This document shows positions 1 through 34,282 of a stretch of DNA of 34,282 nt, one piece after another. The notes under the pieces were generated by a model. That model searched no databases, had not been told where the DNA came from, and saw nothing but the letters and a program-made list of their open reading frames with translations. The translations under genes and the position numbers were made by a program. Source of the stretch: a virus (Duplodnaviria; Caudoviricetes); the IMG/VR virus record IMGVR_UViG_3300032331_002510, positions 1 through 34,282 of that record. One strand, 5' to 3'. Within the stretch, counting starts at the first letter, position 1. The number at the start of each line of letters is the position of its first letter.

Positions 1-591
1 GGCAAGCGCTTCTGGGCTACGGCCAAGATCGGCGAAGCTGCTCCGGCATCAGTGGCAGACAAGATCGGCGGCTACATCCTGATCAGCTCCTCGGCTGACG
101 GATCGCTGGCCACCGAGGTGCGTAGGACCACTGTTCGTACCGTTTGCAAGAACACCTTGCAGATGGCGCTGGCTGACTCTGCGGCTTCGGTCAAAGTGAC
201 TCACCGCTCGGTGTTCGATCCTGACTCGGTCAAAGAGTTTATGGGCTTGAACACCGCTGCCTGGGATGCCTTCCGTCACACAGTGACACGCTTGGCCAAC
301 ATCGAGTTGCACGAAGAACACGCCGCTGACATCGCGGTCCAGGTCTTCGGTGGCGGTGAGAAGGTTCGCGAGACAGCCGGTTTCAAGAAGGTCATGTCCT
401 TGTTCAACGGCGAAGGCATGGGCGCAATGATGGACGGTGTCTTCGGTACACGTTGGGGCTTCCTCAACGCGGTCACCGAATACGCTGATCACCACGTTCG
501 TGCTCAGACCGATCAGAACCGCTTCGTCGCATCCCAGTGGGGTGCTGGCGCTGCGCTCAAGTCACGCACACTTGACTTGCTAACCGCTTAA
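1..591 (+). CDS. DUF932 / TIGR03299-like phage-plasmid protein (5' truncated)
   Basis: Frame 1 is open from the window start (GKRFWATAKIG...). Motifs SxDGS, RTVCKNTL, HRS and GTRWGFLNAVTEYADH are typical of DUF932. Confidence 0.8.
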   Translation, partial: GKRFWATAKIGEAAPASVADKIGGYILISSSADGSLATEVRRTTVRTVCKNTLQMALADSAASVKVTHRSVFDPDSVKEFMGLNTAAWDAFRHTVTRLANIELHEEHAADIAVQVFGGGEKVRETAGFKKVMSLFNGEGMGAMMDGVFGTRWGFLNAVTEYADHHVRAQTDQNRFVASQWGAGAALKSRTLDLLTA

Positions 592-597
592 TGCGGT

Positions 598-640
598 GGG
601 GGTTTCGGCCCCTTCCAATGCCCGGCGTGCTGGGCATTGG
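598..640 (+). other. Two adjacent intergenic hairpins
   Basis: GGGGT-TTCG-GCCCC at 599-612 and CCAATGCCCGGC-GT-GCTGGGCATTGG at 615-640. Confidence 0.55.
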
Positions 641-689
641 CGGTGTATCCAGGCGACCGATAACAGCTTGGTTTTTTATGGAGTTTTTT

Positions 690-986
690 ATGAATAACGA
701 CAACATCCTTGGTCACATCGTTGACAAACTGGCCCAGGTCAAAGCACAGATCGCCGACCTGAAAATCGACGAACAACTTCTCCGGCAAGACCTGATCGAG
801 TCAGGCGAGTCGGTGATCGAAGGCGTCTACCACAGGGCCGCGATCAGCGAGTCTGAAGGCAAAGTCACCGTCGACTGGAAAGCAATTGCAATGAAGTTTG
901 CGCCCAGTCGGCAATTGATCAAAGCCCACACCAGCCAAGGTGAGAGCTACACCACTGTCCGTATGTCTGCAAGGAAGTCAGTATGA
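690..986 (+). CDS. Hypothetical phage protein (N-terminal coiled coil)
   Basis: GGAG at 680-683 precedes ATG 690 (MNNDNILGHIVDKL...). The stop overlaps the next start (ATGA). Confidence 0.7.
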   Translation: MNNDNILGHIVDKLAQVKAQIADLKIDEQLLRQDLIESGESVIEGVYHRAAISESEGKVTVDWKAIAMKFAPSRQLIKAHTSQGESYTTVRMSARKSV

Positions 987-1519
987 AAAATCTAAACGAC
1001 GCCCTCTTGTTAGCCCTCAAGGCTCACAAGGGTCAAAGACGCAAGGGCACTGCGATCCCCTACATCGCACACCCCTTGGCGGTCACCGCCATTGCCCTGG
1101 AGTACGGTGCCGACGACGAACAGGCCGTTGCAGCAATGCTTCACGACGTGATTGAAGACGGCGGCATGCACTACGCTACTGTGATCAACGGTTACTTCGG
1201 CGACCGGGTTTTCAACATCGTGTCTGCACTGACTAACGTCGGGAAAGGCACTTGGCGTGAAAACAAAGTCGAGTACCTAGGCCGCTTGCGTGATGCAAGC
1301 GACGACGTGCTCCTGGTCGCTGGCGCTGACAAGCTGCACAACGCCCGTTCAATCCTGGCCGACGTACAGGCCCTGGGTGACGCGGCATTCAACAAATTCA
1401 AGGCAGGCAAAGACGACGTGCTCTGGTACTACGTCAGCCTGGCTGGAATATTCACTGTCCGTGACGCGCCCATGGCGTCGGACTTCAACGATATCGTTCA
1501 ACAACTAGGAGAGCTTTAA
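983..1519 (+). CDS. HD-domain small alarmone hydrolase (Mesh1/SpoT hydrolase-like)
   Basis: Motifs AHKGQRRKG-x-PYIAHP, AAMLHDVIED and ADKLHNARS match the RelA/SpoT HD hydrolase domain; no synthetase domain is attached. Confidence 0.9.
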   Translation: MKNLNDALLLALKAHKGQRRKGTAIPYIAHPLAVTAIALEYGADDEQAVAAMLHDVIEDGGMHYATVINGYFGDRVFNIVSALTNVGKGTWRENKVEYLGRLRDASDDVLLVAGADKLHNARSILADVQALGDAAFNKFKAGKDDVLWYYVSLAGIFTVRDAPMASDFNDIVQQLGEL

Positions 1520-1767
1520 TGGTCGCAAACTCAGAAACTCTGCTGCTCGTCACGCTGCCCAGCGCAAACCGGGCCGTGTATTCGGTGCAGCCGCAACACC
1601 TTCCCCGTGAAGGCATCCCAGGGTCCAATGAATGGCCAATTATGTGGGGCCAGCAAATAGCCCATGAGCTGGATGGCATCTGGTATCGGCCAGGAGGCTG
1701 GACCCCGATTGATGACCGCAAAGCAGTGGCTTTGCTCGAACGCTGCCCAATGGGGGTGACGCCATGA
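1519..1767 (+). CDS. Hypothetical protein
   Basis: GGAGAG SD and a TAATG overlap with the upstream gene. Confidence 0.6.
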   Translation: MVANSETLLLVTLPSANRAVYSVQPQHLPREGIPGSNEWPIMWGQQIAHELDGIWYRPGGWTPIDDRKAVALLERCPMGVTP

Positions 1768-1967
1768 TCAAAGTATCTCAAGACTATTCTCTGTACGTAA
1801 ACGTCACGCCGGTCAAGCCTGACAACATGCACCTCAAGATCGAGTCGACAAGACTCGGTGCCAAAAACCCGGATGAGAAACACGTTCTCTATTCGGTCAC
1901 GCTGCCCAGGCAGCAGATGACCGACCTGGGTTTGGCCATACTGGAGCCTTGCTATGACCTTCGATGA
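1764..1967 (+). CDS. Hypothetical protein
   Basis: ATGA coupling within the operon. Confidence 0.6.
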   Translation: MIKVSQDYSLYVNVTPVKPDNMHLKIESTRLGAKNPDEKHVLYSVTLPRQQMTDLGLAILEPCYDLR

Positions 1968-2328
1968 ATTCATCTTCCAAGACTGGACAGACAACGTGCG
2001 ACACAAGCTGCGGGTCGTCGCTGATCGTGACGACGTTCGTTTCCTGGTATCGCACCTGGTGGGCGGCAAGCTCACTGCCGTCGTGTTTACCGAGAAGCCT
2101 GACGTCTGGCCAGACAACCTGGTCGGCGTTTGGTCCAAGCGGGGTGACGACGCGCCCAAGTCAAAGACCATGAAGGCCCTGGACCTGGTGCTCGATGACG
2201 GATTGACTGCATACGCTGCTGCAAAGCAAGTAGGCATCAACCAGTCTGCCGTTCACCGCGCCCTCAAGAGACGCGAAGGCAAAGACCTGTGCCCATCATG
2301 CGGCCAGGTTATCCGAGCTTTCGCATGA
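1954..2328 (+). CDS. HTH DNA-binding protein with C-terminal CxxC
   Basis: TAYAAAKQVGINQSAVHRAL is an HTH; it is followed by CPSCG. GGAG SD present. Confidence 0.7.
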   Translation: MTFDEFIFQDWTDNVRHKLRVVADRDDVRFLVSHLVGGKLTAVVFTEKPDVWPDNLVGVWSKRGDDAPKSKTMKALDLVLDDGLTAYAAAKQVGINQSAVHRALKRREGKDLCPSCGQVIRAFA

Positions 2329-2752
2329 TCAGATTGGCGGTCTCTCTTTCCAGGGCCGCTATCTTTTCGACCAAGGCCAACTCAGCTTCACCGTGAAGCA
2401 CTCGACGACCCGTGCCCCGGCAGTCGTCGCATGCCTGACCATTCAAGACCGGGGCACCATCCATCAATCCAAATCCGCGTCCCAGGCACACCTGGCAGAT
2501 GCTGTCCGATAGATGGTGAAGCACCCTCACAACAAGCATGGCCTCATAACCCATCGCTATCAAACCCTCAGCCACAGACATCACTTGCTTGTCATCTCCG
2601 GCGTAATGCCATCTCCAGATCGACAGACCAAGCGGGTTGCTCTGACCGGCCATCCCACAAGCCCTTATCACGTCAATGTCACCCAGGTCATGCACCAATG
2701 CCTCGCCCAGGTTGCTCGACGTCTGCGCGCTAACAATTCGTTCCCTGCTCAT
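2309..2752 (-). CDS. Zn-finger regulator, antitermination protein Q-like
   Basis: Two CxxCxGxG motifs (CQVCLGRG, CDDCRGTG). It is the last gene of the replication operon, where late regulators usually lie. Confidence 0.55.
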   Translation of the reverse strand: MSRERIVSAQTSSNLGEALVHDLGDIDVIRACGMAGQSNPLGLSIWRWHYAGDDKQVMSVAEGLIAMGYEAMLVVRVLHHLSDSICQVCLGRGFGLMDGAPVLNGQACDDCRGTGRRVLHGEAELALVEKIAALERETANLIMRKLG

Positions 2753-4065
2753 ACCAGTTCCTTTACTGCGTCAATCAAAGTCTGTTGCATGTCGCCTTTG
2801 TTGGCAAGCACGCCCATGATCCGTTCGTCAATCGTACCCACGGCTACCAGGTGATGCACGACAACGCTGTTCTTCTGGCCTGGCCTGTGCAGCCTTGCGT
2901 TGGCCTGCTCGTATAGGTCAAGGCTGTATGGCAGGCCAAACCACACCGCCACGTTCCCGCCCACTTGCAAGCCGTCTACTCCATGGCCACCGCTACCTGG
3001 GTGCATGACCATCAGGCTGATCAATCCAGATTGCCATGCAAGCAGGCTTCGCTCACCGTCAAACTGCACAGCTTGGGGGAATCTCTTTTTGATCCTGTCC
3101 ATGTCATGCACGTATGCGGTAAAGCACAGCACCGGTTCGCCCTGGTCGATGATCTCCTCAAGCGCGTCCAGCTTGGCATCGTGTATGTGATGCACGACCT
3201 TTGCATCGTCGTACACAGCACCGTTGGCCATCTGGCTCAGCTTGCCTGCAAGCACTGCCGTGTTCACCGCCATCACCCTGCCGCTGACCTGGGTCGCTTG
3301 CATCTCGTCGTAACGCTTCCTATCAAAAGCCACCGGCACCACGTTGTCGATCCGATCCGGCATCACTGCACCAGTATCAATGCTCACCATGACATCGCGA
3401 ACCAGGGCCTGGATTTCATCCCTTGCACCTGGCCTGAGCTTCCAGCTAAAGATTGTCTGGCCATTGCGCTTATCAGGCAGATACCACCTGTCTTTATAAC
3501 CAGTGATTCCTTTGCCCAGTCTTTGGCCCCTGTCCATGATGCTGATCTGCGGCCACAGGTCTAACAAATTCCCGTTGGGGTCAGGCGTGCCGGTCAGGAT
3601 GTACAAGCGCTTGATCTTCTGCCTCACCCGCTTGAGCGCCTGCCAGGCCAGGCTGGCCCGGTCCTTGAATCCTTTGTTCTCGTCGATCACCACGCAATCA
3701 AATGGCCACTTGGTGCCCATCTCCCGCACCAGCCAGACAAAATTCTCCCTGTTGATCACGTAGACGTCAGCATCAGCCCGTAGCGCGTCCAAGCGCTTGC
3801 CCTGCGGTCCCAGTACCTTGGACACCCTCAAAGCCGCCAAATGGCCCCATTTGGCAGCCTCTGTGTGCCAAACCAGCTCCGCCACCCTCAGCGGCGCTAC
3901 CACCAGCGTCTTGCTGATCTCAAACCGGTTACGCATCAGGTCGTCAACCGCAGTCAACGTGACCACGGTCTTACCCCCGCCCATCCTCAGCGCGATCAAC
4001 TGGTACGGGTTGTCCAGCATCCGGTCCTGGGCCAGGGCTTGCGCCGGTCTCGGTAAATATTCCAT
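2749..4065 (-). CDS. SNF2-family (SF2) helicase, APSE-like
   Basis: Motifs MGGGKT, VVIDE, LTGTP and QANARLHRPGQ. AAGGAG SD precedes MEYLPRP at 4065. Confidence 0.9.
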   Translation of the reverse strand: MEYLPRPAQALAQDRMLDNPYQLIALRMGGGKTVVTLTAVDDLMRNRFEISKTLVVAPLRVAELVWHTEAAKWGHLAALRVSKVLGPQGKRLDALRADADVYVINRENFVWLVREMGTKWPFDCVVIDENKGFKDRASLAWQALKRVRQKIKRLYILTGTPDPNGNLLDLWPQISIMDRGQRLGKGITGYKDRWYLPDKRNGQTIFSWKLRPGARDEIQALVRDVMVSIDTGAVMPDRIDNVVPVAFDRKRYDEMQATQVSGRVMAVNTAVLAGKLSQMANGAVYDDAKVVHHIHDAKLDALEEIIDQGEPVLCFTAYVHDMDRIKKRFPQAVQFDGERSLLAWQSGLISLMVMHPGSGGHGVDGLQVGGNVAVWFGLPYSLDLYEQANARLHRPGQKNSVVVHHLVAVGTIDERIMGVLANKGDMQQTLIDAVKELV

Positions 4066-4315
4066 CGACTTGCTCCTTTGAATCAATCACCCGGACATCA
4101 GCGCCCAGGTCCCTCAAAATTCCATGCACCCTGTTTTGAAGAACCGTGGGCTTTTGGCCGGGTGCCTTCAGCTCTACCAGGATGATCCTGCCGCCAGGCA
4201 GAAACACGATTCGATCAGGCACTCCGGCAAATCCCGGAGACGTCAACTTGATCGCCAGACCGCCAGCTTGCCTTGCCTTGGCCACCAACCTTTGTTCAAT
4301 CGTTTTTTCCAGCAT
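3971..4315 (-). CDS. VRR-NUC domain nuclease
   Basis: MLEKTIE...GVPDRIV...VELKAPG..PT..Q is the VRR-NUC PD-(D/E)xK signature. Confidence 0.9.
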   Translation of the reverse strand: MLEKTIEQRLVAKARQAGGLAIKLTSPGFAGVPDRIVFLPGGRIILVELKAPGQKPTVLQNRVHGILRDLGADVRVIDSKEQVDGIFTETGASPGPGPDAGQPVPVDRAEDGRG

Positions 4316-4520
4316 GACAGGGTAATAGGGTATTAGGGGCATTGGAGTATTGGACTCCTAATAGGATAATTAGGTAAATTCCCTTTTTCTATTTACACCT
4401 TTACCCCATTAAAGCTAATACTTCTATTACCCTATTACCCTAAATAGTAAATAAGTTAAGTAAATCAAAGAGTTAGGACAGGGTAATAGGGCAGGGTAAT
4501 GCAACATTTTCCAATACCCT
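4316..4520. repeat. Putative replication origin: AGGGTAA(TAGGG) iterons, AT-rich core and IHF site
   Basis: GACAGGGTAATAGGG occurs at 4316-4330 and 4477-4491, with an inverted CCCTATTACCCT at 4430-4441 and further partial copies. AATCAAAGAGTTA at 4463-4475 fits the IHF consensus WATCAANNNNTTR. Confidence 0.65.
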
Positions 4521-6845
4521 TTACCCTAAAAAGTCGTTCACCGCACTCGGAATTGCAAAAAGTACCTTGCCGTTCGACTTTTTTCTCTGACCTCCGTTCA
4601 GCTTTTGCAAAACGCGTGAAGCCGTGATCGTCTGATTTTTGCTCGGCTCCTGCACCTTAATGCGCATCAGCACCTCGGTCGCAGTCGCCCAATCCCAAAC
4701 GGTGACCCCCTCACCCCAACAAAATCCAGCGGCAATGCGCTCGTCAATCGGGTCAACCACGGTGAAATCCTGGTTGTGATCGCCCAACAACCCGGCCTGA
4801 TCCATGGACAAGTACCAGCGCTCACCCGCCCGATACAGCTCCAAGACCTCGGCCCAGACCTGCTGCATGTCCAGTCCCGCGTCCACCGGAAAGCCCACCA
4901 CCGGTATCGTCCAGAAGCGCCGGTTGCCTGTCGGATCGGCCAGGAACACCACGTCATTGACCGATGCGCCGAACACAGTCCTGCGCCCATAGTTGGATTC
5001 TGTAATGGCATATGGACGCCTGATAGTGTCAATCGCCTGAGTCGCAAACGACTTCAAAGCGGACATGTCCGACTTCCTAAACGTCGCGTCCACCTCGCCC
5101 AACTCAACGATCCAGTAGCGAAGCGCGATCAGTTGCGAGTCCTTGGAACGCACGTCAAGCGTGTGGCCTGTATGGATAACCCCCAAACCTTCCGGTGCCA
5201 GCTTGTTAAACCAGGTCGTCTTGCCGATGTTCTGAGCGCCCGTGAATGTCAGGATGCCCTGGGCCGCTATGCCGTCAGGCTCGAACGCAGCCCCAATCGC
5301 CTGGACCAGCCACTTGCGCATCAGAAGCTCTTTCAATCCCTGGTCCATCTGGCCACCGCAGTCCACTGTCGCATAAAAACGCCCCAACCTAGATACGCCG
5401 TCCCAAGCCACAGACTCAATCCATGTGGCCACTGGGTTGTACTGGTTCTGGTCGGCCAGCATCAAAAGGAACTGGGGGACAAACTTGGTCGACATCCGAG
5501 CCTTCTCGCACTCGGACAGGACATATGCGATCGACGCGTTGTCCTTGTTGTCCCTGGTAAATGCCGTATCTGGTATCAGCAGCTCGGTCGCTTTCGAGAT
5601 GACGTTGTAACGCACTATCACATCCAACCGGCCCAAAAGGATCGCCAGGTTCTCCAGTGTGCATAGAGGGTGACCGTCGTCGTTCAGGTGGGGGTACAGG
5701 CTTGCGCCGCTCACCCTGGCCCGAAGCCAGCCCCGCACCGTCGCGATCTCCAGCTTGGTGCCCAGCACCCGGGCGCGTGACTGGATGGCCTGGGCAAACT
5801 GCGCGCGCTCCACGTCCGAGTAGTCGCCGTTGTTTGCGATCGACGCTGCGATCTTCTCTTGCAGGTCGCGTGGGTCGGTCACCGCTTCAATGCGGCCAAG
5901 CAAGTCGGCCATCATCACGTCACGACTCGACCTGGCAGACGATTCCCTTGCGTCCTTGGTCTGCTTGAGAAGCGAAGCCAGGGTGACAGAGCCTTTGCCG
6001 GTGGCGCGCTGAGCGCTAAACGAAGTCCACTTCTGTTCGCAGTAGCCCTCCGCCCACTTGCCGGACAGGGCTGACCACTCATCCCACGCTTGCAGCCAAC
6101 CCTCATCGCCACCGCCCTGATGGTGCATCGCAGCACCGACGCGAAGCCAGTCAGAGTAACCGGCGTCCGGGTCCAGGTGGGGCAGCACCTCAGCCACCAC
6201 CCGGTCCAAGTCCCACTCTTCGATCGGCCCCTTGTAGTTGGCCAAGGCCCTCTCTCCGGCGTCGCCCTCAAGCACGCCCTGGCTCAGGCCCTCGCCCCAC
6301 ACCCGCTCGACCAGCCAGCCAAGGTCCTGCACATCCGCTGGCAGGCGATCATGCCCGTTGATGCCATGGCCAGTCACTGTGAAGTATCGCCCTTCCCGGT
6401 AAAGCTCCAGGCCCACTTCTTTTTTGGTACGTGATCCGTCCAGGTTTGTGCGGCTGAAAATTTTCAGTCCAGTGCCAGACGGGCTAACCTCGGCGTAACC
6501 GTCCACCCGGTCGAGCACTTCCTGAGCAAAGTCTGTCAACTCCCCGCTCTCCGAATCCCGGCAGTCGTCCAGGTCGATGCCTTGCACGTCAGCTCCGAGC
6601 ACCAAGCCGATGCCGTCGAACGTGTCGTCCATGATCAGGGTGTCGACCACGTCGCCGTAAGTCGTCCAGGTCAGTGGGTTTGTGGAGCTGGCCGCACGGC
6701 CCTCCACGGTCATGGGCATCTTGGCCCAGACCTTCTCGCCACTGGGCTTGGCGCGCTGCACGTAGCGCCACATGACCCATGCTTCGATAGCTTTTAACTC
6801 GGGCGCAATGCCCGCCAGCTTAACCGGCAGTGATGTTGGCTTCAT
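4521..6845 (-). CDS. Primase-helicase (AEP primase-polymerase + PriCT-2 + VirE/VapE-like P-loop ATPase)
   Basis: GIDLDDC, EVSPSGTGLKI and YFTVTG (AEP); YSDWLRVGAAMH..WDEWS (PriCT-2); GAQNIGKTT and DPTGNRRFW (VirE-type ATPase). Confidence 0.9.
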   Translation of the reverse strand: MKPTSLPVKLAGIAPELKAIEAWVMWRYVQRAKPSGEKVWAKMPMTVEGRAASSTNPLTWTTYGDVVDTLIMDDTFDGIGLVLGADVQGIDLDDCRDSESGELTDFAQEVLDRVDGYAEVSPSGTGLKIFSRTNLDGSRTKKEVGLELYREGRYFTVTGHGINGHDRLPADVQDLGWLVERVWGEGLSQGVLEGDAGERALANYKGPIEEWDLDRVVAEVLPHLDPDAGYSDWLRVGAAMHHQGGGDEGWLQAWDEWSALSGKWAEGYCEQKWTSFSAQRATGKGSVTLASLLKQTKDARESSARSSRDVMMADLLGRIEAVTDPRDLQEKIAASIANNGDYSDVERAQFAQAIQSRARVLGTKLEIATVRGWLRARVSGASLYPHLNDDGHPLCTLENLAILLGRLDVIVRYNVISKATELLIPDTAFTRDNKDNASIAYVLSECEKARMSTKFVPQFLLMLADQNQYNPVATWIESVAWDGVSRLGRFYATVDCGGQMDQGLKELLMRKWLVQAIGAAFEPDGIAAQGILTFTGAQNIGKTTWFNKLAPEGLGVIHTGHTLDVRSKDSQLIALRYWIVELGEVDATFRKSDMSALKSFATQAIDTIRRPYAITESNYGRRTVFGASVNDVVFLADPTGNRRFWTIPVVGFPVDAGLDMQQVWAEVLELYRAGERWYLSMDQAGLLGDHNQDFTVVDPIDERIAAGFCWGEGVTVWDWATATEVLMRIKVQEPSKNQTITASRVLQKLNGGQRKKSNGKVLFAIPSAVNDFLG

Positions 6846-6848
6846 CGC

Positions 6849-7046
6849 TCACCCCTGTTCGGGTGATGAGCTGTTGGCAACTATGGTGCTTGCCTGGAGT
6901 AGCGCTTTGCGTAAGCCGTTGTAGCTGTCCGACATGACCAGTGCTGCAATCACCGGCCCGGTGTCCTCGGTGGCTAGGTTTGTCTGGGCAACCGCTTCGA
7001 CGCAGTCGTCCAGCAGATCAGCAAAATACTCAATTCTCGATTGCAT
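6849..7046 (-). CDS. Hypothetical protein
   Basis: GGAG SD precedes ATG 7046 (MQSRIEYFADLL...). Confidence 0.6.
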   Translation of the reverse strand: MQSRIEYFADLLDDCVEAVAQTNLATEDTGPVIAALVMSDSYNGLRKALLQASTIVANSSSPEQG

Positions 7047-7096
7047 GGAAAGCTCCAATAAACGCCAGCATCCGGCTGACACGGTGTAAAAAGGTT

Positions 7097-7215
7097 GTTG
7101 GTACTCACTACCGGGAATCCATCCCCCCTGCTTTCCCAACACGGCTGGGGACTGGTATGTGTTCATAGGGGCTTACGCCTTGCTGAACGCTGGTACGCCA
7201 ATCCCCATGCGTGTT
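7097..7215 (-). ncRNA. Candidate structured RNA (long stem plus loop-E-like hairpin)
   Basis: On the minus strand AACACG-CA-TGGGGATTGG pairs with CCAGTCCCCA-GC-CGTGTT. It is followed by GTTGG-GAAA...GAGTA-CCAAC. Confidence 0.5.
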
Positions 7216-7417
7216 AGTTAACCAAAGGCGACGCGTGCATGTGCATCAGCATCGCCTTCTCAATCATATCCTTTGACATCGCCAGCTCTGCCGGGTCAAT
7301 CTCCAAAACAAAGCGCACGTCCTTGGCCAACAAAACAACCTTCTTGCCCTCGAACAGCGCCTCAAGCACGTCCAACGTGAGCGCCAGGCCAAACGTCGTC
7401 ACCGGAACACCGCCCAC
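7214..7417 (-). CDS. Hypothetical protein
   Basis: ORF coupled downstream of the Cro-like gene; start codon uncertain. Confidence 0.5.
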   Translation of the reverse strand: MGGVPVTTFGLALTLDVLEALFEGKKVVLLAKDVRFVLEIDPAELAMSKDMIEKAMLMHMHASPLVN

Positions 7418-7602
7418 TCTACGTCTGGCCTCATCTGCTCTGCGCTAATCTGCACACCCATCGACTTGGCCAGCATCAGCAGGAGCGGCACCCGCTCCAG
7501 GGGAATGCGCTTCCAGTTGGACACCGCCTGGCTACGAATTCCCAGGTGCTGGCTTACCCAGACGGGTCCGCCTAGCATTTTGATGATGTCTTGAGTGGTC
7601 AT
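7399..7602 (-). CDS. Cro/YdaS-like HTH transcriptional regulator
   Basis: MTTQDIIKMLGG...HLGIRSQAVSNWKRIP.ER...EQMRPD is the typical Cro/YdaS pattern. Confidence 0.85.
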   Translation of the reverse strand: MTTQDIIKMLGGPVWVSQHLGIRSQAVSNWKRIPLERVPLLLMLAKSMGVQISAEQMRPDVEWAVFR

Positions 7603-7609
7603 GGTGGGC

Positions 7610-7690
7610 GATGATAGCAGGGATTTCATAGTACGCCACAGCCCGCTAAAACATAGCGCTTGCACGCCAATCGAAAGCTGTGCTATCATC
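7610..7690. promoter_or_regulatory. Divergent promoter pair with identical extended -10 (TGCTATCATC)
   Basis: Rightward: TTGCAC (7660-7665), 18 bp, then TATCAT (7684-7689) with an upstream TG. Leftward: TGCTATCATC (reverse complement of 7610-7619), with TATCAT 8 nt before the Cro ATG. Confidence 0.6.
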
Positions 7691-7726
7691 CGCTCCGCCC
7701 CTAAACCAGTAACAAAGGAAACCAGT

Positions 7727-7960
7727 ATGGCAAAGCCAACCACACCAGCAGAAAAGGCCAAGATCAGAGCATTCATGGCCAACCTCAGAGACCAAAAGCG
7801 CGTACCTGAGCAGCGCGAATTCCCCCAGATCGGGGCCTTTTGCAGCGTCAAAGAGTACGTCGAGCAGTATTTCATAGCCAACAAGCCATGCGGTTACCCG
7901 TCTAGCTGCCGCTATGTCGAAAACTATTTCAACCTTAGCACCGATCCCGTAACCCTGTAA
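7727..7960 (+). CDS. Hypothetical protein
   Basis: AAGGAA SD precedes ATG 7727 (MAKPTTPAEK...). Confidence 0.65.
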   Translation: MAKPTTPAEKAKIRAFMANLRDQKRVPEQREFPQIGAFCSVKEYVEQYFIANKPCGYPSSCRYVENYFNLSTDPVTL

Positions 7961-7974
7961 CCAAAGAAAGAGAG

Positions 7975-8397
7975 ATGGCAATGATCACAGTCACATTTTC
8001 ACCAGAGAACGAGCGCCAAGTCGCCGCGCTCACCCAGGCCATGGTGGCTTACCTTGGCACGCCAGCCGAGGCAAGCTCAGCCGCCCAAGAGCTTGTTGAG
8101 CATTATGCCCTTCCGGCTGTCGTTGCCGCTTGGATGGATGCCACGACCCCCAAAACCGTGGCGCGCAAGCTCAAGAAGCCCGAAGTACCCGCTGTCGAGA
8201 CACCCGCAGCCGAAGCACCCGCAGCCGAAGCACCCACCGTCACCCTGGAGCAAGTCCGCGCCAAGCTGACCGAGTTGAGCCAAGGCGGCAAGAAGGACGA
8301 CATCAAGGTCTTGATCGCCAAATTCGGCGGCACGAAGCTCACCGACTTGAAAGCCGACCAATACGCAGACGTCCTGGCAGCAGCGGAGGCCCTATGA
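7975..8397 (+). CDS. Conserved APSE-like phage protein
   Basis: A Pro/Ala linker (AAEAP repeat) precedes TLEQVRAKL...KFGGTKLTDLKADQY, a family commonly found upstream of DUF2800. Confidence 0.7.
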   Translation: MAMITVTFSPENERQVAALTQAMVAYLGTPAEASSAAQELVEHYALPAVVAAWMDATTPKTVARKLKKPEVPAVETPAAEAPAAEAPTVTLEQVRAKLTELSQGGKKDDIKVLIAKFGGTKLTDLKADQYADVLAAAEAL

Positions 8398-8588
8398 TCA
8401 CAGCGACCATCGTCATCAAAGACATGCCCGACGGTGAGTACACCATCGAAGGTGTCCTGGACCGGCCCGAGGCCCTGGACGAACCGCCTACACCGGCCCT
8501 CATCATCGCGACCTACATCAGCGCCAACATCGCCAAGATCAGCGACGAGGCCATCGCCTGGTACAACACTATGGGAGAAGCAAAATGA
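8394..8588 (+). CDS. Hypothetical protein
   Basis: GGAGG SD; ATGA overlaps at both ends (MITATIVIKD...). Confidence 0.7.
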   Translation: MITATIVIKDMPDGEYTIEGVLDRPEALDEPPTPALIIATYISANIAKISDEAIAWYNTMGEAK

Positions 8589-8845
8589 TTCCAGCCATTG
8601 AAGATATCTTTCACGCCCTGTCGCGCGGCGAAATGACGTTTAATGACGCCGAAAAATACGTGCGTGAGCACATCCGCCTAGCGGCCAACAACGAAGTTGA
8701 ACTGCGCGACATGTTTGCTGCGCACGCTGTGTCAGCGTTTGTTCACCCTGAAGGATGGCAATCAACTGTAGGAGAGATTTCAGAAGACGTTGCCTTTAAT
8801 GCATACGCACTGGCAGACGCCATGTTAGAGCGCCGCAAGTTATGA
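8585..8845 (+). CDS. Conserved phage protein (LRDxFA...AYxxADAML family)
   Basis: Motif LRDMFAAHA...AYALADAMLERR. Confidence 0.7.
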   Translation: MIPAIEDIFHALSRGEMTFNDAEKYVREHIRLAANNEVELRDMFAAHAVSAFVHPEGWQSTVGEISEDVAFNAYALADAMLERRKL

Positions 8846-10005
8846 CAGCCCACGCCAAACTCAGCGCCAGCGGAAGCGGCAAGTGGATGGTCTGCACGCC
8901 AAGCGCGCAGATTGAAAGCCAGCTCCCCGATGAGGGTAGCAACTTCGCAAGCGAAGGCACCTTTGCCCACGCGGTGTTTGAGCAGAGCCTGCTGACCTAC
9001 CTGGGCCGACCGTGCGACCCGTTGCCCAAAGAGCTGATGCACCACGACAGCCCTGAGCTACGCGACTACGTAGCCGAGGCGGTCGATTACGCGATCAACC
9101 GCATTGACGACGCCCGTGCGCGATGCAAAGACCCGGTCATCCTGGTCGAGCAGCGCCTGGACTTCAGCTTGTGGGTGCCCGAGGGCTTTGGCACTGGCGA
9201 CTTGGTCATCATCACCGATGGCCTGGTCGAAGTGATGGACCTGAAGTACGGCAAAGGCATCTACGTGGACCCGATCAACAACAGCCAGCTCCGGCTGTAC
9301 GGCTTGGGCGCTTACTACGAGCTGTGCCACCTGTACGACATCTTTCAAGTGCGCATGACCGTGCTCCAGCCACGACTGAACAATTTCCGCAGCGAGGACG
9401 TCTCGATGGAAGAGCTGCTTGCATGGGGCCAAAGCGAAGTGGTGCCCAAGGCCAAGAAGGCATGGGTGGGCGCGGGCGAATTCGTACCAGGCGATCACTG
9501 CAAGGAATCGTTTTGCAGGGCCAGGTTCACATGCCCGGCCAGGGCCGAGGCTTCACTGGCCATAGCCAAGGCAGAGTTCTCCGAACCGGTCCCACCGGCG
9601 GTGACCACGCTGTCGATGGAACGCATCGCGCAGCTCTTGCCCAAAGCCGACATGGTGATCGACTGGTTCAGCGACTTGAAGGCGCATGCGCTTGAGCAAG
9701 CGACCAAGCACAACGTCATGGTGCCTGGGTTCAAGCTGGTAGAGGGCCGGTCCAATCGCAAGTACAGCAGCCATGACGACGTGGCTGCCAAGCTCAGGGA
9801 GAGCGGCATCCCTGAAGAGATCATGTTCGAGCGCAGTCTGCTTGGCATTACAGCCATGTCAGAAGCGCTTGGCAAAAAGAAGTTCACCGAGCTACTGGGC
9901 GATCTGATCGTCAAGCCAGCAGGTAAACCAACGCTGGTTCTCGAAGGAGACAAGAGACCAGCAATCACCTTGTCGGCATCCGCCGCCGAGGATTTCAAAC
10001 CGTAA
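8842..10005 (+). CDS. DUF2800 Cas4-like PD-(D/E)xK exonuclease
   Basis: Motifs HAKLSASG, EGTFAH, FGTGD, DLKYGKG, NSQLRLY and C..C.A...CPAR. Confidence 0.9.
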   Translation: MTAHAKLSASGSGKWMVCTPSAQIESQLPDEGSNFASEGTFAHAVFEQSLLTYLGRPCDPLPKELMHHDSPELRDYVAEAVDYAINRIDDARARCKDPVILVEQRLDFSLWVPEGFGTGDLVIITDGLVEVMDLKYGKGIYVDPINNSQLRLYGLGAYYELCHLYDIFQVRMTVLQPRLNNFRSEDVSMEELLAWGQSEVVPKAKKAWVGAGEFVPGDHCKESFCRARFTCPARAEASLAIAKAEFSEPVPPAVTTLSMERIAQLLPKADMVIDWFSDLKAHALEQATKHNVMVPGFKLVEGRSNRKYSSHDDVAAKLRESGIPEEIMFERSLLGITAMSEALGKKKFTELLGDLIVKPAGKPTLVLEGDKRPAITLSASAAEDFKP

Positions 10006-10019
10006 ATTAGGAAAACAGT

Positions 10020-10565
10020 ATGTCTGAAAAACTAGCTCCCTCGACCAAAGTCATCACCGGCAAAGTGCGTTTGTCTTACGTTAACGTGTTCGATCTGAAC
10101 GACAAGGGCAAATACAGCGTTTGCCTTTTGATCCCCAAGTCGGACAAAGCGACACTGGACAAAATCAAAAACGCAATTGAAGCGGTGAAGGGCGATCCCA
10201 AAGCAGCGACCACCTGGGGTGGCAAGCACTTGGCCAGTTTCAAATCACCATTGCGTGATGGCGACACCGAGCGCGACACCGAGAAAGCGCCGGAGTACAA
10301 GGGTCACTTCTTTATCAATTGCAACACCAGCAAAAAGCCGGACGTTGTAGATATGGGATTGAACCCCATCATGGATAAGTCTGAGGTTTACAGCGGCTGC
10401 TATGCCCGCGCTTCGATCAACTTCTACGCCTTCAATGTCGATGGCAACAAGGGGATCGCATCCGGGTTGAACAACGTGCAAAAACTTGCAGACGGCGAAC
10501 GCTTTGGCGGAGGCTCTCGCGCAAGCGAAGACTTCACCGCAGTGGAAGAAGACTTTTTATCTTAA
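10020..10565 (+). CDS. DUF2815 single-stranded DNA-binding protein
   Basis: Motifs VRLSY, KYSVCLLIPK, LRDGD, YSGCY and GLNNVQ; acidic C-terminal tail with Phe. Confidence 0.9.
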   Translation: MSEKLAPSTKVITGKVRLSYVNVFDLNDKGKYSVCLLIPKSDKATLDKIKNAIEAVKGDPKAATTWGGKHLASFKSPLRDGDTERDTEKAPEYKGHFFINCNTSKKPDVVDMGLNPIMDKSEVYSGCYARASINFYAFNVDGNKGIASGLNNVQKLADGERFGGGSRASEDFTAVEEDFLS

Positions 10566-10576
10566 AGGAAAACATC

Positions 10577-10750
10577 ATGGAACCAAAATTCCTGGACATC
10601 AAACTCACCGCAGAATCCTGCAATTTAATTGTTGCCGCTTTGCGCAAGCTGCCTCACGAAGCTGTCCATGAGCTAGTCATGGACGTGATTGCTCAAGCAA
10701 ACCAGCAGCAAGAAACCCCGGCACAGGCCGAGGTTGTAGAAGCCAACTAA
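10577..10750 (+). CDS. Small hypothetical protein (57 aa, not in the ORF track)
   Basis: AAAGGAA SD; MEPKFLDIKLTAESCNLIVAALRKLPHEAVHELV...EAN*. Confidence 0.7.
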   Translation: MEPKFLDIKLTAESCNLIVAALRKLPHEAVHELVMDVIAQANQQQETPAQAEVVEAN

Positions 10751-10756
10751 TCGGCA

Positions 10757-10803
10757 CAGCACCCCGGAGGCCGGGGGCTGTTTGGTGAGGGCCAACCTTC
10801 ACC
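10757..10803 (+). terminator. Hairpins after the SSB operon (possible terminator or processing site)
   Basis: CCCCGG-AGG-CCGGGG followed by CTGTTT, then GGTGAGGG-CCAA-CCTTCACC. Confidence 0.4.
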
Positions 10804-10819
10804 CAACAGCGGGGACGAT

Positions 10820-10936
10820 ATGACCGAAGAAGAGCTTTGGCTTTTGGTACTTCACTACGAACGACTGATAGCCCTACTACTGGAACAACTTGATGACCAC
10901 ACTACGGATCGACCTGGAGACTTACAGCAGCGCTAA
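10820..10936 (+). CDS. Possible small protein (38 aa) overlapping the polA start
   Basis: GGGGA SD; MTEEELWLLVLHYERLIALLLEQLDD.... Confidence 0.4.
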   Translation: MTEEELWLLVLHYERLIALLLEQLDDHTTDRPGDLQQR

Positions 10937-12944
10937 CCTGCCCAAGGTTGGCGTGCATAAGTACGTCGAGGCCGACGACTTTGAGATCATGTTGTTTGGC
11001 TACAAGTACGGCACCGGCCAGCCCCACGTCATTGACCTGGCGGCTGGCGAAGAAATACCGGCCCACATTATCTTGGCCCTTTACGATCCCAAAATTCTGA
11101 AGACCGCATACAACGCGGCCTTTGAGCTGGCCTGCTTGAACACGCACCTGGTCGACCCGCTTGACGTCACCCAGTGGCGCTGCACCAGCGTGCATGCCCT
11201 GTACTTGGGAATGCCAGGCAACCTCGCAGACGTGGGCAAGGTCGTGGGCTTGAGCGGTGACAAGCAAAAGATGTCCATTGGCTGGTCCCTGATCAGGTAC
11301 TTCTGCATCCCATGCAAACCGACCAAGGTCAACGGTGGCCGCACTCGCAACAGGTCACAACACGACCCGGCCAAGTGGCAGCTCTTCAAAGAATACTGCG
11401 CGCGCGACATCGAGTCCGAAGACGCCATCGCACAAAAGCTGGCCAAGTTTCCGGTGCCCGATAGCGAGTGGAAGCTCTGGCACCTGGACCATCGCATGAT
11501 GACCAAGGGCGCAAAGCTGGATCGCGATCTGGTCGAGGCAGCAATCGAGTGCGACGGCATTGTGCGCCAGCGCACATTGAACGAAGCCATGCGCCTGACC
11601 GGCCTGGACAACCCCAACAGCCGCAACCAGCTCATCGCTTGGCTGCAAGAGGAAGAAGACGACGACACCATCGCCGACCTGACCAAGAAGACCGTGCCCG
11701 TGCTTTTGGCCAACACCGACAGCGACGTCGTTCGCAGGGTACTTGAGCTGCGCCAGGAGCTGGCCAAGACCAGCGTGTCCAAGTACCACGCCATGGCCAG
11801 GGCCATGAGTGACGTCGACGACTGCGTGCGCGGCCTGACCCAGTTTTACGGTGCCAACCGCACTGGCCGCTGGGCTGGCCGGATCGTGCAAGTGCAGAAC
11901 CTGCCACAGAACAAGCTCAAGGATATTGACGCAGCCCGCAGGTTACTGAAGACGCGTGACTATGAAACCCTGGAGTTGCTTTTTGGCAACGTGCCTGACA
12001 CGCTCTCACAGCTCATTAGGACGGCCTTTATACCCAGGCAGGGGGCTACCCTCATGCCGGTCGATTTCAGCGCCATTGAGGCCCGCGTAATCGCTTGGCT
12101 GGCCTGGTGTACGTGGCGTCTGGATGTGTTCAAGACCCACGGCATGATTTATGAAGCGTCAGCCTCGACCATGTTTAAAGTTCCGATCGAATCTATTCAA
12201 GCCATGGTCAGCGGTAAGAAGATCAAAGGTTCCAACTATCCGCTGAGGCAGAAGGGCAAGATCGCAGAGCTGGCCTTGGGTTACCAGGGCGGAGCCGGTG
12301 CGCTGAAAACCATGGGCGCTCTGGCCATGGGCCTGACAGAGGACGAGCTGGACCCCATCAAGGTGGCGTGGCGCGAAGCCAACCCCGAGATCGTGAAGCT
12401 CTGGTACGCGGTCGAAGGCGCAGCCCAGCACGCGGTGGCCAACCACTCGAATGAAGTCTTACGGATTGCCTCTGGCCGGGCCGAGATTGTCTTTACCTGG
12501 GAGTCCGGCTTCCTGACGATCAAGCTGCCATCCGGTCGCAAACTGTTCTACGTCAAGCCGCGCATCGAAGGCGCAGACCTGGTGCGTGAGAACAGCAAGA
12601 CCGGTGCCCATTACGTAGTGGCCAGGGCCGGGTCGTTGACATACGAAGGCATGGACCAAAAGACCAAGACCTGGACCAGGCTGCCCACATACGGCGGCAA
12701 GCTGGTGGAGAACATCACACAGGCCATCGCGCGCGACTGCCTGGCCGAGTCGATGCTTGCACTGGACGAGGCTGGGTTTGACCAGCTCTTCACGGTACAC
12801 GACGAAGACATCATCGAATCGTATCAGCCAGATGATCTCAAAAAGATCGAGGCCATCATGGGCCGAGACCTGACGTGGGCACCAGGGTTGCCTTTACGTG
12901 CGGATGGATTTTCAACACCCTACTACATGAAGGAAATAGACTGA
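10893..12944 (+). CDS. polA: DNA polymerase family A (APSE-like) with 3'-5' exonuclease
   Basis: Exo I DLETYS; motif A DFSAIEARV; motif B RQKGKIAELALGY; motif C VHDE. Confidence 0.95.
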   Translation: MTTLRIDLETYSSANLPKVGVHKYVEADDFEIMLFGYKYGTGQPHVIDLAAGEEIPAHIILALYDPKILKTAYNAAFELACLNTHLVDPLDVTQWRCTSVHALYLGMPGNLADVGKVVGLSGDKQKMSIGWSLIRYFCIPCKPTKVNGGRTRNRSQHDPAKWQLFKEYCARDIESEDAIAQKLAKFPVPDSEWKLWHLDHRMMTKGAKLDRDLVEAAIECDGIVRQRTLNEAMRLTGLDNPNSRNQLIAWLQEEEDDDTIADLTKKTVPVLLANTDSDVVRRVLELRQELAKTSVSKYHAMARAMSDVDDCVRGLTQFYGANRTGRWAGRIVQVQNLPQNKLKDIDAARRLLKTRDYETLELLFGNVPDTLSQLIRTAFIPRQGATLMPVDFSAIEARVIAWLAWCTWRLDVFKTHGMIYEASASTMFKVPIESIQAMVSGKKIKGSNYPLRQKGKIAELALGYQGGAGALKTMGALAMGLTEDELDPIKVAWREANPEIVKLWYAVEGAAQHAVANHSNEVLRIASGRAEIVFTWESGFLTIKLPSGRKLFYVKPRIEGADLVRENSKTGAHYVVARAGSLTYEGMDQKTKTWTRLPTYGGKLVENITQAIARDCLAESMLALDEAGFDQLFTVHDEDIIESYQPDDLKKIEAIMGRDLTWAPGLPLRADGFSTPYYMKEID

Positions 12945-13162
12945 TGGCAGCAGACGACACACAGGTGGGCGGCACCCACTACAAAGACATGCCTGTCCAA
13001 CCCTGGACCGTGATGGAGGCAGTGCTTAGCCACGAAGAGTTCATTGGTTTTCTCAAGGGCAATGTGATCAAGTACAGCATGCGCCAGGGCCGCAAAGACG
13101 GCACCGATGACGCGGCTAAAGCGCAGCACTACTTGGCCAAGCTACGAGAGACCCAGTGGTAA
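12944..13162 (+). CDS. DUF3310 (SaV-like) protein
   Basis: QVGGTHY...FLKGNVIKY..R.G.K...D..KA.HY. Confidence 0.85.
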   Translation: MAADDTQVGGTHYKDMPVQPWTVMEAVLSHEEFIGFLKGNVIKYSMRQGRKDGTDDAAKAQHYLAKLRETQW

Positions 13163-13350
13163 TGAACACACTTAAAACACTTGGCCCGGCTGACCTGGCC
13201 AAGCTCCTACACCGCAGCGTCGAGACGATCAAGTCCGACGCGCGCCGCCGACCAGAAGTGCTGCCGCCCAGGTTCAAGATACCTGGCAGCCGACGTCTGG
13301 TATGGCTTGAAACCGATGTGATCGCCTGGGTCGAGAGGACCAAGGGATGA
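13162..13350 (+). CDS. Excisionase/AlpA-like HTH protein
   Basis: DLAKLLHRSVETI...LPPRFKIPGSRRLVWLETDVIAW. Confidence 0.75.
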   Translation: MNTLKTLGPADLAKLLHRSVETIKSDARRRPEVLPPRFKIPGSRRLVWLETDVIAWVERTKG

Positions 13351-13529
13351 CACCCGAACAGCTTGACAAAGCTGCCATTAAGCTGGGCCTTCTACGCGGC
13401 ACCCCGGCTGATGATTTGATAGCGTTTGCCGCGCATAGAGAGCAAATCGAATACATGTACCGTGTACTTGAGGCGCTTGATTTTGGTCTGGGTAACCAGG
13501 CCCCTTTTAACCAGGAGAAAGAAGTATGA
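13347..13529 (+). CDS. Hypothetical protein
   Basis: ATGA coupling at both ends. Confidence 0.6.
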   Translation: MTPEQLDKAAIKLGLLRGTPADDLIAFAAHREQIEYMYRVLEALDFGLGNQAPFNQEKEV

Positions 13530-13789
13530 ATTGGAATCCCTTTACACGCATCACTGCACTGGAACACCAGGTCCAAGAGTTGCAGCGCGCACTTGCCGAC
13601 GTGATGAAGCCATGGAACGTCTCGGTGTCTAAGCCAAAAGTTACCGACGAAGAAAAGATTGCTCTTCGACGCGAACGGCAACGGGCCTACTACGCCCAGC
13701 AAAGAGCCAAGGAAAAACAGCGCGAGTACAACAGGACCTACCGTGAACGCAAGAAGGCAGAGAAGATGTCAGCAGGGGGCACAGCATGA
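13526..13789 (+). CDS. Hypothetical basic coiled-coil protein
   Basis: GGAG SD; Arg/Lys-rich RAYY/REYN repeats. Confidence 0.65.
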   Translation: MNWNPFTRITALEHQVQELQRALADVMKPWNVSVSKPKVTDEEKIALRRERQRAYYAQQRAKEKQREYNRTYRERKKAEKMSAGGTA

Positions 13790-13989
13790 TGCGCCGCGTA
13801 GGGTTACGTGATCTGTTCAAAGACCCGTTCAGAAAACCATCACCCCTGGAAATGATTGCGGCAGAGCTGGATGAATGCCATCGCGAGAAGTTGATTGCAG
13901 AAACGGCAGTCGAGTATGCGCAGTCCATAGTGGCGTATAACGTGACCCGGATCGAACGCCTGAACAAACGCGTGGAGGAATACAAATGA
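13786..13989 (+). CDS. Hypothetical protein
   Basis: ATGA coupling. Confidence 0.65.
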   Translation: MMRRVGLRDLFKDPFRKPSPLEMIAAELDECHREKLIAETAVEYAQSIVAYNVTRIERLNKRVEEYK

Positions 13990-14201
13990 CTTGCTGCGAT
14001 TATGGAACGTGTACCCAGGGCCGAGATTGTCCAGTTAGAAAAGCGCACCAAGAGGCCACAAACAAGGCATACGCTGAACGCGGAATGGTCAGAGACCCTG
14101 ACCCCTACGCCGAAACACTTGGAACCGTTAAGGACTTGATTGCTTTGATGTTTGTGGTGGGCGGCTTGGCAATGATTGCTTTTGCTATATGGGGGAAGTG
14201 A
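13986..14201 (+). CDS. Small Cys-rich membrane protein
   Basis: CC...C.QGRDCP N-terminus and a C-terminal hydrophobic helix; GGAGG SD. Confidence 0.65.
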   Translation: MTCCDYGTCTQGRDCPVRKAHQEATNKAYAERGMVRDPDPYAETLGTVKDLIALMFVVGGLAMIAFAIWGK

Positions 14202-14383
14202 TGAACATCATTGAACTAGCAAAGCGGGTGGGTTATCCGATACAGCACCCCGAATGGCAAAAAGCCACAGAAAAATTTGCCGCCTTGGTAGCAGCGCATG
14301 AGCGTGAGGAGTGCGCCAAGATTGCGGAAATCGCAGAGCCGTACCAAGCGGCTGATTTAATCAGAGCAAGGGGACAAGCATGA
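14201..14383 (+). CDS. Hypothetical protein (ERExCAK...IRARG family)
   Basis: Shares its C-terminal motif with the next gene. Confidence 0.65.
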   Translation: MNIIELAKRVGYPIQHPEWQKATEKFAALVAAHEREECAKIAEIAEPYQAADLIRARGQA

Positions 14384-14580
14384 AACAAGATGAAATCATT
14401 GAGATGGCAATTCAAGGCCATGCAGGAACAAGAGATGCAATCCGTTGGGCAATAAATCAAGTTGTAAAAGCCGAGCGTGAGGAGTGTGCAAAGGTGTGTG
14501 AAAGCTATCTTAGCGACAGTCCTTACTCGTGGGGCAGTACAACCATGGCTTCCGCAATCCGTGCAAGGGGACAAGCATGA
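14380..14580 (+). CDS. Hypothetical protein (ERExCAK...IRARG family)
   Basis: C-terminus is paralogous to the previous gene; ATGA coupling. Confidence 0.65.
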   Translation: MKQDEIIEMAIQGHAGTRDAIRWAINQVVKAEREECAKVCESYLSDSPYSWGSTTMASAIRARGQA

Positions 14581-14798
14581 ACATCTACATCGCCGTCCTT
14601 TATATGTGTCTGGGAGATACTTGCAACTTCATGCAGGGCCAGTCGTATCACAAAACCGAACAGCAATGCAGGGCGTCTATTGACGATCAAAAGGCGCACA
14701 TGAACCGGGTTGCACAAGATGCAAACCAAAGCAAGATGACCACGTTAGAAGGCACCTGCATCGCCCTATCCGTTAAACCACCGAGCAAAACAACATGA
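14577..14798 (+). CDS. Small Cys-containing, possibly exported protein
   Basis: Hydrophobic N-terminus MNIYIAVLYMC and 4 Cys; ATGA coupling. Confidence 0.6.
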   Translation: MNIYIAVLYMCLGDTCNFMQGQSYHKTEQQCRASIDDQKAHMNRVAQDANQSKMTTLEGTCIALSVKPPSKTT

Positions 14799-15034
14799 CA
14801 GGTTATCAATCTAAAAAGGCAGCGGCGCAGGACAAGCTAGGTGTTGCACCTAATAGTTTTTACACTATTAAGCTACCCGAGCGATCGGAGTGGAAGTGCT
14901 ACATGTTTGGCAACACACCCCACGATAACCAAGGCATTGTTTGGATTCCAATTAAAGGGCAAGAACCAAACTGGTTTGTGCGCTGGATGATGAAGGTGTG
15001 TTTCGCTTGCACTTGGGAGAAGAACAATGATTGA
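14795..15034 (+). CDS. Hypothetical protein
   Basis: ATGA coupling. Confidence 0.6.
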   Translation: MTGYQSKKAAAQDKLGVAPNSFYTIKLPERSEWKCYMFGNTPHDNQGIVWIPIKGQEPNWFVRWMMKVCFACTWEKNND

Positions 15035-15203
15035 TGACGATGACGATACCCAGGTCTACAAGAAGCCATGGGTCAGCTTGACAAAGGCGCAAAGGGAAGA
15101 GTGCATAACTCGAAGCGAGTACCACACAGCATGGTCGTCTGACATTGACCTGAACATTTTGATTGACGCGGTAAACGATAAGCTAAAGGAGCTAAACGCA
15201 TGA
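15027..15203 (+). CDS. Small hypothetical protein (58 aa, not in the ORF track)
   Basis: GGAG SD; MIDDDDDTQVYKKPWVSLT...KLKELNA* fills the gap and couples to the next gene. Confidence 0.6.
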   Translation: MIDDDDDTQVYKKPWVSLTKAQREECITRSEYHTAWSSDIDLNILIDAVNDKLKELNA

Positions 15204-15829
15204 GCTACATAGTGGCATCACTGCCCCCGATTAAGTGTTTTGTAAAAAAAGAATTTCTTTACAACTTTACCAAGGGCCACGGCGAACTAGAGTCTGCGGT
15301 TTGGGTCAGCATAAAAGGTCTTCGCGGCCAAGTGTTTAGGATCGAGTCGCTGCTGCCAGCTTACGGCGCGCTGTACGACAAGCTGCCCATACACGCATAC
15401 GTCTGGAAAGAAGACCACGGTGATTTGCCCATCGACTTTTTGCAGCTATGGGACTGCATGGGCTACCGGTTTACGGTTGTCGAGAAGATTGCTTTGCGCA
15501 ACCTGGGCGTGAAGTTTCTAGGCAAAGACAAGCAGTGGTATTACGGCAACTACTTGTTCACTGTGGATTTTTGTGCCGACGGCCAGGACCTGGACACGGG
15601 TTTTACCGAACAAGCTGAAGAGCACAAGTCGTTTAATTTCATACGCCTTGAGAACGGGCAGTTTGCCTGCCAGCCAAACAACCGGTGCCTGTGGTATGAC
15701 CAAAGCCTGGTTCCTTCTGAACCGAAGTTTCCCGACTTCCAGGCAGCGCAACATCTATGGTCGGTGGATGGCACGCGCAAGTGGAGCGCGGGCGACGATT
15801 GGTTTTATAGCATTCAAGAAAATGCGTAA
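15200..15829 (+). CDS. Conserved hypothetical phage protein
   Basis: 209 aa aromatic-rich ORF; AAGGAG SD. Confidence 0.75.
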   Translation: MSYIVASLPPIKCFVKKEFLYNFTKGHGELESAVWVSIKGLRGQVFRIESLLPAYGALYDKLPIHAYVWKEDHGDLPIDFLQLWDCMGYRFTVVEKIALRNLGVKFLGKDKQWYYGNYLFTVDFCADGQDLDTGFTEQAEEHKSFNFIRLENGQFACQPNNRCLWYDQSLVPSEPKFPDFQAAQHLWSVDGTRKWSAGDDWFYSIQENA

Positions 15830-16106
15830 GTCAACTCACGCAGACATCCGCTCTGCCTTGCGAGAAGAGCCTGATGGCTTGACTGCCTTCCAGGTAGCCC
15901 AGGCCACTGGCCTTGCAGCAGACTGTGTGCGCCAGGCGCTGCCCAACATGCCCGACGTGTACATCGACCGATGGGAGCAGCCAGCCAAGACCAAAGGCTA
16001 CAAAGGCAAAACCTGGCGGGCTGTGTACATCGCTGTGGTCGTACCACCAAACACAGCAAAGCCTAGTCTTTCTCCTCGCCCTCGACGGTCAAACCTTGAC
16101 GAATGA
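15822..16106 (+). CDS. Winged-HTH-like protein
   Basis: IRSALREEPDGLTAFQVAQATGL...VRQAL. Its 3' end overlaps the 3' end of the giant gene by 44 nt. Confidence 0.6.
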   Translation: MRKSTHADIRSALREEPDGLTAFQVAQATGLAADCVRQALPNMPDVYIDRWEQPAKTKGYKGKTWRAVYIAVVVPPNTAKPSLSPRPRRSNLDE

Positions 16107-19100
16107 ACTGCTTTTTCTGGCGCAGCTTTTCGCGCTCTGCCTCGCCTGTTGTGGGGCTGATGGCACCTTTGTTTTCCAAGCGTTGAGACTGTTTGATCTG
16201 CGCTTCCAATTCCCGGATAAGGGCTTTCGTTTGCGCCTTCTGAATCTTTTCTGAAGTGTCCAGGTCGATTGGCCTGGCCTTGATGCCGACAGTTTGCAAG
16301 GCCGCGTAGCCCGGTGTGATTGGCAGGCCGTCTTTGCCAATACCCGTGTACTCGGCCAGGCCCACGTTGACTGACTGGCCGGTTACATTTGCGATTACAT
16401 TCATGGCCCGCTCAAAGTGCGTGTTGCCCACAGCGATGGCCGGTGTCATTTGTTTCCACATCCAAGCCGCACGCTTTTGCGCAGCCTCGGCACTGGTATC
16501 CGTTTTCTTGACGATGTCCTGGCCACGGAACGTGTCCTTGTTAAAAAGCATGGCCGAGGCAATGGTCAAGATGGGGCTATTTGGCGTCAAAGGCGCAAGC
16601 ATAGGGATACCCCCTGCGTTATTGTGCGCGTCGAACAGATCGCCACCGGGGAAGATACGGCTGACATCAAGGAACACGGGCAAATTGGTCAGGTCGTCCA
16701 TGCCCAGGCGGATCGTCTTTTCTGTGCCTAGGGCCAGGCTTGCGCCCTTCATCCATTCGGGCAAGTTCTTGCGCTCTTGCTGCTCCAAGTCTTTAGACCG
16801 CTGGCGGAATTCTGGGTCGGTCATGTATCGACGAATGATGGTCCACCAGTCTTCGTCATCACCACCGCCAAGGCTTGCAGCAATGGCGTACATGGCCGCG
16901 TTTGCCACGTAAAGCGCAACGGCAGGGGCAGCATAGCGGACAGGGTGTTCAAGGGCTGTATTGACCAAGGCTGGCACGACCTTGTACGTATAGGCAAAGA
17001 ACGGCAAACCGACCGGCATGTCACGAATCACACGCGCGCCCTTGGGCATGTCGTCGTAAGAGAACATGTACTTCAGCGCGTAGTCAACCGAGTCGTCTAC
17101 GCTCAGGCCGTTGTTGCGCGCATCCCGGTAAATCACGTATCGGAAAAATTCGTCCTCGGCACCGTATGCTTTGCCCAGGGGTTTGCGCAGCCACAAAGAC
17201 AGGCCGTTCCAGACCATCTCGACAGCGCGCTTGCTTTTGCTCTCGGCCATCTGGGCCAAGACGCGCAGCTCTTCGGGCATGGCCTCGGTCAGCTCAGCGC
17301 GGTTAAACGTGCCGCCGAACAGACCGGCCTCTTTGGCTTCGTCCACCATTGCGTCGCCCTTGACCAGGTCCTTGATGGAGCCGATGTATTTGTGCGCGTC
17401 CCAGTAAGACACGCCAGCAAAGTGGGCCATCGTGATGTTCGACAGTACGTTGTTTGCGTGGGCCACTGGGTTGAGGACAGTCTTGCCCTCTTTCCACATC
17501 GACAAACCTTTCATGTAAATCTTGGTCAAGTCGTTTTGCATGTCGCTATCAAACGCAACCAACTGGTCCAAGATTTCACTTGGCACCCATTTACCGCCCA
17601 GCTTGCCGTAGCGCTTAGCAAACGTGTCTTCGACGTTGGTCGCGGGCACCTGAACATAGCCAGGCTGCTCTGTCTTGCTTGCGTAGGTTGCGGCCAGGTT
17701 TTCATACAAGCGGCCCAGTGCGATGTCGCGCTGGCTCTTGTTGTATCCCATGACAAAGCGGAACATGGCGTCGCGAATCTCGCCCATGTCGTCGCGCTCC
17801 GTCCTGGTGTAGTCGCGCCACACTGTGATCTCGGTATCAACCGCTGGATCGTAGGTAGCGTCGCGCACTGCCCAGCCCTCGGCTTCCCAGTCTGCCAGAT
17901 CAGCGACCGGTACAGTCTCAAACATGCCGCGCGCCTTGAGGCTGCTGCCCTTAATACCTTGCATGGTTTGTTTGCGGCCAAGCAATCCCTTGACTGCTTT
18001 CATCCAAGCCTTGGCTTCGTCGCCCAGTTTCTGTTCGTAAAAACGCGGCAGGTACTTGCCGTCCCAGCGGCCAGCGGCGTCTTTGGACAGCATGCCCAGG
18101 CGGACCAGCTCTGCCGATTGCTCAGACATGATGTCCTGCATAGACGCGGCAATCTCCAGCACTCGCTTGGGTGGCGTGGCACCGCGCTTGAGTTCGCCCT
18201 CGATCACATCGCTGATCATCTGGCGCTCTTGCTCGGGCAGGTCCTTCATGGACTTGGCTACATCGACCGTCAGGTTCTGTGCCTTGTCGACTTCCATGCG
18301 CATCTTGCGCATCGCACGGGACAGCTCTGGGCTGACCGGTTTCATGCCGACCACGTCCAGGACCGCGTTGGCCACGTCCGCTGCGTAACGGTATGCCTTG
18401 GCACCGGCACCGAAACGGAAGCGGCCCAGCTCATCACGGCTGAGCAACCAGCCCTCGGTCTCTTTACCAACCGGCTGGCGCTTGGCGAATGCGATAGGCG
18501 CGCCGGTGATGTCTGCCTCTTGGCCAAACGTTACGTTCTTGGCCAAGACCAGGGGACCGACCTGGATCACTTCGTCTGCGGCAAGCACAGGGCGCATGGT
18601 GTCGCGGTCGTAAAAGTAGCTGTGGCGGAACGGGTCCATGCCGACCTGGGTCCAGGCTGGGTCGTTTAGCGCAGCGTCGGCGCGGGCCTTGGCGTCAGCC
18701 TTGCTGATCGGTGACCACTTGCCAAGCATGGTGGCAATGGTGCCTTTGGCCGTGCCAGTAGCAATCCTTGCGGCCATCTTTTGGTTCATGCCAAAAGTGA
18801 CGTCGGTCAGCGCAGCCACGGACTCATACCCCACCACCGGGCCAGCGTCGTATGCGGCCTGGACTTCGCGGTTGGTTGACTTGGGCGTATGCACACTGAC
18901 CACCCAGGTGTCGTGCTCTTGGTAGGACGGAATGTCCAATCGGAGCTGCGCCCAGTCGCCCTTGATCAGGGTCATGGTTGGCACGCCATACTTGGCTGCC
19001 TTCTCGGCGCTTTGGCCACGGCCATTGGCCAGGGCGTATCGAGCGTCTTTGGGCGTCGTAACGGCGGGCACGGCGGCGTAGGGGTACACCGGTCGCGATT

Positions 19101-21219
19101 CGTCAACCATGCGGTTGTACTCATCCCTGGTAATATTGCCTGCTTGCAGGTCGGCCACGGCCTGCTGAAGCTCAGGCGTGCGCTTGAATCGCTCGGCGCT
19201 TGTACCTTCTACGCGACTGGCCGCTGCATTCTTTTGCTCGGCCCTGCTTGGCGGTTCGACTTTGCGGGCAACAATACCCAGGCCAACATCGCGCTCAGTT
19301 GCGTAACGGACTGGATTTTCCAAGGGGTACATGTACTTGACCTGGCCAGGGGCAATGTCAAACTTGGAGCCTTTAGGCACCAGGGTTTGATCGCGGTACT
19401 GGTCGAATTGCTTTTGGGTAGATACCCGGATCGGTTCACCGATGGTCACCGCGCCAATTGCTTTGGCCGGGCCGTCACCTGTGCGCACAATTGACACCCG
19501 TTTTCCGACGTATGGCCGGAGCGAGTCAGACGCCCTAGTCTCAAGTGTCTTTTCCCCGTCAATTATTTTGTCAGCGTACCGGTTTTCTCCGTCCTGGTTG
19601 ACGTTGATACCAGTGCTTTCAGATATAATAGGGGCGGAGGTTCCAATGACATTCGATTTCAAATCCCTTCCGCCCGGCACCATGTTCTTTGACTGGAACG
19701 GTGTACCCGTAACTGTCTCTGCTGGCTGGCGTTCTGCCACAGCCTGGGGACCAGAGCCTTCGCCGCGCAACCCTTCCGATGTACGCGAGAAAGGCGACCC
19801 GGTAGACAAAGCTGAATTCGAGCGCGTGTTCACCGCTTTTGCTGCTCTGCCTTCATACGCGCCTAAGCCTTCGGAGTAAATTTTTCTCTGAAGCTCGACC
19901 ATCTTGGTTTTGACTGGGCTGTCTGGCATCTCGCGTTCAAACGCGTAAATCTCATGGCCCAGGTGCTTGGCAGCCAGCATCTCGGGCGTGCTGATTTGAA
20001 TCTCAGCAACAGTGCCGTCAGGCAGTACGACGTTGGTCAGCACATCCTGGTAACCAGTGGGCAGGGGTTTGCCTTCTAAAGCCGCGCCTTTGTCGTTGAC
20101 CAGGTCAATCGACAATCGGTTTTTAATGCGGTCAAAGTCATACACTTTGCCGATTTTATTAATGGCGTCTTGGGCTTCTTCAAGCGTGTTGACAACAATC
20201 GTGCCGCGCAACAAGTCTTTGATTTCGTCGGTTTTCCAAAATGTTTCAGTGGCTAATTTGGTAACAGCTCGGTACGGCTTTTTGATGCCGGGCTTTTTGG
20301 CGTAACCATTAACTTCTTCACCAATGCGATCCAGGGTCTTATCAAATTCTGGCTTGTTACGTTTTGCCCCGTCGTACAACGGTTGAAGCAATTTCTCGCC
20401 AAGGGCGCGTTCTTTCTTTGTCAGGGGATCAGGCGGCTCGGCCTTCTTGTACTTGGCAATCGCGGCCTCGGCTGCTGCAATGGTCTCAGGCTTGAGCACG
20501 TCCTCCGGGTCCAGCCCTTGCGCACGGCTGAAGCGGATGTCCGGGTTGTTCGCGGCAAACGCGCCGGTGTTGCCGATGGCCGATTTTATTTGGGAGGGGT
20601 TGAACGCATTCCAAGTAAGATTTCCGCCTTCATACGCGCCTATCCCATCAAAGCCGGTAGTTTTTAAGAAATCAATAAAGGTGTCTGAAGCTAAAAATTC
20701 AAACGCGTTGCCTTCGTAATCCGGCTCAAAACCGATGTCACTTGGTTCAAACGTAGTTGCGTTCTCATCATTGATTCGGTTTAGCGCTTCTTCAACTGTT
20801 ACGTCATCCGACAGGTCTATGTCTTCGGGAATTAAAATTGGGTTTTCGATACGAAGAAAAACCGGCATAACCCTGGGGCTAGGACCCCCGGATTTCTCCG
20901 TGTACCCGTTAGCTGTGTATGGATTTTCTCCAAACCAAGAACCAAAATCCATGGTATCAAAGGTAGAAAAATCTTCAGCAGTGTCGGTTCCGTGGTAAAC
21001 CACCAGCGGCTTGCCCTGGCTGTCAACTACCTTGCTGTCACCGAACCATTGCTTAAACGCAGGGGTCTCGGTTTGCCTGGCGCTCAGCGCCACAGGCGCG
21101 CTAGGCAGCAGGTGTTCCAGGCCACCGCTGGCCAGGTAGGCTTTGAACGCGGCTTGGCCCTTGATAACCCGCTCTTTGCCGTCACGGTCGGTGAACCTGT
21201 ACGTGCAATCTTTCGCCAT
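16063..21219 (-). CDS. Large polyvalent virion/ejection protein (ART-like + RelA/SpoT-type synthetase + ASCH + unknown domain + helical C-terminal region)
   Basis: ART-PolyVal-like region (FKQWFGDSK...YHGT...GFDGI...QIKS) at about 20530-21075. Synthetase-like region (IKKPYRAVTK, DLLRGTI, GYQDVLTN, EIQIST, HEIY) at about 19900-20300. ASCH region (YADKIIDGEKTLETR) at about 19270-19610. Confidence 0.85.
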   Translation of the reverse strand: MAKDCTYRFTDRDGKERVIKGQAAFKAYLASGGLEHLLPSAPVALSARQTETPAFKQWFGDSKVVDSQGKPLVVYHGTDTAEDFSTFDTMDFGSWFGENPYTANGYTEKSGGPSPRVMPVFLRIENPILIPEDIDLSDDVTVEEALNRINDENATTFEPSDIGFEPDYEGNAFEFLASDTFIDFLKTTGFDGIGAYEGGNLTWNAFNPSQIKSAIGNTGAFAANNPDIRFSRAQGLDPEDVLKPETIAAAEAAIAKYKKAEPPDPLTKKERALGEKLLQPLYDGAKRNKPEFDKTLDRIGEEVNGYAKKPGIKKPYRAVTKLATETFWKTDEIKDLLRGTIVVNTLEEAQDAINKIGKVYDFDRIKNRLSIDLVNDKGAALEGKPLPTGYQDVLTNVVLPDGTVAEIQISTPEMLAAKHLGHEIYAFEREMPDSPVKTKMVELQRKIYSEGLGAYEGRAAKAVNTRSNSALSTGSPFSRTSEGLRGEGSGPQAVAERQPAETVTGTPFQSKNMVPGGRDLKSNVIGTSAPIISESTGINVNQDGENRYADKIIDGEKTLETRASDSLRPYVGKRVSIVRTGDGPAKAIGAVTIGEPIRVSTQKQFDQYRDQTLVPKGSKFDIAPGQVKYMYPLENPVRYATERDVGLGIVARKVEPPSRAEQKNAAASRVEGTSAERFKRTPELQQAVADLQAGNITRDEYNRMVDESRPVYPYAAVPAVTTPKDARYALANGRGQSAEKAAKYGVPTMTLIKGDWAQLRLDIPSYQEHDTWVVSVHTPKSTNREVQAAYDAGPVVGYESVAALTDVTFGMNQKMAARIATGTAKGTIATMLGKWSPISKADAKARADAALNDPAWTQVGMDPFRHSYFYDRDTMRPVLAADEVIQVGPLVLAKNVTFGQEADITGAPIAFAKRQPVGKETEGWLLSRDELGRFRFGAGAKAYRYAADVANAVLDVVGMKPVSPELSRAMRKMRMEVDKAQNLTVDVAKSMKDLPEQERQMISDVIEGELKRGATPPKRVLEIAASMQDIMSEQSAELVRLGMLSKDAAGRWDGKYLPRFYEQKLGDEAKAWMKAVKGLLGRKQTMQGIKGSSLKARGMFETVPVADLADWEAEGWAVRDATYDPAVDTEITVWRDYTRTERDDMGEIRDAMFRFVMGYNKSQRDIALGRLYENLAATYASKTEQPGYVQVPATNVEDTFAKRYGKLGGKWVPSEILDQLVAFDSDMQNDLTKIYMKGLSMWKEGKTVLNPVAHANNVLSNITMAHFAGVSYWDAHKYIGSIKDLVKGDAMVDEAKEAGLFGGTFNRAELTEAMPEELRVLAQMAESKSKRAVEMVWNGLSLWLRKPLGKAYGAEDEFFRYVIYRDARNNGLSVDDSVDYALKYMFSYDDMPKGARVIRDMPVGLPFFAYTYKVVPALVNTALEHPVRYAAPAVALYVANAAMYAIAASLGGGDDEDWWTIIRRYMTDPEFRQRSKDLEQQERKNLPEWMKGASLALGTEKTIRLGMDDLTNLPVFLDVSRIFPGGDLFDAHNNAGGIPMLAPLTPNSPILTIASAMLFNKDTFRGQDIVKKTDTSAEAAQKRAAWMWKQMTPAIAVGNTHFERAMNVIANVTGQSVNVGLAEYTGIGKDGLPITPGYAALQTVGIKARPIDLDTSEKIQKAQTKALIRELEAQIKQSQRLENKGAISPTTGEAEREKLRQKKQFIRQGLTVEGEEKD
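19646..19879 (+). CDS. Candidate nested antisense gene (77 aa), possible immunity protein
   Basis: TATAAT at 19624-19629, GGAGG at 19636-19640 and ATG at 19646. It occupies the linker after the synthetase domain. Confidence 0.5.
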   Translation: MTFDFKSLPPGTMFFDWNGVPVTVSAGWRSATAWGPEPSPRNPSDVREKGDPVDKAEFERVFTAFAALPSYAPKPSE

Positions 21220-21222
21220 GGC

Positions 21223-21714
21223 TTAACCGCCTAGTTCTTGGTCGATCAAGAGCATGCCAGCCTTGTCTTGGTCGACAAGGTCAATGCGCGCCAGCAGGTC
21301 GCCGTACTCGCCGACACTGGTGCGCTGGATTTCAAGGAATTGCAAAAGGAATTGTTGGACCACCGGATCGTCTGATGTCTCGCTGTACCACTCCTTGTAG
21401 TTGTTGTACAACTCCAGCTCGGTCTCATACCCAGTCTCGATGGCATCGCTGAGGGTCTCGATGGTGTCATTCATCGCCTCAATCATGGGCACCTTGGCCA
21501 CCGTACCTACGTCGTTCTGAAATTCAACGTGGCGCTGGTAATGCTCCAGCTCGTCCGCGCTTTCCTTGAGAAAGAATTTGGTTGCACCAAAGTACCCAAT
21601 TCGCTGGAGCTGATTGGCGATGTGCTTGTACAGGTTGGATGCGTACAGCTCGGAATGGACCGCTTCGTCCAGCATCTTTTTGCAGTCGGCGGAAATGATC
21701 ATTTTGGGTAGCAT
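21223..21714 (-). CDS. Ferritin (FtnA-like four-helix bundle)
   Basis: ELYASNLY, G..KFF..ES.DELEH, YETE and D....QFL..F...Q follow non-heme ferritin spacing. TAAGGA SD precedes ATG 21714. Confidence 0.85.
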   Translation of the reverse strand: MLPKMIISADCKKMLDEAVHSELYASNLYKHIANQLQRIGYFGATKFFLKESADELEHYQRHVEFQNDVGTVAKVPMIEAMNDTIETLSDAIETGYETELELYNNYKEWYSETSDDPVVQQFLLQFLEIQRTSVGEYGDLLARIDLVDQDKAGMLLIDQELGG

Positions 21715-21725
21715 GGCTTGGGTCC

Positions 21726-24700
21726 TTATTTGCAATTGATCTTAACCTTGTCCGCATCCTCAAGCTGGATCAAGATGTCGTTAAAATTTTCCTGGACATA
21801 TTTTATTTGCGCGCCGTCCGGGCGTGCAGTGAATGCAGCCTCGGCGCGTGTCTTGGCCAGGCCGCGTTTGGCCAGGTCTTCAAATATTTTCTTTAGCGGC
21901 TGTTTGACTACTTGGGTTGCATTGAACCGGTCGGTTCTTGCGCCAATGAAGTCTTCCCGTTCTTTTCCTTGGAACGGAACAGCGCCCCCAGTCGGCTTAC
22001 CGCTCGGTCCAGTTGCTCCGGTGTTTGGCTGGCCAGCCACTTGTCGTGCTCGTCCTGGTCCAGATTCGGCTGCTGTGCGTAATTGTTGTCCATCGAAACC
22101 TTCTTTCTGTAGTAGCGATTCTGCCGCACCTGCGTAGTCTTGGCTAGTCACCCGGAGTTTTACGCCCAAGTTTTTGTAGAGTTCTTGCTCTGGATACCAG
22201 ATCAAAGCCTGGAGCGCTGCCGGTGGCACGCGCTTGCCCGTCTGCTCCTCAACCATGACGACCATCTGGCGGACCACGTCACGGATAAGCTGGCGCTCAC
22301 CGCCGCTGCCGGGGGCGTCGGTTGGCTTGTCAGCCGACTTGATGATCGAATCGGCTGCGCCAATTAGGGATGTCTTAATCCGGGTGCCTGAGTCAAACGC
22401 AGCGCGCTCTTTTATGAATTGGCGGTTATGCAGGCTGCTTACCTGGCGGGCCAGGGCGATGGCCCCTTCGTCCGTCTCCATCGCAGCCTGGACGGCAGCC
22501 GGGTCAAACTGGGCAGCGTAAACACCCCTCTCGGCTGGGCCGGTTTCGGCCAGAGCGGCGCGCAGCTTGGCCACTTGCTTGGGAAACAGCACCGAGTCAA
22601 ACGCTGGCAAAGTCCCAGTCAGTCGACCAAGCGTGCGCATGAACCACATGTCCATTGTCACCGGCTCAAAGTTCCCGGCCAGGTTGCTGTAGAAACCAAA
22701 TCCGATCTTTGGCCCAAACACTGCTGACCCCAGCAAGTTTTCGTCCATCGACTCGCCGCCAATTTTGAAGCCGGACATCTCCAGTTCGCGTTTGGTAAAT
22801 GCGGTTTGCAAGAACCGGCCCATGTCATCCGCGCCAAACTCGGCCAACAACTTGTTTGCCAGGGAGAAGTTTTTGGCCATTGCGGGCGCTGACTTGCCGG
22901 TGCCAACTTCGGGAAACTTGCCTGTTTTGCGGAAAGCCTCGTACTGGGCAGACGCATAGCGCAGGTTGTCCTCGACATTCATCGTCTGTGACGAAATAGC
23001 AACAGAGATCAAAAATGCGTTGCGTGCATTTGGGTCGGAGTTCAGCTCGGGGTATTTGACCGCCATGATTCGTAGCGTTTTTGCAACAGTCTCGTCGTAC
23101 CATTCGACCGCGTTGCCTGCGCTGCGGATTGCCGCCACGGCCTCAGAAGCCATTAGTTTGGCCAGGGTGGTGCGGTCGCCAGCCTTCTTGATATTCAAAA
23201 CCGGCAGGCCAGAGGCCATACGTCTATTGGTCAACCATTGCACAACCTCGGGGATACCGCCGACTTTGGGCGTTTTGAACGTGTTGTCCCCGGTCTTGCC
23301 GGTCATCAGGGGCAGCATGCTGGCGTTGTATTCGGCAGCGGACATCTTGAGCTTGTCGGCCACGTCTTGGTACACGCCAGTGTCTTTCACCTCCGGCGCT
23401 GGTGGGCCAACCACTTCTTTTTTGCTAAAACGTATTTCGCTGCCGATGCGCTCCATCTCGGTGTTGGCCGCTTCCACTTGGCCCGCTGGAATCTCCAGGG
23501 TGCCCATGCGCATGCGCGAACCGGGGATGTTGCCGGTGTCGACCTGGCTGGCCTCGCGTGTCAGCAGGCCCTTCTTGAGGGTGGTAGGCGCGGCCTCGGC
23601 TGGCAGGGCTGCGGCCTGGGGCTGGCCGATCTGCTTGACAGGCACGGCCTTGTGTTTCTGGCCCAGCAGCACCACGGCTGATTGGCCATTACCAAACGGC
23701 GCGATGTAACCGTCAAACCCTGCATTGATGACCGCTGACTCGAACGCGTTTGCGTCGGCCTGCGGTTTGATCAGTCGAGTCTGTGGGTCGTAGATGTTGT
23801 CCAGCTTGGTTTCGTGTGCGTATCCGCCGACCCCGGATTCGGGGCGAATACCTGCGCCTTGGTCAACATAGAAGTAGACGCGGTTTTTAAGTCGAGGATC
23901 AGTGCTACTGTCCAGGCGAGTACGTTCTGCCCCTTTGAGTCCTTGTCCATAGTAGGCTCCACTTAGCGTCTGACGGGGAGTCGTTGAGTAGTGTCTGCCG
24001 ACAACGGAGATTGCGCCTGCTCTTGCGGTGCCGTAGCTTGGGGTCGGACCGCCCCCATCTTCGCTAAAGCCTGGTCGATCCTGCGCTGTTGGTCCTGGTA
24101 GGTTTTCACTTCCTGCTGCGGTAACGGTCGGTGCATTGATCTCTCCTTGCCGCAAGCTGGCGGCGGGTGCTGATTCAAACTGCTGAAGCGTTCCTTGGCG
24201 GTATGCGATCAGCGCTTCGCGTGCCACCATCTTAGCCTTGGCCAGGTCACGCACGTACTGATCAACTTTAGCAGATTCGGTTTCCCCTTGTGTGGGTTTA
24301 CCGCGCAAAGTGGACATCAGGTTGTCGATGACGCTTACCCACTTTTGCACAAAGCCTTTGAATCCGCCCGGATCAGCCTGGGCTACATCCGCCCAGAATG
24401 CTTTATCTGTGGCGCGGTTGCCCATGAAGTCGGCGGTCATCTCTGATCGCAAAAGCGGCGATTGCAGTAACTCTTGGATGCGACTTTCTTTTATGTCGGG
24501 CGTGGAGTCAAGAGCGGCCAGCTCTGCGGCATGCAGGAAGTTGGTGACGTAGGCGCGCTTACCCTCTTCGGTCATGTCGTCGAAGATGCTGTCGATCTGG
24601 GCCGTGAATTTCTGAGCTGACGTGTCGGTCAAACCAGCTTGCCGCTCGGTAAACGCGATCTGCTCAATCGTGTGCTTTAGCTCATGCAAAGACACCTTGC

Positions 24701-27314
24701 TGATGTTGGTCACCACGTTGGCTGTGTTGACAAAGGCAGTGCCGCCAACGGCCACACCCTGGACAGAACCAGGGCTGGTGTCGTGGAACGCGATAACGCG
24801 TGTACCAAACTGGCTGCCCAGCAGATTGGCTATGGTGCCGACAGCTCTGGTTTCGGCGTCAGGTGCAGGGTTTAACTTTGCAGGGATGGCCTGGCCATTG
24901 TCGACGGCCCAACGGTCCAGAGATCGTTGCGCATCTGCTCGTACTGTTTCGTTGTCAAGGACTGGCTGATTACCGACATCCCGCACTGGCGCTGTTCCGA
25001 GGGTTTGTTCTGTTCCAGGGAGTGGGGGGATTGAAACAGCCGGGGTACTTGGCGCAACTCCAGATTTGGCTGTGAATGTAATGGTGCCATCTTCGTTCTC
25101 CGTTTGATCAAACTGACTGGCCAATGCGCGTCTGTCGCGGATCGGCATTGCGCCCAGCTCTTCGGGCGTGAGTGTGCGGGTCTCGGGCGCAAGCGGGGTA
25201 ATCGAGACCGTGCTCGGTGTGGCTGTCTGCTGGGGTGCTGCACGTTGAGTAAACGCGCCAGCCTCATCCTGACGCGCGGTCAGCTCGATTGCTGCACTGC
25301 GGCGAGAGATAGGGGCGACGGTCTCATCGCCAGTGATCGCCTGGAGCTGGTCGTCGGACAGGTTAGTGACCGGGGTGCCCTGAATGCTGCGCGGCCTGGG
25401 CGCGTTGATGCGCAGCTTGTCTAGGCCAAACTGCTGTTCGGTTTCTGTGCTGATCTCCGGGGCCGGTTCAACGGCGGTTTGAGTACCAAGATCAAACCCA
25501 GGCAACGATCCTGCGTCAAACCCTGGCCCAGCGCGGCCTACAGAAGGGGTCATTTCGCCCACCTGGAAGGTTGCCCTAGGGGGTAGGGGCGTGATCGCGT
25601 TCTCGGGCACCAGAAGCTCGTTTAACGAACCGGACAGGTTATCTGCCGCTGCGGCTGCGGCGTCTGCCGTGGTTGATTGCTGAAGGCTAGTCTGGTCCTG
25701 CTGGACTTTGGCTGTCTGGTAGGGCTTGATGAGCGCGGCATCGTAGGACTGCACGTCCAGGGCGCGGCGGGCAAAGGCGTCGATTGCTGCCGGGTCAAAC
25801 TGGCCACCGGCTACGTCACCGGCAAATGCGTCGGCAAAGGCGCGCTCAGGGCTTACTTCCAGCAGCTTGCGCGCGATAGGCGCGGCTACGCGGCCAGCGC
25901 CACCCATAACCAAAGTCTGAGCGGTTGTTTGATAGAACGTGTCGCCAACGGCTTTGAGGTAATCGCCAAGGGTCGCGTTGGGGGTTAGGCCAAACGGTGT
26001 CCACTTGTCCGTGCCAAATTGCATGGCAGTCGTAACTTGCTCGGATAAATTTTCTTTAACCAAGTACCGGGCAAACACCGGCATGATCTCGTCGGCGGGT
26101 ACGCCTTTGACCAAGTCTTTGAAGCCTTTGATAAAAGGAGCCGGTAAGCTGGCGCGTTCGCCGACCCATTCAGCAACACCCATAAACGCCGCACGCGGAA
26201 GCGCTTCGCCCATGGTTTGGCCAGCGGCTTTACCGTTGCCGTATTCCTCAGCAAAGGTTTGCGCAACGGCGGCGGTAACCCCCAGGCCAGGGTTTACCAA
26301 GTACGGCGCAAAGTTGTTGATCGCGCCAGCGACGCCGGTTTCAATAAAGTTCAACGCGGCGTTAGGGTTTTCACCAATCGCTTCTAGTTTTGCTTTAGCT
26401 GCTTTTTGCTGAACGGCGTTGCCACTGGACAGCTTTGCGCCCACATCTGCCAATTGCGTGGAGCCTGCCAAATCTCCTGTCGATTCAAGCGTGTCGCCGA
26501 TAAGTTGCCAAGCGCCGGACGCAGCAGATTGGAACGTCCCGGCTACTTTGCCACCGACCGCTTTGCCCGCGCCCACCAGTTGCTCAAAACCCGTGGGCTG
26601 TATTGTGCGCGCCCTAATTAAACCTTCGGTCTCTTCCAGCGCCATTCTGCCTTCAGGGCGTTTGTACTCATCTTTGGCGGCAAAATCAAACGTCGAAGGT
26701 TTGGCTTCGCTAAAGCGTTGGGGTGTTGCCCCGGTTGCGGCGTCTTGCGCTGCAAGAGCATCAGCAGATTCGATGTCTCGGCCCTGGGCGATGTACGCGT
26801 CCCGGCGGACTTCTCGGCGGGTATCAAAACCGCGCAAGGAGGGAAGCTGTTGGGGATTGGCTTCGCGGTATTGCTTGTCAATGGTTTGGAATACCTGGCC
26901 CTCAAAACCTTTGTTTTGCACCAGGGCCTGACGTTCTTTGGGAGTCGCCGCGTCGTACTGTTGTTTTAGGGCCGTGAATTTTTCTTCCGAAACTGGGGCA
27001 CCGCGACGGTCGATAAGTGGGGCTTGCGGTGGCGGCGCTACACCCTCCAGCACACTGGTGCGCTTAGGCGTAGCAGCGGCCATGATGGCCGCGCCAAAGT
27101 CATCCCCGCTTGGGCTGTACTCTGTTGAAACTTCAGGCGCGGCTGCGGCCTGGCGCACGGGGGCCGCGCGCGGCTGCTGGATGTCTACCTTGAACGGGGT
27201 GACGTCGCGCCGCCCTTGGGGCTTAGCCGCTTCAGACTCGACGGCATAGCTTGACCACCACTCGTCCTTCGACTCGTCAGCCGGAGCGTAAGTTTCCCAC
27301 CATTCTTTTGCCAT
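21726..27314 (-). CDS. Large polyvalent virion/ejection protein (zincin metallopeptidase + ART-like + HhH DNA-glycosylase-like)
   Basis: HELKH at 24672-24686 with a downstream EMTAD. RHYS...RVYFY...GFDGY at about 23650-24010. WY...S.Q...N, GPKIG.FY.NL.G, VTMDMWFMR and QALIW at about 22170-23120. Confidence 0.8.
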   Translation of the reverse strand: MAKEWWETYAPADESKDEWWSSYAVESEAAKPQGRRDVTPFKVDIQQPRAAPVRQAAAAPEVSTEYSPSGDDFGAAIMAAATPKRTSVLEGVAPPPQAPLIDRRGAPVSEEKFTALKQQYDAATPKERQALVQNKGFEGQVFQTIDKQYREANPQQLPSLRGFDTRREVRRDAYIAQGRDIESADALAAQDAATGATPQRFSEAKPSTFDFAAKDEYKRPEGRMALEETEGLIRARTIQPTGFEQLVGAGKAVGGKVAGTFQSAASGAWQLIGDTLESTGDLAGSTQLADVGAKLSSGNAVQQKAAKAKLEAIGENPNAALNFIETGVAGAINNFAPYLVNPGLGVTAAVAQTFAEEYGNGKAAGQTMGEALPRAAFMGVAEWVGERASLPAPFIKGFKDLVKGVPADEIMPVFARYLVKENLSEQVTTAMQFGTDKWTPFGLTPNATLGDYLKAVGDTFYQTTAQTLVMGGAGRVAAPIARKLLEVSPERAFADAFAGDVAGGQFDPAAIDAFARRALDVQSYDAALIKPYQTAKVQQDQTSLQQSTTADAAAAAADNLSGSLNELLVPENAITPLPPRATFQVGEMTPSVGRAGPGFDAGSLPGFDLGTQTAVEPAPEISTETEQQFGLDKLRINAPRPRSIQGTPVTNLSDDQLQAITGDETVAPISRRSAAIELTARQDEAGAFTQRAAPQQTATPSTVSITPLAPETRTLTPEELGAMPIRDRRALASQFDQTENEDGTITFTAKSGVAPSTPAVSIPPLPGTEQTLGTAPVRDVGNQPVLDNETVRADAQRSLDRWAVDNGQAIPAKLNPAPDAETRAVGTIANLLGSQFGTRVIAFHDTSPGSVQGVAVGGTAFVNTANVVTNISKVSLHELKHTIEQIAFTERQAGLTDTSAQKFTAQIDSIFDDMTEEGKRAYVTNFLHAAELAALDSTPDIKESRIQELLQSPLLRSEMTADFMGNRATDKAFWADVAQADPGGFKGFVQKWVSVIDNLMSTLRGKPTQGETESAKVDQYVRDLAKAKMVAREALIAYRQGTLQQFESAPAASLRQGEINAPTVTAAGSENLPGPTAQDRPGFSEDGGGPTPSYGTARAGAISVVGRHYSTTPRQTLSGAYYGQGLKGAERTRLDSSTDPRLKNRVYFYVDQGAGIRPESGVGGYAHETKLDNIYDPQTRLIKPQADANAFESAVINAGFDGYIAPFGNGQSAVVLLGQKHKAVPVKQIGQPQAAALPAEAAPTTLKKGLLTREASQVDTGNIPGSRMRMGTLEIPAGQVEAANTEMERIGSEIRFSKKEVVGPPAPEVKDTGVYQDVADKLKMSAAEYNASMLPLMTGKTGDNTFKTPKVGGIPEVVQWLTNRRMASGLPVLNIKKAGDRTTLAKLMASEAVAAIRSAGNAVEWYDETVAKTLRIMAVKYPELNSDPNARNAFLISVAISSQTMNVEDNLRYASAQYEAFRKTGKFPEVGTGKSAPAMAKNFSLANKLLAEFGADDMGRFLQTAFTKRELEMSGFKIGGESMDENLLGSAVFGPKIGFGFYSNLAGNFEPVTMDMWFMRTLGRLTGTLPAFDSVLFPKQVAKLRAALAETGPAERGVYAAQFDPAAVQAAMETDEGAIALARQVSSLHNRQFIKERAAFDSGTRIKTSLIGAADSIIKSADKPTDAPGSGGERQLIRDVVRQMVVMVEEQTGKRVPPAALQALIWYPEQELYKNLGVKLRVTSQDYAGAAESLLQKEGFDGQQLRTAAESGPGRARQVAGQPNTGATGPSGKPTGGAVPFQGKEREDFIGARTDRFNATQVVKQPLKKIFEDLAKRGLAKTRAEAAFTARPDGAQIKYVQENFNDILIQLEDADKVKINCK
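21908..22093 (-). CDS. Candidate nested out-of-frame gene (61 aa)
   Basis: AGAAGG SD 5 nt before ATG 22093. MDNNYAQQPNLDQDEHDKWLASQTPEQLDRAVSRLGALF... lies over a Gly/Pro-rich linker. Confidence 0.35.
   Translation of the reverse strand: MDNNYAQQPNLDQDEHDKWLASQTPEQLDRAVSRLGALFRSKEKNGKTSLAQEPTGSMQPK
23963..24136 (-). CDS. Candidate nested out-of-frame gene (57 aa)
   Basis: AAGGAG SD 6 nt before ATG 24136. MHRPLPQQEVKTYQDQQRRIDQALAKMG... lies over a Gly/Pro-rich linker. Confidence 0.4.
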   Translation of the reverse strand: MHRPLPQQEVKTYQDQQRRIDQALAKMGAVRPQATAPQEQAQSPLSADTTQRLPVRR

Positions 27315-27319
27315 ATTTT

Positions 27320-28618
27320 TTACCTAACCCGGATAGAACCATCCGGGGCTTTGAATCGGGTTCCGGGTTTTAATTTAGCAACTTCTGCCGCCGATTTAGG
27401 TTCGGGCATTGCGCCGGTTGGTGGAGGAGGTGTGTTCTTAGCTTCCAAAGCGCCCCGCTGCAATGCTTGAGCCTGGTCGCGAACGGCCACTGCGTCATCC
27501 ATGCTTCTTTGCCAGGCTGCTTGGGATTCTTTTGTAGACCCCTTGCCGCCATCCACAAGCGATTTAATAGTTGCGTTGGCGGAGTTGATAACGGAGCTGA
27601 GTCGTTCGCTGCTGTTCTTGTTGAACATGCCGCCCGCAATTTCGGCGTCGATCTTCTCAATGTCTTTGCCGTACTTCTTAGCCAGCGCGCCAGCCTGGCC
27701 AGCTTGTGCCTGGTTCTCGGCGATTTGCGATTTGCCCAGGGGCGTAGTCTTGCTTTCCCCACTGTACTGGTTGTACTGCTCACCGCCTTCGACGTTGATA
27801 ATCGGCTTGCCTTCTGAGGCCGCAACCGCGCCGGAGCCTGTGCCCATTTTGGTGGTGCCAGCTAAAACGCCTTGACCAACGCCGGTTTTGAAATTAATTA
27901 AACCGGCTTTGGCCACGTTCTCACCAATTACTGAACTACCTACAGCCGTGGCTTCGTTTTTGCCGCTGTACTGGTTGAACTGCGTGCCGTCTTTCACGTC
28001 GTACAAAGGTTTGCCTTCGGCTACTGCTACGGCCTGACCGGCGCGCGGCGCAACCTCGGGTTTCTCAAAAGCGGCTTGGCCCATGTTGGTTTTGAAACCG
28101 ATGTTGCGGCCTTTCATAACGTCATCAAAATTGCCTTTAAGAGCATACGATTCCTCAAGCTGGGACAGTGCTTTGGCCTTCAGTTTGAATTCTTCCTTCA
28201 ACGCCTGCGGTACTTCGGTTACGGTTTGTTCGCCATACGTATCGTCAAGCGTTGTGCCAATTGGTTTTGCGTACTTGCTAAGGTCACCCGATTTACGATA
28301 CTGCTGAAGATCGGCTAATTGGTTTTCAGTCATATCCAACTGGCCAGCCGCCATGCCAGCGTATTTGCCGCCGGGTTGGAGGTCGGCTGGCTGGATGCCG
28401 GGGTCCTTGCCAGCACGCCCAGCATTCTGATCTTCCGCAGTGCGCCTGTATAGCGCGTTTTGCTCAGCGCGAAAATCGCGTGTTTCCTGGGCTTGTCTTT
28501 CGCGGTAATCGCGCTCAGCCTCACGCGCTTGTTGCTGCATGAGGAAACTGCCCATAGAGGAACCAGCGTTGGCAATCCCTTGCCCAATACCGGCCCAGAT
28601 TAAACCTTCGCCTGCCAT
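27320..28618 (-). CDS. Virion ejection/DNA-pilot-like protein
   Basis: Gly-rich amphipathic N-terminus, Gln-rich coil and an internal duplication; ends in LKPGTRFKAPDG. AAGGA SD. Confidence 0.65.
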   Translation of the reverse strand: MAGEGLIWAGIGQGIANAGSSMGSFLMQQQAREAERDYRERQAQETRDFRAEQNALYRRTAEDQNAGRAGKDPGIQPADLQPGGKYAGMAAGQLDMTENQLADLQQYRKSGDLSKYAKPIGTTLDDTYGEQTVTEVPQALKEEFKLKAKALSQLEESYALKGNFDDVMKGRNIGFKTNMGQAAFEKPEVAPRAGQAVAVAEGKPLYDVKDGTQFNQYSGKNEATAVGSSVIGENVAKAGLINFKTGVGQGVLAGTTKMGTGSGAVAASEGKPIINVEGGEQYNQYSGESKTTPLGKSQIAENQAQAGQAGALAKKYGKDIEKIDAEIAGGMFNKNSSERLSSVINSANATIKSLVDGGKGSTKESQAAWQRSMDDAVAVRDQAQALQRGALEAKNTPPPPTGAMPEPKSAAEVAKLKPGTRFKAPDGSIRVR

Positions 28619-28636
28619 AATAATTTCCTTTGTTTC

Positions 28637-28957
28637 TTACCCGCCGAGCTTCGGCATGTACTTATAAACTAAGCCGCTTGGCGGCGGAGCTTTTTGCAAT
28701 TGGTCCAATTTAAGACTTGGCTTTTCTTTGTATCTGATTGGAATGTCGTCAAGATTTTGCTCAGGGTCCCACCGGGCATTCTTAAAATTCTGCGCAACAA
28801 CAGTCGCGGATTGTTGCCTGTCGGTTCCGCGCGCGGGCGTGTACACCGGAGTTTTAACCGGATTTACAGTCGTTGGAATTGCCCTCGGTCTTACTATTGG
28901 ATCACCCGAACGGTCGAGCGCATCACCGTCCGCGCTGATGTTACTGGGTCTAGCCAT
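28637..28957 (-). CDS. Hypothetical protein
   Basis: ORF fills the operon gap; its C-terminus resembles that of 29407-30474. Confidence 0.6.
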   Translation of the reverse strand: MARPSNISADGDALDRSGDPIVRPRAIPTTVNPVKTPVYTPARGTDRQQSATVVAQNFKNARWDPEQNLDDIPIRYKEKPSLKLDQLQKAPPPSGLVYKYMPKLGG

Positions 28958-28959
28958 AA

Positions 28960-29388
28960 TTAGGCCCCTTGGGAAAAGACCGATGGGTCAATCTTATCCA
29001 TTCCTTTTTGGAGCTGGGATGTGTCGACACCGTTCTCACCCAGGTAACGTAAGAGCATGCTCTTAAAAGCGCTGGCGGCTTCTTGGGGACCGATATTCAT
29101 TTTGGCTGCCTGGCCAATATCAATGACTTCCTTCAAGATCGCCATTGCTAAAAGGCCAAGTAGTTGACGTGGCACTTTGCCTTCCGTGCGCTCATCGACC
29201 GTACTGGTAATGTCATAAGCAATGTTGCTTAGGGCGTCGGCCTTATCTTTTGCCAGGCGCAATTGCTTGGCTACATCACCCGCTGCTTTTTGTTCGTACA
29301 GAACGCGCATGGCGAATTTAAGTGCCCGCAAAAACTCGGGATTGTTTTCGTCAACAGCAGGCTGCATTTGATTCATTGTTGTGGCCAT
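28960..29388 (-). CDS. Hypothetical virion-module protein
   Basis: AAGGA SD; helical 142 aa ORF. Confidence 0.7.
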   Translation of the reverse strand: MATTMNQMQPAVDENNPEFLRALKFAMRVLYEQKAAGDVAKQLRLAKDKADALSNIAYDITSTVDERTEGKVPRQLLGLLAMAILKEVIDIGQAAKMNIGPQEAASAFKSMLLRYLGENGVDTSQLQKGMDKIDPSVFSQGA

Positions 29389-29406
29389 GATATGTCCTTG
29401 TGTTTG

Positions 29407-30474
29407 TTAACCCGTGCCGCCGGGCATGTACTTGCTGATAACCCCGCCGGTTGGCTGGGCTTGCGCGTAGTATTGCGCAATCAAAGCGCGGGCGGCTGCT
29501 TGGGGGTCCCACTGGGTTACCGTCTGCGGGTTTGCGGCAGCCTTTTCGGCAGCGGCTGCACGCACGGCACTGAAGTCTAATTGTGCGCCCATGTTTTTGT
29601 TGCGACGCTGGCGTGCAAGCTCGGCCTGGTCCACTTCAAAATTACGTTGATCTTCAGCGGCCTTTGCTTGGCCAGCGCCAGAGATCAAACCACCAACAAC
29701 CTGGGTGCCGCCCATCACAGCGGCGGTCTTCAGATAAGGATCAACACCAGCCCACCATCCGGCTGCTGGAGTTGCGGCGGGAAGCGCGGTGCTACCAAGA
29801 GTGCTAAGGGTGCTGGCTGCCGGTGCTTGGGCAAGAGCATAAGGACTCGCGCTGCCAAGTGTGCCAGTCGCCCCAGTAGCGCTCATACCGCCAGAGGTTA
29901 ACCCGGTAGAAGTCCCGGCCCCAGCGGTTAAGCCCGTGCCAGTGGAAGCAGCGGCGGGGGTAACAGCCGCAACTTCGCTTGCGCCCGGGCCAAGGGCAGC
30001 AATCTCAGAGCCAGTGTATGTAGGCACAGGGTTAATTACGCCGGGGTTGTACCCACCCTGGCTAATCAAAGAGCCAGAGCTGGCACCTGACGCAACATTT
30101 GATGCCAGCATACCGGAGGATTCTCCTGCCCCATAAGCAGTCCCGTAAGTGTCGCCTATCGTAGCGGCTGCTTCACCAAAGTTACCGGCCAGGGTGGAGG
30201 ACCAAGCGTTGCTAAGGCCGGTGGCCGCGCTTTCCACACCGGTCCCCAGGCCCGAGAGAAAACTTCCTCCCCCCGCCATTTCCCCAAAGCCCCCGGCCAG
30301 CGCCGCACCTCCAAAGTAAACAGCGCCAGCGATCAGGATGGCTTTACCAATGGGCGAGTCAGCAATACTTCTGGCCAGGTCGCCAACGCCGTCGGCCACA
30401 CCCTTGACGACGTTGACAACGCCTTTAACGACGTCGCCAATAGCGTCGCCGATTCCTTGGACTACTTTTGTCAT
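29407..30474 (-). CDS. Gly/Ala-rich ejection (DNA transfer) protein with hydrophobic segments
   Basis: AILIAGAVYFGGAALAG hydrophobic segment and a long G/A/S/T-rich region. It lies next to a GNAT, an arrangement typical of podovirus ejection modules. Confidence 0.6.
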   Translation of the reverse strand: MTKVVQGIGDAIGDVVKGVVNVVKGVADGVGDLARSIADSPIGKAILIAGAVYFGGAALAGGFGEMAGGGSFLSGLGTGVESAATGLSNAWSSTLAGNFGEAAATIGDTYGTAYGAGESSGMLASNVASGASSGSLISQGGYNPGVINPVPTYTGSEIAALGPGASEVAAVTPAAASTGTGLTAGAGTSTGLTSGGMSATGATGTLGSASPYALAQAPAASTLSTLGSTALPAATPAAGWWAGVDPYLKTAAVMGGTQVVGGLISGAGQAKAAEDQRNFEVDQAELARQRRNKNMGAQLDFSAVRAAAAEKAAANPQTVTQWDPQAAARALIAQYYAQAQPTGGVISKYMPGGTG

Positions 30475-30476
30475 GG

Positions 30477-30917
30477 TTAAATTCCTCTTACGTATGAAAG
30501 GGTAACGGTCTCCCTGGTAAAACCAAGGTGTTTAAAAAAGCGAATCAAACGTGGGTCTACGTCTGGTTCCAAACTAAGCACAGCCACTTTGATCGCCGAC
30601 CGACCTTTGACCCATTCAGCGAATTCGCGTATCAGTTTGAGACCTGCACCCTTGACCAGGGAGTAGTACAAAAGCACTGAGCACTGCATCTTGTCGTACC
30701 AAAAACTTTTCTGCACGCAAGCACCGAACACTGCAACCACTTTGCCATCTTCGTCTTCTGCAACCCAGGCGAAGTGCGCTGGGTTGATACAAGCCTGGGC
30801 CATGCGCGCCATCGCCTCGCGGTCGATGTTGACCGGCAAAGGGTTGTTTGACACGGAGATCACCGCTATCTCTACGATAGCTGGAATGTCCTGGAATTTT
30901 GCTTTTCTGTAGATCAT
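30477..30917 (-). CDS. GNAT-family acetyltransferase-like protein
   Basis: MIYRKAKFQDIPAI...WVAE.E.GKVV...G.G.KLI...FFKHLGF. Confidence 0.75.
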   Translation of the reverse strand: MIYRKAKFQDIPAIVEIAVISVSNNPLPVNIDREAMARMAQACINPAHFAWVAEDEDGKVVAVFGACVQKSFWYDKMQCSVLLYYSLVKGAGLKLIREFAEWVKGRSAIKVAVLSLEPDVDPRLIRFFKHLGFTRETVTLSYVRGI

Positions 30918-32824
30918 GGGACGATGGGCGGAATGGTGGATTTGTAAAACGTATTGGCCCAACTAATCTGGGCGTTTGCGTAGTCAACCAATTTAGTGAT
31001 TGCGCCAGTTTGTGCAGTCGAGTCTAAAGTCGCGTCAGCCATGATTGCGTTTACACCGGCCATTGTCGTATTGCTTATTTGCGCCGCAAACGCAGCCGGA
31101 ATCCTTTGCTGGTCCCCTGCGAGTTGCAGGCCAAGCCTCGTAGCCTGAGCGACGTTATCAGCGGTTTGCACAGCGGTTTGCTGGCTGCGATCAAGCACAG
31201 CTTGAGCACTAGCAAAATTCTGTCTTGCCGTTTCCAAAGACGCTTGAGAAGCGAGGCTCTTGTCAGTGAGGGCCACTTGGTTAGCGCGATCAAGAGCGGA
31301 TTGAGCGCTGGCAAAAGTCTGCTGTGCAGTTTGCAAAGTCGCTTGCTGGGCGCGGTCAAGTACGGCTTGATCTTTGGCAAAATTCTGTCTTGCAGTTTCC
31401 AAGGCCGCTGTAGCGGTGATGCTCTTATCAGATATAGACACCTGAGTAGCACGGTCAAGTTCGGCTTGGGTTTTTGCAAAAGTCTGCTGCGCGGTTTGCA
31501 AAGCCGTTTGTTGAGTACGATCAAGTTTGGCTTGCTCAGTAGCAAAATCTTCTTTTGCTTTTTCTAAAGCCGCCGTAGCGGTAATGCTCTTGTCAGTTAG
31601 AGACGTTTGCTGTGCGCGATCTAGTGCGGCTTGTGCGCTGGCAAATGTCTGTTGACCTGTTTGCAAACTGGCAGTCGATTCCTGGCGTGACTTTTCCAGG
31701 GCTTGTGCAGCGGTGATGCTTTTGTCCGCCAACATGATCTGGGTCGCGCGGTCTTTATCTGCTTGCGTAGCCTGAGACGCCTGGGCTGCTGTTGCCAAGT
31801 CTGTTTGCTGGGTGCGGTCCAGCGCGCTTTGGCCAGCGGTAAATTCTTGGCGCGCTTTCTCCAAAGCCGATGTAGCGGTGATGCTTTTGTCCGCCAACAT
31901 GATCTGGGTTGCGCGGTCCTTCTCGCTTTGACTTGCTTGGAAAGCCTGCACTGAATTCGCCAGGTCGGTCTGTTGATTGCGGTCCAGCGCGCTCTGGCCA
32001 GCAGTAAATTCTTGGCGTGCTTTTTCGAGAGCTTGCGTGGCGGTGATGCTTTTGTCCGCCAACATGATCTGGGTTGCGCGGTCTTTCTCGCTCTGGCTTG
32101 CTTGGAAAGCCTGCACTGAATTCGCCAGGTCGGTCTGTTGATTGCGGTCCAGCGCGCTCTGGCCAGCAACAAAAGTTTGCTGACTGGTTTGGAGAGCTGT
32201 TTGCTGCGCCCGGTCCAGCGCGCTTTGGCCAGCAGCAAAAGTTTGCTGACCGGTTTGGAGAGCTGTTTGTTGTTCGCGGTTAAGCGAATTCTGGGCGGCG
32301 TCGAAATTCTGCTGGGCCTTGGCCAGGTTGGACGTGGCTTCCACGCTCTTGTCCGTAAGGGCTGTCTGCTGCGCGCGATCCAGTTGGGCCTGGGCAGCCT
32401 GGAAATTCTGAGTGACCTGTGTTTGGCCAGCGGCAAATGCCTGCTGATTGCCCAACAGGCCAAATTGGTTTTCCTCTTTTACATTACCCAAGCCAACCTG
32501 GTTTTGGTTGTTCAAGTTTGTGAGGGCACGGTTGGAGAACGTATTCGCGTCAGCAGTGGCAATTGGGATGGCGCGGTCCAGCATGGCCGCGACACCGGCA
32601 CCCTGGTTGATGGAGCTGTTGACCAGGCCGCGCGCGGCCATGCCCTGGGTCGCCTGAGTGCGGGCCTGCTGCATCAGTGGGTTGTCCTGGGCCATGATGC
32701 CCTGGAGCTGGCCAGACACTGTCTCTGTCGGCTTGTCCACCTGGGACGTTACAGCCTGGAAAGTTTTGGCCTGGTTCGCCGGGGCGTTAGCGTTGCCTAC
32801 GTCGAAAGGGTTTGTTGTAGCCAT
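30914..32824 (-). CDS. Ala/Gln-rich repeat coiled-coil virion protein
   Basis: Built from 22- and 33-aa LDR/KDR modules; GGAG SD. Confidence 0.75.
   Translation of the reverse strand: MATTNPFDVGNANAPANQAKTFQAVTSQVDKPTETVSGQLQGIMAQDNPLMQQARTQATQGMAARGLVNSSINQGAGVAAMLDRAIPIATADANTFSNRALTNLNNQNQVGLGNVKEENQFGLLGNQQAFAAGQTQVTQNFQAAQAQLDRAQQTALTDKSVEATSNLAKAQQNFDAAQNSLNREQQTALQTGQQTFAAGQSALDRAQQTALQTSQQTFVAGQSALDRNQQTDLANSVQAFQASQSEKDRATQIMLADKSITATQALEKARQEFTAGQSALDRNQQTDLANSVQAFQASQSEKDRATQIMLADKSITATSALEKARQEFTAGQSALDRTQQTDLATAAQASQATQADKDRATQIMLADKSITAAQALEKSRQESTASLQTGQQTFASAQAALDRAQQTSLTDKSITATAALEKAKEDFATEQAKLDRTQQTALQTAQQTFAKTQAELDRATQVSISDKSITATAALETARQNFAKDQAVLDRAQQATLQTAQQTFASAQSALDRANQVALTDKSLASQASLETARQNFASAQAVLDRSQQTAVQTADNVAQATRLGLQLAGDQQRIPAAFAAQISNTTMAGVNAIMADATLDSTAQTGAITKLVDYANAQISWANTFYKSTIPPIVP
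31170..32440. repeat. Intragenic tandem repeats (66/99/165 bp units)
   Basis: CGGTGATGCTTTTGTCCGCCAACATGATCTGGGT starts at 31711, 31876 and 32041, a 165-bp period. Confidence 0.85.
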
Positions 32825-32840
32825 TGTTGCTCCACATGTG

Positions 32841-32865
32841 AAAAAAGCCGCTATCAGGCGGCTTT
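32841..32865 (-). terminator. Intrinsic terminator
   Basis: Minus strand AAAGCCGC-CTGATA-GCGGC-TTTTTT. Confidence 0.75.
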
Positions 32866-32890
32866 CTGCGGGCGCACTGCCCCCGCAAAG

Positions 32891-32919
32891 ATTTTATGTC
32901 ATTCCCCCGTCCCGGTCAA
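32891..32919 (-). promoter_or_regulatory. Sigma70-type promoter
   Basis: Minus strand TTGACC (32919-32914), 17 bp, TAAAAT (32896-32891). Confidence 0.7.
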
Positions 32920-32920
32920 T

Positions 32921-33397
32921 TTACCCCAGGAACAGGGCGCGCTCGTCAATCCGGCGGTTTTGCAAGCCCTTCAGCGGCTTGCCCCCGGCCATACAGTATT
33001 TGGCAAATTCCGCAGCAGCGCCTTCTTTATCGCCGCGAAGCAATTTCTGACGAAGCGTTGAACGCTGGAGTGTTCCAAGCCCGCAGTTAAAAGAGAAGCT
33101 AACAAGCCCATCAAACATACCTTGTGTAAGAGGGACAGGGCAGAAACGCTCCACGCCGCGCTCAAAGTGTTGTAGGTCTGCTGCAAGAATTCCATTGACT
33201 TCCTCCATAGGGAAAACCCTATCATCTTCTGGGCGCAACGGAAATGCCATGCGCTCCTCAATTTTTAACTTGCCCTGCTCGGGGTAAAGCACATGCCCTA
33301 CCCCTATGGTCCAGAGCTTGGCTGGGCACCGGTATGCACGCGTCCTGGTGCCTTCGTGGTGCTTGATGATCCCAAGGGCTTTGTCTGAGGTTTTCAT
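32921..33397 (-). CDS. Endolysin, GH24 lysozyme
   Basis: EG.R..AY.CPA..WTIG.GH, FD.LVSF.FN.G and GL..RR..E..LF. Confidence 0.92.
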   Translation of the reverse strand: MKTSDKALGIIKHHEGTRTRAYRCPAKLWTIGVGHVLYPEQGKLKIEERMAFPLRPEDDRVFPMEEVNGILAADLQHFERGVERFCPVPLTQGMFDGLVSFSFNCGLGTLQRSTLRQKLLRGDKEGAAAEFAKYCMAGGKPLKGLQNRRIDERALFLG

Positions 33398-33546
33398 TTC
33401 TTTTGCGTTTGTACGCATCCGACCTTGTAGCCTAACTCGCGCCACTCAGTGGCGGCTTTCTGGCAGGATGCTTCGTATTCAAAATAACCGACGACCAGGA
33501 TGGTATTCATGTGAATGCCCGTCACAAGGACAAGCGTCCAGATCAT
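33394..33546 (-). CDS. Small hypothetical protein (50 aa, not in the ORF track)
   Basis: MIWTLVLVTGIHMNTILVVGYFEYEASC...GCVQTQKK*; ATGA overlaps with both neighbours. Confidence 0.65.
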   Translation of the reverse strand: MIWTLVLVTGIHMNTILVVGYFEYEASCQKAATEWRELGYKVGCVQTQKK

Positions 33547-34058
33547 TTACCAAAAGCTCGTCCACCAAAGTGGAAGGCAATAATGCTGGCAAACAGGGCC
33601 TGGGTGTTGGAGTCCCACAGGCGCTCTGCAAGGGCAGGGAAGGCTACGCCGTTGTTCCAGCCGTAGACAAACATGCCGATGTCCACAAAGCACAGCAAGA
33701 AGAAAAAGCCCATTGTGATAAAGCTACGCACACCGGCGCGCAGGTCTTTCATCCACTGGCTGGTGCCTTCTCCCAGAGACTCATCGTGCTTGTATATCGC
33801 GCTCATCTCAGCGACTTGGGCGTTGACCAGGTTCTCGTTGGCTTTGGCTGTGGTCTCCATCTCTAGCTGGGCGCTATGTATCTGCTCCACCCGCTCCTGG
33901 GCCTCGAAGCCAGCCTTGCGCAGCTCCAGCTCACGTTCTATCTGGAGCTGAGCCAGGGCGAGTTCGTGCTTCTTATCCTGGCGGTCTTGGAAGAAGTCCA
34001 GCAGTTTGGGCAAGCCGCCCATCAGGAAGGAGATTAGAGTTGATAGGATGGTAAGCAT
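33543..34058 (-). CDS. Holin-like membrane protein (3TM holin type)
   Basis: N-terminal hydrophobic helix, QDKKHEL coil, W...LRA.VR..IT TM segment and C-terminal F.FG.R; lies upstream of the endolysin. Confidence 0.7.
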   Translation of the reverse strand: MLTILSTLISFLMGGLPKLLDFFQDRQDKKHELALAQLQIERELELRKAGFEAQERVEQIHSAQLEMETTAKANENLVNAQVAEMSAIYKHDESLGEGTSQWMKDLRAGVRSFITMGFFFLLCFVDIGMFVYGWNNGVAFPALAERLWDSNTQALFASIIAFHFGGRAFGK

Positions 34059-34061
34059 GGT

Positions 34062-34282
34062 TTAGTCCTTTCCGGTCAGAGTTTTAATCTTGCTGTTCAC
34101 TGGAACTTTTTCTTCCAAGATAGCAATGTGCATCCTGTTCTCTGCAATTTGATCGCGGTTACGTTGGATTTCTTTTTCCAAGTCTTGGCGTAGCTTTTCT
34201 CGTGCAAGCTCTGCCCCAGTGTTACTTGCTTGCTTGTTGTCGCTGGTAACGACCAAACTGATCTTACTGTTTAAGATGGTGA
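34062..34282 (-). CDS. Hypothetical coiled-coil protein (5' truncated)
   Basis: The frame is open to the window edge (TILNSKISLVVTSDNKQ...). Confidence 0.6.
   Translation of the reverse strand, partial: TILNSKISLVVTSDNKQASNTGAELAREKLRQDLEKEIQRNRDQIAENRMHIAILEEKVPVNSKIKTLTGKD

Follow-up and report, generated by a model that had tools for sequence, protein, structure and literature searches.

The alarmone synthetases closest to the one described here have small partner proteins. In Pseudomonas aeruginosa PA14, the toxin Tas1 (Apk1) is the C-terminal part of a PAAR carrier protein, and tis1 is a distinct neighboring gene (PMC10083569); tis1-like neutralizing genes are described as following the Apk enzymes (PMC10083569, PMC12226406). 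In the MuF-Apk2/IapK/Aph1 systems of temperate phages, too, the synthetase is associated with the virion and has a small cognate partner, and an HD hydrolase may be present; apk2, iapK, and aph1 are successive genes, and the toxin is terminal (PMC12226406, PMC10083569). Such synthetases are reported to be hard to produce without the immunity partner (PMC12691689). The phage polyvalent proteins with RelA/SpoT domains share the multidomain, shuffled architecture of the protein considered below (PMC5512222); the main text of that paper does not contain the words antisense, opposite, or linker, and its RelA/SpoT passages name no immunity partner.

Here we analyze a small gene that lies antisense within a polyvalent protein gene of a tailed phage. 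The window, i.e., the whole stretch of DNA that was analyzed, is 34,282 nucleotides long. The antisense open reading frame is a conserved, selected protein-coding gene, and it is probably the cognate immunity gene within a portable two-strand cassette, placed behind a predicted toxin domain.

Host protein and antisense gene

The 1718-aa polyvalent protein (positions 16063 to 21219, minus strand) includes an ART-PolyVal domain (aa 66-221), the synthetase domain, a weak ASCH match (aa 546-593), and an L5 gp82-like region (aa 791-885); neither PAAR nor MuF was matched in it by Pfam. ART-PolyVal, LPD38, ddrB-ParB, MuF_C, and RelA/SpoT domains are shuffled among its relatives, and it is this occurrence of several conflict domains in one chain, rearranged from relative to relative, that marks a polyvalent protein. 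From the gene block and a match at 30477-30962 to PHROG 308, "internal virion protein," we infer that it is a virion ejection protein.

The Tas1-like alarmone-synthetase domain, of the GYxD type, occupies positions 19885 to 20412 of the minus strand (host residues ~270-445) and is, from its sequence, a predicted toxin. Pfam RelA_SpoT matches it at aa 312-421 with an E value of 1e-4, under the cut-off, and its closest solved relative in the PDB is Tas1 (6OX6_A, E = 2e-5). The motifs K..R..K, D..R.T, GY, ExQ, and H, which we take to have catalytic roles, are intact, align with those of Tas1, and are invariant among relatives. The window synthetase reads GYQDVL, and the clade with nested genes is mostly GYxD, whereas the Tis1-linked sequences read GY[ST]GxN; the syn3 GxN motif that is a signature of (p)ppApp synthetases (PMC12226406) is thus replaced here by GYxD.

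The synthetase is followed by a linker (19624 to 19879, minus strand; host aa 447-532) in which S, T, G, and P make up 42% of residues, versus 25% across the entire protein. The original prediction placed this linker between synthetase and ASCH domains; the linker is as described, but the ASCH match is weak (E = 0.004, below the Pfam cut-off) and was obtained in 12 of 20 relatives scanned. Read in reverse, the small gene and its signals make up this linker. That gene (19646 to 19879, plus strand) runs from an ATG at 19646 to a TAA at 19877-79, opposite host residues 447-525, and encodes 77 aa, a predicted immunity protein modeled as a small beta-sheet with a C-terminal helix. A Shine-Dalgarno sequence, GGAGG (19636 to 19640, plus strand), lies 5 nt 5' of the ATG, and a predicted -10 box, TATAAT (19624 to 19629, plus strand), lies 16 nt 5' of it and is the sole TATAAT on either strand of the window.

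All of these signals were found where they had been predicted, as were the -35 candidates TTGACG at 19598 and TTGATA at 19604, on the same strand. Since no -35 sequence lies at the canonical 16-18 nt from the -10 box, a strict sigma-70 scan gave no plus-strand site at the gene; a minus-strand site over the same bases was discarded as being at chance level (one found, 3.1 expected in the strict scan). The plus strand showed no intrinsic terminator from 17734 to 21656. Four RNA-labelled runs contained only 5-11% of the words, in unstranded contigs of partial likeness and patchy cover. The antisense frame is open further 5', to an ATG at 19442 that would give 145 aa; this longer start was rejected because its length in relatives is anything from 12 to 188 extra codons, which leaves 19646 as the conserved start.

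The third codon positions of the antisense and host frames coincide. When the host protein was held fixed and its codons were redrawn from the usage of the gene, the antisense frame stayed open in 2423 of 20000 trials (12%), and so, as had been cautioned in the original prediction, the length of the open frame alone is not significant. The ATG, the open frame, TATAAT, and GGAGG arose jointly in none of the same 20000 trials.

Conservation, selection, and linkage

The original prediction named loss of the ATG or Shine-Dalgarno sequence, or gain of stops, in homologous linkers as evidence that would count against the gene. The ATG, the -10 box, and the TAA are kept in all 22 close relatives, where the frame is in the same phase and encodes 70-77 aa. 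The -10 box is TATAAT or TATACT in every one of them; GGAGG is kept in 15, and in the other 7 the -10 box lies 7 nt 5' of the ATG, a leaderless spacing. The residue pair whose codons form the -10 box is missing from 1 of 78 close host proteins (P0084). Searching with the synthetase alone recovered these same 22 contigs. No antisense stop codon was present among 1361 codons of the overlap in close relatives, and none of 1505 other windows of 66 codons was free of stops.

Selection on the antisense frame was measured from transversions that are silent in the host frame and change the antisense product, as a fraction of the neutral class. In close relatives this fraction is 0.05-0.10 in the overlap and 0.71-0.83 in five control segments elsewhere in the gene; in four other phage toxin groups it is 0.18 (0.05-0.38) in the overlap versus 0.99 (0.69-1.30) in the toxin domain. 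The comparison of the two frames that had been proposed with the original prediction thus shows the antisense frame to be under purifying selection of its own. The host frame within the overlap is constrained as well (0.24-0.34), and so the ratios do not decide the direction of origin.

When loci were fetched with synthetase domains alone, 68 of 74 scorable viral loci had an in-phase antisense frame of 58-90 aa directly behind the domain. A -10 box with either a Shine-Dalgarno sequence or leaderless spacing accompanied it in 64 of the 74, compared to 0 of 761 control windows, and the -10 box of nested genes is often an extended -10. The nested gene is present in 21 of 27 toxin clusters defined at 60% identity. 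Searches with the small protein gave three distant loci, all with a synthetase directly upstream, and in loci L094-L193, 78 of 78 matches to its family are on the strand opposite the synthetase. The synthetase and its attached linker are found at aa ~130, 290, 600, or 2100 of different host proteins, and the antisense frame accompanies the domain in host proteins that are unrelated.

Synthetases of the Tas1 clade are instead followed by a same-strand Tis1 gene (the one in L178 matches PF24154 at 5.5e-24), and none of 100 loci contained both the Tis1 and the nested family. The choice between nested and same-strand layouts tracks one split in the toxin tree, which is a quick tree only. The idea that an internal toxin cannot have a normal antitoxin agrees with this split, but the split is a single contrast, and loci L098/L099 have a free convergent gene of the small-protein family instead of a nested copy. 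The stand-alone homologues sought on the basis of the original prediction exist: L098/L099, L197, and L198 carry free-standing members of the family, and the L197 and L198 copies are in non-viral-looking contigs without a nearby toxin. Synthetase matches without a family member were found in Bordetella phage PHB04, Sinorhizobium phage phiM12, and Photobacterium and Azospirillum replicons. PHB04 gp033 (69 aa, on the same strand, after a GYRD-type synthetase) was not taken as a homologue; it shares only a C-terminal G-x-x-I-S-E motif, and an equally high score is reached by 25 of 2000 shuffles. Cultured phages gave no noteworthy DNA match.

Fold, function, and alternatives

The better model of the small protein has a pLDDT of 88.8. 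Foldseek ranked Tis1 (6OX6_B) first among 350,542 chains for this model, a weak match (E = 0.94, TM 0.44), and VIA ranked it first of 48,161, also weakly (Z 3.6, rmsd 5.5 Å, 60 residues aligned) and with a score tied with unrelated entries that include several SH3 domains. The first model, which was poorer, placed Tis1 third by VIA, and Tis1 was absent among the Foldseek matches listed for it. At the sequence level, the small protein does not match PF24154 (Tis1/IapK) in Pfam at E 0.01, and hhalign against Tis1 gave a probability of <2%, with 3 of 60 shuffles reaching the same score. There was no match in a PDB sequence search and no family in Pfam, PHROGs, or the ESM Atlas (best Atlas match 0.83, unnamed), and in BFVD it matches only uncharacterized small phage proteins, none at E ≤ 0.001.

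Selection, linkage, and the weak top match to the Tis1 fold support the original interpretation, an immunity gene in the linker that moves with the toxin domain. Host sigma-70 polymerase would transcribe the small gene from its -10 box, independently of the late transcription of the giant gene, and translation would start from the Shine-Dalgarno sequence or on a leaderless message. Like Tis1 and IapK, the product would cover the active site of the synthetase, so that the producing cell would survive the accumulation of the giant virion protein. After injection into the next cell, nothing would counter the domain until new immunity protein was made from the promoter of the phage itself. The putative promoter, immunity gene, and toxin would together span ~800 contiguous bases that are open in the host frame, which would allow the unit to be shuffled to any position in a multidomain protein.

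A true partner of the synthetase need not neutralize it, and the small protein could be a chaperone, a packaging adaptor, or a conditional regulator or sensor gating enzyme activity. The strict linkage and the selection show partnership and not its sign, the protein has no sequence similarity to Tis1, and the GYxD enzyme clade is uncharacterized. Nevertheless, size, position, and the top, if weak, fold match all fit Tis1/IapK. Immunity genes also occur as orphans, and the toxin-less copies in L197 and L198 resemble these; we consider a non-neutralizing role unlikely.

Protection may also be needed at another time. A window gene for an HD-domain small alarmone hydrolase (983 to 1519, plus strand; Pfam HD_4, E = 2e-18, with PDB relatives) lies 18 kb from the cassette, unlinked to it, is found in three of four near-complete relatives, and is a possible second, enzymatic protection. 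The nested gene could then serve chiefly in superinfection exclusion, expressed early from a sigma-70 promoter and blocking toxin injected by sibling phages, with self-protection secondary or left to the hydrolase. The promoter signals are of host type, and one distant locus may sit on an integrase-bearing contig (G006:C2, possibly L169). However, a tyrosine integrase is present in none of the four near-complete close relatives, and the complete relative G002 keeps the nested gene without the hydrolase. This alternative, which differs from an immunity gene for the producing cell only in the timing of the needed protection, seems to us quite improbable.

It is more improbable still that the antisense RNA itself carries the function, either interfering with the toxin mRNA or causing polymerase collision, with the peptide incidental. 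The putative promoter does aim directly into the toxin coding region with no terminator found beyond it, and RNA-level damping could be an additional effect, but selection acts on the amino acids of the antisense frame, the protein model is confident, and protein homologues stand free. Finally, a shadow frame, kept open by coinciding third positions and a conserved tyrosine-poor linker that mimic selection, would fit the openness of the frame in synonymous recodings and the constraint on the host frame, but it is largely refuted and hardly credible, given a test limited to host-silent sites that yields 0.71-0.99 for the same frame elsewhere, signals at fixed spacing across loci and not in controls, and homologues free of any overlying host frame.

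Origin of the linker and comparison with known systems

The immunity gene had been described as overprinted in the linker. It is nested there, but the order is probably the reverse, since free-standing copies of the family exist; homologues outside the overlap, which de novo overprinting does not allow for, were found at L098/L099, L197, and L198. The linker would be the newcomer, probably a read-through of the toxin frame into an older convergent immunity gene. A linker could in this way arise from the opposite strand of a gene already in place, and the cassette offers a possible answer to how polyvalent proteins shuffle a mid-chain toxin without losing protection: toxin and antidote, if the reading is right, travel jointly as one DNA stretch read on both strands. 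No second nested gene was found by a sliding stop-free-frame test of the 1718-aa gene or by a signal scan of the whole window, and the ART domain shows no partner of this kind. More tentatively, the two-strand cassette may be a general design of polyvalent proteins, with read-through of hidden immunity genes accounting for many of the low-complexity linkers in giant virion proteins, each such gene marking an adjacent toxin domain, and with GYxD synthetases forming a new toxin clade that has a sequence-distinct, Tis1-fold immunity family.

Pore-forming colicins have convergent immunity genes on the strand opposite the toxin, set1AB in pic are antisense-embedded genes, and Rz1 in Rz is a small gene wholly inside another. 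To our knowledge, none of these is a protein immunity gene that lies fully inside the open reading frame of its own toxin and moves with the domain, and we found no such antisense layout in the literature. In prokaryotes, long protein genes embedded antisense in others are a contested class; the gene described here is an unusually strong case by virtue of its frame-specific selection, conserved signals, testable function, and spread over most of the toxin clusters. Its family would be missed by annotation pipelines that discard nested genes, and the cassette provides the partner required for study of an uncharacterized clade of phage alarmone synthetases.

The Tas1-Tis1 pair (PDB 6OX6) is both the closest solved relative of the synthetase and the top, weak fold match of the small protein, and the partners are alike in size at 76-77 aa. 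Unlike Tas1, the window domain is internal and belongs to the GYxD clade; its partner, without sequence similarity to Tis1, is antisense within the same open reading frame. Compared to apk2-iapK-aph1, the window protein has no MuF match, the hydrolase is distant from the cassette, and the small partner lies nested on the opposite strand and has signals of its own.

The antisense gene and its close relatives

The 77-codon ORF lies on the plus strand at 19646..19879, opposite residues 447-525 of a 1718-aa polyvalent protein (16063..21219, minus strand). All of the elements listed for it in the original prediction were found in place, including the SD, GGAGG (19636..19640), and the -10 box (19624..19629), which is the sole TATAAT on either strand of the 34-kb window. 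The record is viral, and its genes fall into one block for replication and another, on the minus strand, for the virion. The 1718-aa protein matches ART-PolyVal, a RelA/SpoT-type synthetase (aa 312-421, below the Pfam cut-off), a weak ASCH domain, and an L5 gp82-like domain. The earlier caution that ORF length alone is not significant was sound: the frame stayed open in 2423 of 20000 synonymous redraws of the linker, the host reading over the ORF. The ATG, open frame, TATAAT, and GGAGG occurred jointly in 0 of the 20000. The two minus-strand giants, 16063-21219 and 21726-27314, are separated by a ferritin-like gene (21223-21735), and each has exactly one cysteine, at the end turned toward the other (residue 5 in the 1718-aa protein, residue 1861 of 1862 in its neighbor).

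A peptide query returned 22 viral loci at 64-97% identity, and a query with the synthetase domain only (19885..20412, minus strand) recovered the same 22 contigs and one distant locus, L045, so the locus set is not biased by the peptide query. An opposite-strand frame of 790-2063 codons encloses the ORF in all 22. The original refuting condition, homologous linkers losing the ATG/SD or gaining stops, did not hold: the ATG and the frame persist (same phase, TAA after 70-77 codons, 22 of 22), and GGAGG is present in 15. The -10 box is 16 nt before the ATG in 15 loci (TATAAT in 14, TATACT in 1), all with GGAGG, while the other 7 have TATACT 7 nt before the ATG, the spacing of a leaderless message, and no GGAGG. 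Those seven loci (L007, L008, L014, L017, L020, L021, and L022) lost 9 nt upstream of the ATG, or three host codons, with the host frame intact, and so changed from an SD-preceded start to what looks like a leaderless one.

The residue pair whose codons give the -10 box, II or SI, is present in 77 of 78 close host proteins (P0084 lacks it). In a domain scan covering the hosts of 20 of the 22 loci, with two near-duplicates omitted, 18 matched RelA_SpoT and 12 matched ASCH. The synthetase position varies widely among hosts (for example, aa 130, 293, and 599, and about 2100 in P0095), and the linker is directly C-terminal of it in every position.

Selection on the two frames

Judging from the coordinates, the third codon positions of the ORF and the host frame coincide; shadow conservation is likeliest in this arrangement, and selection was therefore tested at host-silent sites only, as transversions at host four-fold sites that are antisense changing versus antisense silent, in 21 distinct sequences. 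The two-frame comparison suggested originally came out in favor of the gene, with a changing/silent ratio of 0.10 (0.01-0.25) for the full overlap and of 0.05 (0.00-0.15) when only the core was counted, these and the other ratios being pairwise counts with column bootstraps whose events are not independent. The same frame in five other segments of the host gene gave 0.71-0.83. Antisense stops numbered 0 in 1361 codons of the overlap core, compared to 2-3% elsewhere, and none of 1505 other 66-codon windows was stop-free. Ratios of ≤0.1 occurred in 27 of the 1505, where the low values among those listed were at very low sequence depth or adjoined the overlap. Four other toxin groups (32 loci) gave 0.18 (0.05-0.38) in the overlap versus 0.99 (0.69-1.30) in the toxin domain. 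The host frame is constrained within the overlap too (0.30-0.34, with wide intervals, in the close set and 0.24 in the other groups), so both proteins are under selection. The antisense gene is almost certainly real.

Linkage to the synthetase and its exceptions

A representative search gave 15 matches, among them single-domain and tandem-repeat proteins at about 30-50% identity, and their alignment led to three new viral loci with unrelated hosts (495, 1047, and 1382 aa), all with the ORF antisense, in the same phase, and directly behind the synthetase. A wider search with six aligned synthetases from nested loci, a query that favors their clade and includes its own seeds, found 75 viral loci; in 68 of the 74 scorable ones, the synthetase is immediately followed by an antisense ORF that starts with ATG and is in phase. 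A -10 box with SD or leaderless spacing, a rule fixed after inspection of the data, was found in 64 of 74 loci versus 0 of 761 control windows (same frame, same host genes), and the passing loci are spread over 21 of 27 toxin clusters (60% identity). An extended -10 (TG) in 43 of the 64 would explain the poor -35 there; the window's copy lacks it. One profile matches 45 of the 68 peptides, and 18 of the remaining 23 form a second group matching the first with a profile probability of 94.5% (0 of 60 shuffles as high). The antisense gene is under selection, has conserved signals, and moves together with the synthetase domain as one unit.

Bacterial genome bins contributed 25 loci. Six of these pass the nested rule, 1 more has a homologue and fails it, 11 have a terminal toxin and a same-strand small gene (the one checked belongs to the Tis1 family), and the other 7 are truncated, ambiguous, or show neither. 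With profiles built from these same loci, antisense-family matches among L094-L193 were on the opposite strand in 78 of 78, and no locus held both families. In four Bacteroidota-bin loci (L185, L186, L190, and L191) the synthetase frame runs 128-134 codons beyond the domain with same-strand Tis1-like profile matches; these may be toxin-immunity fusions within a single polypeptide. Photobacterium sp. DA100 (L194:1720-3564) has two stand-alone synthetase ORFs in tandem, with neither immunity family detected. In a quick tree (86 rows thinned to 60; 3 short rows left out), a split supported at SH-aLRT 100 separates 45 rows, mostly GYxD, from 15 rows that include the Tas1-like GxN enzymes; all antisense cases lie among the 45, so the layout difference counts as one contrast.

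Six of the 74 loci depart from the nested layout. Stand-alone homologues beside synthetases, which the original prediction proposed to look for, appear in L098 and L099, where a convergent copy (TAAAAT, GGAGG) lies 290 nt beyond the end of a host gene with a portal fusion. In L162, L163, and L165 the toxin is terminal and is followed by a same-strand 87-92-aa gene, and L168 is a marginal match. At L098:1003-5999 and L162:745-3788, the synthetase is fused to a portal protein and a small same-strand ORF (87-93 aa) is next. The linker was probably born by the toxin frame reading through an older convergent gene; host frames that stop 52-150 codons past the domain in some nested loci are the intermediates expected under read-through.

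A metagenome scan with a tandem-repeat homologue as query gave three loci, two without a synthetase within 1.3 and 5.9 kb of DNA; in the third, L199:1179-2233, the synthetase gene is spread over two frames, and two antisense copies of the small gene come one after the other behind it. Family members are repeated in tandem or form the C-terminal domain of a larger protein at L198:3671-4294 and L197:273-1034 and in P0101, P0104, P0107, P0108, P0110, and P0114, with the synthetase absent from the DNA examined. Such members could be orphan immunity kept by bacteria.

Predicted function and comparison with known systems

Most likely, the antisense-nested gene provides immunity against the phage alarmone synthetase it accompanies, an enzyme of a new clade, and an immunity role of the small protein, whichever the timing, is probable. 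The synthetase domain would act as a toxin, the small protein would block it in the manner of Tis1 or IapK, the antisense gene would be expressed from a host sigma-70 promoter, and the giant 1718-aa protein would be injected. No tyrosine integrase was found in four of four near-complete close relatives, and an HD small alarmone hydrolase is encoded in the early region of the window (983-1519, plus strand) and in three of the four, which together favor protection in the course of lytic assembly, to which the hydrolase would be an optional backup. The hydrolase has 7QOE/7QOC as its nearest PDB relatives and bears only a weak likeness to the (p)ppApp hydrolase 7SMG. A small Cro/CI-like HTH gene (7399-7602, minus strand) is divergent from 7595-7960 (plus strand), even though no tyrosine integrase turned up in those relatives.

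Tas1 is the sole significant PDB relative of the synthetase (E 2e-5), and the motif residues are invariant among the homologues compared, although syn3 in the window is GYQD rather than the GxN of Tas1-like enzymes. The small protein was modeled at pLDDT 75 from close homologues and 88.8 with distant homologues added. For the first model, Foldseek gave PWWP domains, with Tis1 not among the matches listed, and VIA placed Tis1 third (Z 3.9, rmsd 3.3, 64 aligned). For the second, Foldseek and VIA alike put Tis1 at the top, Foldseek with an E of 0.94 and a probability of 0.57 (0.11 for the next) and VIA with a Z of 3.6 (rmsd 5.5, 60 aligned; next, 3.5). These model-based scores are individually weak and level with unrelated small folds; the Tis1 match carries weight because the immunity hypothesis predicts it. 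Pfam, PDB sequence, and profile-profile comparisons gave no sequence similarity to Tis1.

Searches of open-licence PubMed Central and bioRxiv text, a body that mostly leaves out subscription papers, turned up no account of a toxin ORF that contains its own immunity gene on the opposite strand. We met no such layout in the parts consulted of PMC12226406, PMC10083569, PMC12691689, PMC5512222, and PMC11699363; neighborhoods of this kind may be present in the datasets of PMC5512222 and PMC10083569. Membership of the small protein in the Tis1 family is not demonstrable. For nested or opposite-strand layouts, colicin, set1AB, and Rz1 are the comparison cases. Relative to Tas1-Tis1 and Apk2-IapK, the antisense pair presumably works in the same way in another arrangement.

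What the first reader, a model, noticed from the sequence alone, without database searches (positions are those of the whole stretch)
19900..20380. RelA/SpoT-type synthetase domain in a virion-module protein, paired with a stand-alone alarmone hydrolase in the same genome
Seen: motifs IKKPYRAVTK / DLLRGTI / GYQDVLTN / EIQIST..H..Y in the giant protein, and a complete Mesh1-like HD hydrolase at 983-1519. Established: RelA/SpoT-like domains occur in phage polyvalent proteins. The D-x-x-R-x-T and Y-x(n)-N forms resemble the Tas1/Apk (p)ppApp-synthetase branch more than canonical DxxGxR/YxSxH Rel enzymes. Inference: the phage may inject an alarmone pulse with its DNA and later erase it with its own hydrolase, giving a timed nucleotide-signal on/off switch.
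Basis: partly seen in the sequence, partly recalled or inferred. Interest (0 to 1): 0.8.

Follow-up and report, generated by a model that had tools for sequence, protein, structure and literature searches.

The report
Phage virion alarmone synthetase, distant antidote
An uncultured phage carries an intact alarmone-synthetase domain, closest to known (p)ppApp-making toxins, inside a giant protein that is likely injected with its DNA, and 18 kb away an alarmone-destroying enzyme that in related phages turns up only alongside the synthetase, so it likely serves as the phage's own antidote.

Summary
Window 19831-20430 (-) is residues 264-463 of a 1,718-aa polyvalent protein (ART-PolyVal, RelA/SpoT, ASCH-like). 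Its predicted fold is an RSH synthetase, Tas1 is the best sequence and Foldseek hit, the catalytic residues are invariant in 107 of 107 homologues, and dN/dS is 0.12-0.16. It has the Apk-type RxT motif but a D-x-L acceptor loop, neither SxH nor the Apk GxN, so the product is not fixed by sequence. The hydrolase at 983-1519 is intact and RelH-like; it fails the Aph1 signature. Pairing is a bias, not a rule: of 14 near-complete relatives, 4 have both, 1 has the synthetase only, 9 have neither, 0 have the hydrolase only. Other lineages of the family pair a divergent synthetase with an Aph1-like (p)ppApp hydrolase. After allowing for kinship the link is not significant (3-4 of 4 pairs agree, p 0.125-0.25), and 4 of 6 near-complete synthetase-positive phages of other groups have no hydrolase. 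Best reading: a likely virion-delivered Apk-clade synthetase with an unlinked, exchangeable antidote. The timed pulse is untested. New variant of the known Apk2-Aph1 and polyvalent-protein themes.

The parts
16063..21219 (-). 1,718-aa polyvalent protein (P0001), last ORF of the structural-strand run; predicted internal virion/ejection protein
   Evidence: position relative to structural genes in complete relative G009
19831..20430 (-). RelA/SpoT-type (Apk/EAS-clade) synthetase domain, aa 264-463; K313, R317, K321, D335, R338, Y390, D392, E406, Q408, H422
20557..21024 (-). ART-PolyVal ADP-ribosyltransferase domain, aa 66-221 (optional cassette: covered in 49 of 78 close homologues)
19441..19584 (-). 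ASCH-like stretch, aa 546-593 (below Pfam cut-off; optional cassette, 54 of 78)
18565..18849 (-). Phage_L5_gp82-like stretch, aa 791-885 (below Pfam cut-off)
16066..18402 (-). Conserved C-terminal 779 aa, used here as the family marker
983..1519 (+). Stand-alone small alarmone hydrolase, RelH (7QOE)-like, 178 aa; HD motif H54-D55, E58-D59, D116, N120; candidate antidote
1519..1767 (+). 82-aa ORF of no known family that often travels beside the hydrolase; not specific to synthetase-positive phages
21223..21735 (-). Ferritin-like gene between the two giant ORFs
21726..27314 (-). 1,862-aa upstream giant protein (P0002); in other lineages of the family the synthetase cassette sits in this ORF instead

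Best explanation
The domain is an intact RelA/SpoT-type synthetase of the Tas1/Apk/EAS branch inside a phage polyvalent protein that is likely packaged and injected with the DNA; it likely makes (p)ppApp, perhaps with (p)ppGpp, and the unlinked hydrolase at 983-1519 likely acts as the phage's own antidote by destroying that product. Shown: fold, conserved catalytic residues, purifying selection, cassette-like gain and loss, biased co-occurrence, two different hydrolase families used as partner. Inferred: activity, product, packaging, injection, and the antidote role. The antidote would matter at two times: after injection, to let phage replication proceed, and late, while new copies of the giant protein are made. 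The gene is helpful, not essential.
For: Fold and kinship: Foldseek ranks Tas1 first and SaEAS next; Tas1 is the only PDB sequence hit with E below 0.01. K313, R317, K321, D335, R338, Y390, E406, H422 invariant in 107 of 107 sequences; D335, E406, H422 in 174 of 174 of a wider set. RxT syn2 is the Apk form described in PMC12226406; T in 144, S in 28 of 174. The C-terminal H-x-x-Y motif is shared with Tas1 and SaEAS. dN/dS 0.12-0.16 for the synthetase (6 pairs) and about 0.1 for the hydrolase (2 pairs). Co-occurrence: 13 records at least 90% complete gave 4 both, 1 synthetase only, 8 neither, 0 hydrolase only (Fisher p 0.007 uncorrected for kinship); one more (G090) had neither. G017, sister to the window in the 23-row marker tree, lacks both. 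G025, G029, G031, G046 and L171 pair a divergent synthetase (31-39% identical to the window's in the four aligned), placed in the upstream giant ORF or in a fused one, with a different hydrolase; the two tested have Aph1 7SMG as best PDB hit, and L171's carries D24, D116 and R119 of the published Aph1 signature. Virion context: the complete relative G009 has terminase, portal, capsid and tail genes on the same strand upstream; the GNAT gene 30477-30962 weakly hits an 'internal virion protein' PHROG; PMC5512222 predicts such proteins are packaged.
Against: Kinship-aware test is not significant: 4 independent pairs on supported branches, 3-4 the same way, 0 opposite, p 0.125-0.25, and that 23-row set is biased, since 7 partial records entered because both genes were seen. 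G009 (complete) has the synthetase and no HD hydrolase. Of 6 near-complete synthetase-positive phages of other groups, 4 have no hydrolase (G062, G063, G064, G067). The window's hydrolase has Arg where Aph1 has D24 and is closest to RelH, shown to hydrolyse (p)ppGpp. The acceptor loop is D-x-L, not Apk GxN. VIA-align ties RelP, RelQ and Tas1 (Z 15.9-17.0). EAS-clade enzymes include (p)ppGpp-only ones (PMC12691689). Stand-alone phage hydrolases are common on their own (PMC7229694). No proteomic or expression data.
Confidence: 0.5

Rival explanations
1. The hydrolase is an independent counter-defence or anti-stringent-response gene that destroys host-made alarmones; it co-occurs with the synthetase through ancestry and a shared host niche.
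For: Stand-alone phage hydrolases neutralise many toxSAS and outnumber synthetases in prophages (PMC7229694 passages); jumbo phages and a lytic Pakpunavirus carry them. The genes are 18 kb apart. G009 and 4 of 6 near-complete phages of other groups have the synthetase alone. Independent-pairs test not significant.
Against: No hydrolase-only record among 14 near-complete relatives; two different hydrolase families were each found only with the synthetase wherever both regions could be read; G017, G030 and G033 inside the window's clade lack both, though G030 and G033 are partial.
Confidence: 0.2
2. The pair is coupled but works on (p)ppGpp: the injected domain mimics a stringent response and the RelH-like enzyme ends it.
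For: Hydrolase closest to RelH-Ll and RelH-Cg, both (p)ppGpp hydrolases; Arg at the Aph1 D24 position in 6 of 6; VpEAS and AaEAS in the same broad clade make only (p)ppGpp; RelP/RelQ tie with Tas1 by Z; PMC5512222 proposed this for polyvalent RelA/SpoT domains.
Against: No SxH guanine-recognition motif in the syn3 patterns listed for 174 sequences; other lineages with the same synthetase subfamily use Aph1-like hydrolases, and Aph1 has no detectable (p)ppGpp activity; several Arg-type hydrolases also cleave (p)ppApp.
Confidence: 0.17
3. The D-x-L acceptor loop marks a different acceptor, such as a tRNA or other RNA 3' end or an unusual nucleotide, as in FaRel2 and CapRel.
For: D392 is kept in 169 of 174 and differs from both Apk and Rel motifs; an acidic residue there could disfavour a triphosphate acceptor (inference); an ASCH-like stretch, a fold recalled as RNA-binding, lies downstream.
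Against: tRNA-modifying enzymes score lower: CapRel Z 12.1, the FaRel/ATfaRel2 entry 8PU1 Z 7.7, against Tas1 15.9; no sequence hit to them; ASCH is optional (54 of 78).
Confidence: 0.09
4. The domain is catalytically dead or only binds nucleotides.
For: Synthetase-positive phages without any hydrolase exist.
Against: Catalytic residues invariant down to about 31-40% identity; dN/dS 0.12-0.16.
Confidence: 0.04

Closest known systems
Apk2-IapK-Aph1 (MuF polymorphic toxin of temperate phages; PMC10083569, PMC12226406)
   Same: Phage-borne Apk-clade synthetase fused to a predicted virion protein, with an HD alarmone hydrolase as antidote; RxT syn2.
   Different: Here the carrier is a 1,700-3,900-aa polyvalent protein, not MuF; the domain is internal; the hydrolase is about 18 kb away, not adjacent; no IapK-like gene was identified; syn3 is DxL, not GxN; 0 of 5 near-complete relatives had an integrase or recombinase hit.
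RelA/SpoT domains of phage polyvalent proteins (Iyer et al. 2017, PMC5512222)
   Same: Same architecture class and the same proposal that an alarmone is made on injection.
   Different: The passages read name Spirochaetes and epsilonproteobacterial (pro)phages, assume (p)ppGpp or a related nucleotide, and mention no paired hydrolase.
Tas1/Apk1 (6OX6) and exported alarmone synthetases (SaEAS 8VX3; PMC12691689)
   Same: Best sequence and Foldseek matches; shared RxT (Tas1) and C-terminal H-x-x-Y motif; delivered enzymes.
   Different: Delivered by secretion systems; GxN loop; Tas1 is blocked by a binding immunity protein. The five export domains listed in that paper do not include polyvalent proteins.
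RelH small alarmone hydrolases (7QOE, 7QOC; PMC9293644) and stand-alone phage hydrolases of PVP-SE1 and SSU5 (PMC7229694)
   Same: HD hydrolase motifs and size; phage-encoded and unlinked to a toxin gene.
   Different: Those phage enzymes were read as counters to host or rival toxSAS, not as partners of the phage's own synthetase.

Membership tests
RSH synthetase domain (PF04607) | Pfam score above cut-off and SYNTH fold | tested here: met
   28.0 bits vs 27 on the isolated stretch; Z 15.9-17.0 to RelP, RelQ, Tas1
RSH synthetase domain (PF04607) | Catalytic residues: basic syn1 helix, syn2 Asp, syn3 Tyr, syn4 Glu-x-Gln | tested here: met
   K313/R317/K321, D335, Y390, E406/Q408 invariant in 107 of 107
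Apk (p)ppApp synthetases (Apk1/Tas1, Apk2) | syn2 RxT | tested here: met
   R338-G-T340; signature from PMC12226406
Apk (p)ppApp synthetases (Apk1/Tas1, Apk2) | syn3 GxN | tested here: not met
   D392-V-L394 aligns with Tas1 G-V-N; D in 169 of 174
Apk (p)ppApp synthetases (Apk1/Tas1, Apk2) | Makes (p)ppApp from ATP alone | not testable with these tools
   needs an enzyme assay
Apk2 (MuF toxin) | N-terminal MuF domain, C-terminal toxin, adjacent iapK and aph1 | tested here: not met
   No MuF hit in P0001; domain internal; no co-oriented gene follows the ORF and the hydrolase is 18 kb away
Canonical (p)ppGpp synthetases (Rel, RelP, RelQ) | syn2 AVR-type and syn3 SxH | tested here: not met
   RGT and DVL here
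Phage polyvalent proteins | Several unrelated conflict domains in one polypeptide, with variable architecture | tested here: met
   ART-PolyVal 73.8 bits plus RelA/SpoT and ASCH-like; cassettes vary across 78 close homologues
Phage polyvalent proteins | Encoded among late virion genes | tested here: met
   G009 gene order: terminase, portal, capsid, tail, lysozyme, GNAT, giant ORFs on one strand
Phage polyvalent proteins | Packaged and injected | not testable with these tools
   no isolate; no close record in the phage collection
Small alarmone hydrolase (window 983-1519) | Stand-alone HD_4 domain with metal and catalytic motifs | tested here: met
   HD_4 67 bits; H30, H54-D55, E58-D59, D116, N120 invariant in 6 of 6
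Aph1 (p)ppApp hydrolase (window 983-1519) | D24, D116, R119 signature | tested here: not met
   R20, R122, L125 at these places, read from the 7SMG stretch shown; signature
Aph1 (p)ppApp hydrolase (partners in other lineages) | D24, D116, R119 signature and Aph1 as best hit | tested here: inconclusive
   All three in L171 and G068; D24 and R119 in G029; D24 only in G025 and G031; G046's is cut at its N-terminus; 7SMG best hit for the two searched
tRNA-pyrophosphorylating toxSAS (FaRel2, CapRel, PhRel) | Small acceptor-site positive patch and tRNA-binding N-terminal residues | not tested
   criteria read in PMC11782079; surface charge of the model was not computed

The most novel reading that the evidence does not exclude
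Integrase-less podovirus-like phages inject a (p)ppApp synthetase of a new D-x-L subfamily inside an ejection protein, stalling the host and draining ATP during DNA entry, then end the pulse with an early hydrolase recruited at least twice from different families: a virion-delivered toxin whose antidote is a separate early gene, acting as a timer.
Probability: 0.25. Interest if true: 0.85.

Novelty: new variant of a known kind. Interest (0 to 1): 0.6.

Why it matters
Papers on Apk2 leave open whether phage alarmone synthetases are carried in virions and injected, and why (PMC10083569 discussion passages). This family gives a testable case outside temperate MuF systems: an unlinked synthetase and hydrolase, with natural relatives that have both, one or neither. 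It also offers a way to find antidotes that are not adjacent to their toxin, a second reading for stand-alone phage hydrolases, and a large uncharacterised synthetase subfamily with a third acceptor-loop motif, useful for working out what sets alarmone specificity.

Tried and rejected
82-aa ORF 1519-1767 as a binding immunity protein: present in 4 of 5 near-complete synthetase-positive and 0 of 8 negative relatives, including G009, but also in 4 of 4 near-complete synthetase-negative phages of another group found through it; no Pfam or Atlas match; complex prediction gave no answer (score 0.00), which is evidence neither way. Left open, low odds. Obligate pairing: rejected (G009; G062-G064, G067). 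Hidden divergent synthetases or hydrolases in 'negative' records: PF04607 found none in 9 negative records, with G019 as positive control; the two-family hydrolase profile found none in 41 records, a call that held no positive control (the same profile rang). Capsid scan as a replication set: 80 loci, mostly fragments; 15 searched, only one new record at least 90% complete. Ten metagenome loci could not be searched whole. Isolated phages: only weak hits in Bordetella PHB04 and Sinorhizobium phages. PADLOC: no hits. Host: a 6-kb contig in a Burkholderiales bin holds a relative, too weak to assign a host. Promoter scan of G009's matching region found nothing. Earlier findings: none returned. Surface charge of the acceptor site was not computed.
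Full report
What the window is. It is a whole 34,282-base virus record, 62% complete by CheckV. It holds DUF932, a helicase, primase, DUF2800 nuclease, ssDNA-binding protein and DNA polymerase A genes, then on the minus strand a lysozyme, a GNAT and two giant ORFs of 1,862 and 1,718 aa with a ferritin-like gene between them. Complete relatives are 52-58 kb; G009 shows terminase, portal, capsid and tail genes upstream of the same run. No integrase or recombinase was found in 5 of 5 near-complete relatives searched. No close cultured phage was found.

The observation. All motifs are present in residues 312-425 of the 1,718-aa protein. The isolated stretch passes the Pfam RelA_SpoT cut-off (28.0 vs 27 bits); the protein also has ART-PolyVal (73.8 bits) and sub-threshold ASCH and L5 gp82-like matches. 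Tas1 is the only solved structure matched by sequence at E below 0.01. The AlphaFold2 model (pLDDT 93.5) gives Tas1 then SaEAS in Foldseek; VIA-align ties RelP, RelQ and Tas1 at Z 15.9-17.0, with CapRel at 12.1.

Is it active? A homologue search gave 106 proteins of 1,193 candidates. With the query, 107 of 107 keep K313, R317, K321, D335, R338, Y390, D392, E406, Q408 and H422. A profile search found 1,495 clusters at E up to 0.001, a count that likely includes other Apk/EAS-type proteins. In 174 aligned domains (7 close ones plus the distant hits covering at least 120 profile positions) D335, E406 and H422 never vary. dN/dS against six relatives is 0.12-0.16. Activity is inferred, not shown.

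Which product? PMC12226406 gives the Apk signature as RxT at syn2 and GxN at syn3, and reports that swapping them did not change specificity. RxT is met. Syn3 is not: the loop reads GY-x-D-x-L/K-x-N (D in 169 of 174), and D-x-L aligns with G-x-N of Tas1 and SaEAS. The C-terminal H-x-x-Y motif is shared with both. So the domain works like an Apk/EAS enzyme but is not an Apk by the published signature, and that clade holds (p)ppApp-only, (p)ppGpp-only and dual enzymes.

The hydrolase. 983-1519 is a whole HD_4 enzyme, closest to RelH of Leptospira levettii (7QOE, E 2e-38) and Corynebacterium glutamicum, far from Mesh1 and Aph1. Both RelH enzymes hydrolyse (p)ppGpp; the passages seen gave no (p)ppApp assay. 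It has Arg where Aph1 has D24. It sits in a variable slot between DUF932 and an HTH gene, which I infer to be an early region.

Are the two coupled? Relatives were gathered with the conserved C-terminus of the giant protein, which does not depend on either gene (72 viral loci; 37 metagenome loci). Fifty of the longest viral records (46 from this scan, 4 from the synthetase and hydrolase scans) were searched whole. Of the 13 at least 90% complete, 4 have both, 1 (G009) the synthetase only, 8 neither, 0 the hydrolase only (Fisher p 0.007, not corrected for kinship). A capsid scan added G090, with neither. For a tree I kept 23 of the 60 rows, dropping 37 fragments in which one state could not be read: the 13, seven partial records with both genes (the window among them), and three partial negatives whose slot is spanned (G022, G030, G033). 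For these three the upstream giant ORF is only partly covered, and G030's state leans on near-identical G051. The result is 11 both, 11 neither, 1 synthetase only, with 6 changes of each trait; the independent-pairs test gives 4 pairs, 3-4 the same way, none opposite, p 0.125-0.25. This is suggestive, biased by selection, and not significant.

The stronger sign is partner exchange. G025, G029, G031, G046 and the metagenome locus L171 carry a divergent synthetase in the upstream giant ORF or a fused one and a different hydrolase. The two searched have Aph1 as best PDB hit (E 2e-13 and 7e-18); L171's shows D24, D116 and R119. Aph1 is (p)ppApp-specific. The same synthetase subfamily thus goes with two hydrolase families, one pointing to (p)ppApp.

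Against coupling. G009 is complete and has no HD gene. Among near-complete synthetase-positive phages of other groups, G068 has a stand-alone Aph1-like enzyme and G065 an HD domain in the same 4,894-aa frame, but G062, G063, G064 and G067 have none, nor has G061 at 89%. So the enzyme can be tolerated without this antidote, perhaps through low activity in the full-length protein, a host hydrolase or an unknown inhibitor (inference).

Mechanism. Most likely (0.5): the giant protein is made late, packaged, and injected; its synthetase makes (p)ppApp, perhaps also (p)ppGpp, and slows host metabolism at entry; the hydrolase removes the product after entry and during late synthesis. Shown are the fold, motifs, selection, mosaic architecture and distribution; every functional step is inferred.

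Comparison and novelty. RelA/SpoT domains in polyvalent proteins and their predicted injection are in PMC5512222. A phage synthetase with a hydrolase antidote is known as Apk2-Aph1, adjacent genes in temperate phages. Stand-alone phage hydrolases are known. I found no paper on an unlinked pair in a polyvalent protein, or on the D-x-L subfamily, in searches; the library lacks most subscription papers.

What I saw of each paper: PMC5512222, PMC11782079, PMC9293644, PMC7229694, PMC7824862, PMC12846349 and PMC11806420, passages; PMC12226406, the first quarter of the text and passages; PMC10083569, passages and section 9; PMC12691689, passages and sections 8 and 9. Ahmad 2019 and Bartoli 2023 were not read and are known only through those papers. 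No supplements were opened; the 1,369-sequence set of PMC12691689 and the files of PMC5512222 may already contain members of this family. That ASCH binds RNA is recalled.

Verdict. Real feature, new variant of a known kind, interest 0.6.

Noticed in passing
window 21223-21735 with the ends of its neighbours (21726-21740 and 21205-21219): The ferritin-like gene marks a split of the giant protein. Of 35 marker loci examined, 26 have an upstream ORF ending in (V/I)(K/E)INC(K/D)-stop (one ends at the Cys) and a ferritin gene, and in 25 of these the downstream ORF starts M-x(1-3)-C-(T/K/N)-Y; the other 9 have one ORF over 3,000 aa, no ferritin and neither Cys motif. Unexplained: the two terminal cysteines may rejoin the halves by a disulfide or metal, perhaps with the ferritin-like protein's help. 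Possibly more novel than the finding itself.
   Followed up: partly
G065:C1:49216-49812 and 55603-55926: One 4,894-aa frame holds both this synthetase subfamily and an HD hydrolase-like domain.
   Followed up: partly
window 1519-1767: 82-aa protein of no known family, beside either type of hydrolase, in G009 without one, and in 36-38 kb phages with neither gene.
   Followed up: partly
L085:9-569: A third, very divergent RelA/SpoT-like cassette in the same giant protein of a close relative (17% identical).
   Followed up: partly
G054:C1:39601-40678: Two RelH-like hydrolase genes in tandem in a fragment of a large phage with no synthetase hit; the second lacks the E-D catalytic pair.
   Followed up: no
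L263:7700-10903: A relative of the domain in a 1,067-aa ORF within a phage-like run of genes on a Methylobacterium jeotgali contig, a possible culturable source; neighbours were not annotated.
   Followed up: no
window 30914-32824: 636-aa protein with many imperfect repeats of about 22 aa rich in Gln and Ala, just upstream of the GNAT gene; no family match.
   Followed up: no
window 15200-15829: 209-aa ORF matching phrog_3704, labelled ferredoxin, with no Pfam match; also present in G025.
   Followed up: no
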